From a virus, in the IMG/VR virus record IMGVR_UViG_3300044833_000182, positions 1 to 64,000 of that record: a DNA stretch of 64,000 nucleotides. One strand, given 5' to 3'. Below the pieces are notes generated by a model. The model searched no databases. It was not told where the DNA came from and saw only the letters and a program-made list of their open reading frames with translations. Position 1 is the stretch's first letter; every line of letters begins with the position of its first letter. Both the position numbers and the translations under genes were made by a program. Below, piece by piece: positions 1 through 64,000 of this stretch.

Positions 1-424
1 TGGAATCCGGGGGACGTGGGACAGTAGCGAGCAGAGGCTCCCTTTCGACGCGGTCGCCGTGAATGCGGGAGAGTCGCCGACCTTGACACGCTGGCCGGAC
101 GGGAAAACCTCGAAGGAGCGGTTTGTCAACCTGCGGGCGGAGATGTGGTGGACGTTGCGGGCTCGGTTCGAGCGGACGTGGGAGCATGTGAACGATCTTG
201 CCGTTCACCCGCTTGAAGACTTGATATCGATACCGAACCATCCGCAGTTGATTGCGGAGCTGTCGCTGCCGTTGTACCACCGCAAGGACAACGGCAAGGT
301 GCAGGTCGAGAGCAAGAAGGCCATGCGAGAGCGAGGCATAAAGAGCCCGGACTTCGCCGACGCGCTCTGTCTGGCGTTCTGTCCCGTTGTACGCCGGGAA
401 GCAATGGCGGCGATGTTGAGCTGA
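1..424 (+). CDS. Terminase large subunit, C-terminal part (5' truncated)
   Basis: F.NLRAEMWW...LIAELS...VESKKAMRERGIKSPDFADAL nuclease-domain motif; upstream of portal. Confidence 0.85.
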   Translation, partial: GIRGTWDSSEQRLPFDAVAVNAGESPTLTRWPDGKTSKERFVNLRAEMWWTLRARFERTWEHVNDLAVHPLEDLISIPNHPQLIAELSLPLYHRKDNGKVQVESKKAMRERGIKSPDFADALCLAFCPVVRREAMAAMLS

Positions 425-441
425 ACCGGGAGGAAAGGAGC

Positions 442-633
442 ATGTACGACGAAGCAGAAATCGGCCTGTCCAACGCCTACAAGATGAATAGGCACCGGCG
501 GCATCGAAACGACGTTACACAGGCCAGACGAGACGGTGAGCCTGTCCTGAGTATCTGCGTGAACAGTCCATTGGACAAGAAGCCGTTCGGCCCGCCTCAC
601 GAGGCTTTATACGAACGGCAACACAGCGGGTAG
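442..633 (+). CDS. Hypothetical protein
   Basis: ORF with AAGGAG RBS in operon. Confidence 0.55.
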   Translation: MYDEAEIGLSNAYKMNRHRRHRNDVTQARRDGEPVLSICVNSPLDKKPFGPPHEALYERQHSG

Positions 634-636
634 CTA

Positions 637-846
637 ATGGCCGACAAGCAAAGCAGTTTGTTCGACGTGACGGTGACCGTGAGCGACCTCCTTCCGCGCA
701 CTGTCAAGGACGCCAGCGGCGTGGAGCATGAGTTGCTTGCCGTCATCCTCGACCGGCCCGCCGTCATGCCGCTGGGCTGGGAGATGGAAGAACCTCCGCC
801 GCTGGGCAAAATCACGCTGTTGCTGGGCAATCCTGTGAAGGGATGA
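637..846 (+). CDS. Hypothetical protein; N-terminus resembles portal N-terminus
   Basis: Tightly packed ORF; MADKQSSLF vs portal MADKWSTLF. Confidence 0.6.
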   Translation: MADKQSSLFDVTVTVSDLLPRTVKDASGVEHELLAVILDRPAVMPLGWEMEEPPPLGKITLLLGNPVKG

Positions 847-850
847 ATTA

Positions 851-2338
851 GTGGCCGACAAATGGTCCACCCTGTTCGCACCCAAGGCCGCCAAGGGCGA
901 CATGGCCGGCTCCCCGGCCGACGCGCAGGCCCGCGCCCGCTACCTGGCGAGCCTGCACAGCCCGGCGCCGGCGCAGTGGACCAGCAGCCACCTTGCCGAG
1001 GACATGCGCCTGACGGGCGCGGTGTACGTCGCGGTCAAGGTGCTGTGCGATCAGGCTGCCTCCGCCGAGGCGGGCGTCTTCCGCGTTCCGAAGGGCAAGC
1101 ACGCGGCCGACCCCGACGCCCGCGAGCCTGTCGAGCCCGATCACGCGCTGGCGACCCTGCTCCGCCGCCCCAACACGCAGGAAACAATGGGCGGCCTCCT
1201 GCGACGGATGACGCAGCAGATATCTCTCACGGGGACTGCTCTCGGCTGGCGAGTGGACGACGACTACGAGCCGCGCGAGGTGTGGAGCGTGCCCACGGGA
1301 ACGTATCAGCCCGTCGCCCCGGGTGGGTACTACCCGCAGGGGGCATACCGCATTCAGCCGTACTTCCCCGGGCCGTTCGCCATGATGCCGGGGATGGGAT
1401 TGGGTGGCGTCATCGTCCCGGCGGAGCAGATGATCGCGGCCCGCTACCCGCACCCGCTGCTTCCCGCGCACGAGGGGTATTCGCCATTGAACGCCTGTGC
1501 ATTGCCGCTGGACACGATCGAGATGATCGACCGGTCGCGGGCAAGTCGGGTCAGGAGAGGGGCGAACGTATCGGCGGCTGTGGAACTGGATCCGGGGATG
1601 AGCTGGCCCGACGGCGACGGCATGACGAGGCTTCGCGCGGAGATTCAGCAGTTGCTCGGTGGACCGGACAAGGCGGGTGGGATCGGCATACTTGGTCCGG
1701 GTATGAAACTGAATCAGGTCAGCAGCGACAATGTCGAGGTCGGCTGGATCGAGTCGTGGGGGCAACTGGTGAGCTTTGTCCTGTCGGTCTTCGGCGTGAC
1801 AAAGAGCCTGGCGTTCATGAGCGAGGAAACCACGTTCGCGGCGCTGTACGCAACGCTGAAACAGTTCGACCTGTTCACGCTGTGCCCGCTGCTGCAACTG
1901 ATTGCCGACGCGATCAACATTAGCCTGGTGTGGCCGTTCTACGGCGAGGAGTACTTCGTCGAGCTGAAGCCGAAGAAGATCACTGACGAGGATGCCGTCG
2001 CGAAGAAGGTGCAGCTTGCCGCGTCGGTCGGGGCGATCACGAAGAACGAGGTGCGCATCGCCCTGGACTGGGAACCGACGAAGGAGGCGTGGGGCGAGGA
2101 GCCCGCCGTGGTCGCGAAGGTGTCCGAGAAGGGCGATGTGGACCGCAGCGGCAGCATCGGCGGCGCGGGCGGTCCCGCAGGCGGCGGCAACGGCAAGCCT
2201 CCCGAGGAGCGGGGAGAACCTGCGGAAGTGGCGAAGGGGCGGGACAAGAACCCGCAGGGGCGCGGCAGTCTGGGCGACAGGAAACCGCTGGCAGGCGCTG
2301 GCAAGAGCAACGGTCACGCGGGGGGTGGGCGATGGTGA
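851..2338 (+). CDS. Portal protein (HK97 family)
   Basis: VYVAVKVL, HALATLLRRPN, GYSPL, ITKNEVRIALDWEP motifs; position. Confidence 0.9.
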   Translation: MADKWSTLFAPKAAKGDMAGSPADAQARARYLASLHSPAPAQWTSSHLAEDMRLTGAVYVAVKVLCDQAASAEAGVFRVPKGKHAADPDAREPVEPDHALATLLRRPNTQETMGGLLRRMTQQISLTGTALGWRVDDDYEPREVWSVPTGTYQPVAPGGYYPQGAYRIQPYFPGPFAMMPGMGLGGVIVPAEQMIAARYPHPLLPAHEGYSPLNACALPLDTIEMIDRSRASRVRRGANVSAAVELDPGMSWPDGDGMTRLRAEIQQLLGGPDKAGGIGILGPGMKLNQVSSDNVEVGWIESWGQLVSFVLSVFGVTKSLAFMSEETTFAALYATLKQFDLFTLCPLLQLIADAINISLVWPFYGEEYFVELKPKKITDEDAVAKKVQLAASVGAITKNEVRIALDWEPTKEAWGEEPAVVAKVSEKGDVDRSGSIGGAGGPAGGGNGKPPEERGEPAEVAKGRDKNPQGRGSLGDRKPLAGAGKSNGHAGGGRW

Positions 2339-2345
2339 CGCGGGC

Positions 2346-2450
2346 TTATCGGTTCCGGGGAGGTCGCAGGAACACAGCGAAGCACAGAGCGAAGAGTCCC
2401 ACGGCAAGAGTCCCGTTTGTGGCCACTTGGATGATTTCAGCGGTCGTCAT
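2346..2450 (-). CDS. 34-aa hydrophobic membrane peptide
   Basis: GGAGGAAAAC-ATG RBS; MTTAEIIQVATNGTLAVGLFALCFAVFLRPPRNR. Confidence 0.5.
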   Translation of the reverse strand: MTTAEIIQVATNGTLAVGLFALCFAVFLRPPRNR

Positions 2451-2497
2451 GTTTTCCTCCGAATTGGTGAACTGACATTCTATTCGCGAATGGAGGG

Positions 2498-2650
2498 GTG
2501 ATCTTGAACGACATGGAAATAGACGCGCCGGCGCGGCCTGCTTCGTGGGAGCAGCTGCTGTCGTTCGTGTTGTCGGTGTTCGACGTCCCGGCGGAAGTGT
2601 TTGAGGGAAGAGAGAACGGCAAGATCGTTCAGTCAAAGGACAAACGATGA
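2498..2650 (+). CDS. 50-aa protein containing a portal-like segment (not in ORF track)
   Basis: GGAGGG-GTG start, stop overlaps ATG of 2647 (ATGA); SWEQLLSFVLSVFDV. Confidence 0.55.
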   Translation: MILNDMEIDAPARPASWEQLLSFVLSVFDVPAEVFEGRENGKIVQSKDKR

Positions 2651-2958
2651 TCGCGTATCGCTGGAAAGCAAACGTTCTCGCTGGCGTCGGCGGCGCTGCC
2701 GAAGAGTACGCCGTCGAGATGAACCTCCCCGGCGAGGACTGGAGTAGCAAGAGCGCCGCGGCGTATGTTACCGCCGAGTTCCGCCGGCGACTGGATCGGC
2801 TGGTGGGCGAGCAGCACGGCGGCGGCGTGGAGTACCGGATTGAAGCAGTCGAGGCGCTGGGCGGCGCGCCGCCGCTGTCGCCGTTTCAGGGGGTCAGCGA
2901 CGATCCCTTGCCGAACGAGGGCAAGGGCGTCGGCCCGTGGCACCATACGAAAGGATGA
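2647..2958 (+). CDS. Hypothetical protein
   Basis: Coupled ORF. Confidence 0.6.
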   Translation: MIAYRWKANVLAGVGGAAEEYAVEMNLPGEDWSSKSAAAYVTAEFRRRLDRLVGEQHGGGVEYRIEAVEALGGAPPLSPFQGVSDDPLPNEGKGVGPWHHTKG

Positions 2959-2964
2959 AGGTCC

Positions 2965-3678
2965 ATGCTTACTTTGGCCAGCGGACAGGTTGCGGCGGCA
3001 GATGCTCCCGTGTACACGGTTGGCGCAGGCGTCAGCATCGTCTCTGCCATCTTCGATAACACCTCGGGTAGCACAACCGAGACTGTCGTCGTCAAACTGG
3101 TCGCCCTGGGCGCAACGGCGCGTCGCGTCGCCCGCGCCGTGCTCGCCCCCAACGAGCAACTGCTGATCCAGGGTTTGCCCATGTCGCCCGGGGACGTGCT
3201 GTCGGCGACGACCACGGACGCGACGACGGTGGACTACACCGTCTTCAGCAGCACTGGCGAGTTGCGCATGCAGACGCTCGACGCCAACGGGGCGCTCAAG
3301 GGCACGTCGGCCGGCGTCACGGGCAACCAGAGCGTCGGCGGTAAGCTGACGGCAAAACTGGTGGAGGTCGGCCCGCAGCCGGCCGACGTGTACGCGGCGA
3401 CGATGACCATTGACGTGACGTATGGGCTGCACATCGTCTCGGCAGTCAGCGGCACGTCGGCGACTTGCGCCATGACGCCATCCGCTGCCGGAACCGCCGG
3501 CGACGAGGTCACGATTGTCACCGAGGCCGATGCGTCCGGTACGGTGACGACTACTTACGCCTCGACGTTCCACTCCAGCGGCACACAGGCGACCACGGCG
3601 AGCCACAGCAGCAGCGTCACGTTCGTCAGTGACGGAGTAAAGTGGGTCGAGAAGTGCCGCACGACCAACCTGGCATAA
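2965..3678 (+). CDS. Thr/Ala/Val-rich putative virion protein
   Basis: Beta-rich composition, head region. Confidence 0.55.
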   Translation: MLTLASGQVAAADAPVYTVGAGVSIVSAIFDNTSGSTTETVVVKLVALGATARRVARAVLAPNEQLLIQGLPMSPGDVLSATTTDATTVDYTVFSSTGELRMQTLDANGALKGTSAGVTGNQSVGGKLTAKLVEVGPQPADVYAATMTIDVTYGLHIVSAVSGTSATCAMTPSAAGTAGDEVTIVTEADASGTVTTTYASTFHSSGTQATTASHSSSVTFVSDGVKWVEKCRTTNLA

Positions 3679-3689
3679 GAGGACAGTTC

Positions 3690-4046
3690 ATGATCCTTGC
3701 ACTGATCGATGTATCCCCGGCCGACCACGACGGCCGCACAAACCTGATCGCGAACCTGGAGCACGTCCAGACGATCACGCTGGAGGCTGACGGCCGACTG
3801 CTGCTGGCCATGACGGACGGGACGAAACTTCTGGCCGAACGCACCGAGGGGACGTGTGCGGTTCTCAACCGAGCGTGCAACGGCATTCAGGCGCAGTCCC
3901 GGCTGACGCCGCCGAAGGCGAAGGACGCGCCGAAGGATGGGCCGAAGGCCGACGCGAAGCCGGAACCCGTCCCGCCGCAATCGCCGCCGACCCCGGCGCC
4001 CGTACCGCACGCGCCGCCCCAGAGGCCCGCGAAGACGAAGGAGTAA
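3690..4046 (+). CDS. Hypothetical protein, Pro-rich C-terminus
   Basis: GAGGA RBS, ATG at 3690. Confidence 0.6.
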   Translation: MILALIDVSPADHDGRTNLIANLEHVQTITLEADGRLLLAMTDGTKLLAERTEGTCAVLNRACNGIQAQSRLTPPKAKDAPKDGPKADAKPEPVPPQSPPTPAPVPHAPPQRPAKTKE

Positions 4047-4049
4047 TCC

Positions 4050-4256
4050 GTGGCTGATACTGAGGCATATCTGCCGCCGCCTCCGAGTTACCTTAGCCGA
4101 ATGGAGTACAAACGCGAATTGCGCAACAAGGCCACGAGGTTGTTCCGGGAAAGCGGCGTCCAAGGAATGTACCTGCGAGGCCTCGCAAGATTGGACAAGA
4201 AGCCTTCTCTTGAGGACGGGGAGACAGCTCAGAATTTCGGCAGAGGAAGGCTTTAG
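4050..4256 (+). CDS. Hypothetical protein
   Basis: AAGGAG RBS, GTG start. Confidence 0.55.
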   Translation: MADTEAYLPPPPSYLSRMEYKRELRNKATRLFRESGVQGMYLRGLARLDKKPSLEDGETAQNFGRGRL

Positions 4257-4278
4257 CACCTGACCCAAGGAGTAACCC

Positions 4279-4506
4279 GTGGCTGATGCAAACGACGAAG
4301 CGGCGAAGGTCCAGGCCGCCCGCGAGGACGGCGTCCACGTCCTGACGTACCTGCAAACGCTGTCCCGCGCTTACCCCGGCCGCGTGGAGCCGGGGCTGCT
4401 GGCGTTCTTGGAGGCGGCGAACGGGTGTGCGTTCAGCGGCGAGGTGCTGGCGCGGGAGATGGTGAAGGCGGCGCAGACGCCGCACTTGCAAGCGAAGGCG
4501 GTGTAA
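4279..4506 (+). CDS. Hypothetical protein
   Basis: AAGGAG RBS, GTG start. Confidence 0.6.
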   Translation: MADANDEAAKVQAAREDGVHVLTYLQTLSRAYPGRVEPGLLAFLEAANGCAFSGEVLAREMVKAAQTPHLQAKAV

Positions 4507-4511
4507 GGGCA

Positions 4512-5141
4512 ATGGGCGAACGGCCGCAATACGTCTTGGAGTTGTCCGAGGACCACGTTCAACTGAGCGAGGAAGAGATTGCGCGTCTGCGGGCGGACGC
4601 TACGGACGCGCTGGCCAATCATCAACTGATGCTCCTTCCGCCCGGCATGAAGATGCGCCGCCTCGACGCCGGCGCGCCGCAAGCCCAGATGGACCGGCTC
4701 CTTGCCCTGCTGGCGCTGTCGCCCGAGGAGCGGACCTTTGTCACGTCGGCGTTGACGGGAGGCGACGGGGAGGACTTCTGGCAGGTGTTCGCGGACTACC
4801 TGGAAGAGAAGGGCGTGGCTGGGGCGGAGAGGATCAGGCGGACGGCCCCTGTGAGTGAGCCGGCCGCGCCGACAGTGGAGGTCAGGATGGCGCAGCCGGA
4901 GGAGCGGCGGTTGGGGATCGTTCGTGTAGATCTTTACATCTTGGCTGGCGCGCTTCATTTACCGCAGGCGGCTCGCATCGTCCGGGTGAGCGATCAGGCT
5001 TATTTCTCCTCCGGTCAACTCGGGCTGATGATCCACGACCCGGCTTTACCGGAAACGATGCCAGGAAATCAGGTTCCGGAAGTAACAGCGACGTATCACA
5101 CGGCCGACGACGGCCAGATTGTTGTCGAGTGGAGGCTTTAG
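4512..5141 (+). CDS. Protein with internal TIGR02996-like motif
   Basis: EDFWQVFADYLEEKG resembles the (I/V)YADWLEE.G motif. Confidence 0.5.
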   Translation: MGERPQYVLELSEDHVQLSEEEIARLRADATDALANHQLMLLPPGMKMRRLDAGAPQAQMDRLLALLALSPEERTFVTSALTGGDGEDFWQVFADYLEEKGVAGAERIRRTAPVSEPAAPTVEVRMAQPEERRLGIVRVDLYILAGALHLPQAARIVRVSDQAYFSSGQLGLMIHDPALPETMPGNQVPEVTATYHTADDGQIVVEWRL

Positions 5142-5145
5142 TTCG

Positions 5146-8100
5146 ATGACCCAGCTCCTGACCCGACCCGTGCGCCGCCGCCCGCTGGAGCCTGACGCTC
5201 TGGCGCTGCTGGCCGCGCGCGGATCAAATCAAGGAGACGGGTACTCTTACAAAATCGCTCCCGACGCCTACGCTCTCGACGCTCCCGCGTCGACAGAAGA
5301 TCCGGAGTTCAACGACCGCAGGCAAAGCATCACCTTCCCATTCGCTGCCAGTTTAGGGCGCGATCGCGTGGGCGATTGGCTGGACGTGGAGGGGATCGAC
5401 ACCCGGGCGCATCGTTTGTACCCAGTGGCGGCGCTCGACCATTTCAAATGGATGCGCTGGCCTTTGGGATTGACAGAAGATCCCGATAGTAGAGAATACA
5501 GGGTATGGATTGACGAAGACGCTGGCCTGGCGTGGTGCGAGGTCTTCATCAATTCACACGTCAAGGAGGCAGAGCAGGCTTTCAAGATGTTCCGCTCCAA
5601 GATATTGCGGGCGGGAAGCATCGGGTACAGGCCGCTTCGCGTGTCCAAACTCCCGGCCGATCCAGAGCAAGGGCAGTTGAAGCCGGGACTGACGCTGCAC
5701 GAGGTTGAACTCCTCGAAACAACGCTCGCCGTGTTACCCGCAAACGGCGATGCCGTCAGACGCTGCCTCATGGACGGCATCGAGGGCGAACCCCTCGCTG
5801 CGGGGTTCAAGTCGCTCCTCGCGCCTTTTGCAAGCGCCGCCCCGGAGATGGTTGTCGGCGGCTGGCAAACCAAGGACACGGCCCACAAACCAGCCGGCTC
5901 CTCCGAGGGCGGACAGTTCACCAGCGGCGGAGGGGGCGGCGCAGCGGCAACCACCGGCGCGCAGGCCAAGAAGAAGGAGAAACGCCGCGGCAGCGGCGGC
6001 ACATCAGCCCCCGCGCCTCGCCCGTCGCTCGCCCGTCGCGTAACGAGCGCCCTTGCCCGGCACGCCTCCACCATCGTCAAGGCGGGCCTGGGCGTCCCGA
6101 AGGAGAAACTCGCGGCCCTCTACCTGCACGTCCCGGAGTCGATGCGCGCCCCCGTGGGGAACCTCTGGCACGCAACGCACGCCGTGCTGATGTCCGCGAA
6201 CGCGGCAACGCAGGCGCTGGCCAAGCGGGTGATGGAAGACAAGGGCCTCGACGAGGCGGCAGTAACGAAGCTGGCGTGGCAGTTGGGCGCGGTGGACCTG
6301 GCGTTCCAGGGAACCATGATGGCAACGGCCATTGCGGCCGCCCCCGTGGCCCACGGCCTCGCGCTGGCGGCCAAGGCGGCGAGCTACTGCCCGGTGGCGA
6401 GCGCGGCCTACATCCTCCATGCCAGCGCGTCGCCGGGCAAGGCGATGAAGACGATCAAGAGCGCCTACGCTCTGCTCAAGGAGAAGTTCCTCGACCAGAT
6501 GCGCGGCAGCGCCGCCTTTGCCTGGGGTGCGGTGCGGAACCCGCTCACGTCGGCCGTCACCGTGGGCGCCGGCCACAAGACGGCGGGCGATTGGACGGAC
6601 GAGGGGGCGGCGCTGATCGCGGACGCCTACGCGGCGGCGGCGAACCCGGATATGTGGCTGGCGCTGTTCTCCGCGGCGTTCGACGACGTACGCGACGTGG
6701 CGGAAGCGGTGGAGATGGCGAACGCCTGCGCGGGAGAGGGCGGCTCACTGTCGGGTTCCGACAGTGAGAAGACGTTCCCCGGCAAGGCGGCGGACGGCGA
6801 GGTACACCGCTTTGCCTCGACGCAATTCGATCTTCCCGAGCCGATCCGTTCGCGCGTGCTGGAGCTGGCAGCGAAGATTCCCGACGAGGATCTCGCAGAG
6901 GATGGTCGCGAAGAACGCCCCCACATTACCGCACGCTTCGGGTTGCACGGGGATGACGGCGAGGACGGGGCGGCTGCTGTGCGCGGCGTTGTCGGCGGGT
7001 TCGGCCCGGTCAAGATCCGGCTTGGCGGTAAGTCGATCTTTGCCGGGGACGATTTCGACGTGGTGAAACTGGACGTGGAAGGCGACGATTTGCACCGTCT
7101 GCACGATGCGCTCGGCGACCTGAATCACATCGACACGCACCCGAAGTATCAGCCACACTGTACTTTGGCCTATGTCAAGCCGGGCATGGGCAAGAAGTAC
7201 ATCGGGAAGAGCGGGTTGGAGGGAGAGGAGGTTACTCTCGACAAGCTGGTGTACAGCGACCGCGAGCGGAACGAGACGGAGATTTTGCTGAAGGCCGACG
7301 GCAAGTCCTTCACCCCCTCCACCAAGGACGCCGTTGCCCCCTCGATGTCCGCGGGCGACATGACCACGGGCGGCGCGTTCATCGGCCCGGCGTCCTTCGG
7401 CAGGGGGATTACGCTTCATCGGGGCCGTCCCGCGATCCTGAAGCGCATCCGGCGGAAGAAACCGGGGCTTGCGGTGGGTAAGACGTTCGAGCCGGACGGC
7501 AAGACGGAGACGGCGCACAAACCCGCAGGCAGTCCCGAGGGCGGGCAGTTCACGACGGGAAGCGGAGGAGGCAGTAGCGCGGCTGGCGACGGTGGGAAGA
7601 AGCCGAAGAAGGCCGCGGCGAGCAAGGCGGAACCCGCCCCTCACCCCGGCAGCGTCCACGGCTCGGCCGTGACCGTCAAGCCGAGCAAGGAACGCGCCTG
7701 GGACGGCAAGCCGGCGCCGCTGAAGACGGCGCTCACAAAACAAGAGACTGGACAGGTGGGAGAAGCGGTGGCGCTGGCGTACCTCAAGAGCGTGATGGGC
7801 GCCGCCGACGCCCGGCCGCTGAATCTGGAGATGCCCAACGCGCCCATCGACTTGATCGAGGATCACGCGCCCACAGAAGTCAAGGCTGGACTCGCCGGGA
7901 ACAGCAAGAAAGCCCAGCAATGGCGACTGACGTTCTCCAAGGAGAGCGCGAAGGAAAAGGCGCTGTACGAGACGATGAGCAAGGAGGAGCGGGCGGCGTG
8001 GAACGCTCAGAAGCAGAAGCGCATCAAGGAACGAAAGGACGCGATGGTCAAGGTTCTGGAGAAGCGCACTGGGGGAAAGGTTAAGCCGCGTACACTCACC

Positions 8101-8226
8101 CTGATTGTTAACCCCGACACAAGGACAGCCGACGTGTACCTGTTTGACGGGCTTCATGACAGAATCGGGTGGGCGGGGCCGGAAACTGAAAAAGCCTATC
8201 GCGGATCGGTGAAGTACGATGGATGA
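5146..8226 (+). CDS. Prohead maturation protease fused to helical domain, 2H phosphoesterase and PD-(D/E)xK-like nuclease domain
   Basis: Protease motifs ALDH, GSIGYRP, LLETTLAVLPAN; 2H motifs HIT (6922) and HCT (7156); C-terminal GEAVALAYL...IDL...EVK. Confidence 0.8.
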   Translation: MTQLLTRPVRRRPLEPDALALLAARGSNQGDGYSYKIAPDAYALDAPASTEDPEFNDRRQSITFPFAASLGRDRVGDWLDVEGIDTRAHRLYPVAALDHFKWMRWPLGLTEDPDSREYRVWIDEDAGLAWCEVFINSHVKEAEQAFKMFRSKILRAGSIGYRPLRVSKLPADPEQGQLKPGLTLHEVELLETTLAVLPANGDAVRRCLMDGIEGEPLAAGFKSLLAPFASAAPEMVVGGWQTKDTAHKPAGSSEGGQFTSGGGGGAAATTGAQAKKKEKRRGSGGTSAPAPRPSLARRVTSALARHASTIVKAGLGVPKEKLAALYLHVPESMRAPVGNLWHATHAVLMSANAATQALAKRVMEDKGLDEAAVTKLAWQLGAVDLAFQGTMMATAIAAAPVAHGLALAAKAASYCPVASAAYILHASASPGKAMKTIKSAYALLKEKFLDQMRGSAAFAWGAVRNPLTSAVTVGAGHKTAGDWTDEGAALIADAYAAAANPDMWLALFSAAFDDVRDVAEAVEMANACAGEGGSLSGSDSEKTFPGKAADGEVHRFASTQFDLPEPIRSRVLELAAKIPDEDLAEDGREERPHITARFGLHGDDGEDGAAAVRGVVGGFGPVKIRLGGKSIFAGDDFDVVKLDVEGDDLHRLHDALGDLNHIDTHPKYQPHCTLAYVKPGMGKKYIGKSGLEGEEVTLDKLVYSDRERNETEILLKADGKSFTPSTKDAVAPSMSAGDMTTGGAFIGPASFGRGITLHRGRPAILKRIRRKKPGLAVGKTFEPDGKTETAHKPAGSPEGGQFTTGSGGGSSAAGDGGKKPKKAAASKAEPAPHPGSVHGSAVTVKPSKERAWDGKPAPLKTALTKQETGQVGEAVALAYLKSVMGAADARPLNLEMPNAPIDLIEDHAPTEVKAGLAGNSKKAQQWRLTFSKESAKEKALYETMSKEERAAWNAQKQKRIKERKDAMVKVLEKRTGGKVKPRTLTLIVNPDTRTADVYLFDGLHDRIGWAGPETEKAYRGSVKYDG

Positions 8227-8350
8227 GAAGCTGAAGGCGGAAGTGGAAGACGAGTTTGACGCCTGGCTCGACGAGTACATCGAGAAGTGGGGCGCTGCCG
8301 TCGAGGCGCACCTTGAAGAGATCGACGGGAAGGAGGGCAAGGAACAATGA
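8219..8350 (+). CDS. 43-aa acidic protein, candidate immunity protein (not in ORF track)
   Basis: MDEKLKAEVEDEFDAWLDEYIEKWGAAVEAHLEEIDGKEGKEQ overlaps both neighbours. Confidence 0.65.
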   Translation: MDEKLKAEVEDEFDAWLDEYIEKWGAAVEAHLEEIDGKEGKEQ

Positions 8351-9051
8351 CCGCCGCCGTTGCCGCACCCGAGACCAAGGCCCTCGCCGACGTGTTCAAG
8401 CCGTACCCGTACGACGACGAGCGCATCCCGCACATGGCGCAGTGCCTGGGCAACCTGTACGGCTGCCTTGAACAGTTCGCCTACCACGCCCGGTACATGC
8501 GGCAGTCCGGCGAGAACACGGATGTTCTTGCGTGGCTCGATTCCATCGACCCAGACGCGGAGGCGCTGGCCCGCAAGATTGCCGAGAAGTTCGCCGCAGC
8601 CTACCCCGACCTGGAGCCGCTGCTAAAAGAAGAGATCAATGGCAAAGACTTCAGTCCGTTCACCAAGGTAGTCGCCCTGAAGGAGGAAAAGACCATGCCG
8701 GAGCCTGTGATCCCGCCGGAGCCCAAGCCGCCGGAGAAGCGCGAGGAACCGCCCGAGAAGAAGGAGGAAACCAAGCGCCTTGCCTCCTACCACAAGAAGG
8801 CCATCGAGGGGGCGGCCGACCACCTCGACAAGCTGTCCAGTCATGACGGGCTGGAGGACGAGCACCAGAAGATGTGCTACCACCATGCCAAGGCGCTGGA
8901 GGGCGTGCTGGAGGATGACGAGGAGGGGCGTGGGGAGAAGGACGACGAGGAGATGACGCCGGAGGAAAAGAGCCTGATGCAGAAGGTGCTCGCCAAGCAG
9001 CAGCGTGAGATCGAGGACAACAACAAGATCCTGCAATCGCAGGGCAAGTAA
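8347..9051 (+). CDS. Charged helical protein, possible scaffold
   Basis: Between protease and capsid; E/K rich. Confidence 0.55.
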   Translation: MTAAVAAPETKALADVFKPYPYDDERIPHMAQCLGNLYGCLEQFAYHARYMRQSGENTDVLAWLDSIDPDAEALARKIAEKFAAAYPDLEPLLKEEINGKDFSPFTKVVALKEEKTMPEPVIPPEPKPPEKREEPPEKKEETKRLASYHKKAIEGAADHLDKLSSHDGLEDEHQKMCYHHAKALEGVLEDDEEGRGEKDDEEMTPEEKSLMQKVLAKQQREIEDNNKILQSQGK

Positions 9052-9121
9052 CGGAACGACACGCTCTTCGCGGCCTCGGAAACCGCGCTGGGCAAGGGGC
9101 CGAAACAGAGAAGAGGGCAAC

Positions 9122-10525
9122 ATGCCAGGACTCATGGATCAGTTGACGGAGAACAACCGCAAGCTGGACGAACAGCGTGCGTTGATTCAGCAGGGGCGCG
9201 CCGCGCGCCACACCGGAGCGGTCCCCGACCGCGCGCCGCGCGCCCGCCGCGGCGAGAACATCATGTCCAGCCGGGGGTTTCAGATCGGCAAGGTGATCGG
9301 CGTCGTCGGCAAGAACGCCAAGATGCGTCGCGACGAAGCGAAGATCGAACTGGAATTCTGTGACCGGCTGAACAACCAGATGGCCGCGCAGGGCTGGCGC
9401 GGCGAGCACCCCGACGGCGTCCTCATTCCCATCTGGCCCGACGGCTTCGACGAGAAATCCCTCGACACGGCGACCTGGAAGGAGATGAAGGACCTCCTCT
9501 ATGCGGGCGTCGATGGGGCCGACGAAGGGGAGATGCAGTGGCTGCGCGGCCAGTACGGTCAGAAGGCCGCTATCTCTCCGTCGATGTCCTGGAACGACCA
9601 GACCACCGGCGGCAGCTTTGTTGGCCCGCCCACGTTCGGGCCGCCCATCGAACTCCTGCGGGCGAAAGAGGCCATGCTCCAGGCGGGGGCTTCCCTCGTC
9701 CCTCTGGGGCCGACGGGTTCGCTGGCCATGCCACGCCTCGCGGCCGCGACCACGGGCGGATGGATCGGCGAGAATACGCAGGCAAGCGCGACCCCGCCGA
9801 AGACCGGCTCGCTGCTCCTCCGCGCGAAGAAGGCGTTCGGCATCGTCGCGTTCGCGGCCGAATTCCTCCGCTTCGGTTCGCCCGCGGCCGAAATGATCGT
9901 CCGCAACGACCTCATGCTGACCGTGTCGCTCGTCGCCGATAAGGGTCTGCTCGACGGTCCCGGCTCGGACAACGTCCCCCTGGGTCTCGCCACGATGGGC
10001 GCCGCCGCGGGCAACCCCTACGGCATCACCATCGTCACGCCGGCCAACGCCAACCAGCTTGCCCCGCAGGACGTGTACAAGTTTATCAGCGGCATCGAGG
10101 AAGCCAATGGGACCATGACGGCGTGGATCATGCGCCCCTCCATGTGCTGGTCGATCTACGGCGCCCGCTGGACGCCCTACTCCGGCGGCACGTCTCAGGG
10201 CGGCTTCATGTTCGAACTGATGCGCGGCATGGGCGACGAGATGGACGCCTACCTGTCCGGCCACAAGGTCGTCCGCAGCACGCAGGTCAGCAACAACCGC
10301 GGCGTGACCGATCACTCGCGGACCTACATCCTCGGTCTGAACGGCCCCAACTACCTGATGGGCGTCTTCGGTGCAATCGAGGTGATGACCACCGCCGAGG
10401 GATGGAACCTCGTCAGTTCGGACCAGGTAGCCGTGAGGGCGCTGATGCACGTCGATGGGGGCATGCGCAACAACGCCGAGTGTGCTTTCATGGACCTGAT
10501 CAACCCTGCCGTCGTGGCTGGTTGA
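9122..10525 (+). CDS. Major capsid protein (HK97 fold)
   Basis: TGGSFVGP, IELLRAK, GWIGEN, DKGLLDGPGSDNVPLG, DQVAVRALMHVDGG. Confidence 0.9.
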   Translation: MPGLMDQLTENNRKLDEQRALIQQGRAARHTGAVPDRAPRARRGENIMSSRGFQIGKVIGVVGKNAKMRRDEAKIELEFCDRLNNQMAAQGWRGEHPDGVLIPIWPDGFDEKSLDTATWKEMKDLLYAGVDGADEGEMQWLRGQYGQKAAISPSMSWNDQTTGGSFVGPPTFGPPIELLRAKEAMLQAGASLVPLGPTGSLAMPRLAAATTGGWIGENTQASATPPKTGSLLLRAKKAFGIVAFAAEFLRFGSPAAEMIVRNDLMLTVSLVADKGLLDGPGSDNVPLGLATMGAAAGNPYGITIVTPANANQLAPQDVYKFISGIEEANGTMTAWIMRPSMCWSIYGARWTPYSGGTSQGGFMFELMRGMGDEMDAYLSGHKVVRSTQVSNNRGVTDHSRTYILGLNGPNYLMGVFGAIEVMTTAEGWNLVSSDQVAVRALMHVDGGMRNNAECAFMDLINPAVVAG

Positions 10526-10543
10526 TCCCAATTGTACTTCGTT

Positions 10544-10569
10544 GGTTGAAGCGGCCCACCGCTTCAACT
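10544..10569 (+). terminator. Stem-loop after capsid gene (attenuator or mRNA stabiliser)
   Basis: GGTTGAAGCGG-CCCA-CCGCTTCAACT; no U-tract. Confidence 0.45.
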
Positions 10570-10591
10570 ACCCAATCAGGAGGTATTTTCC

Positions 10592-11029
10592 ATGCTGGTT
10601 GATTTGGTCAATGAGGTGCTGTGCGCCCAGGCGCTTCCTCCGCAGATCCTGACCGCGACGGCGCAAGGCTCTGCCATCGACATGTCCGACTGCCTCGCCG
10701 GAACCGGCGCCATCATCGACGTGGGCGCCATCACGGCTGCCAACGTGACCTCGCTCGTGGTGCAGATCGAGGAGTGTGCCACGACCAACGGAACCTTCAC
10801 GGCGATTCCCGGCATGGTGGCCACCATCACGGCGACCACCACGCCGGGCAACCTGCACCAGGTGGTTCGCGGTCTGCGCACGCAGCAGTTCGCCCGCGCC
10901 AACGCCGCCACGTTCGCGGCAACCACGACCACGGGGGCATTCCCCGTCAACGTGGAAATCGTGGCACAGAAGAAGTACGTGGGCATTGCGGGCCAACTGG
11001 GAGGCTTCGACAACTATCCGGGGACGTAG
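10592..11029 (+). CDS. Putative head decoration/structural protein
   Basis: Follows capsid gene; beta-rich; GSAIDM motif. Confidence 0.55.
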   Translation: MLVDLVNEVLCAQALPPQILTATAQGSAIDMSDCLAGTGAIIDVGAITAANVTSLVVQIEECATTNGTFTAIPGMVATITATTTPGNLHQVVRGLRTQQFARANAATFAATTTTGAFPVNVEIVAQKKYVGIAGQLGGFDNYPGT

Positions 11030-11082
11030 GCAGTAGAAATATCGCCCATATACTCTTTTATGCAGAAAGGAGAACAGAGCGG

Positions 11083-11880
11083 ATGCCGCGTTACAAGGTC
11101 GCTCTGGGGATTCTGGCGGTCGGCGGGCAGGAACGGTGCGAGGTGGGCTCGTTCCGCGAGACGGCGGCGGTTCACTGCGCCGGCCGCGCCGATATGGACC
11201 TGATCACCATACCCATTGCGCGGACGCCGACGCCCATTGCGCGCAACGTGCTGGTGAAGGTCGCGCGGGAGCATGGCTGCGATTTCCTGGTCATGCTCGA
11301 CGAGGATATGGGAGTGCCGCCTGCGTTCTTCAAGGAGGCGCTCGCGTTCCTCGTCAAGCATCCCGGCCCGGCAGCCATCGGCGTTCCCTACTGCACGTCC
11401 TCGCCGCGCGAGGACGTGCTGGTGTTCGAGCATGCTGCCGCTGAGAGCGGCGCGCCCGGCGCTGCGTGGGCTATCACGAACGTCGTGCGGGAGGACGCAG
11501 CGCGGCGAACTGGGATTGAAGAGTGCGCCAACATCGGGACAGGGTGTATCGCATACTCCATGTCCTTTTTCAACGCCCTGACGCTGCCGTACTTCGATTA
11601 CAGCTACAACGAGGATCACACACAGGTTATTGAAACCGAAGACTGTTACTGTCACCGGCGCGCCTGGCAGAAGGGCCTTGACCTCTTCGTCCATTGGGAT
11701 TTCTGGGGGAATCACTACAAGCTGAAGCGCGTGTCGAAGCCTATTCCGATTGGGCGTGATGATGTAGTCAAGGCGTTTGCCCGCGACGCTCAAGCGGTTG
11801 ATCGGTTGGCCGCAAGGGGGCAACGCCAAGCAGTCAATGGCACGTTGTCTGTGCGTGGCAACGGCTGCAAAGTGGAGTGA
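11083..11880 (+). CDS. Glycosyltransferase (GT-A fold)
   Basis: IARNVLVK, FLVMLDEDM (DxD), IGTGCIAY, TEDCYC. Confidence 0.7.
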   Translation: MPRYKVALGILAVGGQERCEVGSFRETAAVHCAGRADMDLITIPIARTPTPIARNVLVKVAREHGCDFLVMLDEDMGVPPAFFKEALAFLVKHPGPAAIGVPYCTSSPREDVLVFEHAAAESGAPGAAWAITNVVREDAARRTGIEECANIGTGCIAYSMSFFNALTLPYFDYSYNEDHTQVIETEDCYCHRRAWQKGLDLFVHWDFWGNHYKLKRVSKPIPIGRDDVVKAFARDAQAVDRLAARGQRQAVNGTLSVRGNGCKVE

Positions 11881-12697
11881 TTTCAAGCCAATGAGCGCTG
11901 TCGAATCCCTTGTGATGCTGATACTTCTTTGCCTGCATCCCGCAGCGGGAACAGGGGAGAGAAGCGGCGCGCGGCAAGACGCCAGCCTTCACGGCGCAGG
12001 TGACTGCGTGGTAAGCCTTCCTGCGGATTGCAAGGGGAACGGTTTCCCGTCTCGCCGGAGCAAAGAGTTCGGGAGAAACGGGCCAACCGTAGTCAACCAG
12101 CCGATTGTAGATGGTGACAGTGGGAATGCCGAATTCTCTACCCCACTGGGTAATCGTCTGGGTTCTCCCATTGTAGATAATCAGGTGGTTGTTTCGCTTG
12201 TTGCTTTCTTGCTCGATCCGGGTAGCCCAGCGAACGTTGCCTGGTTCGTAGTGACCATCGTTGTTGATCCGGTCAAGGCTGTGTTTCTTGCTCGGCTTCG
12301 GGCCAACGTCCGCAAGGAAATCGACGAAGGATGTACGCCAACGGTCGCAGACGCGAATGCCGCGAGCGCCGTAGTCGGCATAGGACTTGAGGTTCTCGTT
12401 CTGGCATCGCTGGATCATGTCCGCCCAGGCACCGTATTCGGGAGGACGCTTTTCTCCTCTCCGGAGAAGACCGTGCGTGGTTCGTTTTTCCTTGGCAAGG
12501 CATCCACACGACCGGGTGTTGCGGCTTTGCAGACAGTTGCCGATGACGATGACTTCAGCGCCGCAAGTACAGCGGCAAAGCCATCGAAGTTTTCCGGATG
12601 GGGAGCGGTCTGCGAAAGCGAGAATCACGAGTCGGTCGAACTCGTCGCCGACCTTGATTTTCTGTCGCTGTTTTCGGGTAGAATGGCTTTCACCCAT
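11834..12697 (-). CDS. Free-standing HNH homing-type endonuclease with two His/Cys modules
   Basis: WLCRCTCG, SCGC, YGARGIRVCDRW, SLDRINNDGHYEPGNVRWAT; C-terminal CSRC..HH..LCSRCH. Confidence 0.85.
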   Translation of the reverse strand: MGESHSTRKQRQKIKVGDEFDRLVILAFADRSPSGKLRWLCRCTCGAEVIVIGNCLQSRNTRSCGCLAKEKRTTHGLLRRGEKRPPEYGAWADMIQRCQNENLKSYADYGARGIRVCDRWRTSFVDFLADVGPKPSKKHSLDRINNDGHYEPGNVRWATRIEQESNKRNNHLIIYNGRTQTITQWGREFGIPTVTIYNRLVDYGWPVSPELFAPARRETVPLAIRRKAYHAVTCAVKAGVLPRAASLPCSRCGMQAKKYQHHKGFDSAHWLEITPLCSRCHAQTTCH

Positions 12698-12820
12698 GAC
12701 GTGCCTGCCTCCAACAGGTGCTTCGTGGCCAGAGCCGGCCGGCGTGCCAACAACACGCCCCGGCTCGCTTATTCTACCCTACCAAACACGATTCAACCAT
12801 CTCGGGAGGAAGATAATTCC

Positions 12821-13657
12821 ATGCTCATTGATCTGGTGAACAACGACCATGAGAAGATCCCATCGCGTCAGGAACCGCGCGAGATCGTCTTGACTCGTGA
12901 TCAGGTCTTCAACAACTCCATCGACCTGACGAGCGCGCGGCTGTGGAAGACAGCGCAAGAGGAGTACGCCGCCAAATGCTCCCGCGTCATCCCGGCTTAC
13001 GACCTCGCCGTGAATCCCAACGGCGAACCCTTCCCGCCGCCCGTCGCCGCCGAGTGGGCGCGCACCGTGGAAGGCTGGATGCACCCTGAAGAACTCATCT
13101 GGCTGGCGGAACAGGCGGCGAGACTTCAGCCGGGCGACGTGTGGGTGGAAGTGGGGGCATGGAAGGGGAGGAGCACGGCGGCGGTGGTGCTGGCGGCTGG
13201 CAAGGATGTCGTTGTCTGCACTGTGGATACGTTTGCGGGATCGCAAGAGCACATCGCGGCTGGCCTGTCCGTCAACGACCTGCGCGACTGTTTCCTGAAG
13301 ACGCGCGAGAAACTGGGTTGGCTGCGACCGAACGGTCCGGATCTGCTGATGCACTCGGGTTATTCTGTTCCGGTGGCCGTACTGTTTGATGATGCGTCCT
13401 GCGCCGCCGTCTTCATTGACGCCGCCCACGATTACGCCAGCGTCAAAGCCGACCTGGAAGTCTGGTTGCCGAAGGTGAAGCCGGGCGGATTGCTCGCAGG
13501 ACACGACCGCAACGAGCCAGGCGTGCGGCAGGCGCTGAACGACGCACTGGGCGGCGGGCAAGTCCACGACGGCCCCGGGTCGCTCTGGTGGATGCGCGTC
13601 GCGGCGGTGGAGACCGTGGCGTCGGGCAACGGTCAGAAGATCACAGCAGAGGGGTGA
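12821..13657 (+). CDS. Class I SAM-dependent methyltransferase (Methyltransf_24-like)
   Basis: VEVGAWKGRST, FIDAAHDY, VKPGGLLAGHD; RBS before ATG 12821. Confidence 0.85.
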   Translation: MLIDLVNNDHEKIPSRQEPREIVLTRDQVFNNSIDLTSARLWKTAQEEYAAKCSRVIPAYDLAVNPNGEPFPPPVAAEWARTVEGWMHPEELIWLAEQAARLQPGDVWVEVGAWKGRSTAAVVLAAGKDVVVCTVDTFAGSQEHIAAGLSVNDLRDCFLKTREKLGWLRPNGPDLLMHSGYSVPVAVLFDDASCAAVFIDAAHDYASVKADLEVWLPKVKPGGLLAGHDRNEPGVRQALNDALGGGQVHDGPGSLWWMRVAAVETVASGNGQKITAEG

Positions 13658-13660
13658 GAC

Positions 13661-14551
13661 GTGCCGTTGCAGCCGAATCCTGACCAGTTAACGTCCGCCC
13701 CTGCTGTCAAGGGTGTGCTCGGTATTGCCCAGAACGATCCGTCTTTCGATACGTTGCTTGGCATACTCATCAACGAAGCCAGCGCCTTGATTGGCGAGTC
13801 GCTGAACCGAGACGTTCTCCTGGCGAGCAATGCGGCCAACCCGATCACGGAGTTTCCCGTCGCTCGCGGCGGCGCCTGGCTGATGCTGGATAACGCGCCG
13901 ATCCAGGCGCCGATCCTCACCGGGACGACGGTTGCAGGGAGCGCGGTCGTGACAGGACTGTCAAGCACGCGATACCTCTTTCCCGGCCAGTGCGTCAGCG
14001 GAGTGAATCTGGCAAGCCAGGGCAGTTTCATCCTCAGCGTGGACAGCGCCTCGCAAGTCACGTTGAACGCGCCGGCAACGGCCAGCGGAACGGGTTCTCT
14101 GGTCTTCGGCATGGGTCTCTGGCTGGACAATGATGGGTATTACGGCTCGGTCCCGGGATCGTTCGGTGCCGGCACACAGCTTTTCGAGGGAAGCGATTTC
14201 GCGATTCCACGCGACGACACCGGCATGATCTTGCGGAGAAACGGCGTGTGGAACGTGCGATACACACGGGAGCGCGACGACCTGTCCGGGCAGCAAACAA
14301 CCGGCGGCGTGGGCAACATCAAGGCGATTTATTGCGCCGGCTGGCCGTCGGTTCCGGGCGACCTGGCTCTGGCCTGCGAACGGGTGATCGCGAAGGCGCG
14401 ACGGACGACGGCGTGGGGGGAGTTGTTGCAAACTCAGTCCTACGAGGGCGCTAGCTGGAGTGCGGTACAGAATGAGATGCGATTGGGCCTTCTTGGCGGC
14501 GACGTGGCGCCGATCCTGGCGCGGAGGCGGCTGTCGGGGTTGGGAGTGTAA
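13661..14551 (+). CDS. Head-tail connector (gp6-like) with inserted beta domain
   Basis: VKGVLGI..DTLLGILINEAS and IYCAGWPSVPGDLALAC. Confidence 0.65.
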   Translation: MPLQPNPDQLTSAPAVKGVLGIAQNDPSFDTLLGILINEASALIGESLNRDVLLASNAANPITEFPVARGGAWLMLDNAPIQAPILTGTTVAGSAVVTGLSSTRYLFPGQCVSGVNLASQGSFILSVDSASQVTLNAPATASGTGSLVFGMGLWLDNDGYYGSVPGSFGAGTQLFEGSDFAIPRDDTGMILRRNGVWNVRYTRERDDLSGQQTTGGVGNIKAIYCAGWPSVPGDLALACERVIAKARRTTAWGELLQTQSYEGASWSAVQNEMRLGLLGGDVAPILARRRLSGLGV

Positions 14552-14563
14552 AAGGAGGATGGC

Positions 14564-14947
14564 GTGGATCGGTTGCTTGCTCGCAACTTCTGGCTGACGA
14601 CCGTGCCAGGGCAGGAGGCTATGACCCTCCAATCCCGCACCAGCAACACCGCCTCCACGTTCGCGAGTTACGCCGTGCCGCGGGCGAAGAGGCGGCCGCT
14701 GACGGTAGCCGAGAGACAGATGGTGGGGGCGCTGCTGGGTACGGCGGAAATGGTCATCGAGGTATGGCGCGAGGCCCTTGACAACGCTGTGCCCGTCGCT
14801 CCGGCCGTTGCTCCCTGCCCGCGGCCGAAGCCAGGGGACGTGTGGACCGACACCTCGGGAATGAATTTGGTCATACTTCCCGCAGGAGTGGAAATGGGGT
14901 TGATGGACCAGAGGTTCAGGTGCTTCGTACAGCAAAAAACGGCGTGA
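14564..14947 (+). CDS. Putative head closure protein
   Basis: Position and size. Confidence 0.45.
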   Translation: MDRLLARNFWLTTVPGQEAMTLQSRTSNTASTFASYAVPRAKRRPLTVAERQMVGALLGTAEMVIEVWREALDNAVPVAPAVAPCPRPKPGDVWTDTSGMNLVILPAGVEMGLMDQRFRCFVQQKTA

Positions 14948-14953
14948 TTGTTC

Positions 14954-15685
14954 ATGAGTGCTACCCTCCTTATCTCTGATAATCTGGACGGCACAGGTGG
15001 AGTTGCCGTAGTTTCCGGCAGCGCCGGCGGCAGCACGAACAGCGTCTATTGCGCCACGTTCGCTGCGGGAATGGGGGTGCTGCCCTGGACGCTTGCCGGC
15101 AGCCGCACGGGGGACGGGACTTTCGCGGTTGCTCCGGGGACCGGGTATTACCTCTGGTATCTGGACAGTCTCTCGGGCGGCTCGCATGCAGTCGCGCCGC
15201 CGGTCTTCCAGAACCTGACGAACGCGACGCAGTCGGTTCACTACCGCTGCATGGTCGGCACGCAGTCGCTGATCCAGGCCCTCGCCCTACCCTCGCTGCC
15301 GTCGAGCCACGTCGGGCTGAAATGGTTGATTCAGTACCAGCAGGGCACGGATAAGCCGCTGCCGGTTATTATGATCGCCCCTATCGGCAAGGAAGGACAG
15401 CCTGGACTCCTGACGGGCCTGGACGACATCGAGTATCCGGTTGTTGTTGCCATTGTGGACGCAGGCAACAGCGACTTCACGCTGAACTTGCCCCTGCGGA
15501 CACTGTGGCGGCAGGGGATCTTCCGGATGCTGAGGCATCAGCGGCTGTCCGGTGTTCCAGAGATCGTCACGACCGACGTGGAACCCGATTTCGTGGTCGA
15601 TCCGGCGTGGTTCGCGAAGAACTATTTCTATTCGGCGATCCTGTTCAAGTTCAGGTCGAGAGAGCCCAGAGGCTTCGGAAGGTAA
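14954..15685 (+). CDS. Putative neck/tail terminator protein
   Basis: Position directly before tail tube. Confidence 0.45.
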   Translation: MSATLLISDNLDGTGGVAVVSGSAGGSTNSVYCATFAAGMGVLPWTLAGSRTGDGTFAVAPGTGYYLWYLDSLSGGSHAVAPPVFQNLTNATQSVHYRCMVGTQSLIQALALPSLPSSHVGLKWLIQYQQGTDKPLPVIMIAPIGKEGQPGLLTGLDDIEYPVVVAIVDAGNSDFTLNLPLRTLWRQGIFRMLRHQRLSGVPEIVTTDVEPDFVVDPAWFAKNYFYSAILFKFRSREPRGFGR

Positions 15686-15694
15686 GGAGGCGTC

Positions 15695-16561
15695 ATGAGT
15701 GGAAGCTACGGCTACGCATCCCAACTTGGGATCGACAGCACCAACCCGATCACGAAGCGCTTCGACTTCCAGAGCGAGAGCCTCGTCTGTGACGAGAACT
15801 TCGCGGACCTCAACGGCATGCGCGGCACGCGGTCGCGAGACATCAGCCGCGTTCGTCAGGGAAACCGCCGCGTTCACGGCCCGCTCCATTTTTTCCCGAC
15901 GACGCAGGAACTGGCCTACCTCCTGCCGTGGTGTTTCGGGGCGGCCGCCAGCGGCACGACGTACGCGCTGGCCGACAGCCTGCCAACGCGATTTGTCAAC
16001 GTGGACCGGGTGAACAACAGATTCACCTATAACGGATGTGTTGTGGATAAAGTTACTTTCCACGGTAGCGAGGGCAACGGGCTTGCGGTCAACATCGACG
16101 TGATCGGCATTGACGAAACGCCGTCCGCGACGGCGTTCCCGACGATCGCTCTCGACACGACCACGCCGCCCTTGATGTTCACAGATCTGGTGCTGGTGTT
16201 CAACAGCATCACCTACAACTGCAAGGAATTCACCCTTGAAGTCAACAACGACATTGACAAGGACCGCTTCTTCAACAGTCAAACTCTGACCAGCGGCTTC
16301 CCGCGCGACCGGCATGTCACGATCACGCATCCGCTGCCCTACGGCGACGCCAGCGCTTCGTACAACCCAGGCGTTGCGGGCGTGGCGGTGACTTGCACGT
16401 TTACGGCGGGGGCTCACATCCTGACGTTTTCACTGGCCAACGTCGCCTATCCGCGCAAGAGCCCCAGCGTTGCCGGTCGCCAGGAAATACTTTTGCCGAT
16501 GGTGGGCCAGGCGCTCAAGGGTTCGGGAACCTTGGAGCTTGTCACGACACTTGTCATATAG
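15695..16561 (+). CDS. Tail tube protein
   Basis: Size, VNVDRV..FTYNGCVVDKVTF, EFTLEVNN; precedes chaperone. Confidence 0.75.
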   Translation: MSGSYGYASQLGIDSTNPITKRFDFQSESLVCDENFADLNGMRGTRSRDISRVRQGNRRVHGPLHFFPTTQELAYLLPWCFGAAASGTTYALADSLPTRFVNVDRVNNRFTYNGCVVDKVTFHGSEGNGLAVNIDVIGIDETPSATAFPTIALDTTTPPLMFTDLVLVFNSITYNCKEFTLEVNNDIDKDRFFNSQTLTSGFPRDRHVTITHPLPYGDASASYNPGVAGVAVTCTFTAGAHILTFSLANVAYPRKSPSVAGRQEILLPMVGQALKGSGTLELVTTLVI

Positions 16562-16571
16562 AGGAGGGTTC

Positions 16572-16913
16572 ATGGCTGGATTGCTGATTCTGGACGGGTT
16601 CACCCTGACGGCAAAGATCGCGGCCCGCGGCCCGTGGCCGGCGCTGACGTGTCGCTATCGCGTCGCCTTGCCCGCGGCGGTTATGACCTACTCGGAGGAT
16701 TCCCGGCCGTCCGCTGCCGCCCGCATGGCGGCGACTGTCAAACTGCTTGCCGACCATCTCGCTTCATGGGACGTGACAGACGACAAGGGGGAGGTTCTCC
16801 CGGTGACGGCTACGAACCTGCGCCGGGTGCCGATGGCGTACCTCGACGAGTTGGTCAACCATGTTTCCGGATATTCAAGCTCTGCTCAGGAGGAAGACGC
16901 AAAAAACTCCTGA
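16572..16913 (+). CDS. Tail assembly chaperone (gpG-like)
   Basis: HLASWDVTDDKGEVLPVT..NL motif; ends in slippery site. Confidence 0.75.
   Translation: MAGLLILDGFTLTAKIAARGPWPALTCRYRVALPAAVMTYSEDSRPSAAARMAATVKLLADHLASWDVTDDKGEVLPVTATNLRRVPMAYLDELVNHVSGYSSSAQEEDAKNS
16901..16907 (+). promoter_or_regulatory. -1 programmed ribosomal frameshift site A AAA AAC
   Basis: X XXY YYZ heptamer just before the stop; -1 frame open to 17305. Confidence 0.8.
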
Positions 16914-17305
16914 CGACGGTGGTGATTCAGCGCTTCCACCCGGAATTCGCCGGGCGCACCTGTGCGGATTGCAAGCGCTGGCTCTACCGTCCCGACGGCT
17001 CAAAGATGGTTCGCGGCCGGCCGCAAGACGGCGGCCTACCTCTGGCCCGGCCGCCCGGACAACCGACGCCGTGCCATGAATGTCCGAAGGTTCCCGATGA
17101 CGCGCCGGAACGGACCAGCCACTACGCGATCGAGCCGAGCGAAAAGAGTAAACAAGCGTATCAGCACTACCTGGAGTGCGCGGCCGTGGGAAACTTTCCA
17201 GACGATCCGCTGGTCAAATGCAACGCCCGGATTATCCGGCAGGTGGAGCAGGCGTGGGAGCGGGCGCCGCTGCAACGGTTGCTGGCGCTGCTGACGAGGG
17301 CTTGA
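16907..17305 (+). CDS. Frameshift extension of tail chaperone (gpT-like)
   Basis: -1 frame ORF with CADC/CHEC motifs, ends next to the tape measure start. Confidence 0.7.
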   Translation, partial: LLTTVVIQRFHPEFAGRTCADCKRWLYRPDGSKMVRGRPQDGGLPLARPPGQPTPCHECPKVPDDAPERTSHYAIEPSEKSKQAYQHYLECAAVGNFPDDPLVKCNARIIRQVEQAWERAPLQRLLALLTRA

Positions 17306-17306
17306 G

Positions 17307-18866
17307 ATGGCGACGCTGCAAGACCTTATCGACGCAACGCACGGCGTGGCCGCGAGCGTACAGACGCTCGACAAGCGCATTGCCGAATCGCCGCTGATGA
17401 AGGCGGCAGGCCCTCCCCCCGGTGCAGCGCCATCGTGGATGACTTCTCTGCCCAGCGCCTTTCAGCAAGCCGGCAGCGGCCTCGGTGGTATCGCTGGGCT
17501 GGCCGGGAAGGGATTGGGGCAGGCACTGGGAGGCGCTGCCGGGGCAGGAGCGGCCGGGGCTGCCGGCGCGACTTACCTTGCTGCCACGGAAGCGATCGGC
17601 AAGACGGCGCAGGCGATGGAGATATTCGGCAATGGAGCACTGACGAGTCAGCAGAAGATGGATCGCTTCGCCTCGGAATTCGTCCCCGGGGCGCGGGCGC
17701 TGATCGAGTTCCGCGACGCGCTGAGCGGGACAAACGAGGCGATCCGCAAGGCGAAGGTGGAGTACCAGTTTCGCGGTCTGGAACAGCAGAGTCAGTTTCG
17801 CCAGCGTCAGGTGGTGTTGCAGGGGGCGGCAGACGTTGCCCTGCAAACCGGTCGAGCAACAGCCTTCGGGGCAATCCCTGTTGCCCCGACGCCTCTTGGA
17901 GATCGGGCGAGTTGGCAAGGCGATTTGGCGCACCAAGAAGCGCTGAGAAGAATGGAGAGGCAGGACGAGATCGCCCGTGCCCGTGCCGAAGTTGGCGGAG
18001 CGGGTGCTGCGCTGGAGGCGAGCCAGAAGCGCCTGGGCGGGCTGAAGGAGGAGGGGGCTGGCGCACAAGGGGAACTGGATCGCCAGATGCGCCGGCTGAA
18101 GTTTGAGCAAGGCAGAGAGCAGGACACTCCCGAGTCACGCGCGCGGATGGCCGGAGCGTATCGTCACTTCGGGGCCGGCCGGAACGAGGCTGACTTTCTC
18201 GCCAGGATCGGCGGCGGGAACATCGAAAACAAGGCGGGCATCGTTGGCGCCGGCCTCAAGGCGCAGTCGGCCGCCGTGGACGCGGCGAACGCCGAGAAGC
18301 TGATTCAGGGTGAGATCGTCAGACAAAAGGAGCTGGGCGTTCAATTCGCCGAGAAGGAAAGCGCCTTGCGGAAGGCGCAGATCGGTGCGGCCCGCGAGGA
18401 GTTGAGCATCCTCAAGAACCGTGCATCCCTCCTCTCCACGCAAGCCGTTCGTGCGGGTGGAATGCAGGAGTGGGAAGGGCAGCAGAGTTTGCAGGCCGCG
18501 CGGTTCATCAAGGAACACGGCCTTGGCGCTGCGCCGGCTTTCATCCAACAGCAAGCCGGGGCGGCTTTCCCCGAGTGGCTGGCCAAGGAACGTGAGAAGT
18601 ACGGCCAGACGGTCGGGTGGCACAAGGAAGGAGTGGCGGAAGGGTTCGGCTTGAAGGGCGATCTGAAAGAGGCGCGTGCGGCAGAGGCGAAGGTGAGTAC
18701 GGAGGTTCGTATCGCGGTCAACCTCGACACGGCCATCCTGGCAAGGGAAACCGCAGCGGCGCTCACCGGCTTCGTGCGCGAGATGATCCTGAGCATCAAG
18801 GCAGAGATGGGCGACCTGAAGAAGGCGATGGAGGCGGGGAATATCGTTCGCAACCGGGGCGGGTGA
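17307..18866 (+). CDS. Tape measure protein (short, 519 aa)
   Basis: Ala/Gly/Gln-rich helical protein after chaperones. Confidence 0.7.
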   Translation: MATLQDLIDATHGVAASVQTLDKRIAESPLMKAAGPPPGAAPSWMTSLPSAFQQAGSGLGGIAGLAGKGLGQALGGAAGAGAAGAAGATYLAATEAIGKTAQAMEIFGNGALTSQQKMDRFASEFVPGARALIEFRDALSGTNEAIRKAKVEYQFRGLEQQSQFRQRQVVLQGAADVALQTGRATAFGAIPVAPTPLGDRASWQGDLAHQEALRRMERQDEIARARAEVGGAGAALEASQKRLGGLKEEGAGAQGELDRQMRRLKFEQGREQDTPESRARMAGAYRHFGAGRNEADFLARIGGGNIENKAGIVGAGLKAQSAAVDAANAEKLIQGEIVRQKELGVQFAEKESALRKAQIGAAREELSILKNRASLLSTQAVRAGGMQEWEGQQSLQAARFIKEHGLGAAPAFIQQQAGAAFPEWLAKEREKYGQTVGWHKEGVAEGFGLKGDLKEARAAEAKVSTEVRIAVNLDTAILARETAAALTGFVREMILSIKAEMGDLKKAMEAGNIVRNRGG

Positions 18867-18883
18867 TCAATGCTGGAGACGTG

Positions 18884-19492
18884 TTATTTCTTGACGCCCA
18901 TTCTGCGACAGGTATCCAGGAACAGCGGTTCCTTCCAGAGTTCGTAGGCGTCCGCGTCAAGACCACAGGCCTTGCGAAAGTATTCGGCAAGCTTGAGGGA
19001 GTTGAACGACCGTTCCTTATCTCTTTGGACGATGCCGATTACCCCAAGGCGATAGGCAACCTCAAGGAGAAGGAGTTTTTGCTCATGGGTTGGCGAGGCA
19101 GGCTTGTCGGCAAGGGCGTAACTGATGGCTGCTGCGGCTTCTTCCGTCTTGCCTTGATCGAGCAATGCGAGACCCTCCGCAAGGCGCCGTCGCGACTTTT
19201 CCTCCCACTCTTTGTTGGGGTGTAGCGGGACGGGTGGTTTGACGGGCGGCTCAGCCTTTACGGGCGCCGGTTTCACGGCTGGCGGGATTCTGGGCTTGCC
19301 AGCAACGACCGGCGGCGGCGCAGAGCGAGAGAGGAAGATGTAGGCGATGCTCCCGCCCACGCCCAGCGCCAGGAGCAGGGCAATCACGGCAAGGAGCCAG
19401 ACCGCAGCGGAAGGGCCACCGCTTTTAGGCCGGCGGCGACGAGGGAGCGATTCCTCCTCCGGTTCGGTGAAGTCAAGCGGGTTGTCGGGCAT
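18884..19492 (-). CDS. Antisense moron: single-pass membrane protein with Pro linker and helical domain
   Basis: GGAGG RBS; VWLLAVIALLLALGVGGSIAYIFL TM segment. Confidence 0.7.
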   Translation of the reverse strand: MPDNPLDFTEPEEESLPRRRRPKSGGPSAAVWLLAVIALLLALGVGGSIAYIFLSRSAPPPVVAGKPRIPPAVKPAPVKAEPPVKPPVPLHPNKEWEEKSRRRLAEGLALLDQGKTEEAAAAISYALADKPASPTHEQKLLLLEVAYRLGVIGIVQRDKERSFNSLKLAEYFRKACGLDADAYELWKEPLFLDTCRRMGVKK

Positions 19493-19585
19493 CGCAGCGG
19501 CCTCCAGGGGTGTACAGGTCCACTGACATGATCGGGCGCCGCAGGACGGCAGGCAAGGGAAAAGAGGATCGAGGCGTGACAGGTC

Positions 19586-20305
19586 ATGCAGTTGAAGTGC
19601 GGCAACTATGCGTTCGACCCGAATTCCACCCTCCTGACGGGCGAAGTGGAGACGTTGTGGAACGCCGGGGGCCAGCCTTACGCTCAGAAAAGGAGCTTGC
19701 ACGTCCAGGGGTATATCAACGTCAACGGGCAGGACGACGCCATCCAGAAGGTAAGCGCCCTGGCAACGGCGCTTGCCGTGCCGTTTCAGGACATTATCTT
19801 TTTCGCCGACGACGGGACGCCGACGGAATTGCGCCTCCAGAACATCGGCAGCATCACGGGGGTTCACGTCCGGGACCTGAAGTTTCCCGAGACGAAAGGG
19901 CCCGAGTACGTCTCGATCCGGAGTTTCGAGTTCCGCGCGGAAGCGGAATACCCGCTGCAAGGCAGCAGTATTCTTTTGCTATTGTTCAAGGAGACGCTGA
20001 CCTTCTGGGGGGGCGGGCCGATTTACAAGCACCGCATGGCGATCAACGGGCCGCCGCAGAAGCAGCTCGTCTACCCCCAGAGCGTGTATTACGCGACGCA
20101 GACGGGCGAGTTGACGGGCTACATCACCGCCCGGCTTCCCCCCGGCCCCATCTGGCCGAGCGCCCTGATGCACGCCCCGCGCAAGACCGATGCGGCGCCG
20201 GAGCGGCGCAGCTTCGGGAACTACTCGGGCGAGAAGATCACCTGGCAATACGACTTCGAGAGCGCCGCGCCGCTGGTTGCCAGGCCCAATTTTTGGATAA
20301 AGTAG
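19586..20305 (+). CDS. Tail-tip protein (distal tail-like)
   Basis: Position after tape measure. Confidence 0.5.
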   Translation: MQLKCGNYAFDPNSTLLTGEVETLWNAGGQPYAQKRSLHVQGYINVNGQDDAIQKVSALATALAVPFQDIIFFADDGTPTELRLQNIGSITGVHVRDLKFPETKGPEYVSIRSFEFRAEAEYPLQGSSILLLLFKETLTFWGGGPIYKHRMAINGPPQKQLVYPQSVYYATQTGELTGYITARLPPGPIWPSALMHAPRKTDAAPERRSFGNYSGEKITWQYDFESAAPLVARPNFWIK

Positions 20306-20312
20306 GTGGCAA

Positions 20313-20609
20313 ATGAAGACGCGCGTCGAGATCGAGGAATGGGCAACGGCGCTGCGGCATCAGGTTCAGCAACTGGAGTGGCAAAAGCTGTCGCTGGGCG
20401 ATCGGCGAGATGCGGACGGACTTGATGACCTTGAAGAGTTGCTTGCCGCGCGACGATCGCGGCTCGAAGTCCTGGAGTGGATGCTTGCTCCGTCGCTGCG
20501 TCTGGCTCCCGACAACAGCCTGACGATGCACGAGATGGAGCAGCGGATCAAGAGGAGCATTGACGAGATGGTCGCGAAACTGATTGCCGAAATCAAGGCG
20601 AGGGCGTGA
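20313..20609 (+). CDS. Hypothetical coiled-coil protein
   Basis: RBS, packed ORF. Confidence 0.55.
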   Translation: MKTRVEIEEWATALRHQVQQLEWQKLSLGDRRDADGLDDLEELLAARRSRLEVLEWMLAPSLRLAPDNSLTMHEMEQRIKRSIDEMVAKLIAEIKARA

Positions 20610-20610
20610 C

Positions 20611-22197
20611 ATGGCCATCATAAGTTGGCGCGGGGACGCCGCTGCGGTGGCCAAGGTGGTCAATTTGACCGTCGGCGGCCAGCCTCTGCCCGGCGACGTG
20701 TTCGCCGTGCCGATGAACGGCAAGACCGTCCAGTACGTCGAAGGCGCGACGGCCACAATCGCCGACGTGGTCGCGGGCCTGCAAACGGCGCTTGCCGCTA
20801 GCGTGATCGCGGAGTTCCAGGAGGTGACGTGGACCGCGGCTAGCCCTGCCGTCGCCGGCACGGCCGCCGCCGCTGGCGTTCCCTTCACGGTTTCCTCGCT
20901 GGTGCTGACGCCGGCCAACCTCGCCGTGCCCGTACAGAGCGCGACCAGCGGTACAACAGGCGGGACGTTGACGAACGGCACGACGTATTTTTACGTCGTG
21001 ACCGCCACAAACTCAAATGGGGAAACGACTAAGAGCAACCAGCAGTCCTACGCGGCGACCACGCTGAACCCAACGGCAGTGCTGACGTGGGCAGTGGTTC
21101 CCGGAGCGGCCGGCTACAAGGTCTACCGCAGCACGACGAGCAACACTTACGGGGCAACTTCGCTGCTCGCCACGATCGGTAGCGGCGCGACCGTGACTTA
21201 CAACGACACCGGCACGGCGACCGGAGCAGGCCAGCCACCGGGATCGAACGGCGCGAGCAGTACGGCGACCTTCGTTCTCTCGACGCCGACGGCCAGCAGC
21301 GGGCCGAACGACGTGAGCGTACCGGCGAACTACAGCACGGGCAGCCTGCCCGTCAACGGCGATTCGCTCTACATCCAAAACACGGCCAGCAGCCTGCTCT
21401 ACGGCCTGTCGGCGCTGTCGGGGGTGACGCTAACGCTGCTGGTGATCGACAGCACGTTCACCGGAACGATTGGCCTGCCGCAGTGGAACACGCTGGGATA
21501 TTGGGAGTACCGACCTCTCTATTTCCAGGTGGGGGCAACGACGTTCAACGTCCTGCCCGGTCCGGGCGGCGGCAGCGGCTTCAAGCAGATCAACCTGGGA
21601 AGCGTCCAGACCACGGCGAATGTCGCCGACGTGGGCACACCAGGGCAGCAGGGCCGGCCGGCGCTCACGCTGCTGGGGACGCATGCAGCCAACGTGCTGA
21701 ACCTCACCCAAGGCAACGTGGGTTCCGCGATCGACCCGGGCGATGTCAGCACCTGGGTAACGGTGAACATCGGCTACCAGTCGAGCCAGCCCAATGACGT
21801 GACGCTCTTGCTCGGGAGCGGCTGTACGCTCACGACCATTAACCAGGACGGCGGCAACCTGACCTACCAGTCGGCGCTGACTACCTACCTGGGGTATGCG
21901 GGGAAATGCAAAGTCCTGGGAACCGCCGCAACTACCATCCTGAATGCTCAGAGCGCAATGGTGTCCTACCAGAGCAGTGGCACGGTGACGACGGCGACGG
22001 CCGGCGCAAGCGGGACGATTGATTGCTCGCCAGACCCCCGCGGCCGGATATTCACCAACACCACGATTTACGGGGAACTGATCGATCCTGACCACACGGT
22101 GACTCACACCAATCCGGTTAGTTGCCCGAACGGCATCGGCGGACCGAACGGCGCAACGATCAACTGGGGCACGAATTTCTCGATCCAGAGGAGTTGA
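20611..22197 (+). CDS. Virion structural protein with FN3-like and beta-helix-like regions
   Basis: YFYVVTATNSNGET, LTWAVVPGAAGYKVYRST; Thr/Gly rich. Confidence 0.65.
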   Translation: MAIISWRGDAAAVAKVVNLTVGGQPLPGDVFAVPMNGKTVQYVEGATATIADVVAGLQTALAASVIAEFQEVTWTAASPAVAGTAAAAGVPFTVSSLVLTPANLAVPVQSATSGTTGGTLTNGTTYFYVVTATNSNGETTKSNQQSYAATTLNPTAVLTWAVVPGAAGYKVYRSTTSNTYGATSLLATIGSGATVTYNDTGTATGAGQPPGSNGASSTATFVLSTPTASSGPNDVSVPANYSTGSLPVNGDSLYIQNTASSLLYGLSALSGVTLTLLVIDSTFTGTIGLPQWNTLGYWEYRPLYFQVGATTFNVLPGPGGGSGFKQINLGSVQTTANVADVGTPGQQGRPALTLLGTHAANVLNLTQGNVGSAIDPGDVSTWVTVNIGYQSSQPNDVTLLLGSGCTLTTINQDGGNLTYQSALTTYLGYAGKCKVLGTAATTILNAQSAMVSYQSSGTVTTATAGASGTIDCSPDPRGRIFTNTTIYGELIDPDHTVTHTNPVSCPNGIGGPNGATINWGTNFSIQRS

Positions 22198-22198
22198 C

Positions 22199-22411
22199 AT
22201 GGAAGAGTTGCTGAAAGAGCTGGGGAAAAGGTATTCCCGTCTCACGGTGGAAAGCATAACGATTCGCGGCGATGGAAAAGAGCCGGTTGAGATCGACGTG
22301 GATTTCATCGAGCCTTGCACCTGTTCGCCCGAATGCCCTCCTGCCTGTCGCGGCGGTTGCGGCTCCAAGGGTTGTCTTCAAGCGTACAGCGACTTTCTCA
22401 GTGGAGAGTAA
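22199..22411 (+). CDS. Small Cys-rich protein
   Basis: GAGGAG RBS; CTCSPEC..CRGGCGSKGC. Confidence 0.5.
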   Translation: MEELLKELGKRYSRLTVESITIRGDGKEPVEIDVDFIEPCTCSPECPPACRGGCGSKGCLQAYSDFLSGE

Positions 22412-22413
22412 TC

Positions 22414-24273
22414 GTGGCTCGCGGCGGCGTCATTCATGGCACAGTCTCTTTTCCCGGCGTTATTGCCGTGGAAAGTGCTACCTATACCATCTCACATGGT
22501 GTAAGTCCAGGTACAGCCGTCCTGCGCGTGACGCCGCAGCCGACCTCGCCCGCCTCGTTCGGAACTCTCGTCATCAGCGACGGGCAAGGGACGATCGTGA
22601 TTCCCGGGTGCCGGCTGGACGCGCTCAAGACGCATCAGGACGAATCGGGCGTGTACTGGACGCTGGAGATCGTTGACCGGCGGTGGCGATGGCGGGAACT
22701 GGGCTCCCTCAGCGGGTGCTACAACCAACTCGACCCGTTCGGGAAGCTCATTCCCTGGACGATCCGCAGCCCAAAGGAACTGGCGACGATCTGCCTGGAA
22801 GCGATGGGCGAGACGAACTACATCCTCGACTTCCCGGCCGGGTTGAACTATCCCGGTCCGTTCACCAGCAGTCCAATAGTCAACATAACGGGGGCGAATC
22901 CTCCCGTAAACTGGGACGGCGTCCCCCCTGCACAGGCGCTGCAACAGCTTGCGGATCAATACAGCTTGAGGGTTATTTATCAGCTCGCGAAGGACCGCAT
23001 CCTCGTGTCTACTGCCGGCATCGGCGGCCCTCTGCCGAAGGGGAGCCTCCACCGGCAGGGGCCGTCGCTCAAGAGCCCGGAGACGCCGGACTCGATCGCC
23101 GTGCTGGGAGCGGCGACGAAGTATCAGGTGCGACTTGTATTCCGCGCCGTCGGGGAGGACTGGGACCACAGCTATCGACTGCTGGACGATCTGAGCTACG
23201 CGCCGTCGCAAAAAGAGGGTGGCTGGACGACGTGTTTTCCGCCGATGTTCAGCGTGGATCTGTCGGGCAAGAGCACGGCGGGAGTTCAGGCAACCGACCG
23301 TCTTACTGTCGCTGATGCGCTGAAACTGGCCCAGCGGTCGGTCTACAAGACCTACCAGCTCGTCAACGTCGCGGGGGACATGAGCCCTGGCATCGCCGTC
23401 CCCGGAATCACGGGTAGGCTGCTTCGCAAGGAACAGGTGATCCTGCAAGACACGCAGGTCGATCAGATCGTGCCCGCGGCGAACGACCCTGGGCTGATCG
23501 ACAAGGTGACTGGCCAGCCGATCACGGTGAACCTCTACAACGGCTACTCGCGGGACAAACCAGCGGCGGCCTACGGCGCGGCGCTGCTCAACGTGAATCA
23601 GGGCGTCTGGTACAAGAAGATCGCGGCAGCGGTCAACACCCGGTCCCAGGATCAGATTTTCGTTCCGTTCGCCCTGGACCCGGTGCGCTACTTGCTGACG
23701 TTCGGAGACTACGTCTTTCAGCAAGTCGATGGAAAGTGCTTCCCGCCGATCGTCCAGCTTCAAACGGGGATTCAGGTCCGCGATGCGCTGACCAACGCGC
23801 CCATTTGCTATTTCCAGGTGCTGCCGCTGGGCGCCGGTGCGGGGACCAATCCCAGAGTCTACAACCATCCCGACGTGCAGCTCAACATCACCTGCTCGTT
23901 CAACAGCGTCGGCATGCCGGAAGCCGTGCAGATTCTGGAGGCTGATCCGCTGCTGCGGGCCACTTCCTACCTTCAGGCGCACCTGCTGGAGTACCTGCCC
24001 TCAGGTGGGCAGATCCTCGATTATAACGGCATCATTCGCATCGACCTGGACGGGGCGATCCAGCAAGTCACTTGGAGCGTCGGCGACGACGGCGCAACCA
24101 CGACGGCGAGCGTCAACACCGAGCATTCGCCGTGGATTCCGCCGTATCCCGTGAGGCGGCGCGCGGAGTTCCTGCCGCCAGTCTTGCAGCCGCGGATCGG
24201 GGCGCCACGGGTGAACATGCCGGCGCCGGGCGCCGGTCCTGGCAGCGATTCGCTGTTTGGAGGAGGAGCATGA
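22414..24273 (+). CDS. Tail hub/baseplate-like protein
   Basis: Position and size. Confidence 0.55.
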   Translation: MARGGVIHGTVSFPGVIAVESATYTISHGVSPGTAVLRVTPQPTSPASFGTLVISDGQGTIVIPGCRLDALKTHQDESGVYWTLEIVDRRWRWRELGSLSGCYNQLDPFGKLIPWTIRSPKELATICLEAMGETNYILDFPAGLNYPGPFTSSPIVNITGANPPVNWDGVPPAQALQQLADQYSLRVIYQLAKDRILVSTAGIGGPLPKGSLHRQGPSLKSPETPDSIAVLGAATKYQVRLVFRAVGEDWDHSYRLLDDLSYAPSQKEGGWTTCFPPMFSVDLSGKSTAGVQATDRLTVADALKLAQRSVYKTYQLVNVAGDMSPGIAVPGITGRLLRKEQVILQDTQVDQIVPAANDPGLIDKVTGQPITVNLYNGYSRDKPAAAYGAALLNVNQGVWYKKIAAAVNTRSQDQIFVPFALDPVRYLLTFGDYVFQQVDGKCFPPIVQLQTGIQVRDALTNAPICYFQVLPLGAGAGTNPRVYNHPDVQLNITCSFNSVGMPEAVQILEADPLLRATSYLQAHLLEYLPSGGQILDYNGIIRIDLDGAIQQVTWSVGDDGATTTASVNTEHSPWIPPYPVRRRAEFLPPVLQPRIGAPRVNMPAPGAGPGSDSLFGGGA

Positions 24274-25475
24274 TCCCCTCTCAGCAGCAGAATCACGGCC
24301 GGGGTTACACGCCGGAGATACGCTGGGTGGGCGTGAAGAACACCGACGCGACGGCCGCGCCACCATATGCCGTCATGGGCGTGACCGGGGTGAGCGACGA
24401 TGGGGCCGTGCTGGTTGCCAGGCCGACGGGCAACGCGCAGGCGTACCTGATCAACAGTGGCGGTACGATTGCGGCGGGGGCCTGCGGGCAGGGACACAAC
24501 ACCTATCCGGCCATCGTGGCCTATGACACGGACGCAACTCCACCGGCGGCCACGCAAACCTGGGGACCGGTTGCGAACTCGTGGACGCTGGACCCAACCG
24601 GCGCCGGCTTCATGATTCTCGGGGGAAGCAGTAGTGGCTTGACGACGGCGATGACGGAGGGCGGCGGCGGGAGTCTGAATGGGATGTGGTGGGTGCGCAT
24701 CCTTTGCGCTGCCGTTGGTCCCAGCGGCTACCCCGGGCTCGTGCAGAGCTACGACAGCGACACCGAGACCTACGAGGACGTCAACGGCGTCTCGGTGACG
24801 TTCTACCCCTCCATCACGAGCGGCGTCCACACGGTCACGCCCAGCAGCCTCACGGGGATCGCGATCGGCACGCCATTCATGCTGATCGACGGGCTGTGCA
24901 ACTCGCAGGTGATCACGCCCACGGCGATATCGGGGGCGAACTTCACGGCGAACTTCACGGATGCCGCGACGGCACACGGCATCAGCAGCGTCACGATGAC
25001 GAACCCCGGTAGCGGTTACGCTGGCAGCGGCATCCCGCCCACGGTGAGCTTCACGGGCGGCGGCGGCTCGGGCGCGACGGGAACGGCCGTCCTCGACGCG
25101 CTCACGTTGGACACAGTCGCCAGCGTAACCATCACGAATCCCGGGAAGGATTACACCAGCGTTCCCACGGTGGTTTTCAACAACAGCGGCACGTCGGGAT
25201 CTGGAGCGGCAGGCACGGCGGTCGTCAGCGGGCCGATCAAGATTTATCTCTCGGCGGTGTGGGTGCAGTTCGTGCCCGGCACGAGCCTGTTCACGCCCGC
25301 GGCGGTGGACGTGTCCCTCCCCGTGGTTCGCCTGGCGCGGCAAGAAGAGAACGCACCGGACGGGATCGCGGTGTACGTGGCGCCGGCCGGGCAGACGTTT
25401 ATCGCGAACTGCACGGACGGGAGCAGTTTCACCGTGTTTGATGGACGAATAGTTCAGAATACTCCGGCCCCATGA
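24270..25475 (+). CDS. Tail fibre-like protein
   Basis: SVT(M/I)TNPG..Y...PTV.F.GGGGSGA repeats. Confidence 0.6.
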   Translation: MIPSQQQNHGRGYTPEIRWVGVKNTDATAAPPYAVMGVTGVSDDGAVLVARPTGNAQAYLINSGGTIAAGACGQGHNTYPAIVAYDTDATPPAATQTWGPVANSWTLDPTGAGFMILGGSSSGLTTAMTEGGGGSLNGMWWVRILCAAVGPSGYPGLVQSYDSDTETYEDVNGVSVTFYPSITSGVHTVTPSSLTGIAIGTPFMLIDGLCNSQVITPTAISGANFTANFTDAATAHGISSVTMTNPGSGYAGSGIPPTVSFTGGGGSGATGTAVLDALTLDTVASVTITNPGKDYTSVPTVVFNNSGTSGSGAAGTAVVSGPIKIYLSAVWVQFVPGTSLFTPAAVDVSLPVVRLARQEENAPDGIAVYVAPAGQTFIANCTDGSSFTVFDGRIVQNTPAP

Positions 25476-25489
25476 GCCATTGATAAAGA

Positions 25490-25885
25490 ATGATACCAAT
25501 CATCAACGCCTGTTTGTGCGCAGGCCAGCCGGGACCGCCGAATCCCTGTCCCGGGCAGACGATACCCAATGGGCTCACGCTGACGGTGACGAATTATGGG
25601 GGGGCATGGAGTACCTCGACTCCTTTTGGGCCCATCGGAACGACGTATGCGATCACGGGTACACCCTACCTCTGGACGGCATCCGTTGGATCGCCCCCGC
25701 CGGGATCGCCGAATTTCAACCTCTACAGCGCCAACAGCCCGGGGACGGGAAATTGGGGATGGGACATGAACCTGACTGCCGGGCAGTTTACCTTTATCAG
25801 TTGCCCGCCGTCGCTCTTCCTGGGGCTGTTCTTTCAGTCGCCCTTCTCTGGTAGTGATTTCGCCGAGTTCACGGTGAGTCCATGA
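25490..25885 (+). CDS. Hypothetical tail-associated protein
   Basis: Packed ORF. Confidence 0.5.
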   Translation: MIPIINACLCAGQPGPPNPCPGQTIPNGLTLTVTNYGGAWSTSTPFGPIGTTYAITGTPYLWTASVGSPPPGSPNFNLYSANSPGTGNWGWDMNLTAGQFTFISCPPSLFLGLFFQSPFSGSDFAEFTVSP

Positions 25886-26067
25886 GACGCTCCTGCGAGT
25901 GTGGCAACGTGGAGGCGTGCGGCGTCTGCCGGCTGTGGGCCGACCCGGCGCGGGCGGCGCTGCTGGCGCAGGTTCCCGACGTGGAGGAGTTCAGGCGGCG
26001 GAAGGGGCGGCCGGTCATCAATAAACCCCGTCTGTCGTTCGACCAGCGAGCCGAGCGGAAGCGCTGA
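25882..26067 (+). CDS. Small Cys-containing protein
   Basis: ATGA overlap; CECG..CGVC. Confidence 0.45.
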   Translation: MRRSCECGNVEACGVCRLWADPARAALLAQVPDVEEFRRRKGRPVINKPRLSFDQRAERKR

Positions 26068-26187
26068 TGGGAGAAGAAGGAGATGGGCGTGCCCTGTCCG
26101 CCCGCCCCGCCGGCGCAGGCGGAAGCGGCGGCCGGCGAGTGAAAGGAGAGCGAGAATGTCCGGAGAATTCGCGAGGGAGGCAGCGCC

Positions 26188-28284
26188 ATGAAGCGCGTGT
26201 GCGAAACAATGGGCGGCCTCGGCGGGCTGTCGGACATGATTGCCCTGAACGCGGGGCAGGCGGCGCCAACTCCGCCCCTGCTCCTGGCGCTGCAGGCAGC
26301 TGGTCTGTACGCCTACATCCCGGCGGCCGGCAAGCTGTGGCAGGAGAGCAACGGTTCGCGCGTCACCCCCGCAGCGGCAGACGGCGACCCGGTGGGTGAA
26401 ATGGCCGAGTACACCGGAACGGGGCCGACCGCCCTGGCCGACTCGAACGCCGCAAGGGCTGTTCTGCGCGTCCGGGGCGGCCTGCGCTGGCTGGAAGTGG
26501 ACGGCGTGGACGACGCCTACTCGATGGGCAACGCCATTTTGCAGGACAACAACGCCTCGGTGAGTTACTTCGCGGCGCACAACCCGACCAGCACCACGGG
26601 CACGGGCGTCCGGATGCTGCTCAGCAAGGGCCATTACGTCGATCCCTACACCGAATGGGGCGCGTTTGGCCTCGCCGACGGAGTGCTGCGGGTTGAGTTT
26701 GGCATCTTCGCCCAGTTCCATCCCGACGCCGTACTGAACCGAGCCGCCGGGTTTGATTATGTGGACGACGTTCATAATGGAACGGCCCTCGATTGTTTCA
26801 TCAACGGAGTGCAGGACGGGGCGTCAGAGCCGGTGAGGGTAACGGGCGCCGACTCGCAGCCAATACGGCTGTTCCGGCAGGACCGCGGCCCCACCGTCTA
26901 CTACGCCGGCCGCTGCTATGGCATCGCGATTGGCCCGTTCGTGGCGGCCGGGGCAACGCGGGACAACGTGCGAACGCAAATGGGCGTCATCGCGGGGTTA
27001 CACCTCAACTACATGGCCTTTACTCCGGCCGCACTGCCCACGCTGGTTGCTGACTTCAACCCGCGCACCGGGGCGTATCAGGACTTCGCCGGGACCGTGC
27101 CGGTGACTGCCGACGGGCAGACCGTGGAATCCATCCGGAGCGGCTCGCTCAATGCAGTGGCGAACAACGCAGGCGCTTCTGCGGGTTTCGGCAAGGCGCT
27201 GCTCGCGGTCGGCACCATGTTTTCCGTTTCCGGGGCCGGGATCGACCGGCGCAATTTCAGCCTCCACCATGTGTTCCAGCCGGACGTGGTTGCCCGGGGG
27301 ACCGCGCCGCCCGGCTACGCCATGTTCGGCCTGGGCAGCGGCCAGAACGCCCAGATCAATCCGGCGGGGCAAATCCTCGTCAACGCGGGCGGCTCGGCCG
27401 TCGCCGGCAGCGTCCTGTTTCCGCCGGAACTGGCGGTGTTCGGCGTGGTCGCCAACGGCAGCAGCATTCAGGGGAGGTTCGACGGCGCCGCAGCGGACGC
27501 CCTGGCCGCCAACTTTGCCGCCGGGACCAGCGATCTGGACCTCTTCGGAGCGACGGGCGACCTGACCAATTACCTCACGGCCACCGTCTTCCGCACCGTG
27601 GTCTGTTCGCCGCGCCCGGCCGACGCCGATCTCGCCAAGCTCGAAGAGTACCTGCTGCGGAACTATCCGCCGATCAAGCTGGATCTGATGTCGGTTGGCG
27701 TGGTCACGCACGGCAACTCCCTCGTCGCCCAGATGGGGGTGGCGGCGATCATCACGGATCTCGGCGCAGGTTACGCGGGCAAGAACCGGGGCCTGGCGGG
27801 GCAGACGACGCCCATGATGATCGTCTCCGGCCCGGCCGACGCCGACCCGTACTTCGACGCCACCCGGTACGCCGGCAACGTGCTGGTCGCATGGGAGATC
27901 ACCAACGACATCCGCATCAACAACCCGAGTGCGGCCGTCGTGCTGGCGAACTATCGGGCCTACCGCGCCGCCCGCGAGGCGGTGTGGGGGGCGGGCAACG
28001 TCATCATGCTCGACTGCCTCCCGGCGACCGATTTGACCGTCGGCAACGGCAAGGAAACGACCCGCTTGGCCGTCAACAGCGGCCTGGCAAGCGAGTACTC
28101 GATTGCCACCGCCAATCCGCGCGTCTGGAAAAAGGCCGGGGGCGGACTGCTGGTCAAGGTGTCGGCCAACCCGTCGCTCACGGACCCGACCAACGTGATC
28201 TATTACGCGGACGGCTTGCACCTGACAACAGCCGGTTACGCGCTGGTCTCGGCGGACGTGGCGGCGGCAGTGCTGCTGCGATAA
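26188..28284 (+). CDS. Receptor-binding protein with LamG-like domains and C-terminal SGNH esterase
   Basis: HGNSL, NRGLAGQTT, EITND, DGLHL blocks. Confidence 0.7.
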   Translation: MKRVCETMGGLGGLSDMIALNAGQAAPTPPLLLALQAAGLYAYIPAAGKLWQESNGSRVTPAAADGDPVGEMAEYTGTGPTALADSNAARAVLRVRGGLRWLEVDGVDDAYSMGNAILQDNNASVSYFAAHNPTSTTGTGVRMLLSKGHYVDPYTEWGAFGLADGVLRVEFGIFAQFHPDAVLNRAAGFDYVDDVHNGTALDCFINGVQDGASEPVRVTGADSQPIRLFRQDRGPTVYYAGRCYGIAIGPFVAAGATRDNVRTQMGVIAGLHLNYMAFTPAALPTLVADFNPRTGAYQDFAGTVPVTADGQTVESIRSGSLNAVANNAGASAGFGKALLAVGTMFSVSGAGIDRRNFSLHHVFQPDVVARGTAPPGYAMFGLGSGQNAQINPAGQILVNAGGSAVAGSVLFPPELAVFGVVANGSSIQGRFDGAAADALAANFAAGTSDLDLFGATGDLTNYLTATVFRTVVCSPRPADADLAKLEEYLLRNYPPIKLDLMSVGVVTHGNSLVAQMGVAAIITDLGAGYAGKNRGLAGQTTPMMIVSGPADADPYFDATRYAGNVLVAWEITNDIRINNPSAAVVLANYRAYRAAREAVWGAGNVIMLDCLPATDLTVGNGKETTRLAVNSGLASEYSIATANPRVWKKAGGGLLVKVSANPSLTDPTNVIYYADGLHLTTAGYALVSADVAAAVLLR

Positions 28285-28298
28285 GGGGAGGAAAGACA

Positions 28299-28478
28299 AT
28301 GGCCAAGCGACAGATCAAGGCGGAAGCCCAGCCGGAAGTTCCTCAAGACAAAAGCCTCGCTGGCGTGTTTGGCGATCAAGTGCATCCCACCGAAGAGGGG
28401 TTCCGCATGATCGAGGAAGCCTTGGAGGCGATGAGGCAAAAAAGGACGAAGCGGGAGCGCCGGCGCTTGCGGTCTTAA
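28299..28478 (+). CDS. Hypothetical protein sharing its N-terminus with the next gene
   Basis: GGGGAGG RBS; MAKRQIKA. Confidence 0.55.
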   Translation: MAKRQIKAEAQPEVPQDKSLAGVFGDQVHPTEEGFRMIEEALEAMRQKRTKRERRRLRS

Positions 28479-28501
28479 TGAACACCTTCTGAGGAGTTGA
28501 T

Positions 28502-29632
28502 ATGGCAAAGCGACAAGTCAAGGCCGGTTCAACGTCCGTCATCCTGGGGGACGTGTTCCTTCAGGACAGCAGCAAGCAAGACGGCTCGGGACTACCCGGC
28601 ATCGTCTTCAACACAGCGGGGTTAACCTGCTACTACCACAGAAATACAGGCAGCACTGACGTTGCCGTGACGTTGGCGAACATGACTCTGGGCACGTTTA
28701 CCGCCAGCGGCTTCAAGGAAGTGAACGCAACGACCATGCCTGGCATTTACTCCTTCTGCCCTCCGGATCTGGCGCTTGCGGCCGGGGCGCAGATGGTGAC
28801 GTTCTACTTCAAGGGCGCGACTAACCTCGCCGTCGAACCGCTTGACGTTGAACTGACGGCGACCGACAACCAGGACGCCGTTCGCGGCGGCATGACGGCT
28901 CTCCCCAACGCGAACGCGGCGGCAGCGAACGGCCTGCTCGTCAACGGCGTCAACGTGGGGACGGTCACGCTCGCGGCTCTCACGGTGTCCGGGGCGACGG
29001 TGCTGACGGGCAACCTCTCCTGCGCGGCGGGGGTGACGATCACGCAGTCGGCCACCAACGCGAGCGCCCTCGTCGTCACGGGCAACGGCAGCGGGGACGC
29101 GGTGTTCGCAACGGGCGGGACGACCGGCAACGGGGCGACGTTCGCGGGCGGCGCGACCAGCGGCTACGGCGTGCGGATGCTGGGCAACGCCGCCCCCGGC
29201 CTCTACGCGGCGGGCGGCGGCGCCTTTGCGGGAATCTACGCCCTTGGCGGGATGACGGGGGCGGGGTTGCAGTGCGTCGGCGGCGCCACGTCGGGCGACG
29301 GGGCGGTCTTCACCGCCGCCGCTGGCAACGGCAACGGCGTCACGTTCGCCCACGCAGGCAGCGGTAAGGATCTCAACGCGACCACGACGCCGCTGACACT
29401 GACGGCAGGCGTCGTGCTGGCGCCCGCCGGCCTCGACGCCGTCGTGGTGGAGGCGGGATTGAACGCGAGGCAGGCGCTGTCGATCAATACCGCCGTGCTG
29501 GCCGGCGTACTGTCGGGCGCGGCGGGAACGTCCATCGTGATCTTCGGGGCGGGGGTCGCAACGCAGCGGCTGTCTGCTACGGTCGATTCCAGCGGCGACA
29601 GGATTGCTATTGTGTTGTCGCCGCCTGCTTAG
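28502..29632 (+). CDS. Gly/Ala-rich repetitive virion protein
   Basis: GG.T.G.G repeats. Confidence 0.6.
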   Translation: MAKRQVKAGSTSVILGDVFLQDSSKQDGSGLPGIVFNTAGLTCYYHRNTGSTDVAVTLANMTLGTFTASGFKEVNATTMPGIYSFCPPDLALAAGAQMVTFYFKGATNLAVEPLDVELTATDNQDAVRGGMTALPNANAAAANGLLVNGVNVGTVTLAALTVSGATVLTGNLSCAAGVTITQSATNASALVVTGNGSGDAVFATGGTTGNGATFAGGATSGYGVRMLGNAAPGLYAAGGGAFAGIYALGGMTGAGLQCVGGATSGDGAVFTAAAGNGNGVTFAHAGSGKDLNATTTPLTLTAGVVLAPAGLDAVVVEAGLNARQALSINTAVLAGVLSGAAGTSIVIFGAGVATQRLSATVDSSGDRIAIVLSPPA

Positions 29633-29640
29633 AGGAAGCC

Positions 29641-30087
29641 ATGTTCGCACCTGTTTACTACCCCCGGACGTTCTTCCCCGGCCGCTGGTTCCCGCCGGTT
29701 GGCGGGTCTGGCGCGCCTATCCGCGTGATCTCGCTTCGGGGTTGCGTCGGCGTCCCCGTCCAGCAGAGCTTCAGCTTCTTCTGCGGCGACGACGTGCTCC
29801 TGCCCATCACCATCTATCAAGCGGATGGCGTTACTCCGCAGAACATCAGCGGGTGGGGGATACAGATGGTAATCCACCTTCCCGGCGGCCCGCCCATCGT
29901 GACGAAGGCCACGGGCGGCGGCGGGCTGGTGCTGACCACGCCGGCAAGCGGGCTGGTGACGGGAACGATCCTGCGGGCGGACACGGTGAACCTCGCGGCG
30001 GGAGTTTATCTGTTTTTCGTCGAGCGGACGGATGTCAACACGGACGCCGTCCTGTGCTACGGCACGCTGACGCTCAATGGAAAATAA
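29641..30087 (+). CDS. BppU N-terminal-like structural protein
   Basis: GDD..L.ITI..DG.TP.NISG, DT.NLAAGVY, GTLTL. Confidence 0.55.
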   Translation: MFAPVYYPRTFFPGRWFPPVGGSGAPIRVISLRGCVGVPVQQSFSFFCGDDVLLPITIYQADGVTPQNISGWGIQMVIHLPGGPPIVTKATGGGGLVLTTPASGLVTGTILRADTVNLAAGVYLFFVERTDVNTDAVLCYGTLTLNGK

Positions 30088-30195
30088 ACAAGGGCCGCGC
30101 GACCCGTCGGAGATCGTGCGGCCCCTTCTCCCTCCCTCGCTCGCCAACGAGGAGAGGCCGTTGGAATTCTATCGCCCGTCAAGGAGTCTGACAAT

Positions 30196-30651
30196 ATGCA
30201 CTCTCGATCTTGCTTCTTTGCTCTCGCTTTCGCCCGGCTCGCCTCGCTCGCGGCTATCCTCTGTCTCGTCGCCGGGCTGTTCGCCGCGACCGGCACGGCC
30301 GCACCTGTACCGCAACCCAAGCCTGATGCGAAGTCGCCTCCCTCTCACGATGTGATCGGAACCTGGTCGCTAACCTGGATGGGCGAAGGGGGCGGCAATA
30401 GCGTCTGTACGCTGCGCCGGGAAGGCGGGTGGTTCTGCCAGTGGCATGGTATGCCGTGGATCGGCCATTGGAGCCTGGACGGCGACGTACTTACCGTGAC
30501 CGAAGCACTCAAGCCTTCTCGACCAGACAAGATGCCGTCGTGGTACACCTGGAAGGTCACGCTGAAGTCGGGCGGCAAACTGGAGGGCAAGCTGAAAAAC
30601 GGTGGGGCGTTCAAACTGACGCCGGTCAAGAAGGTCAAACCAGACTTTTGA
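30196..30651 (+). CDS. Secreted beta-barrel-like protein with signal peptide
   Basis: Hydrophobic N-terminus then AAPVPQPKP; VIGTW, GHWSLDGDVLTV. Confidence 0.65.
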   Translation: MHSRSCFFALAFARLASLAAILCLVAGLFAATGTAAPVPQPKPDAKSPPSHDVIGTWSLTWMGEGGGNSVCTLRREGGWFCQWHGMPWIGHWSLDGDVLTVTEALKPSRPDKMPSWYTWKVTLKSGGKLEGKLKNGGAFKLTPVKKVKPDF

Positions 30652-30863
30652 CTGCGCGCGGGAACGCCGCCCGGGTCTGCTTCCGGACGGCGCTCCACGG
30701 CGGAGACGGAGATAGAGCGTTCTACATGTGGTCAGGCATGGCGCGGCCTCCTCAAAAGGTGTTGTCTACTTGCGACGGAGATCAGCACATTTTACCGCCG
30801 GCTGCGCGCCGCGGCAAGGCGGCGGGCGCTGGCGGCGTCGCCGCTACTTTCCGCCGGACCGTC

Positions 30864-31160
30864 GTACGCCCAAGTACACCCGACGCCCGAATACACCGCG
30901 TTTCCAAACGACTTGCGGCGACGCGCGGCAGGCACGGCTCCTCTTGCTTTTTCCCGTCTCTCCGGCGTAAACTATCACCACTAACCACGTTCCAGCCGGC
31001 AGGGAGGCCGGACGAGTCAGGCGCCCGCATTGCCTCTTAATCAGCGGGTTGTAGGTTCGAGTCCTACGCGGGGCACTTCGCAAGATCAACCCTCTCTTGA
31101 TCTTGCGACAGCCGCAACAGCAGTCCGCCGCCTCCCGGCCCGGCGCGAAATGGTGTACTT
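30864..31160. repeat. Putative integrase arm-type sites
   Basis: GTACGCC (30864), AAGTACACC (30872), ATACACC (30891) and inverted GGTGTACTT (31152). Confidence 0.55.
31034..31075 (+). other. attP core: 3' half of tRNA-Lys(CTT)
   Basis: CTCTTAA-TCAGC-GGGTT-GTAGG-TTCGAGT-CCTAC-GCGGGGC-A; no 5' half upstream; next to integrase. Confidence 0.9.
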
Positions 31161-31196
31161 TGGCACCATCGCTTCGCGGCAAGGAGGTCCCGTCCG

Positions 31197-32525
31197 ATGA
31201 AAAAGCTACCCCGTCTGTGCATCCACCCTTCCAAGCAGCTCTACTACATCCGGATCGACCGCAAGCCCATCTATCTCGGGAAGGTCGGCGGTCCCGAAGA
31301 AGAGGCGAAGGCCGAAGCCGAACGGCTGCGCGTGCTGGGCGAGTTCCGGGCGACGGGTTCTTACTCCCGGCCGTCAGATTCGGGAGTGCTGATCGCCGTG
31401 CTCGTTGCTGCCTACATGCGCCACGTCGAGGTCCACTACCGCAAGAGGGACGGCCGGCCAACGAGTGAACAGCGGGTGATTGCCCTCGCCCTTCGGCCCC
31501 TGCTGGCCCGCTACGGTCACACGCGCGCCGCGGACTTCGGCCCGCGTGCGCTACAGGCTGTGCAGGCGCTCATGGTGGACGGCTCGTGGATGAGCGAGGC
31601 GGACAGGGAAAGAGCGGGCGAGCGGTACAAGGGGGGCTGGTGCCGGAAGCTCGTCAACGCGAACGTCAACCGGGTGCGGCGGATGTTTAAGTGGGGGGTG
31701 AGTCAGGAGTTGGTCCCCGCGACGGTGCTGGCCAGCCTGGAAACAGTGGCGCCGCTGCTGCAAGGACGGACGGCGGCCCGCGAGACGCGCGAGGTGCCGC
31801 CGGCCCCGCAGGAGTCGATTGACGCCGTACTGATGTACGCCTGCCGGCAGGTCGCCGACATGGTCCGGCTGCAACTCCTGACGGGAGCGCGACCCGGCGA
31901 GGCCGTGCGCGTGCGCCCGGTGGACCTGGACCGCAAGGGTGACGTGCTGGCCCGGGTGGTTGGCGAGGCTGTGCCGATGGGCAAGGTGTGGGTCTGGCTC
32001 CCCGGGCTGGAGGAAATCGAGGGGGCGCTCGAGCAGGACCACAAGACGACGCACCACGAACAGGACCGGGTGATCCCCGTCGGCCCGCAGGCTCAGGCGC
32101 TGCTGGCGCCGTACCTGGCCGGCCGCGATCCGGCTGCCCCGCTGTTCTCGCCTGCGGAGGCGCGAAAAGAGCGCAACGCTGCCCGGCGAGCGGCGCGAAA
32201 GACGCCCGTGCAGCCGTCGCAGCAGGACCGCAGCAAGAAGGACCCGGCGCGGAAGCCTGGCGAGCGCTGGACCACGGAGAGCTACGCTCACGCGATCGCC
32301 AGCGCGATCCGCAAGGCCAACCGGGCGCGAGCGGAGAAGGGACTGCCGCCCGTCGCTCACTTTCACCCTCATCAGCTTCGCCATAACGCGGCGGGAGAAC
32401 TGAAGCGGCAATTCGGCTGGGAAGTTGCCCGAATTGTCTGCGGCCATACGAGCGTCCAGACCACGTCGGGGTACGTCCAGCGCGATCTTCGCGCGGCTTT
32501 CGAGGCCGTTGAGAAGGTCGGTTGA
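31197..32525 (+). CDS. int: Tyrosine integrase
   Basis: TGARPGE, HKT, HQLRH, CGH, Y catalytic pattern. Confidence 0.92.
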   Translation: MKKLPRLCIHPSKQLYYIRIDRKPIYLGKVGGPEEEAKAEAERLRVLGEFRATGSYSRPSDSGVLIAVLVAAYMRHVEVHYRKRDGRPTSEQRVIALALRPLLARYGHTRAADFGPRALQAVQALMVDGSWMSEADRERAGERYKGGWCRKLVNANVNRVRRMFKWGVSQELVPATVLASLETVAPLLQGRTAARETREVPPAPQESIDAVLMYACRQVADMVRLQLLTGARPGEAVRVRPVDLDRKGDVLARVVGEAVPMGKVWVWLPGLEEIEGALEQDHKTTHHEQDRVIPVGPQAQALLAPYLAGRDPAAPLFSPAEARKERNAARRAARKTPVQPSQQDRSKKDPARKPGERWTTESYAHAIASAIRKANRARAEKGLPPVAHFHPHQLRHNAAGELKRQFGWEVARIVCGHTSVQTTSGYVQRDLRAAFEAVEKVG

Positions 32526-32659
32526 CACCGTGGCGCTATAATTCACCTGACGCGCGACGACGGCCGGCTGTCATTCCTGGGAATTGCGAAAAAGGACGTG
32601 ACGCCAGCGCTGCCGCGGTGTTGTAATACCCGCTCGCACCAGGTGGATCTCGTCTTTCA

Positions 32660-33091
32660 ATGTCAGATAGCGAATATCTGCTATTAAGGATGCCCCCTGC
32701 GGCATCCCCCTCCACCGGGCGCATGGAACGGCGTACACTATTTCAGTGTCCCGTGAAACAAGGATTGCGCCCCATGCAGGAATCAGAAGCGGAAGCCTTG
32801 CACCGGCTGGCGGCGCAGGCCCTTCATTACGCAGCCGAGCGGATGACACAGGTTCGGGAGGAACCTGTGTCGGAAGACGCTGCCTCGTCAGAGGAAAAGT
32901 ACCTTCTGTTCTCGCCCACAGAGGAAGCGATTCTCGCCGCCGTGCCCGTCGAAGGTTGGATGACAGCCGAACTGATCGCGGAAGCCATCGACGAACCGCT
33001 GGAGGGCGACCTGAAACCGCTCCTGCGGAACCTCGTGGCCCGCAAGGCGCTGCGCAGCGCGCAGGGTAGGGGCTACCGGCGCCGAGCCTGA
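32660..33091 (+). CDS. Putative winged-helix DNA-binding protein (start uncertain)
   Basis: TAELIAEAI..LRNLVARKAL..GRGYRR. Confidence 0.5.
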   Translation: MSDSEYLLLRMPPAASPSTGRMERRTLFQCPVKQGLRPMQESEAEALHRLAAQALHYAAERMTQVREEPVSEDAASSEEKYLLFSPTEEAILAAVPVEGWMTAELIAEAIDEPLEGDLKPLLRNLVARKALRSAQGRGYRRRA

Positions 33092-33190
33092 ATCCGGCTA
33101 AGGGGGCCTTGCCGCGGCAAAGGGGTCTTAGCGCTAATTCCCGGCTAAAGGGGCTTTTGTTTGCCGCCGCGCCCCGCATATTATTGCGGC

Positions 33191-33457
33191 ATGCTCGATC
33201 CCACGAGAGAGAGACTGATCGGTATGACGGAGGCCGGCCGGCTGATGGGCCGGCACCGCGAGACGATGCGCGCACTGGTGAAGCGCGGGGCGATCGAGGG
33301 CGTGGAGATGGCCGGCCGGCTGTACACGTCGGCGGAGGCAATCCGCCGGGCGGTTGTACCCGTTGAGGAAGGCCCGCAGCCTGCGTCCGCCGTGGACGTG
33401 CAGGCGGACTATCGGCGAGCGATGGACGATCTGCGAAGGCGCGGGATGGTGACGTAG
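33191..33457 (+). CDS. Excisionase-like HTH protein (DUF1580/MerR-like)
   Basis: LIGMTEAGRLMGRHRETMRALVKRG..GRLYTSAEAI. Confidence 0.65.
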   Translation: MLDPTRERLIGMTEAGRLMGRHRETMRALVKRGAIEGVEMAGRLYTSAEAIRRAVVPVEEGPQPASAVDVQADYRRAMDDLRRRGMVT

Positions 33458-33486
33458 CCGCGCCCACTACCCGGAGGACCACGACC

Positions 33487-33759
33487 ATGAGTATCAATGA
33501 CCAGCCCCCGCAGCCGTCCGCCTTCGTTCCCGGCGCCAGCGTGCGGTTGAAGTCCGGCGGCCCGGAGATGCGCGTGGTCGTTACGGTCGGCGGGTGGGTG
33601 TGCTGCGCCTGGGTTGACGCAGACGGCGTGCAGGAGGCGCACACGTTCGACGGCGACGCGCTACAGCCCGTGGACGCTGGCGAGGCGATGGAGAGGCGGG
33701 AGTCGGGCGAGCCCGCGTGGGGTGAGGAACGGGAGGGGGACGGGGAGGAGCAACCGTGA
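33487..33759 (+). CDS. YodC/DUF2158 family protein
   Basis: GASVRLKSGGPEMRV..CAW. Confidence 0.8.
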   Translation: MSINDQPPQPSAFVPGASVRLKSGGPEMRVVVTVGGWVCCAWVDADGVQEAHTFDGDALQPVDAGEAMERRESGEPAWGEEREGDGEEQP

Positions 33760-34364
33760 ACGTACTTCCGGGAGAGAACATCCGCACGCCGGCACTCCAG
33801 GCCGCGAAACTGGCGCTGCTGTTCCGCGGCCTGGCCGATTGGACGGTCGTGTACGATTCAAACGCCGAATACAAGGGCCAGATGACAGTTCACCCAGAAG
33901 AAAAACGGGCGGTGATCTACGCTTGGGGCGAGCTGACCGCGGAGCCGCCCGATTACCTCTTCCACGAGGTGTTGCACGCGGCCTACCGGGCGGCCGTCCG
34001 AAAGGGTTACGACGGCGAGGAGGAGTTCGTCCAGGACGTGTGCGGTATTCTGACCGGGGGAATGACCATGAGCGACGGCGGGCAGTTCAAGGCAAGCGAC
34101 GAGCGGCAATTCCAGCCGGGCGACGTGGTGCGGCTGAAGAGCGGCGGGCCGGCGATGACGGTGATGGAAGCCACGCCCGGCAGATGGATTCACTGCCGCT
34201 GGTTCGTGTTCAGCGAGCAACGGCTCAAGAAGGCTGTGTTCCTTGACGTGTGCCTGAAGAAGGATCCGGGCGAACTGCCCGCGGCAACATCGCCTGCGGT
34301 GGAGGAACTGCGCCGGCACTGCCTCGGACCTGATCGGCCACCGATGTACGGCGGGCAAAAGTAG
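33756..34364 (+). CDS. HExxH zincin-like domain in frame with YodC/DUF2158 domain
   Basis: LFHEVLHAA; FQPGDVVRLKSGGPAMTV..CRWF. Confidence 0.65.
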   Translation: MNVLPGENIRTPALQAAKLALLFRGLADWTVVYDSNAEYKGQMTVHPEEKRAVIYAWGELTAEPPDYLFHEVLHAAYRAAVRKGYDGEEEFVQDVCGILTGGMTMSDGGQFKASDERQFQPGDVVRLKSGGPAMTVMEATPGRWIHCRWFVFSEQRLKKAVFLDVCLKKDPGELPAATSPAVEELRRHCLGPDRPPMYGGQK

Positions 34365-34397
34365 GCTTATTACCTAAAAGCCTATACGGCGGCGGAA

Positions 34398-34590
34398 TGC
34401 TCGAGCAGGGCGGCGGAGACGATGCACGATTATGCTCGAGCATAACTTTCGCGGCTGATGACATCGAATCGCATAATCGGGACCAACTCGAAGTCCTTTG
34501 CCGTCAATAGGTTGCGTTCTCGAGTAGAGGCGGCTCGATCCGGGCGGGCGGTTTCTCGAGAAGCCCGCTCGAGGTAGCGGCTGCTCGAGC
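34398..34590. repeat. Cluster of six CTCGAG palindromes
   Basis: CTCGAG at 34400, 34435, 34519, 34555, 34568, 34584. Confidence 0.8.
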
Positions 34591-34678
34591 TAGCGGCCGG
34601 TTGCTTGCGGGCGGGTGGGGGTGCGAGGGCGGCGAGGGGAAGGCTTGCGGCTCTCCCCCTCGCGGAAGGTGGGATGGG

Positions 34679-35512
34679 TCAGGTGGATTCGATCAGATCC
34701 CACACCCGACGACGGTAGTCTTCCCGGATCGCCTTTGCCCCTTCTGGCGTGATGTGATCGCAGAGTGGCGGAAGGTCGGAGTCGGCTTCTTTCCACGACG
34801 AGACGCCGGGGAATGCCCGCGAGAGGACAGGCCACCAGTGGGGATCGTTCAGCGGAGCGCCCCTTGCGTTCACGTCCCAATAGTCATCGGTTGTGAAGTC
34901 GGCGTCTTGGTCGCCATCGACGAGGGTCTGATGGAGAACGGCGTAATACCAATACCGCGGATCGTCCTCGCACGGCGCGATCTCGACGATGCGAACGACG
35001 GGCTTGCCCATTTCCAAGGGCGTGTGCGTATCGCCCCGATAGGACTTCCCCGGCAGCAAGGGCGGCATCGGAACGGAACCGGGCACAGCGGCCGTCTGTT
35101 CGACAGCCTCTTCGGCGTCCATCTGAGCGAGCGCCGGGGCTTCCGGTTCGACCTGCGGAGCATCCATCTCCGTGAGGAGTTGCAAGGCCCCGTCAACGGT
35201 GAGGGGCGGTTCGCCGGCCTCTTCACGGAGGCGGATCGGCTCTTCGAGACGGTGCCAGTTCTCGGCGAGACGCATGCGCACCTGTGCGGTCCGGAGCGGG
35301 GCGCGGAAATTCTTCTGGACGAAAGGAATCCATCCGCCGTGGCCGACGAGTGGCTTTGCCTCCAAGAGAACGCGGCCGACATGGACGGCGTCGGCGAGAG
35401 AGGCAGTGGTGTGCCGGAGTTCGCTGCTGTAGTAGTCGTTCGCCCGCTGGCACAGCGCAAGCGCCTGCTGCTGGGACGACACGACGATGGCCGGGGGATT
35501 GAGGTTCTTCAC
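34679..35512 (-). CDS. DUF3102 domain protein
   Basis: VGRVLLEAKPLVGHGGWIPFVQKNF..RTAQVRMRLA. Confidence 0.75.
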   Translation of the reverse strand: MKNLNPPAIVVSSQQQALALCQRANDYYSSELRHTTASLADAVHVGRVLLEAKPLVGHGGWIPFVQKNFRAPLRTAQVRMRLAENWHRLEEPIRLREEAGEPPLTVDGALQLLTEMDAPQVEPEAPALAQMDAEEAVEQTAAVPGSVPMPPLLPGKSYRGDTHTPLEMGKPVVRIVEIAPCEDDPRYWYYAVLHQTLVDGDQDADFTTDDYWDVNARGAPLNDPHWWPVLSRAFPGVSSWKEADSDLPPLCDHITPEGAKAIREDYRRRVWDLIEST

Positions 35513-35577
35513 GATGTCTCTCCGTGGAGGATGGGTGAGGCCAAAAGCGCAGGATGTCTGCGCATTTGAGGGACTGC

Positions 35578-35847
35578 TTACCTCTTGTCCGTTGGGTCTG
35601 GATGGTCCTTCTTGAACTTGCCGTAGTCCCGAAGGACGTTGGGGCGGAGGTAGCCGTCGATCATCTGGGCAATCTTCATCCGCTTGTTGCGACTGTCGCG
35701 AGTGAAGAAACACATTTCACGGATCATCTCCAGGAGATCAACAGCGATGCGAGCGGTCTCCGACTCCGGCTCTTTGGACGCATCGTCAGGGGGAGGCGAC
35801 GGAGGCTTCTTGCCCATGATTGGCTCCAGCAAGAACACTGCCGACAT
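35578..35847 (-). CDS. Small repressor-like protein 1 (ribbon-helix-helix-like)
   Basis: GGGAGG RBS; TARIAVDLLEMIREMC; divergent from early operon; paralog of 50894-51175. Confidence 0.6.
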   Translation of the reverse strand: MSAVFLLEPIMGKKPPSPPPDDASKEPESETARIAVDLLEMIREMCFFTRDSRNKRMKIAQMIDGYLRPNVLRDYGKFKKDHPDPTDKR

Positions 35848-35970
35848 TGTGACGCCTCCCGATGTTACCCGCGACAAGTGGAAACGGACAAGCCATTTAA
35901 GTATACCAGGGCGACGATTCTGTGACAAGGGATTTTAGCCCCGATTTCCAGTTTCCAGTCACAAATCACC

Positions 35971-35999
35971 TTGACACCAGTTACTCACCCTGCTAAGAT
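35971..35999 (+). promoter_or_regulatory. Sigma70-type promoter of early operon 1
   Basis: TTGACA-17 bp-TAAGAT. Confidence 0.75.
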
Positions 36000-36045
36000 A
36001 CACATCAGTCACCCAACCACCGCCCGCCCCTCCGGAGCTTCGACC

Positions 36046-36207
36046 ATGACGACCACAAAGACTTTCGCGAAATCGATCAAGTGCCAGGTCTGCGGCTGCA
36101 CCGTGATGGTGGCGCGCACCGCGAGGTTGCCGGTGCGGACGTGTCGGGCGCTGGCCCTGGCGAACCATGTCCAGACACTGCACTCGCACCTGCTGCCGCG
36201 GAAGTGA
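36046..36207 (+). CDS. Small zinc-finger protein
   Basis: CQVC...NHVQTLH. Confidence 0.5.
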   Translation: MTTTKTFAKSIKCQVCGCTVMVARTARLPVRTCRALALANHVQTLHSHLLPRK

Positions 36208-36248
36208 TATTTCCACCTTTGCCTTCGCCTCCTCCGGAGCCTCCCGCC

Positions 36249-36737
36249 ATGTGCGCCACCCCGACCGCCGCCCCCGCGACCCGCCCGACGCCCTGCATCA
36301 TCGCCGCAGGCAGCGTGGTCAGTTTTCAGTGCGCCCACGGCGAACACGCGAGGTGCCGGGTGGAAGCATGTGCCTGCTCCTGCCACAAGCCGAAGACGCC
36401 CGCGGCGGCAACGGTCGCCGCCCGCCCGACGCCCCGCAGCAAGCCCGCCCGCACGCTGCGCATCCTGTGCCGCCCCGCCCCGGGCGAGTTGGTGGTGGAA
36501 GTGACGGCCAGCGACGGCCGGAACATGTATCACGTCTTCGCCTGCCCGCCGTTCAGCGGCACGGGGCGCGCGTGGATCTGGCAGGGGCTCGGCCGCAAGA
36601 CCGGGTCGCGCTACGAAGTGAATATGGGCAGTGGCAGCGGCGACGGGCAGGGCGGGTCGTGCGAGTGCAGGTCGCGGGTGACGTGCCGCCACCGCAGCGC
36701 CACCGAAGCCTTGTTGGCGCGCGGCGACCTGTCCTGA
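36249..36737 (+). CDS. SWIM-type zinc-finger protein
   Basis: YEV..SCECRSRVTCRH. Confidence 0.6.
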   Translation: MCATPTAAPATRPTPCIIAAGSVVSFQCAHGEHARCRVEACACSCHKPKTPAAATVAARPTPRSKPARTLRILCRPAPGELVVEVTASDGRNMYHVFACPPFSGTGRAWIWQGLGRKTGSRYEVNMGSGSGDGQGGSCECRSRVTCRHRSATEALLARGDLS

Positions 36738-36774
36738 TTGTTGCCTCACACCCTTTACCTCGGAGGATCGAGAG

Positions 36775-37044
36775 ATGGCAGACCATACACCCGGCCCGTG
36801 GAAAGTGCTGCCGAAGAGCAGCCACCTCAGCATCATGGAAGGCGACGAGTGGAGCGCCGTCCCTATCTGCGATGTCTATATCGCGTCGCGCCCAGACGAG
36901 GGGAAAGCCAACGCCCGGCTGATCGCCGCCGCGCCAACGATGTACGACCTGTTGCACGAGATCCGGCATCGTGTCCCGGCCGGCAGCGAAACGCACGGGT
37001 TGATTGCCGCCGTGCTGGACGAGATCGACAACGGCGCGCCCTGA
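36775..37044 (+). CDS. Conserved phage protein
   Basis: HTPGPW...ANARLIAAAP motif. Confidence 0.75.
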   Translation: MADHTPGPWKVLPKSSHLSIMEGDEWSAVPICDVYIASRPDEGKANARLIAAAPTMYDLLHEIRHRVPAGSETHGLIAAVLDEIDNGAP

Positions 37045-37157
37045 CCGCTAACCCAGCCCGCCCCTCGCCCCCCCCCTCGCCCCCGGGGAGTGCAGCCCGT
37101 CCGCCCCCGGCGGCGTCCTCCCGCGACGACGAGTAACCCAAACACTACTGGAGCGAC

Positions 37158-37346
37158 ATGAGCATTAACGAGGCTGTGGAATCTCTGAGGCAGAAACTTG
37201 GAGAACCCGACGTGTTCATCGTCCGCCATGACGGCACGACGATAACGGTCGATGTGAACTTCGTCTACCGGGTCGAGGAAGTGAAAGCACTTGGCGACAA
37301 GTGGCAGGATTTCCCCCTGCAAATCGGTAGGCGAAGTTGTTGGTGA
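37158..37346 (+). CDS. Hypothetical protein
   Basis: GGAG RBS. Confidence 0.5.
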   Translation: MSINEAVESLRQKLGEPDVFIVRHDGTTITVDVNFVYRVEEVKALGDKWQDFPLQIGRRSCW

Positions 37347-37476
37347 GAACACAGTGCGGCGCGTCCGCCCCCGGCGGCGTGTGGCCGGGGAGTAAGGAGT
37401 CCAAGCTATCACCGAACTTCACGCCGACAACCTGAGCAACCGCCTGCGGGAATGCTCCTTCTCGTTCGATCGGGCA

Positions 37477-37926
37477 ATGGCTTCCGGAAACTGGCCAGCC
37501 GCCATGCGCCTGTGGCTTGATCTCCTCGCCGCTTACAGTACGGTCATTCGCGAGGCGCGGTCGGCCAGCGTCGAGAATGACGCCCTGTCCGCGGAACTGA
37601 AGGTCTACCGCCCTACCCGCACCGGCCGGCCAGCAGCGCCATTCCTCGAACGGCACATCTACGTCTTCACGGCGCGATCTCCGTGGGTGTGCGCGGCGGT
37701 GGAGTTGCGTCAGACAATTCAGATACCACCTATCTTTGGAGGCGGATATTATCAGGAGCATTACGTTCCAGAGAAAAAGACGGTGTGCGGGAAAACAACG
37801 TCCTACCCGGTGTCGGAGCGGTTTACGTCGGGCGGGTGGCCGCGCCTGCATGAGTTGTGCCCCGAATGCACGACGGCGCTCGTCAAGGCGGGAGCATTCC
37901 CCGTCGAACCTATCACCGGTAGTTGA
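37477..37926 (+). CDS. Hypothetical protein (start uncertain)
   Basis: ORF in operon; LCPEC. Confidence 0.5.
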   Translation: MASGNWPAAMRLWLDLLAAYSTVIREARSASVENDALSAELKVYRPTRTGRPAAPFLERHIYVFTARSPWVCAAVELRQTIQIPPIFGGGYYQEHYVPEKKTVCGKTTSYPVSERFTSGGWPRLHELCPECTTALVKAGAFPVEPITGS

Positions 37927-37935
37927 GGAGTCAAC

Positions 37936-38286
37936 ATGCCGACTGAACCACCAGCCCCGCTGTCCAGCGCCGAGGGCGCCGTCCTCTACCTCTTGCGGCG
38001 CATCGCCCGCGATCCGGGCCTGCGCTGGCTAATGCTCCACACCCAGGCGTTCGGCAAGCTATGCGAGGCGGAAGCTCTTCGCACCGAAACGACGGTGGAC
38101 GCTGTCGAGAAGAAATACGGCGTGCCGTGCCAGGAGGGGAGCGTCGAACTGGTCCGGCTGCGGAAGGTCAAGGAGGCAGCGGAAACGCTGATCGAGTTTA
38201 TCGAGCAAGACGGCGGGAAACTACTCTTCAAGGAATCCAGTGTTGTGCTGGATCTGCGCGCCGCCCTGTCGAAAGACGGTGAGTGA
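37936..38286 (+). CDS. Hypothetical protein
   Basis: GAGGAG RBS. Confidence 0.6.
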   Translation: MPTEPPAPLSSAEGAVLYLLRRIARDPGLRWLMLHTQAFGKLCEAEALRTETTVDAVEKKYGVPCQEGSVELVRLRKVKEAAETLIEFIEQDGGKLLFKESSVVLDLRAALSKDGE

Positions 38287-38378
38287 CGGCCGGCAAGCAG
38301 CGTCAGGGCGAGAACGAAGCGGCGGCCCGCGCGGGCGCCGGTGTACGGGGAAGCGGAGACCTTTTAAGGAGAATCACG

Positions 38379-38816
38379 ATGGAGAACTGGCGGAAGGTGT
38401 TTCGCGACGGTCTGGCTCCCCTGCTCTCCGTGGAGCATTTGGAGGCTTTGAAAGAGGCGCTGGAGAGTGACGATCCTGCTCTGCTGCAAGGCTCAACAAT
38501 GATGCCTCCATTTTACCGATCTGAATGGTTGGTGGAAGGCGCATGCTTGCTGGCTTACCCATACGCGGCTGTCAATGGAGGTTTTCTGCACGACGACGAT
38601 CCCTCCGAACTCAACATTGAAGCGGCGCAGGCTGGCGACGTTGAGGCATTCTTCGCGCAAACGTGTTCTGGCATCGATCAACGGCTGGCGGACGCGGAAG
38701 AACCAACACCCCACCAACTCCTGCTGGAATGGTTTGACGAGACGCCGCGCGACGAGATGCGCATCAACCTCCTTCCTGAAATCGAGCGCGAACTGACGCG
38801 GCGCGGCGGTCTCTGA
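38379..38816 (+). CDS. Hypothetical protein
   Basis: AAGGAG RBS; MENWRKVFRDGLAP. Confidence 0.65.
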   Translation: MENWRKVFRDGLAPLLSVEHLEALKEALESDDPALLQGSTMMPPFYRSEWLVEGACLLAYPYAAVNGGFLHDDDPSELNIEAAQAGDVEAFFAQTCSGIDQRLADAEEPTPHQLLLEWFDETPRDEMRINLLPEIERELTRRGGL

Positions 38817-38844
38817 CTCCTGACTTCCCGGCCGGAGTCCACGG

Positions 38845-39120
38845 ATGGCGACGTATCCGATCACCGGCCCAGACGCTCAGATCCTTAACGCTGGAGCGGT
38901 ATGTACCTACCTCGGTTGCGAGTTGCGCACTCTCCGCCGCTGGATCGAGGCCGGCCGCTTTCCCCGGCCCCGGCGCGTCGGCCGAACGCGGTTCTGGACC
39001 GGGCAGGACATTGCCGCCTATCTGTCCCTTGAAGGCCGGTATGTCGTCGGCCCGCAGGAAACTGATGACGAGGAACCGCCGAAAAAAAGCAAAAAGAAGG
39101 GCGAAACGCCGCCCGGGTAA
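38845..39120 (+). CDS. AlpA/excisionase-like HTH protein
   Basis: VCTYLGCELRTLRRWIEAGRFPRPRRVGRTRFW. Confidence 0.8.
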   Translation: MATYPITGPDAQILNAGAVCTYLGCELRTLRRWIEAGRFPRPRRVGRTRFWTGQDIAAYLSLEGRYVVGPQETDDEEPPKKSKKKGETPPG

Positions 39121-39138
39121 AGGATTCTTTCGGTGTCA

Positions 39139-39188
39139 CTCGCGGCCACTGATGACCACTGGCGTACATCTCGCGGCCACTGATGACC
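39139..39188 (+). repeat. 19-bp exact direct repeat, 31-bp period
   Basis: CTCGCGGCCACTGATGACC at 39139 and 39170. Confidence 0.85.
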
Positions 39189-39227
39189 GGGCAAAGCCGA
39201 TGCCAAAAAATAGAGAAAATGTAGCTG

Positions 39228-39255
39228 TTGACAGCATGGAAATCGCGTGTAATCT
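39228..39255 (+). promoter_or_regulatory. Sigma70-type promoter
   Basis: TTGACA-16 bp-TAATCT with A-rich upstream tract. Confidence 0.55.
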
Positions 39256-39285
39256 TCTTGAGTCGCCTGCGAAAGGCCCTCGACC

Positions 39286-39594
39286 ATGACGAGCGAAACG
39301 CGGCTCATGTCCGCCTTGCACGACCTGCCCGCGGGCAACGCCGAGCCCGCCGCCAGCGCACCGCAACCGGCTGCGAAGGTGCTGTCTCCGATCAAACTCC
39401 CCTGCCCGTTGTGCGGAGAGGAAGACGCTGACATCAGCGTGCATCTGGCGAACCTGGGGAGCGGTGAAGAGTTCATGTGCGACGACTGCGGCGAGGACTT
39501 CAGCATCGCCGAGGTTCGCCGGTTCATCGCCCGATGGACGCCGATTTTGGATTGGTTGAGCGCCATTCCGACGACGCCGCCCGACGCCGAGTAA
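39286..39594 (+). CDS. Zinc-ribbon protein
   Basis: CPLCG...CDDCG. Confidence 0.65.
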   Translation: MTSETRLMSALHDLPAGNAEPAASAPQPAAKVLSPIKLPCPLCGEEDADISVHLANLGSGEEFMCDDCGEDFSIAEVRRFIARWTPILDWLSAIPTTPPDAE

Positions 39595-39631
39595 CGCCCC
39601 GCACCCCTTCGCCCCGACATGAGGCCACCAC

Positions 39632-39949
39632 ATGCTCACCCGCTCCCTCCGCACGCCGTACCCCCTGCCCACCGACGCGCCACCGCGCCGGCGCATCACG
39701 GAGGTTGAGGCCGCCGTCATGGTGTCGGCCGTGGGCGGCCTGGCGGACCTGGTGGCCGTGCGGAAGACGCTGGCGATGTTGCTCAACTGGGACCGCGAGC
39801 AGCAGGACCGCGAGATCGAGGCGGCGCGGCGCAGCGGCCGGGTCACGGGGACGGCGCGCGAGGGACGCAACGGTGTGACGGCCGAGCAGCGGGCGACGGA
39901 GACGGCGGACGGGTGCGGGTATCTGAGCATCCGCGAGGAGGGGGCATGA
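39632..39949 (+). CDS. Hypothetical protein
   Basis: Coupled to MTase gene. Confidence 0.55.
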   Translation: MLTRSLRTPYPLPTDAPPRRRITEVEAAVMVSAVGGLADLVAVRKTLAMLLNWDREQQDREIEAARRSGRVTGTAREGRNGVTAEQRATETADGCGYLSIREEGA

Positions 39950-41181
39950 TCGCAACCGCAAAGGACGTGCTGGAGGGACGGGCGGCGTGGGCGTGTGACC
40001 CGGCCGACAACCTCGTATGGCTGGCCAGCCTTCCTGCGAGCTGCTGTTCGCTTTCGGTCACATCCCCGCCATACGAAGGTCAGAGACTTTACGGAGCCGT
40101 CAAGTTCAAGCTCGTGGGTCAGGCGTGGGTGGACTGGATGATTCCGCGCGTCGTCGAGATGTGCCGGGTCGTCAACGGTCTGGTGTGTATCAACATGAGC
40201 GGTTGCGTCGAGGATCGGATGTATCACCCCGTCGTCGAGTGGTTGGTTGCCGACCTGACGCGGAATCATGGTCTGGTGTGCGGCCCCGCCCCCTACGTCT
40301 TTTTCCGCTACGGTATCCCCGGCTCGGGAGGGTCGGGAAAAATCGACCGCTACCACCGGCGGGATTGGGAACCGGTGTACGCCTTTGCCCGTCTGGAGAA
40401 CCTGCCGCTGAAGTGGACGGACGCGACGGCGATGGGGCATCCGCCGAAGTGGGCGCCGGGTGGGGAGATGAGCAATCGGCTGAAGAACGGCCAGCGCGTC
40501 GGCAAGTTCGGTGCGGGCGGAAGCAGCAACAGCAAGGGAGGTATGGGCCGTAAGAAGAACGGCGAAATGGAACCGACGCGCAACTCTTCCCTGGCGGAAA
40601 CTGTGATCGTTGGCGGCGAGACTCCCGGTCTGTTCGGCCCTGTCGAGGAACCGCCAGCCGATCCCTACGGCCACGACCGCGCGACTTCGGGCGGCAAGAG
40701 AGCGAACGGCGAGCGGAAACCGCCAACGAAGCACGTCACCCGTCGCCGTCACGGCGACGGGGAGCGCGACGACGGCCAGTATGAACCGCCCGTTTTGGCG
40801 AACCCCGGGAATGTGATCAAGGCGCTGTACAACGCCGAAGAAGTCCGCCAACTCTTTGACGACCTCGTGACGCAGAAGATCGAGCCTGGCGACGTGGTCC
40901 GTTGTCTCGTCGGCGGCGGTCTGATGGGGCATCCGTTGTGCCACCGCAATGAAGCCCCGTTTCCAGAAAGCCTCGTGGAGTTCTTCATCCGTTCCTACGC
41001 CGCTCCCGGCAGCATCGTCCTTGACGCCTTCTCCGGGAGTGGTACGACGGGCGCCGTCGCGGTGCGGGAGGGGCGGCGGTTCATCGGCGCGGACGTGCGG
41101 CCCGATCAGATCGAGGTTGCCCGGCAGCGGATTAGTGGCGAGACGCCGTCTCTCTTCGCCGCGCAGGAGCCCCCGCCCTGA
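39946..41181 (+). CDS. DNA amino-methyltransferase, beta class (SPPY, likely m4C)
   Basis: TSPPY, APFPESLVEFFI, VLDAFSGSGTTG. Confidence 0.9.
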   Translation: MIATAKDVLEGRAAWACDPADNLVWLASLPASCCSLSVTSPPYEGQRLYGAVKFKLVGQAWVDWMIPRVVEMCRVVNGLVCINMSGCVEDRMYHPVVEWLVADLTRNHGLVCGPAPYVFFRYGIPGSGGSGKIDRYHRRDWEPVYAFARLENLPLKWTDATAMGHPPKWAPGGEMSNRLKNGQRVGKFGAGGSSNSKGGMGRKKNGEMEPTRNSSLAETVIVGGETPGLFGPVEEPPADPYGHDRATSGGKRANGERKPPTKHVTRRRHGDGERDDGQYEPPVLANPGNVIKALYNAEEVRQLFDDLVTQKIEPGDVVRCLVGGGLMGHPLCHRNEAPFPESLVEFFIRSYAAPGSIVLDAFSGSGTTGAVAVREGRRFIGADVRPDQIEVARQRISGETPSLFAAQEPPP

Positions 41182-41182
41182 C

Positions 41183-41290
41183 GAACCACCCCCTCCGGCC
41201 GCGCCAGGCCCCGCTCGTTGCGGAATCAGCCTGGCCGCCGCGGTTCACGCCCGCGGACGCATCCCTTGCCGGCCGGGATGGGGAGTTTTC
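41183..41290 (+). ncRNA. Intergenic structured element with C(UCGUU)G hairpin, copy 1
   Basis: CCGC-TCGTT-GCGG at 41211-41223 inside GCCAGGC/GCCTGGC stem. Confidence 0.5.
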
Positions 41291-41318
41291 AGATCGCCCG
41301 CAACCGAAGGAGCAACCT

Positions 41319-41756
41319 ATGGGAACTCGCGCCGACGTATATCTCGGTCGCGGCGAGCAGGCTGAATGGCTCGGCAGTATCGCCTGGGACGGCGACCCTG
41401 ACGGCGTCCAGGCCGCGCACCGCACCTACGGCGAACACGGCCGCGCCATGCTGCGGGCGACCGACGAGAAGGCGTTCCGCGAGGCCGTCAAGGCGTTCCT
41501 CGCGGCGCGCGAGGACGACGCCACCCTCCCGGAGATGGGCTGGCCGTGGCCGTGGGAGAACAGCCGCACCACGGATTTCGCCTACGCCTTCGACGGCGGC
41601 AAGGTGTGGGCGTCCTGCTTCGGTTATGCGTGGTTCGATCCGCTGCTGCCGATGCCGGAAAGCGACGGGCCAAAGTCGGCCGTTTTCCCGGACATGACGC
41701 ATCGCCAGAAGGTGACGATGGGGCCGCGGTCGGGGCTGATCGTGCTGGGAATGTAG
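41319..41756 (+). CDS. Conserved phage protein
   Basis: MGTRADVY..WLGSIAWDG. Confidence 0.7.
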   Translation: MGTRADVYLGRGEQAEWLGSIAWDGDPDGVQAAHRTYGEHGRAMLRATDEKAFREAVKAFLAAREDDATLPEMGWPWPWENSRTTDFAYAFDGGKVWASCFGYAWFDPLLPMPESDGPKSAVFPDMTHRQKVTMGPRSGLIVLGM

Positions 41757-41757
41757 C

Positions 41758-41856
41758 GAACCATCCCGGGCCGCGCCGCCGCGCCGAGAGCGTCGGCAGC
41801 GTGACACGCCTTCCTGCCCCGGCTCGTTGCTGGCGGCGGGTGGGCGGCCCGGGGGA
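41758..41856 (+). ncRNA. Intergenic structured element with C(UCGUU)G hairpin, copy 2
   Basis: CCCGGGCCGC/GCGGCCCGGG outer stem; CCGGC-TCGTT-GCTGG at 41819-41833. Confidence 0.5.
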
Positions 41857-41878
41857 AGGAAACAAAGGAGAAGACGAC

Positions 41879-42148
41879 ATGGCATGCCCCACATGTAATG
41901 CGACGATGGCAAACCTTGGCCTGGAAAGCGAACGCGTCTTCCACTGCGCGACGTGCGGGACGGTCAAGAGCGTGGACGCGAACGGATTCGAGAACGTGAC
42001 CGTTCCCGCACTCGTCGGCCGGGTGCGCGACTGTCTCAAGCAGTCCATCGCCGAGCCGCGCAGTTTCTCCGTCGCCGCGTGGTACTTCAGGGCGGCGTGC
42101 GAGGCGGCAGGCCTCGAGGTGGACGCTGTGAAGCAGGATTCACCGTGA
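41879..42148 (+). CDS. Zinc-ribbon protein
   Basis: CPTC...CATCG. Confidence 0.6.
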   Translation: MACPTCNATMANLGLESERVFHCATCGTVKSVDANGFENVTVPALVGRVRDCLKQSIAEPRSFSVAAWYFRAACEAAGLEVDAVKQDSP

Positions 42149-42259
42149 GACCAGCCGGCCGGACACGCCTTTTCATGAGGCGTTGGGGCGCACCCCGCAG
42201 ACGACTGGGCAACGTCTGCGGGCGTCCGGCTGGTGGATAGACGCCCGGAGGAAGCAACG

Positions 42260-42511
42260 ATGCCTGAAGACCCCATCGACCAGATCGCCCGCGAGCTTGG
42301 CCTGGGAGCCACGAACCGTTACCCACACGGCAAGAACGCCCCCGATGACGAGGGCGAACTGAGGGCTGGCGTCACGCTTCAGGACGAGTTCATCATCCTG
42401 GCGTTCGGCAAGCCGGTGTCATGGGTAAGCATGACGGCGGCGAATGCCCGAGAGATAGCGGCGCTATTGCTGAAGAAGGCTGACGCGCTGGACGTCGCAC
42501 GGCGAAACTGA
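42260..42511 (+). CDS. Conserved phage protein
   Basis: LGATNRYPHGK..DDEGEL..FGKPVSW. Confidence 0.7.
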   Translation: MPEDPIDQIARELGLGATNRYPHGKNAPDDEGELRAGVTLQDEFIILAFGKPVSWVSMTAANAREIAALLLKKADALDVARRN

Positions 42512-42541
42512 TCGCCCTTCACCCAACCGAAAGGACACACC

Positions 42542-42997
42542 ATGACCCTGAACGAACAGCCGCCGCTCGACGCCGACCGCTGGGATGACGCCGCCTACCG
42601 CGACGAACTGCTGCTGCGCGTGCTCCCGGAGTGTCTCTGGGACGACGCGAGCGGAGACTACTCCACGCCAGAGGAGGCGAACAAGCGCGCCGAAGACTTC
42701 GTCGCGGAGGCCATGCGCCGCCGGGCGGCAAGGCGCAAGAAGCGGCAGACGGACGCGACCGGCGCAGACGACTCGCCCAGCTTCATCGGCGCGGCCATCC
42801 ACCGGATCGACGGCGAGGAGCGGCGGCGCCGCCGGGACGCGCGGCCGGACGCCGTGGCGGCGAGGCAGCAACGCCGCCACCCGTCATGGACGCCGCGACA
42901 AGGTCCGAAGCCATCTCCCTGTCCGGGCAGGAAGCGCTCGACGCGCTTCTCCGCGACCGGGAACGGCACAAGGCGATCCGTCGTCAGGAGCCGCTGA
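42542..42997 (+). CDS. Hypothetical protein
   Basis: AAGGA RBS. Confidence 0.5.
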   Translation: MTLNEQPPLDADRWDDAAYRDELLLRVLPECLWDDASGDYSTPEEANKRAEDFVAEAMRRRAARRKKRQTDATGADDSPSFIGAAIHRIDGEERRRRRDARPDAVAARQQRRHPSWTPRQGPKPSPCPGRKRSTRFSATGNGTRRSVVRSR

Positions 42998-43152
42998 ACA
43001 GCGAGCCCGAGCCGGACGGCCGGTGTGCGGCGGGCGAGTGCGAAGTGATCGAAGTGGTGGACCAGCGGGAAGAGGCGTTACAGTTCCGAATCGTCGGTGG
43101 GGGCGAGCCCGAGAATATCCCGCACCACTATGAGGCAGACTTGCGGGACTGA
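42886..43152 (+). CDS. Hypothetical acidic protein
   Basis: ATG 42886; overlaps previous ORF. Confidence 0.4.
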   Translation: MDAATRSEAISLSGQEALDALLRDRERHKAIRRQEPLNSEPEPDGRCAAGECEVIEVVDQREEALQFRIVGGGEPENIPHHYEADLRD

Positions 43153-43297
43153 GTCACGAGGAAGCGCTACCTGCGGCGTGCCACATTCGCGGTTCCTAGG
43201 TTATCGCGTCATAGGCGTCAGCAGGAACCCCCGGACGCCCGCCCATAACGGCGGGGCCGCGTCGAGAGGCGCGCCGTAGCGACGGTCGGGGGACTTT

Positions 43298-43409
43298 GCC
43301 CCTGTGCATGGTGCATTCGACGAACTACTGCCGGTCTGGGCGCTGGGGCCGAAACCCCGTGCGACCCCATTCCGGCAGCGTTGATCGGGTTCGATTCCCG
43401 GCCGGGGCC
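43298..43409 (+). ncRNA. tRNA-like RNA with extended arm
   Basis: Acceptor GCCCCTG/CCGGGGC, T-arm TCGGG-TTCGATT-CCCGG, long stem TCGACG..CTGCCGG/CCGGCAG-CGTTGA. Confidence 0.6.
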
Positions 43410-43435
43410 TGAACAGAACTACGGAGAAACCAGCT

Positions 43436-43978
43436 ATGGAACGCTCCCCACCCGACGCCCCCACGCTCTCCGACCTGGCCGGCCGCGCCCGCGAACTGGC
43501 CGACGCCCTCGCCGTGTCCCCGCCCTGCACGGAGGCGATAGCGGGGCGGGCGTCGTGCCTCTCTCTGAAGGAACAGGAGTGGCGGCGATTCCGAGACCTG
43601 CGCAACGTCCCCTCCCTGACGCTCTACCGCCGGTTCGGCGAGCACGACCTCTGCCAGCCGTGCCGCGCCTACTGGTTCGCCCGCCGCTGCGAGATGGTGG
43701 TGCAAGAGATGCTTGACGCCGCGCCGCCGCCAGAAGCGCCGGCCGTTGCGCCGCCCGCGTTCGACCCGGCAGCGTGGTTCCAGCAGACGCGGCCGGGGTT
43801 TCCCGTCGCCTGCTTGGGGGCGGTAATGGTTCTCCCCGCGATGACCGATTGCCCTCTCGGCTCCCTCGTCCCGCTGGCAGAGTGGCTCCTGGAGCAGCGG
43901 CCGGATTTAGAGGGGGCGATTCACACGGCCGTGCTGGAGCTGACGCGGAATGAGGATTTGAACGCGGCGGGGTGCTGA
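43436..43978 (+). CDS. Hypothetical protein
   Basis: GGAG RBS. Confidence 0.6.
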   Translation: MERSPPDAPTLSDLAGRARELADALAVSPPCTEAIAGRASCLSLKEQEWRRFRDLRNVPSLTLYRRFGEHDLCQPCRAYWFARRCEMVVQEMLDAAPPPEAPAVAPPAFDPAAWFQQTRPGFPVACLGAVMVLPAMTDCPLGSLVPLAEWLLEQRPDLEGAIHTAVLELTRNEDLNAAGC

Positions 43979-44046
43979 GGATGAGGGGATGCGAGGAGAT
44001 TGAAAGCAGACGAGAATTTGGGCGGATATAGCGGAAGGAGATCCAG

Positions 44047-44607
44047 ATGACGAAAAAGGCAAGTCCGAAAAAGGCGAGTCGCCGCGTAAGCGTGAGCGAC
44101 CGTGCCAGCGAAATCATTCAGAGGACGTGGGGGGATGTCCCCGTTCTCGATGCCACGGAGAATTTGCGCGTATTCATTCTTCCGGAAGACACGGTCGGCG
44201 CAGTCCGAAAAGATCCTGGATGCTGCGTCTTCGCGCGTGCATGCCAACGCACCTTTGGGGCAACAAAGGTTCTCTTTTTCCGCTCCGTTGCCTACGTCGA
44301 ACTTCCCGACGACGCGGGCAAGAAGCGGGTCGAGAGGTTTACCATGACCCCGGGCATGCGCAAACTCGTCGAGGCGTTCGATGCGGGGAAAAGCGTGATT
44401 CCCGAGGGTGGCTTCCTGCTGAAAGCACCTACTTACAGCAGGACCTTTGAACACTCCCGCGCCAAGAAAACCGCACAGCGGGAGCGGCAGAAGTTGCTCG
44501 GCAAGGCAGAACGAAAAGGCAACGCGGGCTCTGGCAGATACGAAGACGCTCCGCTCGTCGTTGATCTTTCTGTCCGTTCAGGTACGGGAGCCGTCCATTT
44601 CTCCTAG
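44047..44607 (+). CDS. Hypothetical basic protein
   Basis: AAGGAG RBS. Confidence 0.65.
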   Translation: MTKKASPKKASRRVSVSDRASEIIQRTWGDVPVLDATENLRVFILPEDTVGAVRKDPGCCVFARACQRTFGATKVLFFRSVAYVELPDDAGKKRVERFTMTPGMRKLVEAFDAGKSVIPEGGFLLKAPTYSRTFEHSRAKKTAQRERQKLLGKAERKGNAGSGRYEDAPLVVDLSVRSGTGAVHFS

Positions 44608-44649
44608 AAGGACGGTTCGCCCGGATGCTGAACACAGGAGACCGGCACG

Positions 44650-44832
44650 ATGCCCACACTCACCCGATGGACGCCCTTCGCGGCAGGCGTCTGCAAAAAG
44701 CTCAGGCGCTGGCTGCTGTTCGCAGCCGGCATGCTGCTGGGGACTTTGGAAGCCACCCTCTGGCTAGGCGAGTACGAGTTGCTCGCGGCGGCGCTGATGT
44801 TGATGGAAGCGGCGGTGGGAGAGACCTACTAA
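44650..44832 (+). CDS. Small hydrophobic protein
   Basis: AGGAG RBS. Confidence 0.5.
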   Translation: MPTLTRWTPFAAGVCKKLRRWLLFAAGMLLGTLEATLWLGEYELLAAALMLMEAAVGETY

Positions 44833-44853
44833 CGCCCTGAAGAGAAAACGCTG

Positions 44854-45432
44854 ATGCTCGCCGCCGAAGAAGACGCCCTGATCCGCCTCCACTGGCCTCT
44901 GGCCCGCCTCCTGGCTGGCAAGCACGGTCGCGGCCGTCTGCGCTCCGACGACGGCGAGCGCCTCAGCGACGCCCTGCTTGGCCTGCTTCGCGCCGTCCGC
45001 ACTCACCGCCCGCACTGGTTGCACCTGCACGCCTGGATCGAACGAAAGGTTAGAGGCGCTCTCCTCGACGGCGACCGCGAGCGGAGCGTGATGTCACGGT
45101 CACTGACGAAAGAAGTTGTCGCCGGCCGTCGCGAGGCCCTTCACCCTGCGACGAGACAGGAATTGCCTGATGGGATTTTCAGTCTGCCTGACTGCCGTGA
45201 GGAGGCTCCCGATGCTTCCCTCGTGCGCCGGGACCTGCTTGGCCGCCTGCTGCGCGACCTCAGCGTCAGCGAGCGCTCGACGGTTGAGCGCTATTACCTC
45301 GACGGTCTGACCCACGCGCAGATTGCAGCGGCGGACAGTCTCTCTCGGACGGGCGTCTTGCGGCGTCTCACTGATCTGATGCAGCAGTTGCGCGAGAAGG
45401 CCGCGCTGCTGGCCGAACGGGAGAAACGCTGA
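44854..45432 (+). CDS. Sigma-70 family factor (FliA/WhiG-like)
   Basis: SDALLGLLRAV..WIERKVRGALLD; LSVSERSTVERYYLDGLTHAQIA. Confidence 0.75.
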   Translation: MLAAEEDALIRLHWPLARLLAGKHGRGRLRSDDGERLSDALLGLLRAVRTHRPHWLHLHAWIERKVRGALLDGDRERSVMSRSLTKEVVAGRREALHPATRQELPDGIFSLPDCREEAPDASLVRRDLLGRLLRDLSVSERSTVERYYLDGLTHAQIAAADSLSRTGVLRRLTDLMQQLREKAALLAEREKR

Positions 45433-46049
45433 TGCCCGCCGCCGACTTGGCCCGCCGTTCCACCTGCCGCCCGGGACTGACGAGCCGCAGCTACCGCCGG
45501 GAGCACCCGTCGAAGGCGCTGGCCCCGGCCAGCGATTGCTGCCTGCTGGACGCGGCCCGACAGGAGAGGATCGCCCAGCACGCCGCCCGCCGCCGAGAGG
45601 GAATTGCCGTGACGCGACAATCGATCCTCGCCGAAGTGTCTGCCGAACGCGACCGTCAGGACCGCGACTACGGCGCCAGGCATGATGACGGCCTTCAGCG
45701 AAACGACTGGTCTGCCATCGCCGCCCGTCATCTCGGGCTCGCTTCCAGCGACGGCGCGGAGACGGACGCCGACCGCTGGCGTCGCCAACTCATCCGCCTC
45801 GCAGCCGTTGCCGTGGCCGCCATCGAGTCAGCCGACCGCAAGGGCCAATCTCACCCGGAACTGGCGGCACGATTGCAGGCGCTCGCCGATCAGCACTGCG
45901 AGCCCGTGTTGCTGCTGGCGGACGGTGCGCCCGGGATGGAGTACCGGTCGCGCACTCCCTACGGCGTGTTGCTGAGTCAGGCGAGCGGGTGGGAGAAGGC
46001 AAATCAGATGAGGACGATTGAGCCAACGAAAATGGAGGGCGTCTCGTGA
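45432..46049 (+). CDS. MazG-like helical protein (alternative GTG start 45609)
   Basis: EVSAERDRQD..W..RRQLIRLAAVAVAAIES. Confidence 0.5.
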   Translation: MPAADLARRSTCRPGLTSRSYRREHPSKALAPASDCCLLDAARQERIAQHAARRREGIAVTRQSILAEVSAERDRQDRDYGARHDDGLQRNDWSAIAARHLGLASSDGAETDADRWRRQLIRLAAVAVAAIESADRKGQSHPELAARLQALADQHCEPVLLLADGAPGMEYRSRTPYGVLLSQASGWEKANQMRTIEPTKMEGVS

Positions 46050-46570
46050 AACGCTGCCTTATTTACAGAGGCTTGCCGGGCGCCGGAAAAAGTACGGCGG
46101 TTCGCTGGCGTCGAGCATCCCTCGCCTGGGACGGCGTCGAGTTCGTGGTTTGCTCTTCAGACGATCACTTCATCGGGCCCGACGGCGTCTATCGCTTCGC
46201 GCTCGCCGAGTTGCCTGATGCTCACGCCGCATGTCAGCAGAAATGCCTGGACGCAATGGCCCGGGGCGTCAGCGTGGTCCTGATCGACAACACCAACGTC
46301 ACCGCGAGGGAGTGCAGGCCATACGTCGATCTCGCTCAGCGGTACGGCTACACCGTGGAGTTCGTCGAGCCCAGCACGCCGTGGGCGTTCGACCTGACGG
46401 AGTTGAGCAACCGCAACACGCACGGCGTTCCCTTGGCGACCCTCCAGCGGATGCTGTCGCGATGGGTTCCCGACATGACCGTGGAGAAGGCGCTGACGGC
46501 CGACCCCGCGCCTGGGAAGCCGACCAACGATGAACGATGCGCCGATCTCGCCCGGGAGGTGCGGAAATGA
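46046..46570 (+). CDS. P-loop kinase (AAA_33, N4BP2-like)
   Basis: RGLPGAGKST, SSDDHF, IDNTN, RNTHGVP. Confidence 0.85.
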   Translation: MKRCLIYRGLPGAGKSTAVRWRRASLAWDGVEFVVCSSDDHFIGPDGVYRFALAELPDAHAACQQKCLDAMARGVSVVLIDNTNVTARECRPYVDLAQRYGYTVEFVEPSTPWAFDLTELSNRNTHGVPLATLQRMLSRWVPDMTVEKALTADPAPGKPTNDERCADLAREVRK

Positions 46571-46857
46571 GCAAATCCCTCAACCTCGACCGCCTCTCCC
46601 CTGACGACCTGCGCCGTCTGGTTGTCGTCCTGATCAGCCGCCTCGACCAGGCCCGCATGGGCGAACGCGACGCCGGACGCAGTGCGACCAGGGCGACGCT
46701 GCAAGCCGCGGCAGCACTGGCAAACGAGCGGCGAGCGGTGCAGGAGACGATCGAAGCGGTTCGCGGCGAGCGGGACGCTCTGCGCTGGGCGGCGGAGGCG
46801 GAGCGGGAGGTGCGGGGGCTGCGATGGATGCTGAAGCAAGAGAGGAGGAGAAAGTGA
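46567..46857 (+). CDS. Hypothetical coiled-coil protein
   Basis: ATGA overlap. Confidence 0.55.
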   Translation: MSKSLNLDRLSPDDLRRLVVVLISRLDQARMGERDAGRSATRATLQAAAALANERRAVQETIEAVRGERDALRWAAEAEREVRGLRWMLKQERRRK

Positions 46858-47075
46858 GCTACAACCGCGAGAGCCTGATTCCGTTCTCAACCTGGAAACA
46901 CGTCGTGACCGGGTCGTTTTACACCGTCTTCGGCATTGCCTCCTGCTCCACGAACGGGCCGCGCGAAGGAGTGGAGGAATCCGTGGTCTACGTCAGCCAC
47001 ACATACGATGGGTTGCTCTACCGCGAACTCAGCGAATTCACCGATGGCAGATTTGAGCCGGTTACGCCCACCTGA
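46854..47075 (+). CDS. DUF1653-like protein
   Basis: WKH..G..Y.V.GIA..VVY..R.LSEF..RF. Confidence 0.65.
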   Translation: MSYNRESLIPFSTWKHVVTGSFYTVFGIASCSTNGPREGVEESVVYVSHTYDGLLYRELSEFTDGRFEPVTPT

Positions 47076-47077
47076 AG

Positions 47078-47152
47078 CCGCGGCCGGCGGCGGGTGTGCG
47101 GGCGCTCGCTCGTTGCGGACAACATCGCTGGGCTCGCGCCCGATGGCCGGCC
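47078..47152 (+). ncRNA. Intergenic structured element with C(UCGUU)G hairpin, copy 3
   Basis: CGGCCGGC/GCCGGCCG outer stem; TCGC-TCGTT-GCGG at 47106-47118. Confidence 0.5.
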
Positions 47153-47174
47153 GTGAACGGATCTGGAGGGGAAA

Positions 47175-47780
47175 ATGATCAGCTTGATTGTTGCCATGAC
47201 CAAACGCGGCGTCATCGGGGACAGCGGCCGAATCCCCTGGCACTGTCCGCCGGACCTGAAGCGGTTCCGTGATCTCACGATGGAAAAGGCTGTCGTCTTC
47301 GGTCGCAAGACGTGGGAGAGCATCAGCAAGCCGCTTCCCGGACGGCGCGTCTGGGTCCTCACGCATCGACCGGACCTGTACGAGACGGCAACGGCCGACG
47401 ACCCGGATTACTTCGGACATCTATGGGAGCAATTGGTGCATCTGGGCGCTGGTTGGCCGGAGGTGCTGATCTGCGGCGGCGCGTCGGTGTACCGGCAGGC
47501 GCTCGCTCTGACCACGCAACTCGGGGGAATCGACTGGAAGAAAGCGCCGCCGATGGTGACGCGGATGTATCTCACGGAGTTGGACGCCGACGTTCCCGGT
47601 AGCGTCTTCTTCCCGCCGTGGGACCGCGGCGTGTGGCGAGTGATCTCGTCGGAGCGGTGTGAGGGCGACGGGCCGAACGCGATGCCGCACACGTTCAGCG
47701 TCCTGGAACGTTCCGGGAGAGCGGTTCCCCCGGGCTCTTCGCCCGCAACCTCCTTGTCAGAGGGCGCGCCTATGGGCTGA
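47175..47780 (+). CDS. folA: Dihydrofolate reductase
   Basis: MISLIVAM..VIG..IPW..DLKRFRDLT..GRKTWESI.KPLPGR, ICGGASVY, YLT. Confidence 0.9.
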   Translation: MISLIVAMTKRGVIGDSGRIPWHCPPDLKRFRDLTMEKAVVFGRKTWESISKPLPGRRVWVLTHRPDLYETATADDPDYFGHLWEQLVHLGAGWPEVLICGGASVYRQALALTTQLGGIDWKKAPPMVTRMYLTELDADVPGSVFFPPWDRGVWRVISSERCEGDGPNAMPHTFSVLERSGRAVPPGSSPATSLSEGAPMG

Positions 47781-47868
47781 CGTGATAGTGAAGGCAGGTT
47801 GGGGCGCGGCGGCGTCTGCTGGCAATCGAACGCCGCCGCGCGTTTCGCCCGGGAAAGGAGCATCGACG

Positions 47869-48081
47869 ATGGAAGACAACAAAGATCCTCAGGGGTGTTT
47901 CTACTGCTGCCTCGCCGCGGTGCATGTCTGCTCTGGGTCCGGCGGCTGCGGCAAGCCGATCTGCGTCGTTCACAGCCAGCCTTACGATGGGGGCGGCGGC
48001 TGGCGGTGCCAGACGATTCTGACGCCAGCAGCTGAACTGGCGGTCACGCCCGCCAGCGAGGATGACGGTTCGCCTGACTGA
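47869..48081 (+). CDS. Small Cys-rich protein
   Basis: AAGGAG RBS. Confidence 0.5.
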   Translation: MEDNKDPQGCFYCCLAAVHVCSGSGGCGKPICVVHSQPYDGGGGWRCQTILTPAAELAVTPASEDDGSPD

Positions 48082-48094
48082 GAGAGGAGACGCG

Positions 48095-48286
48095 ATGAAG
48101 GCATACACCTGTACGCAAGCCGAGCCCTGTCCGGAGAAGCGCGCCAAGGCGGAGACTCCCGCGGGGCATCTGTTCATCGTGAACCATCCCGACGCCGCGA
48201 AAATGGAAGTCATGGAAACGGACGGCAAGGGCGCAGAACACAAGCGCATGGCGAATGTGTGTCCCCACTGCCGGGAAATCTGGTGA
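48095..48286 (+). CDS. Small zinc-binding protein
   Basis: GAGGAG RBS; CPHC. Confidence 0.5.
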   Translation: MKAYTCTQAEPCPEKRAKAETPAGHLFIVNHPDAAKMEVMETDGKGAEHKRMANVCPHCREIW

Positions 48287-48452
48287 GGAGCGACCCCATG
48301 AAGAAGCACATCTTGCACTTCGCCCAGCTCCGCCACCGCGGCGAGCGCATCCACCCCCGGCACCGGCGGGATCGGGCGTTGTGGCGGGTGGTGCTGCGGG
48401 TGGTGCTGCGGGCGGTGGCGCCGCTGGTACGGCTACGGAAGGAGGAACAATC

Positions 48453-48731
48453 ATGGGCATGAACCCTGAACAGCGAGCAACGGTGTACGCGGACAAGATC
48501 GCCCAATCCTTCGGGATGGACAACAAGGACCGCAAGGAGGTGTATCTGCTGTTCCTCGAAGCACTCAAGGCGCAACAGGCGGACGCAATGCAGCCGCTGG
48601 TAACGATCCGCGACATTGCCCGCGAAGCGCCCGAAGGCGAACACGGCAGCGCGGACGAGGTTGTGGCCCGGTTGGGGGAGATTGCCCGCGACGCCCTGCG
48701 GCAGACGCTGGATCTGGAGGGGGACGCCTGA
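48453..48731 (+). CDS. Hypothetical protein
   Basis: AAGGAGG RBS. Confidence 0.55.
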   Translation: MGMNPEQRATVYADKIAQSFGMDNKDRKEVYLLFLEALKAQQADAMQPLVTIRDIAREAPEGEHGSADEVVARLGEIARDALRQTLDLEGDA

Positions 48732-49144
48732 TGATGACCCAGAACGATTGGGACCGCCTACAAACCATGATCCGAGAGGAGTTGGCGCGCGACGGCAAAC
48801 TGCGGGTGGACGTGGACGTTCTCTCCGCCCTCATCGGCGAGAAGCTCGCCCCCGTCGTCGCCGGCGCCGTGGCCGTCATGCAGGAAATGCGCGAGCGTGA
48901 CCGGAAGGCCGCAGGACACCGCGCCGCCCTGGAGCGAATCAGACTCCATGCCAACATCGGCGAACCATACTCCGCTGATGTCGCCCGGGAGGCGCTCGCC
49001 GGCACCAGCGAGAAACCAGCCGACCCCTGCCGCACCGCCCTGGAGCGCATTGCCCGTGAGTGCGGGGCGAGCCCGCAAGAGGCTACCGGCGTGCTGGCGG
49101 CGCGGATTGCAGGGGAAGCGCTGAAGCAGGAGGAAACGACGTGA
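48731..49144 (+). CDS. Hypothetical protein with internal repeat
   Basis: R.ALERI...A..A(L) twice. Confidence 0.55.
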   Translation: MMTQNDWDRLQTMIREELARDGKLRVDVDVLSALIGEKLAPVVAGAVAVMQEMRERDRKAAGHRAALERIRLHANIGEPYSADVAREALAGTSEKPADPCRTALERIARECGASPQEATGVLAARIAGEALKQEETT

Positions 49145-49845
49145 TCCGCACCGTGGGAGACGAGTTGCTGCAAGCGATCCGCGAAGAACCTGGCGTCGAT
49201 GCGCCGCGGATGATCTACGCCGACTGGCTGGAAGAGAACGGCGGGGACGCCGACCGCGCCGCCTTCATCCGCCTGTGCTGCATCAAGGGACGGTCCATGC
49301 TGCCCGTTGCGGCCGGGAAGATGCTCGACGCGCACGCGGACAAGTGGCTGCTGGAGCCGCTGGAGAAGCTGACCGGGCTGCCGATGATGGTTGGCTGGAG
49401 GAAGGGGCGCAGGTTGGCCTTGCGCGTCACAGGCGGGGGCAGCGTGAACGCCTGGGCAATCCTGAACTACCGTCGCGGGTTCGTCGCTGACGCGACGTTC
49501 TACACAATCAAGCAGGCGTACTACCTCGCCGGGGCGGTTATGGCGATCGAGCCAACGGCCGTCTGCCGCTTCGCCCATTCGCAAGCATTACCGTGCGGTT
49601 CATGGCATATCGACTGCCGGACGTTCATGGAGCCGCCGCCACTCGTCCCGCGCCCGTGGGAGCGCTTTTACGCGGAGTGGTTCGACCTGCTTGCCGGGTT
49701 CGAGGGGACTTCGGACGGCCACAAGCACTACATCCGCCAGTCGCGCGAGTCCCCGCAGCAGTGGCGCGACCGGGCGCATGGCGCCGCCGACGCGGCCTTG
49801 ACGGCGCTGGCACGGCAGAAGGCGGCGATGCTGTCGGCCGATTGA
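49141..49845 (+). CDS. TIGR02996 domain protein
   Basis: LLQAIREEPGVDAPRMIYADWLEENG..RAAFIRL, YRRGFV. Confidence 0.85.
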   Translation: MIRTVGDELLQAIREEPGVDAPRMIYADWLEENGGDADRAAFIRLCCIKGRSMLPVAAGKMLDAHADKWLLEPLEKLTGLPMMVGWRKGRRLALRVTGGGSVNAWAILNYRRGFVADATFYTIKQAYYLAGAVMAIEPTAVCRFAHSQALPCGSWHIDCRTFMEPPPLVPRPWERFYAEWFDLLAGFEGTSDGHKHYIRQSRESPQQWRDRAHGAADAALTALARQKAAMLSAD

Positions 49846-49927
49846 ACCACCCTTCCCCGGCGTGCGGCTTGTCGCCGCCGTCCCGCACTCGTTGGGCGCT
49901 TGCGCTGGGCCGGGAGAGGGGGACTTT
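49844..49927 (+). ncRNA. Intergenic structured element with C(UCGUU)G hairpin, copy 4
   Basis: Starts GAACCACCC like copy 1; CGCAC-TCGTT-GGGCG at 49884-49898. Confidence 0.45.
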
Positions 49928-49948
49928 CGCCAGTGAAGGAGGAACGCG

Positions 49949-50434
49949 ATGGCTGAGGAGAACGAATCGCCCAATGAAAGACCTCCGTTGTTCGTTGAGC
50001 CAACGACCAGGCAGGAGGCCGAAAAAAGGATTGTCACGCTCAACGGCGAGAAGGCCAGCATCGAGGGGCAACTCTCAAACATGGGGAAGAGGCATCCGGA
50101 CGGGCAGATGATGACCGGCGTTGAGTACCATCAGTGGCGACATCGCGCCATCTGCGCGGTGAAGTGGAAGACAAGCGAGGCGCTCTTCCTGAAAAGGTGG
50201 CTAGCGGCTCATCCGCCGGCAAGCGAGGGCGTCGGTGGGAGCCTGAAGCGCCCTATGGGAAACATCATGAAAACGCTCGGCAGGCAGGTGGCGGCGATGG
50301 AGAAAATACGCCTGGCCGCGATGGAATTGCTGGAAGGTCTGCCCGCCGATCAGACCGAAGAGGTTGAATTGCTGACGGACAACCTCGCGGCGGCGCTCGA
50401 TGCGTTTGAACAAACAACCGCGGAAGATTCCTGA
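49949..50434 (+). CDS. Hypothetical protein
   Basis: AAGGAGG RBS. Confidence 0.6.
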   Translation: MAEENESPNERPPLFVEPTTRQEAEKRIVTLNGEKASIEGQLSNMGKRHPDGQMMTGVEYHQWRHRAICAVKWKTSEALFLKRWLAAHPPASEGVGGSLKRPMGNIMKTLGRQVAAMEKIRLAAMELLEGLPADQTEEVELLTDNLAAALDAFEQTTAEDS

Positions 50435-50448
50435 TAGGAGCAACGCCG

Positions 50449-50838
50449 ATGCAATCCGGAACCATCCACCTGCCCCGCCCCTGCCGCAAGCGCGTCGCCT
50501 CCCTCGACGCGCTCTTCCCGGACGACGCGCGGCTCGGCGACTTCCTCAGCGGCGACAACCGCCCGGACTGCACCAGCGCCGCGGGCCGCGACCGGATGGA
50601 CCGGCTCGATGAGTTGCTGGCCCTGCTGACGGCGCGACAGCGGGAGATTCTCCTGATGAGCGTCGAGTGCGGCAACGTGGAGGCGGCCCGGCGGCTGGGG
50701 GTGGTGGTCGGCAGCGTTGCGATGACGAAAGCCCTTTGCTTGCTGAAGTTTCAGCGGGCGATAGCCGGACAGCGGGTGTGCGCGTGGCGGGGGCGGCCGG
50801 AGAAGGTCAAGCGGCGGCCGGGGGAGAGGGCGGGGTGA
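50449..50838 (+). CDS. Sigma-70 region 3/4-like protein
   Basis: VASLDA..RLGDFL; LTARQREIL..EAARRLGV. Confidence 0.65.
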   Translation: MQSGTIHLPRPCRKRVASLDALFPDDARLGDFLSGDNRPDCTSAAGRDRMDRLDELLALLTARQREILLMSVECGNVEAARRLGVVVGSVAMTKALCLLKFQRAIAGQRVCAWRGRPEKVKRRPGERAG

Positions 50839-50893
50839 ACCGCGGACCGCGGTGGAGGAGCGACGAGGGGCGGGGGAGGGGAGGGATGATGGG

Positions 50894-51175
50894 TTACTTC
50901 TCCGGCCTCCTCAGCCTATCCATTACCGCCTGATAATCCCGGGTGATTGCTGGACGGTTGATGGAATCGAGGTAGTCGGTGAGTTTTAGGCGCTTACCGC
51001 CCGGCGCCTTGGTGTGAGCGCAAACGATCCGGGCTTGCTCGATCAGTTCGACCGCAAGACGGACGGTCGCAGTAGGAGCCTGGTAGGGTTCCGGCTCCGG
51101 AGGAGGATCAGGCGCGGGAGGGGAAGAAGGTGTCTTCTTTGCCACGGCAGGGTCCAGTAATGCCAGGGTCGTCAC
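50894..51175 (-). CDS. Small repressor-like protein 2 (ribbon-helix-helix-like)
   Basis: TVRLAVELIEQARIVC..KRLKLTDYLD..RP..RDY; paralog of 35578-35847. Confidence 0.6.
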   Translation of the reverse strand: MTTLALLDPAVAKKTPSSPPAPDPPPEPEPYQAPTATVRLAVELIEQARIVCAHTKAPGGKRLKLTDYLDSINRPAITRDYQAVMDRLRRPEK

Positions 51176-51287
51176 AAACTACTCCTGTTTCAAGGGTAAC
51201 AGTGTCGATGGCACACGACCAGACGCCGTACCATTGTACGCGGAAATCCCGTTCCAGTGACACTTGTAAATTACGGTTTCTGTGTCA

Positions 51288-51316
51288 TTGACACTTTGTG
51301 TCAGTAGCACTATACT
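51288..51316 (+). promoter_or_regulatory. Sigma70-type promoter of early operon 2 overlapped by TGACAC/GTGTCA motifs
   Basis: TTGACA-17 bp-TATACT. Confidence 0.8.
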
Positions 51317-51364
51317 ACGTTCTGACAAACAACGCAACCCCATCGCCCACGAGGAACTGTCGCA

Positions 51365-51571
51365 ATGAGGTACTACCTGGAGATCGAAGAGAACAACGAC
51401 CGCCTCCCGGTCGGCAACCTCCGCGGTTACACCACGCTCGACGAAGCGAAGAAGGAAGCCGAGAAGTACGTTGACGACACTCTCCCCGCCAACCGCGTTC
51501 GCGTCTTTGCCCACGTCGCGACCGCGTATCTTCGCGGCGACGGCGAGGCCGCCGTTCAGGACGAGAAGTGA
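51365..51571 (+). CDS. Hypothetical protein
   Basis: First ORF after promoter. Confidence 0.6.
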   Translation: MRYYLEIEENNDRLPVGNLRGYTTLDEAKKEAEKYVDDTLPANRVRVFAHVATAYLRGDGEAAVQDEK

Positions 51572-51607
51572 ACCCCATCGCTCCTTCACCCCACGAGGTC
51601 ACCTACC

Positions 51608-51790
51608 ATGACTCGCCGCGCAGCAAGACTCCTGAAGCGGTTTGAGAACGCCGCCCGCGAACTCTCCTGGCTCGGCGGGCGCGATCCGGACGCCCACGAC
51701 GAGATCCAGAGTGAGTACAAGGCGGCGCGGAAGGCGCTGATGGAGTACATCGGAGAACTGGAGAAGGCCACGGAAGGGGTGAGGCAGTGA
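51608..51790 (+). CDS. Hypothetical protein
   Basis: GAGG RBS. Confidence 0.6.
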   Translation: MTRRAARLLKRFENAARELSWLGGRDPDAHDEIQSEYKAARKALMEYIGELEKATEGVRQ

Positions 51791-52047
51791 AAGCATGTGA
51801 CCGCTGCCTGGCAGCAAATGCCTTCAAGACATCCATCCTGTTCGGCAAACACGACGGATCACGGAAGAGCGGCGCGCGCCGGATTCTGAGCGTGAACTGT
51901 GAGTTGTGCGACCAGTGTATCACCGATTTGCTTCACGAGTTCGGCCGGTTGAAGGCGGCCTTCCTCAAGGCCGGCATCAGCCCGGACGGCCCAGCGAAAA
52001 ACATGAAAGAACCCATTTCGCCCGCAACAATGGAGACCGCATCATGA
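51787..52047 (+). CDS. Zinc-binding protein
   Basis: CDRC...LCDQC. Confidence 0.55.
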   Translation: MKACDRCLAANAFKTSILFGKHDGSRKSGARRILSVNCELCDQCITDLLHEFGRLKAAFLKAGISPDGPAKNMKEPISPATMETAS

Positions 52048-52778
52048 GCGTTTTCAAGCGTCCCACGGGCAAGACCGGCAGCGGCGGCGACTTCGAGTTG
52101 CCCAGCGAAGAACCCCAACCCGCCGTCCTCATCGGTATCATCGACATCGGCACGCAGACGAGCCCGAAGTACGGCAAGAGCCGTCAGGGCGTGTTCATCT
52201 GGGAGTTGACCGGCGAGGAGAGGAAGAAGGACAACACCCCTTTCATCCTGGCGCACAAGTTCACGTTGAGCATGAACGAGAAAAGCAACCTGTACAAGTT
52301 CGTCAAGGCGTGGCGGAAGAATGTCACGGACGGCGAGGAGTACGACGTGGCCGGACTCCTCGGGATGAAGGCCGTGCTCAACATCGAGCTGAAGGGCGGG
52401 CAGGGCGAGAAGGGGGACCGGACCTACCTGGAAATTCTGGGGGCGAACAAGCCGGCCAAGGGCCAGACGGTGAACGACCCGGAGAACGACCCTCTCCTCT
52501 GGGAGATCGAGGGCGGGAGTGAGTTGCCCGAGCAGAAGTGGATTCCCAACCTCTACGGCAAGCCGATCCAGGAGATGATTCGCGAGTCCGACGAGTGGCG
52601 CGCCCGCGAGGCGCAGCGCGCCGGCGCCGAGAAGACGAAGGCTGTGGAGAAGGAAGCCGACGCCGCGTTCAGCAGGGCCGCCCCGGCGCCTGAACCTGAG
52701 CCGGAGGAAGAGCCGCCCGTGCGCGCCGGCAAGCGGCAGACGACAGCCGCGGCTGTTGAAGACGAGATCCCGTACTGA
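52044..52778 (+). CDS. Putative single-stranded DNA-binding replication protein
   Basis: IIDIGTQ, FTLSMNEKSNLYK, acidic tail EDEIPY. Confidence 0.65.
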   Translation: MSVFKRPTGKTGSGGDFELPSEEPQPAVLIGIIDIGTQTSPKYGKSRQGVFIWELTGEERKKDNTPFILAHKFTLSMNEKSNLYKFVKAWRKNVTDGEEYDVAGLLGMKAVLNIELKGGQGEKGDRTYLEILGANKPAKGQTVNDPENDPLLWEIEGGSELPEQKWIPNLYGKPIQEMIRESDEWRAREAQRAGAEKTKAVEKEADAAFSRAAPAPEPEPEEEPPVRAGKRQTTAAAVEDEIPY

Positions 52779-52794
52779 TCCAAGCGAGGCTGAC

Positions 52795-53115
52795 ATGGCC
52801 AGCATCTTTCTTCAGTGCGTGGTGGGCGGCGGCACGGAAGCTCCGCCCACCGGCGCCCCGTCGCTCCTGATGGAGCCGGTCGTTGTTCGGGAAGCGAACC
52901 TCGTGGTGAACGAGATCGCCTGCGCGAACGGCCGTGCCTGGCAGGTTCGCCGTACTTCTGCGCTCAAGGCAGGCGCAAAGGAGCCGGGCGACGTTCACCG
53001 GGTGACGTTCGCCTCGGGCGTGTGGTCATGCTGCTGCAAGGCGTGGCAGTATCGGGGCGCGTGCAGGCACGCCAGCGCCGTCAAGCAACTGCTCAACGGG
53101 GAAAGTCATGGGTAA
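52795..53115 (+). CDS. SWIM zinc-finger protein
   Basis: WSCCCKAWQYRGACRH. Confidence 0.75.
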   Translation: MASIFLQCVVGGGTEAPPTGAPSLLMEPVVVREANLVVNEIACANGRAWQVRRTSALKAGAKEPGDVHRVTFASGVWSCCCKAWQYRGACRHASAVKQLLNGESHG

Positions 53116-53344
53116 GAACGTGTGCTCCCACGTCCGCAAGGCGTTCTTCCGCCAGCAGATGGCGGACGGCCGATTTCAGGTGCGCGAGGCCTGCCTCGAT
53201 TGCTGGGAGAACCCGCGCGGGAGTGGAGTCTGGGTGAGCCGGAGCGAGTTGATCGTCCCGCTGGAAGACCTGCCCTTGTATCCGGACGCGCAAGAACGGG
53301 TCATCCCTGGCCAGCCCCGGCAAGGCGATCTTTTCGGGGGCTAA
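53108..53344 (+). CDS. Hypothetical protein
   Basis: Overlapping coupled ORF. Confidence 0.55.
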   Translation: MGKNVCSHVRKAFFRQQMADGRFQVREACLDCWENPRGSGVWVSRSELIVPLEDLPLYPDAQERVIPGQPRQGDLFGG

Positions 53345-55542
53345 TGATGGCGAGCATCTTCACCGTTCCCGTGGAAGCAGCAAGCAACACCTCTACAGCG
53401 GACATCGACGCCGCGGAGATTCGCCGCGCCATGACCCTTTTCGGGGCTCACGAGAAACTGGTGGAGATCCGCGCTGTCTTCGGCGAGCGTCGCAAGGCGA
53501 GAGGGCGATTCCATCCAGGCACAGACCTTGACGCTTTCGTAGAGACGGCGCGGATGTTTTCGGGCGAGGGAGCGACCAGCATCTATTTCACCATCAATCC
53601 TGTACCAACGGAGCCAGCCAAACTCACCACCGACAATGACGTTTTGCATCGACAGCTACTGTTCATTGACGTGGACGCTCTCACGCCCGACGCACACAGC
53701 AACAGCAGCGAGCCGGAGCACGAGGCGGCGCGAGAAATGGCGCTTGCCGTCCGCGAAGCACTTGCAACGGAAGGCTGGCCGACGCCGATTCTCGCCGACA
53801 GCGGCAACGGCTGGCATCTCTATTACTGGATCGACCTGCCCGCTGACGAGCCCACCCGGGAACTTATCTCCGCTTTCCTGAAGCGGCTCAAGACGAAGTT
53901 TGACGGCGGCGGCAAGATCGACCCGGCCGTCTCCAACGCCGGGCGAATCAGCAAACTCCCCGGAACATGGGCGCGTAAAGGTCTGGACAGTCCAGACCGT
54001 CCCCACCGACAGGCGCGCCTGCTCTGGGTTCCGGAGGAAAAAGAGCTTGTTTCGCCAGAACAGATTGGAGCGTTTCTCGCAGCAACTACCGAAAAGACCC
54101 ACAAGGCCAACGGGACAGTGCCGCCCTTCTCGGCGTTGAAGCCGCGAGTGAACGCCAGCGGCAGCGATTCCGCCTACGCCCGCAAAGCGCTCGCGGACGA
54201 ATGCGCCCGCATGGCGATGACTTCCAGCGGCGGCTTGAACACCCAGCTTTTTAAGTCCGGCGCCGCGTGCGGGAACTTCGTCCCGCACCTTCTTTCCGAG
54301 GCTGAGGTTTTCGATTGTCTTCTAGCGGCCGCGCATACGGCGGGATGCGACAACCCCGCCAAGGATGAGGACACCCTCCGGCGGGGCATCCACCAGGGCA
54401 TGGAGACGCCCCGGTATGCACCCAAGCCAGCGCCCGTCAGTGCGCCGCCTTCCGCGACGGAAGCCAACGGCGTTCTGGAGCGGGTCACAATCACGGCCAT
54501 TGAAATAACACCGCGAAAGGTTGAATTCCTCTGGCCGGGCCGGATTCCCGCCAACAAATTGACTACCTTCGCCGGAGTTGGGGGACTGGGAAAAACTTTT
54601 TCACTCTGCGACATAGCCGCCCGCTTGAGTACCGGCGCTCCCTGGCCCGACGACCCGGACAGCGCTGCGCCCAAGGGGCGGTCGCTCATTATCAGCGGCG
54701 AGGACGACGCCGACGACACGCTTGTCCCCCGTCTGATCGGCATGGGGGCCGACCTTAACCGCGTGTCCTTCCTGACCATCAAGGCCCTTGACCATTTCAC
54801 CCTCCAGCAGTTGCCCTTGCTGGAGCGCGCCTTGGAAGAGATGCGCGGCGAATGCCGATTCCTCGCCATCGACCCGCCCACGGCCTACCTCGGAGGGATC
54901 GACGATCACAAAAACGCCGAACTCCGGCAACTGCTGACGCCCCTGAAGAGTTTCGCGCACAAGCACAACGTCGCCATCGTTTTCAACACGCACATCACGA
55001 AATCCGGAGGCGTCAAGGTAGAGGCGATGATGCGCGTGATGGGTTCCGTTGCCTGGGTCAACGCCGTCCGCGCGGCACACCTGTTCGCCCGCGACCCCGA
55101 TGATAAGGACCGCCGGCTCTTCCTCTGCATGAAGATGAACGTGGCCAAGGAGAAGAGGGGCCTCGCCTATCGGCTCGTGGGCGAGCCGGGCGAGGACGCA
55201 GGGCGCCTGGAATGGATGGGTGAAGTGGACACGTCGGCGGACGACGCCATCAACGCTGGCGGCAAGCAGTCACGCGGGGTTGTCGCTTCCCGGTGGTTAA
55301 TCGAGCGGTTCCGCGAAAACCTCGAATGGCGGTCAGACGACCTGATCGAGGCCGGTAGGCAGAACGGCGTCAGCCGCAACGCCCTCTTCGAGGCGAAGGA
55401 TCGCCTTTGCCTGCCCAAGGCAAGGAAGACCACCCACACCAACGGAGACACCTGCTGGGTCTGGTGGGTTCCGGCGGACTGGCCTCATTTCCAGGCGTCC
55501 GTTAAACCGGAAGCCGCTGGGCCCGATGAAACGCCGTTCTGA
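53344..55542 (+). CDS. Primase-helicase (RepB/AEP-like primase plus AAA_25 ATPase plus C-terminal winged-helix-like domain)
   Basis: FIDVD, DSGNGWHLY, KLPGT; GVGGLGKT, SGEDD, LAIDP. Confidence 0.85.
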   Translation: MMASIFTVPVEAASNTSTADIDAAEIRRAMTLFGAHEKLVEIRAVFGERRKARGRFHPGTDLDAFVETARMFSGEGATSIYFTINPVPTEPAKLTTDNDVLHRQLLFIDVDALTPDAHSNSSEPEHEAAREMALAVREALATEGWPTPILADSGNGWHLYYWIDLPADEPTRELISAFLKRLKTKFDGGGKIDPAVSNAGRISKLPGTWARKGLDSPDRPHRQARLLWVPEEKELVSPEQIGAFLAATTEKTHKANGTVPPFSALKPRVNASGSDSAYARKALADECARMAMTSSGGLNTQLFKSGAACGNFVPHLLSEAEVFDCLLAAAHTAGCDNPAKDEDTLRRGIHQGMETPRYAPKPAPVSAPPSATEANGVLERVTITAIEITPRKVEFLWPGRIPANKLTTFAGVGGLGKTFSLCDIAARLSTGAPWPDDPDSAAPKGRSLIISGEDDADDTLVPRLIGMGADLNRVSFLTIKALDHFTLQQLPLLERALEEMRGECRFLAIDPPTAYLGGIDDHKNAELRQLLTPLKSFAHKHNVAIVFNTHITKSGGVKVEAMMRVMGSVAWVNAVRAAHLFARDPDDKDRRLFLCMKMNVAKEKRGLAYRLVGEPGEDAGRLEWMGEVDTSADDAINAGGKQSRGVVASRWLIERFRENLEWRSDDLIEAGRQNGVSRNALFEAKDRLCLPKARKTTHTNGDTCWVWWVPADWPHFQASVKPEAAGPDETPF

Positions 55543-55544
55543 GG

Positions 55545-55814
55545 TCAAGTGTCCCGGTTTCTCTCCCCAAGTGGGGCCGGGACGATTGGGACGATTGCAA
55601 CACTTGAGGTTAAGTCTATATGCGACAACATGTTGGGTCTGTCCCATTTACCACTGTCCTCGAATGGAGAGCGGGACACTTGAAAAGTGCCGGGACACTT
55701 GAGCGCTTTTTCAAGTGTTTCAATCGTCCCGGTTTAAATTTCCACCGGGACGATTGAAACACACCTGTTTAGCTGTGAAACAGGTCAAGTGTTGCAATCG
55801 TTTCAATCGTCCCG
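55545..55814. repeat. Putative replication origin: direct and inverted GGGACGATTG / GGGACACTTG repeats
   Basis: Forward copies 55579, 55588, 55673, 55692, 55747; inverted copies 55546, 55721, 55804. Confidence 0.75.
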
Positions 55815-55835
55815 AAAACCCTCTAGGAGGATTCC

Positions 55836-56213
55836 ATGAAACAGATCATTTTGACCCTTCCCGAGAACGTCGAGCTTCTCCTGAACGAGGCCGCCACTCG
55901 TCACTTGATGAGCCTGGAAGGCTACGCTTCCCACGTCCTGACCCGGGCGCTTCAGCGGGGCAGTCGCCATCAGGGACAGACCCCTTACCGCCGCAAGAAC
56001 GCCGCCGCGTTTCTCCACAGACTCGCAGCCGAAAAGACCCTCTGGGTTGCCACGGACTTGTGGACTCGCGCCCGGGAAGACGGCGTCAGCCGACAGGCCA
56101 TCTTCGAGGCGAAGGAGGATTCGCTGATCGAGATCCGACGCAGAAAGATGGAAGAGTCCGTCTGCTGGATCTGGGACCTGAGCCAGCTTGTCCAGAGCAA
56201 CGATCACTCCTAA
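55836..56213 (+). CDS. RHH-like N-terminus fused to a copy of the primase C-terminal domain
   Basis: GVSRQAIFEAK..CWIW vs primase GVSRNALFEAK..CWVW. Confidence 0.65.
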   Translation: MKQIILTLPENVELLLNEAATRHLMSLEGYASHVLTRALQRGSRHQGQTPYRRKNAAAFLHRLAAEKTLWVATDLWTRAREDGVSRQAIFEAKEDSLIEIRRRKMEESVCWIWDLSQLVQSNDHS

Positions 56214-56240
56214 CCACCCAAACGCTTGAAGGGAGATTAC

Positions 56241-57401
56241 ATGGCCAGACTCGCTGATCTCATCTCGCAATGGAAATGGACGCCCCCTGTCACCTACTCC
56301 GGGGCGACTGACGACGTGCTTGCGGAATGGAAAACCGCCGCCGATGATCTGCGCGACAAGATTGCCGCTTCGGTGATCATCTCTGCCGACAACGTTTGCG
56401 AGTACCTCTTCGCTGGAACGGACCAGGAAGAATGGGAATACATGAAGGATTTCCCCTGCTGCGCCCCGCCCTTCCCGTCCTTCTTTATCGAGATGGCTCG
56501 CCCCTCTCGCATCACTTCAGAGAAACCTCGTCCCGGGTCGTCCGCCTCCATGCTCCCCTTGCAATGGGGTTGGTATTTCGAGGCGATCGACCACGCCGAA
56601 ATCATCGCCGGACAAACCGAGACGCCCGGGGAAGCCGTATCCCGCCTGGAGAAAATCGCTGCACAAGTTGAGCGGGTAATCGATGTTCGCCTTATCCAGG
56701 CTGCGGCACAGTCAACAAACCACGGCGTTGACCCAGCAGCCGCGTTTGCCGGATTGCCTGATCGCGAGAAAGACTACGTCATGCTTCTTCGCACCATCGA
56801 AGCCGCAAAAGAAGGTAACGCCAACTTTGCCCAGGGCGTAGCCCAGGAGCTTGCGGCTACATCCTGGATTCTCAAAGCCGTTCTGGTTGCTTCGTCGCCT
56901 GGAAAAATCGTTGGCCCGTCTCTCGCCCTGTCTTTCCAGATTGGCGAGGCCGGAAACATCCTCCACAAGCCGATGTTGCAGGTTTATGGAAACCACGCCT
57001 TTAACAATCGATCTCTTGCCGAAGGGTTGAGTCAGACTTCCGGGCCGCTGATCTTCCCTGCTCTTCTCGCGCTCTCATTCGTCAATTGCAAGAACGTACA
57101 GGTCGTGAATCACGAGCCGGCGCCGCCATCGTCCGGTACTCACCTGAAGCGCCCGCTTCTTCGTTACCACGTTCTCAACATCGAACCGATGAAGACGGTT
57201 CTTCGGCGTGATGGCGGCTCGGAGACTGCCGGTGTGAAACGCGCGCTTCACATCTGTAGGGGCCACTTCGCTAACTACACCGAGCGCGGCCTGTTCGGTA
57301 AGTATTTCGGCCGCTTCTGGGTTCCCTCCCACGTTCGCGGCAGCACATCTCAGGGATACATGGAAAAGGACTATGCGGTTCAACCCGGGAAGCATTCGTG
57401 A
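56241..57401 (+). CDS. Conserved phage protein of unknown function
   Basis: C-terminal HICRGHF..FWVPSHVRG motif. Confidence 0.65.
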   Translation: MARLADLISQWKWTPPVTYSGATDDVLAEWKTAADDLRDKIAASVIISADNVCEYLFAGTDQEEWEYMKDFPCCAPPFPSFFIEMARPSRITSEKPRPGSSASMLPLQWGWYFEAIDHAEIIAGQTETPGEAVSRLEKIAAQVERVIDVRLIQAAAQSTNHGVDPAAAFAGLPDREKDYVMLLRTIEAAKEGNANFAQGVAQELAATSWILKAVLVASSPGKIVGPSLALSFQIGEAGNILHKPMLQVYGNHAFNNRSLAEGLSQTSGPLIFPALLALSFVNCKNVQVVNHEPAPPSSGTHLKRPLLRYHVLNIEPMKTVLRRDGGSETAGVKRALHICRGHFANYTERGLFGKYFGRFWVPSHVRGSTSQGYMEKDYAVQPGKHS

Positions 57402-57453
57402 CCACCGACGCCGTCTGTGAGACAAACAATCCCAACCCTTGAGGACCAGTGCC

Positions 57454-57936
57454 ATGCCGACCTACCGCACCGCCACAAAGGAAGTCACTTCGCTGATAAG
57501 CGAAGTGATGAATCAGTACCACCCGGACCTGGAAAAGGCCGGAGTGACCGTGTCCGCTCTCTTCGCCGATGAACTTCGGCACCACGGATATTCCGCCCGG
57601 GCGACCATCAAGATCAACAGCGTGAAGGACCGGATTGAGGGCAAGGCTGACTGCACCCTCACCATCTGCGAACCGGATTGGGAAGAGATGAGCGCAGAGG
57701 AACGGTCGGCTCTGATCGACCACGAGGAAACCCATCTCATCCTCGTGCGCGATGAAGACAAGCGGGTGAAGTACGATCAGGCCGAGCGGCCGAAACTGAA
57801 GATGCGCGAGCACGACTTCCAGGGCGGCTACTTCTTCGAGGTGGCTGAGCGGCACAAGGAATCCTCGCCGGAGGCCGTCAGTTACAAGCCCTTACAAGCC
57901 CGAATGCGACAGCTTTTACTCTTCGAGGACTCCTGA
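57454..57936 (+). CDS. Putative phage metallopeptidase
   Basis: W..MS.EERSALIDHEETH..HD. Confidence 0.7.
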   Translation: MPTYRTATKEVTSLISEVMNQYHPDLEKAGVTVSALFADELRHHGYSARATIKINSVKDRIEGKADCTLTICEPDWEEMSAEERSALIDHEETHLILVRDEDKRVKYDQAERPKLKMREHDFQGGYFFEVAERHKESSPEAVSYKPLQARMRQLLLFEDS

Positions 57937-57937
57937 C

Positions 57938-58150
57938 ATGCGTGTTCCCGTCGAGATCGAAGAAATAGAACTGGACGGCGATCACGCGCCCGTGCCCAGC
58001 ATCCAGGCGACCTGCCAGCGGTGCGGACATGAAACGCAGTCGTTCGGCACATCGGAGAAATCCGTCAAGCGCTGCCTCGTCTTGCTCCGCAAGGAATGCA
58101 GGAACGAGGAGAGCAATTTCTATGTCGCCAGCGAGGAGGATGAATCGTGA
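57938..58150 (+). CDS. Small zinc-binding protein
   Basis: CQRCGH. Confidence 0.55.
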   Translation: MRVPVEIEEIELDGDHAPVPSIQATCQRCGHETQSFGTSEKSVKRCLVLLRKECRNEESNFYVASEEDES

Positions 58151-58779
58151 CCCCAGCCGTCTTCCTCGCCGACCTGCGCCGCGCCGGCTTTTCCCTCCGC
58201 TCCGAGGCCGGCAAGCTCCTCATCGCCCCGTCGAGCAAACTGACCCCCGCGCAGGTTGCCCTGATCAAGCAGCACCGGGACGCCCTCCTCCTCCTCCTTG
58301 CCGACGAGGAGGCGGCCCTGTCGGCGCTGGCCGACCGCGCCTTTCTGGGACAACCCGTTCGCGGACCCACCGAGCAAGACCGCGCACGAGCCGACCGTGC
58401 TGCTGAGGTGGGAGAGCGGCGAGGTAATGGCGTTCAGTCGTCGCTTCGTCTTGTGGTGGGAGGCGCGAGCGGCAGAGGGCAGGGCGACCGCGGAGAAACT
58501 CGCCCGGCGAGACCGGGAAAAGGCGAAGAAACGGGCGAAGGCGCGGAAGCAGAAGCAGGCCCGGCTGTTCGACCCGGAACAGCGCCCGGAGGCGATGTAG
58601 GCGTGTGGACCGGATGGATCAAGATGCTGGGCGAGCCGTGGCGGCGGCTCGTTGCCCACGAGGACCGCTGGGAGTGCTGGCGCCGCTTGCTCGACCTGCG
58701 GCCGGGCGTGGACGAAGCAAGTTTTGAGCTTCTCGTGAACGAAGGGCAGACGCCAGACCATCGAAGGAAACCCAGATGA
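58147..58779 (+). CDS. TubC N-terminal docking-like protein; 3' part ambiguous (possible frameshift)
   Basis: FLADLRRAGFSLRSEAGKL..APSSKLT..IKQHRDALL. Confidence 0.5.
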   Translation: MTPAVFLADLRRAGFSLRSEAGKLLIAPSSKLTPAQVALIKQHRDALLLLLADEEAALSALADRAFLGQPVRGPTEQDRARADRAAEVGERRGNGVQSSLRLVVGGASGRGQGDRGETRPARPGKGEETGEGAEAEAGPAVRPGTAPGGDVGVWTGWIKMLGEPWRRLVAHEDRWECWRRLLDLRPGVDEASFELLVNEGQTPDHRRKPR

Positions 58780-59093
58780 CCGACCGCGACGCGCTCAACA
58801 ACGACCTGGAAGCCGGCCCCGCCCTCACCCTCGCCGCCGGCTTGTTCGTCATCGGCGGCGGCCGTCCGGCGGCGCGGCAGACACAGGAGGGACGCAACAT
58901 GGCTACCGCCGCCGAATGGACGGTGCTGGACAACCTCGAACACCACTGGCCCGTGCGAACGAACCTGCCGCTGGATGTGGCCGAGGCCGCTTACGAAGCG
59001 TGCGAGGCCCGGGGGTGGGTGAGCGACGGGGCGGTTACGCCAGCTGGGAAGGTGGAGTTGCTCAAGCCGCTGACGATGGAGAGCGAACCATGA
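58776..59093 (+). CDS. Hypothetical protein
   Basis: ATGA overlap. Confidence 0.5.
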   Translation: MTDRDALNNDLEAGPALTLAAGLFVIGGGRPAARQTQEGRNMATAAEWTVLDNLEHHWPVRTNLPLDVAEAAYEACEARGWVSDGAVTPAGKVELLKPLTMESEP

Positions 59094-59377
59094 CCGATTA
59101 TGAAGCACTCAAGATGGAACTGGAAGGCGTCAAAAAGGCGTTCGCCATCATGGAAAAGGGCCTGGAATCGGCGTGCGAGCTGATGGACGATCTGAAGCAG
59201 CAGACGCGAGCGCAGGCCGCCGAGATCAACCGTCTTGCAGACGAGGCGGCGCGGCTGCGGAGGCTGTGTATTGCGCACCACGTTGATCCCGACCGGTGCG
59301 GCGAGTTTCCCGGTGGGGAGCAGTGCGGCCGAAGGCATGGGCATGAAGGGAAGTGCTGCTGGCTGAATGGAGACTGA
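59090..59377 (+). CDS. Coiled-coil protein with Cys/His tail
   Basis: ATGA overlap. Confidence 0.55.
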   Translation: MTDYEALKMELEGVKKAFAIMEKGLESACELMDDLKQQTRAQAAEINRLADEAARLRRLCIAHHVDPDRCGEFPGGEQCGRRHGHEGKCCWLNGD

Positions 59378-59391
59378 AGGAGGATTGAAGG

Positions 59392-59628
59392 ATGACCAGA
59401 CGCAACATTCAGAACGCCCTCGCCCGCGCCTTCAATGAAGGTTCGGACTCGTGTCTCGCCGGTCTCAAGCCGTGCGACAACCCGTACAAGGACGGTGGCT
59501 TGCCTGCCCTCTACGAGAAATGGCGACAAGGCTGGTGGCATATTCAACTAAATTGGTGTGCCAGCGTCAACGGCCGCTGGCCGGCTGGCGCGCCGCGGCC
59601 GTGTGCAGCGGGAAGGAGGGCGAAGTGA
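59392..59628 (+). CDS. Rmf/CrpP-like small protein
   Basis: RAFNEG..CLAG..CDNPY...WRQGW. Confidence 0.55.
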   Translation: MTRRNIQNALARAFNEGSDSCLAGLKPCDNPYKDGGLPALYEKWRQGWWHIQLNWCASVNGRWPAGAPRPCAAGRRAK

Positions 59629-60176
59629 GCGCAAACGTCAACAACCCGACTCATCGAAAGAGCAAACAGCGCCTTGCCGTGGAAGCAGCAATCCGCACCA
59701 ATCGCAGCTTGACACACAAGGCTCTGGCGAAACGGTTCGGCGTCTCCCCGCAGAGGATATCCCAGATCAACCTGGCGATGCCTCCCGCTGAACGCTTGTT
59801 CGGAAAGAGATGGGAGCCGACAGAGGCGCAGCGTAACCGAGCCGACGCTATCGCCGCTGCTCTGCGAGAACGCTGTGACCGTTCCGATACGGAGATAGCC
59901 AGGCTGGCTGGTTGCGCCTGCTCCACTGCGGGAAGGCACAGGAAGCGTCTTGGGTATCCCCGGTACTTCGCCCCAAACAGGAACCGAGGAGTCAAGGGTC
60001 AGCGCCGCCTTGCTATCGAAGCAGCGCTTCTCGAAAAGCCGATGAGTTACGGCCGTATCAGGGAGATCGCTGAGGATTTGGGCGCGTCGTACGAGTACGT
60101 TTCTTGGTTGTGGTTCCATCTGAAGCCGGCCGATGCGCCCGATCTGCGCAAGGTGAAAAGGAGGGGGACGTCATGA
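59625..60176 (+). CDS. Multi-HTH DNA-binding protein 1
   Basis: ALAKRFGVSPQRISQI, DTEIARLAGC, EIAEDLGAS. Confidence 0.7.
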   Translation: MSANVNNPTHRKSKQRLAVEAAIRTNRSLTHKALAKRFGVSPQRISQINLAMPPAERLFGKRWEPTEAQRNRADAIAAALRERCDRSDTEIARLAGCACSTAGRHRKRLGYPRYFAPNRNRGVKGQRRLAIEAALLEKPMSYGRIREIAEDLGASYEYVSWLWFHLKPADAPDLRKVKRRGTS

Positions 60177-61415
60177 CCTCACGGCTTGCACCGGAGGCTT
60201 GCAGGCAGTCTTGGCCGGATACATCGGCGGCAACGGCGACCCCTGCAATAGGGCGCATGACGACGCCCCTTTATCTCTAATGTTTCGAGCAGCGTTTTCG
60301 TCCGCAGGCGATTCATGACCACACGCACGGCACACAAACTGATCCCGACTTCTCCGGTTGGCCTTCTCACAGTGGCCGCATTGGGAGCAAGTTCGCGACG
60401 TGTTCCGTGGATCGATGAAGACCACGGGAACGCCAGCGCGAGCCGCTTTGTATGTCAGGAATCCCCGAAGCTGATGAAACGCCCACCCCTTGAGACGGTT
60501 GAGTTGATCAGGCCCGCGAGCGGTTGTCCGGCTGCCGATTCCCTGGAGATCCTCCAGAGCGATCACGCTGCCGGTGTCTTTGGCCTTCTCGACGATGCAC
60601 TTAGTGATTCGATGGTTCTCGTTTGCCCTGAAGCGAGCCTCCTTCTTGCGGATCTTTCTGAGATGACGCCGGGCGCTCTTGCTACCGCACCTGTTCAGGT
60701 TGCGCCGATGCTTCCCGTAGCGCTTACGGACTTCTTCCACCTTCGCCCCGGAGAAGACTTCTCCATCGCTGTCCACGGCAAGGTTTACCACGCCAAGGTC
60801 AACGCCGATTACATCGGAAACGGTGATGGACTCGGGCGCTTCGTCCTTGATCTGGACGTGAAGGAAGTATCCGCCGTCTGGGCGCTTGACGAGCGTGGCG
60901 CTGGTGGGGTATTGGTCGCGAAGAGCGTCCCGCTGGAAGTCGCCGACCGAGGTAGCAAATCTTTCGCGGCCTTGCAGGAGTGTCAGGCCGAAAGTCCAAT
61001 CATTTTCATGGAAGCGAAAGATGCGAACGTCATAGTCGATGCTGGTCGGATTAAACATCGAGTCGCACCTATTAGGAACCTTGAGCGCCGTACAGGCGCG
61101 GGCGATGGCGCGAATGGTCAGGTTGGCGGACAGGCCGAATTCGGCCCGCACAGTGTGGTAACAGGCTTCCTGAACCTCGATCTTGTTTGTGCTACCGATG
61201 GCGCGGCAAACGTTCGCGATACGGTTGCAAGCAGCGGCGAACGCTTTGAGTGTGGCGTCAATCTCCAACGCCTGTTCGGCTGTGGGATCAAGCTTACAGC
61301 AGATGGTACGCACAAGTTCCATGCGACTATTTTACCACGAAAGATGTCGCTTTACCATGTCGGTAGGCGACGGTTTTACCTACTGCCTAAAGGCAGTGAT
61401 TCCCGGGAGTGGGAC
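60170..61415 (-). mobile_element. Non-autonomous IS200/IS605-family (tnpB-only) element
   Basis: Left-end hairpin ACTGCCTTTAGGCAGT, right end GCAAGCCTCCGGTGCAAGCCGTGAGGTCATGAC; removal restores an RBS and GTGA overlap. Confidence 0.75.
60171..61322 (-). CDS. tnpB: TnpB RNA-guided nuclease
   Basis: GVDLG, LEDL, TSRTCSQCG, CRACG..ADENAARNI. Confidence 0.93.
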   Translation of the reverse strand: MELVRTICCKLDPTAEQALEIDATLKAFAAACNRIANVCRAIGSTNKIEVQEACYHTVRAEFGLSANLTIRAIARACTALKVPNRCDSMFNPTSIDYDVRIFRFHENDWTFGLTLLQGRERFATSVGDFQRDALRDQYPTSATLVKRPDGGYFLHVQIKDEAPESITVSDVIGVDLGVVNLAVDSDGEVFSGAKVEEVRKRYGKHRRNLNRCGSKSARRHLRKIRKKEARFRANENHRITKCIVEKAKDTGSVIALEDLQGIGSRTTARGPDQLNRLKGWAFHQLRGFLTYKAARAGVPVVFIDPRNTSRTCSQCGHCEKANRRSRDQFVCRACGHESPADENAARNIRDKGASSCALLQGSPLPPMYPAKTACKPPVQAVRS

Positions 61416-61883
61416 GTGAGCGCACCAGGTCAGAGATTCCCCCGCCGCCTTGCCATTGAGGCGGCAATTCGAGCCGATCCCTCCGCTCCGTTTCCCGTGA
61501 TCATCGCGGAGGTAGAGAGGCAGATGCCCGCAGCGGAGCGGATTCCGAGGAAGATGGGGCCGCCGTCGAGTAAAGCTCCCGCCATCCGGGCGGCGCTGCT
61601 GGACAACCCCCGGCAGACAAACGACGAGGTTGCCCGGAAGGTGGGATGTCACCCGAGTTACGTCAGCGATATTCGTTCCCGCTTCGGGTTCCCGACCGTC
61701 CGTAAGCCGAAGCCCATCGGCAAGGTTCGTCGGCTTGCGGCGCAGATGCTCCTCGCGGAACCCATGCGCCGCGGCCGGGTGCAGGAGGTTGCGGACGCTC
61801 TTGGCGTCTCGCGGGGGTGCATCTACGCCATCTGGTTCAGGATCAAGCCGGCCGGCGCGGTTGACTTGCGGAGGGCGAAGTGA
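61416..61883 (+). CDS. Multi-HTH DNA-binding protein 2 (paralog of 59625-60176)
   Basis: RRLAIEAAI, NDEVARKVGC, WFRIKPAGAVDLRR. Confidence 0.7.
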   Translation: MSAPGQRFPRRLAIEAAIRADPSAPFPVIIAEVERQMPAAERIPRKMGPPSSKAPAIRAALLDNPRQTNDEVARKVGCHPSYVSDIRSRFGFPTVRKPKPIGKVRRLAAQMLLAEPMRRGRVQEVADALGVSRGCIYAIWFRIKPAGAVDLRRAK

Positions 61884-62230
61884 GTATCCGCAAACCGCGA
61901 GAGACTGATTTGATCCGCCCCGCCCTGCAACTGCTGGCGATGCGTGGCTGCTTCGCGTGGCGGTCAAACTCGGGTGCGGCTCGCTTGCCTGGCCGCGGCG
62001 GCAAGCTGCAACTGGTGCGGTTCGGCACGCCCGGGGTGTCAGACCTCCTTGCAGTAGCGCCGGGCGGTAAACTGATCGCTGTCGAACTGAAGGCCGGGAA
62101 GAACCCGCAGACGAAGGCGCAGGCCGCGTTCGCGGAGCAGGTTGTGGCGCGCGGCGGGATCTACCTGCTTGTCCGTGACCTGGCGCAACTCAACGAGGAA
62201 CTCGACCGCTTGCTCAAGGAGGCACGATGA
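61880..62230 (+). CDS. VRR-NUC-like nuclease / resolvase
   Basis: GVSDLL..IAVELKAGK..Q..F. Confidence 0.8.
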   Translation: MSIRKPRETDLIRPALQLLAMRGCFAWRSNSGAARLPGRGGKLQLVRFGTPGVSDLLAVAPGGKLIAVELKAGKNPQTKAQAAFAEQVVARGGIYLLVRDLAQLNEELDRLLKEAR

Positions 62231-62556
62231 GCGTTTACGTTGACCGACTCCGGGATTGGGGCTGGCGGCTCGGTCCCTCATCGCACCTTATCACCGACGA
62301 GGGGAACGAAGTTCTTCACGCCTTCGCGGCTAGCATCGGCTTACGAAAAGCCTGGTTCCAACCGTCGCCGTCCGGCGTTCACTACGATCTGTGCGCATCC
62401 AAGCGACGTACAGCGGTTGCTCTGGGTGCAATCGAGCTGGACGACGCGTCCTTCCACGCGATCCTCAAGGCGTGGCGCGGCAGGGCGGTTGCCGCCGTCA
62501 ACGCCGCCGTTACGGAAGAAGAAAAGGCCGCTGTCCGGATGCACCTCTTTCGCTGA
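62227..62556 (+). CDS. DUF4031 family protein
   Basis: MSVYVD..SHL..LHAFAASIGL..WFQ..HYDL. Confidence 0.8.
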   Translation: MSVYVDRLRDWGWRLGPSSHLITDEGNEVLHAFAASIGLRKAWFQPSPSGVHYDLCASKRRTAVALGAIELDDASFHAILKAWRGRAVAAVNAAVTEEEKAAVRMHLFR

Positions 62557-62568
62557 GGAGAACCATTC

Positions 62569-63312
62569 ATGACCACCACGACCACCGCATCTCGCCCCCT
62601 CCCCTGGCTCTCCGCCCTGTGCGACGAGGAGCGCTCCGGATCACTGTACCGCGAGCCGCACCGCCTGCCCGACGGCTCGCTCGTCGCCACGGACGGCCGC
62701 GTGTTGTTCCGCGTGACCGGACTGGCCGCCGACTACCCGCCGTCGGAGGGAGACCGGCTGGCCTCTGTGCAGGCCATCCTCGCCGCGCCGGCCTCGCCGC
62801 TGGGCGTGATCGACGGCGCGGTGTTCCGGGAGTTTGTCGATCCCGCGTGCAGCGCGTGCAACGACATGGGCGTTACGGAGTGCAAGGAGTGCGACGGAAA
62901 CGGCGTGATTGAATGCGAGACGTGCGGCCACGAGGCCGACTGCATCGAGTGTCACGGCGATGGTCCCCGCGACGGCTGCTCCGTCTGCGGGGCCAAGCCG
63001 CCGCCGTACGAACAGCGGCATCACCAGTGCGAGGCGGGCGGGCGGTTCTTCGATCGGCTGCTGCTGGCCAAGCTGCCCCGGGAATGTACGGGCGTCTTCC
63101 GCGTGGGCGAGGCGGCGCTGCCGGGCGGGGAGAAGTGGGTTCTCCGGCTGGCGGGCGAGAGCGTCATCGAGGGCGCGGCGTGCGCGTGGTCGATGATCGT
63201 GGTGGCGATGGACCGGAAGGCGGATGGAGAGGTTCCGGCGCTGCCGATGCAGGGCGGCGAACCCCCGCCGTCCGGCGAGGCGGCGGGTGAGGGAGAGGAG
63301 GCGACGACGTGA
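62569..63312 (+). CDS. Protein with DnaJ-type CxxCxGxG zinc fingers
   Basis: CKECDGNG, CIECHGDG, VATDGR. Confidence 0.65.
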   Translation: MTTTTTASRPLPWLSALCDEERSGSLYREPHRLPDGSLVATDGRVLFRVTGLAADYPPSEGDRLASVQAILAAPASPLGVIDGAVFREFVDPACSACNDMGVTECKECDGNGVIECETCGHEADCIECHGDGPRDGCSVCGAKPPPYEQRHHQCEAGGRFFDRLLLAKLPRECTGVFRVGEAALPGGEKWVLRLAGESVIEGAACAWSMIVVAMDRKADGEVPALPMQGGEPPPSGEAAGEGEEATT

Positions 63313-64000
63313 AGGACGCGACGGCGGAGGATGTGATCGCCGGACGGGAGCCGCACGCGGTTCTTCTCGGGGACTGCTTGCAAGTGCTGCCAACGCTGCC
63401 GGACGGATGCGCCGATGCGATCATTTGCGATCCACCTTATGGGCTGGATTTCATGGGTCGTGCGTGGGATCACGGCGTCCCGGGGATACCGTTCTGGGAA
63501 GCGATCCTCCGTGTCTGCAAGCCCGGTGCGCATCTGCTGGCGTTCGGCGGGACGCGAACCTTCCACCGCCTGACGTGCGCCGTCGAGGATGCCGGATGGG
63601 AGATAAGAGATACGCTTATGTGGTTATATGGATCTGGCTATCCGAAATCGCATGACGTGAGCAAGGCTATTGACAAGGCGGCAGGCAGAGTAAGTCATTC
63701 GGTCGTGACATTGAAGCGCCGTCTCGCCGAACTGTTCGACGCCAGCGGCAAGCAGCGGAAGCAGATCGACCATGAATGCGGCTTTCGCGCCTGCAATTAT
63801 CTCACATTGCCGGGAGAGGGGAAGCGGCCGGACCCGTGGGTCAACGTGCTGCCGTCTCAGGAGAAGTGGCAGACGATCAAGCGGGTGCTGGGTTGCAATG
63901 CTGACATCGCAGAAGAACTCGACGCGATCTACGCCGAGGCCGAGCGGGAAGTCATCGCGAAGGGGTTCCGAGTCCGCCTGTCGAGCACCGTCCAGTTTTG
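63309..64000 (+). CDS. DNA amino-methyltransferase, beta class (DPPY, likely m6A), 3' truncated
   Basis: Own translation: GDCLQVL, IICDPPYGL, KPGAHLLAFGGTRTFHRL, WLYGSGYPKS. Confidence 0.88.
   Translation, partial: MKDATAEDVIAGREPHAVLLGDCLQVLPTLPDGCADAIICDPPYGLDFMGRAWDHGVPGIPFWEAILRVCKPGAHLLAFGGTRTFHRLTCAVEDAGWEIRDTLMWLYGSGYPKSHDVSKAIDKAAGRVSHSVVTLKRRLAELFDASGKQRKQIDHECGFRACNYLTLPGEGKRPDPWVNVLPSQEKWQTIKRVLGCNADIAEELDAIYAEAEREVIAKGFRVRLSSTVQF

Follow-up and report, generated by a model that had tools for sequence, protein, structure and literature searches.

A non-decoding tRNA-shaped element with a long hairpin in place of the anticodon arm in the genome of an actinophage-like soil virus

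The window analysed here is a stretch of 64,000 nucleotides, the first 64 kb of a 96,108-bp IMG/VR virus record (IMGVR_UViG_3300044833_000182; ~89% complete at 96 kb) from a soil metagenome, and the question that it raises near 43.3 kb is what a sequence with the acceptor stem and T arm of a tRNA, and with a long hairpin where the anticodon arm should be, is doing between two phage genes. The genome has a GC content of ~64% and bears nearly all of its genes on the + strand. Its portal protein is ~25% identical to the portals of mycobacteriophages and Arthrobacter phages, and a search of IMG/VR for relatives with the portal as bait found none. The source virus is a temperate, actinophage-like, uncultured soil phage and encodes a tyrosine integrase (PF00589) at 31197–32525.

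The element is housed in a 283-nt gap between an ORF at 42631–43152 (TGA at 43150–43152) and an ATG at 43436, flanked by same-strand ORFs in a string of early and replication genes. The downstream ORF (43436–43978), for which a search for relatives found none, is preceded by a GGAG ribosome-binding site (site and ATG together at 43423–43438, + strand), and its ATG is 26 nt past the last base of the element. A coding origin of the gap was rejected, as the GC3 frame plot has no periodicity there. Searches for promoter and terminator consensus sequences found neither, and among sequencing runs we found no RNA run carrying the stretch, the sole run that carries it being a DNA soil metagenome, possibly the one from which the record came. 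Immediately upstream, within 42542–43152, the GC3 signal changes frame near 42850; an ORF at 42542–42997 is coding-like to ~42800 and the overlapping ORF at 42631–43152 is coding-like from ~42860, which could reflect two overlapping genes, a frameshift, or an assembly error. An enrichment of the AACTAC motif was considered and dropped because the occurrences mostly correspond to coding Asn-Tyr codons.

The tRNA-like element is 112 nt long and occupies 43298–43409 on the + strand. The 5' strand of its acceptor stem (GCCCCTG, 43298–43304) has TTT at positions -3 to -1 and pairs with 43402–43408 at six of the seven positions, the exception being a U.C mismatch at pair 6. The 3' strand, CCGGGGC, together with the discriminator C43409, makes up 43402–43409; the next bases are TGA, and CCA is not encoded. 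T43305 occupies the position of U8 and is followed by a minimal D-like hairpin, TGCA-TGG-TGCA (43305–43316, with the hairpin itself at 43305–43315), which has GG in its 3-nt loop. An interrupted hairpin of 68 nt (43317–43384) then replaces the anticodon arm, consisting of the helices TCGACG/CGTTGA and CTGCCGG/CCGGCAG, a 5-nt bulge (AACTA), and a tip, GGGG-CCGAAA-CCCC, with the 6-nt loop CCGAAA. There is no variable region, and the hairpin is directly followed by a canonical T arm, TCGGG-TTCGATT-CCCGG (43385–43401). An earlier note on this DNA, made from the sequence alone, had described an RNA that mimics a tRNA but has a long arm substituted for the anticodon arm, and its account of the parts stands: the acceptor stem with one mismatch was recovered by direct reading and by folding, the D hairpin by reading and in the minimum free energy fold, the T arm with its TTCGATT loop by direct reading, and the interrupted stem without a 7-nt anticodon loop as an arm that folds with a z-score of -4.78 on its own.

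The cloverleaf-like structure is the RNAfold minimum free energy fold of the 112 nt (-57.8 kcal/mol, z -3.45), and only 1 of 200 shuffled sequences folds equally well. Both the + and the - strands fold well; what sets the + strand apart is its T loop and its G.U pairs, and we therefore take it to be the meaningful one. Motif counts are less telling, with a perfect T arm alone expected ~0.2 times per genome of like size and composition (an estimate) and a loose scan for a T arm plus acceptor giving 0.26 matches per shuffled genome. The significance of the element thus rests not on motif counts but on the whole fold and on the conservation of its ends in a second viral contig, described below. 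The long arm has no second copy in the phage genome, and an origin from a repeat or MITE was rejected on this basis.

In the sequence upstream, the earlier note had seen a hairpin (43191–43229) and a four-way junction (~43228–43292) as parts of a larger RNA. This non-coding stretch (43153–43297, + strand), which contains the hairpin and several small GC-rich ones, has a folding z-score of -0.67, with 54 of 200 shuffles folding equally well, and in a 231-nt fold it competes with the acceptor pairing. Upstream of the second copy of the element there is no counterpart of the hairpin or the junction region. Neither structure is supported as a member of the element, and the same holds for a larger RNA that includes 43191–43297.

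We then asked whether the element belongs to a known class. ARAGORN at default settings calls no tRNA or tmRNA gene in the window or in the 96-kb genome, and an Rfam search of the element matches no family at the gathering score; within the tRNA clan the highest score, 18.3 bits, is that of tRNA-Sec (threshold 47), and this match takes as its 5' strand an inner one that differs from that of the element. An ordinary tRNA was rejected because the element has no 5-bp stem and 7-nt loop with U33 and an anticodon, with a 68-nt hairpin and a 6-nt tip loop there instead. An intron-containing tRNA was also rejected, as ARAGORN with introns allowed (-i) calls nothing at the element at default thresholds, and direct reading of the long arm reveals no bulge-helix-bulge motif; when the thresholds are lowered to 70%, a tRNA-Phe(gaa) with a 24-nt intron is forced, with a score of 90. 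A tmRNA was rejected on several grounds: the third acceptor pair is by direct reading C3-G70, so that the G3-U70 pair is absent, as the earlier note had it; the element, at 112 nt, is too short, as that note also said; there is no tag reading frame and there are no pseudoknots; and ARAGORN -m and the Rfam tmRNA models are negative. YrlA was likewise rejected, the Rfam models giving no match and the TROVE/Rsr protein (PF05731) not being found in the 96-kb, ~89% complete record. The element cannot be a translation adaptor.

Pattern scans of IMG/VR yielded one true counterpart, on the minus strand of another viral contig (L002, IMGVR_UViG_3300045996_002447, 3236–3345). At the 5' end the 9-mer CTTTGCCCC, comprising the TTT leader and acceptor 5' strand, is identical in the two copies, and at the 3' end, which includes the T arm, the acceptor 3' strand, and the discriminator C, 27 of 28 bases are identical (blastn E 8e-6). 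The lone difference is a change of U49 to C49, which converts a U.G to a C-G pair and so preserves pairing in the T stem. The distant 5' strand and the 3' end are similarly spaced (85 versus 78 nt), whereas the interiors of ~80 nt, long arm included, cannot be aligned, and a loose GG.TGCATT.GAC similarity after the acceptor is the only likeness of a D region in L002. The acceptor mismatch in L002 is at pair 7, as compared with pair 6 in the window element. Inner 5' strands that could alternatively pair with the 3' strand are present in both (43340–43346 in the window, and GUCCCGG in L002), and the unconstrained minimum free energy fold of the L002 copy lacks the T arm, at -55.2 versus -51.8 kcal/mol for the constrained fold.

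The L002 copy follows a gene for a gp32-like single-stranded DNA-binding protein and is 35 nt ahead of the next ATG, and its neighbours also include genes for a clamp loader and a RecA-like protein. The gp32-like protein has homologs, and a comparison with cultured phages gave no match. Apart from the element, the only gene common to the two contigs is a DNA methylase a few kb upstream, with ~50% amino-acid identity, and none of three loci examined among methylase-sharing relatives has the element. That two phages so far apart have the same ends around interiors that cannot be aligned points to selection on the top half, and from the two copies compared, selection seems to act on the acceptor and T arm together with the U-rich leader at -1 to -3. 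One caution is that the 3' 21-mer also ends cellular tRNA genes of several lineages, such that recombination with host tRNA genes could keep the 21-mer identical without any function at the RNA level. In two of the methylase-sharing contigs (L007 and L008, ~14400–14700), we observed a T-loop-bearing 3' piece ending in TCCCCCAG that is followed ~20 nt on by CTGGGGGA and a D-arm-like sequence. ARAGORN makes no call in this region, which is cut by the end of the locus and might represent one permuted tRNA or else two unusual tRNAs in tandem.

Related architectures are found elsewhere among viruses. When matches from IMG/VR pattern scans are restricted to those with an unbroken T stem, six or more of the 7 acceptor pairs, and no ARAGORN call, dozens of long tRNA-like elements remain in unrelated viral contigs, with at least 38 candidates in one scan. 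These are a mix of attP sites with arm-type repeats, tRNA genes with inserts of 20–50 nt, and elements built like the phage element. Three ARAGORN-negative examples of the last kind combine the acceptor, D arm, and T arm with a closed arm of ~55 nt: L280 (~3576–3690, minus strand, 111 nt), L356 (427–539, 112 nt, also with a discriminator C), and L299 (3751–3863, 113 nt). Elements of this group are 110–160 nt long; L265 (~3360–3519) is another ARAGORN-negative one, and a further one, in L271 (~9700–9840), is ~30 nt upstream of a real tRNA-Met. With an intact acceptor/T-arm top half, a non-decoding structure at the place of the anticodon arm, and a phage genome encoding it, the window element falls by its build into an informal class, that of anticodon-less tRNA-scaffold RNAs of phages, which corresponds to no curated family. 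It is a loosely known, poorly annotated kind of phage RNA.

The 21-mer GGTTCGATTCCCGGCCGGGGC in the conserved 3' end was examined separately. Among the matches listed, it is the exact 3' end of tRNA-Arg(CCG) genes in metagenome-assembled genomes (MAGs) of Binatia and 'delta-proteobacteria', also ends a few archaeal tRNAs, and is frequent in att-type isolated 3' fragments in metagenomes; most of the matches listed from metagenome and genome pattern scans are genuine tRNA-Arg genes, att scars, or members of a SINE-like family of eukaryotes. Because it occurs in cellular tRNAs, the 21-mer in itself is an ordinary GC-rich tRNA top half. The same 21-mer is present in mini helices of ~45 nt, consisting of an acceptor plus T arm, in a Streptomyces sp. 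contig (L131) and in a metagenome (L041), for example AGCCCCG-ATGGTCTTCGGG-CCGGG TTCGATT CCCGG-CCGGGGC, from which the D and anticodon region is absent.

The 21-mer is also the 3' end of a conserved, non-decoding 70-nt tRNA-like RNA with a cloverleaf-like fold, encoded in the chromosomes of Acidimicrobiia MAGs. In an alignment of 29 distinct copies (L196:7821–7894 and L208:2105–2178, both + strand, and 27 further loci), four helices have 98% of cells paired, compared with 89% in shuffles and 40–52% in slid controls, and there are compensatory changes at 7 pairs. Its acceptor measures 7 to 9 bp, and its D-like hairpin has 3 bp and a UGGAY loop. Its arm covaries and bears a 9-nt loop in which UGAC is invariant; a variable loop is lacking, and the T arm and 3' acceptor strand are those of the phage element. 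Neither ARAGORN nor Rfam makes a call on it, and a tmRNA was rejected because a normal one is encoded at another place in the same genomes. When 180 kb of phage DNA was searched with a covariance model (R1) built on this RNA, the top two matches were the L002 copy, at 32.1 bits, and the window element, at 27.5. Both depend on the T arm and 3' strand, which are identical, and on an inner 5' strand, not on the one conserved between the phages, and they are therefore not independent evidence for kinship. Of 61 genomes sampled from the class, the model detected the RNA in only 1, a figure to be read with the low sensitivity of the search.

Several features surround the Acidimicrobiia RNA, which may merit a study of its own. 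It is followed by a long terminator-like hairpin, and ~75 nt upstream there is a direct copy of the 5' strand and loop of its arm. This copy is the same within a genome and differs between genomes, a pattern that makes an alternative pairing possible on sequence grounds. One genome (G001) has two copies of the RNA. In L208 (60–133 and 1720–1918, minus strand) a group II intron (RF00029, RF02001) is located directly after a GGGGCC-CGAA-GGCCCC hairpin that precedes the Acidimicrobiia RNA, a position that fits the hairpin being a terminator.

The phage carries two further sequences derived from, or resembling, tRNAs. The attP site (31021–31078), just upstream of the integrase gene, matches a tRNA-Lys(CTT) over its 3' half, anticodon loop included; a near-identical tRNA-Lys 3' half is found in another viral contig (L330), and a search of 301 sampled Acidimicrobiia genomes and 5 others did not turn up the attP core. 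The window element was rejected as an attP because the integrase has its own tRNA-Lys attP at 31 kb, 12 kb away, and because its 5' strand is conserved in L002. A second tRNA-like element lies beyond the window at 71487–71613 (+ strand), 7487–7613 past the window end (L412:7487–7613). Its acceptor is GCCCGGT/GCCGGGC, its D loop contains a hairpin of ~56 nt, its arm, CCGGC-AACUAA-GCCGG, has a 6-nt loop, and its T arm is mismatched at one position. ARAGORN makes no call there at default settings, and the -i option gives a spurious tRNA-Pyl with a 1856-nt intron ending at this element.

The element is a real and probably selected non-decoding tRNA-shaped element, and it is most likely a handle for host tRNA-processing enzymes. 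The conserved part is what RNase P, 3'-end nucleases, the CCA-adding enzyme, and T-loop modification enzymes read, and on this basis we propose, as the reading we prefer at somewhat less than an even chance, that it is a tRNA-scaffold RNA cut from an early transcript by RNase P and 3'-end enzymes. The top half would be read by the host maturation enzymes, and RNase P would cut between U43297 and G43298. Bacterial RNase P prefers a U at -1. A 3' nuclease would trim after C43409 and the CCA-adding enzyme would cap the end, releasing a stable RNA of ~112 nt (~115 nt with CCA) in which the long arm would be a variable 'cargo'. The same cuts would split the polycistronic transcript and leave the downstream ORF with a 26-nt leader containing its GGAG site. 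A role of the long arm in trans, as a decoy or a protein-binding hairpin, is a speculative possibility. The earlier note had offered two functional ideas, an RNase P/Z processing signal and a decoy for anticodon nucleases. The former is the better fit, given that the conserved part is the acceptor/T-arm top half with its U-rich leader and that the element is within a same-strand gene string 26 nt ahead of a start codon. The decoy idea found no support, as the element offers an anticodon nuclease no anticodon loop and the AAA_33 gene downstream is a weak candidate for a tRNA-repair or nuclease partner.

Other explanations must be weighed against excision as a scaffold RNA. The element could be a decaying tRNA gene, its anticodon region broken by an inserted or expanded hairpin, now drifting and without function. 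The degenerate D arm, the missing anticodon loop, the acceptor mismatch, and the tRNA-Phe that ARAGORN can be forced to call are all consistent with this, as are the damaged-looking element at 71487–71613, with its D-loop insert and T-stem mismatch, and the fact that insert-bearing tRNA genes are common in viral contigs. However, 9 plus 27 identical bases at the ends are unexpected under neutrality when the interiors are unalignable and the shared protein is ~50% identical. The long arm is moreover a near-perfect, very stable hairpin and not a repeat or MITE, and the default ARAGORN result is negative even with introns, so that we regard decay as unlikely. Chance resemblance in GC-rich intergenic DNA would account for the good folding, which such sequence achieves anyway, and for a match rate like that of the loose scan in shuffled genomes, but it does not readily yield a full T-loop consensus with G53-C61 and a 5-bp stem directly beside a complementary acceptor strand, nor the z-score of the fold or the conservation of both ends in L002, and it is highly improbable. 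The element could also act at the DNA level, as a 3' piece of a tRNA gene, or of a tRNA-like one, that was acquired from a cell and is used for attachment or recombination, be it as a secondary or an ancestral site; its 5' pairing would then be fortuitous. This is suggested by the exact match of the 21-mer to tRNA-Arg(CCG) ends and the frequent isolated 3' fragments among the listed metagenome matches. A 5-bp GCCCC complement within 100 nt is also not rare in GC-rich DNA (~0.3, an estimate), and the remnants of tRNAs that integration leaves behind are known to give rise to false tRNA-like calls (PMC9897764). This explanation is very unlikely, since the integrase already has an adjacent attP 12 kb off, no recombinase is encoded near 43.3 kb or near the L002 copy, and an att core leaves unexplained why the 5' 9-mer with its TTT leader is conserved at similar spacing.

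Two remaining explanations assign the RNA itself a different main role. As a trans-acting decoy or sponge, a broader form of the first idea of the earlier note, it would occupy a host factor that reads the tRNA elbow or acceptor end, such as a tRNA-targeting defence toxin or the partner of a tRNA-like RNA of the host. The top half is sequence-identical to that of the covariation-supported Acidimicrobiia RNA, two tRNA-like elements are kept in a phage genome in which no real tRNA was called, and a kinase-like AAA_33 ORF located 2.6 kb downstream (46046–46570) has PHROG matches, though weak ones, to polynucleotide kinase and to RNA ligase. Yet no partner protein was found, an anticodon nuclease would find no anticodon loop, the model R1 matches the phage elements only by the shared T arm and a different 5' strand, and the phage attP core was not found in the Acidimicrobiia and other genomes sampled; we consider this role distinctly unlikely. 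More doubtful still is that the undescribed 70-nt host RNA family gave rise to both the window element and that of L002 as expanded phage versions, the phage using its copy to compete for or supply the host factor that this RNA serves. The likenesses behind this proposal are the T arm, the 3' acceptor strand, the mini D hairpin with a UGG loop, and the lack of a variable loop, and if true it would constitute a new kind of virus-host pair of tRNA mimics.

A top half on which selection appears to act, with an arm free to vary, is the pattern to be expected if a stable small RNA were made on a natural tRNA scaffold, or if the element served as punctuation within a viral operon. Tools for phage tRNA annotation discard anything that lacks an anticodon loop, and non-decoding tRNA-shaped RNAs are consequently invisible in current annotation. 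Should the released RNA act in trans, on host defence or on a host tRNA-like RNA partner, it would represent a new class of phage-host RNA mimicry, and even with no such action it would be a useful marker for better annotation of non-coding RNAs in viromes.

The element shares features with several known systems. With phage tRNA genes it has in common the acceptor stem, U8, the GG of the D loop, the T arm, and a 3' 21-mer equal to that of tRNA-Arg(CCG), and it differs in having no 7-nt anticodon loop or variable region, a D loop of 3 nt, and a length of 112 nt. The tRNA-like domain of tmRNA is similar in its acceptor stem, its T arm of the CCGGG-UUCGAUU-CCCGG type, its reduced D region, and the long interrupted helix at the place of the anticodon arm, whereas tmRNA is ~350 nt long (about 300–400), with a G3-U70 pair, a tag frame, and pseudoknots, and the phage element is 112 nt with no encoded CCA. 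Among viral RNAs, RNAC and RNAD of phage T4 have tRNA-like features, and the herpesvirus MHV68 makes tRNA-like/hairpin transcripts. These small RNAs include a tRNA-like module or are attached to one, and tRNA enzymes carry out their maturation; they have no sequence relation to the phage element, whose hairpin is inside the tRNA frame and not downstream of it, and whose host is bacterial. The T4 RNAs are stable, are encoded beside tRNA genes, and have a function that is still not known (PMC9697503). The mascRNA module at the 3' end of MALAT1 (RF01684) is a tRNA-like signal for cutting by RNase P and Z within a longer transcript, with a non-decoding product, but it is eukaryotic, and the phage element scores 14.5 bits against its Rfam threshold of 42.5. 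The bacterial Y RNAs of the YrlA type are non-decoding and have an acceptor-like stem, a D-like element, and a T arm (PMC4201824); YrlA ends in a Ro-binding stem and its gene is beside rsr, whereas the phage RNA would end at the acceptor and its arm is closed. As a precedent for the proposed mechanism, the YrlA of M. smegmatis has a 7-bp acceptor-like stem, is cleaved by RNase P, and has CCA added in vivo (PMC4201824).
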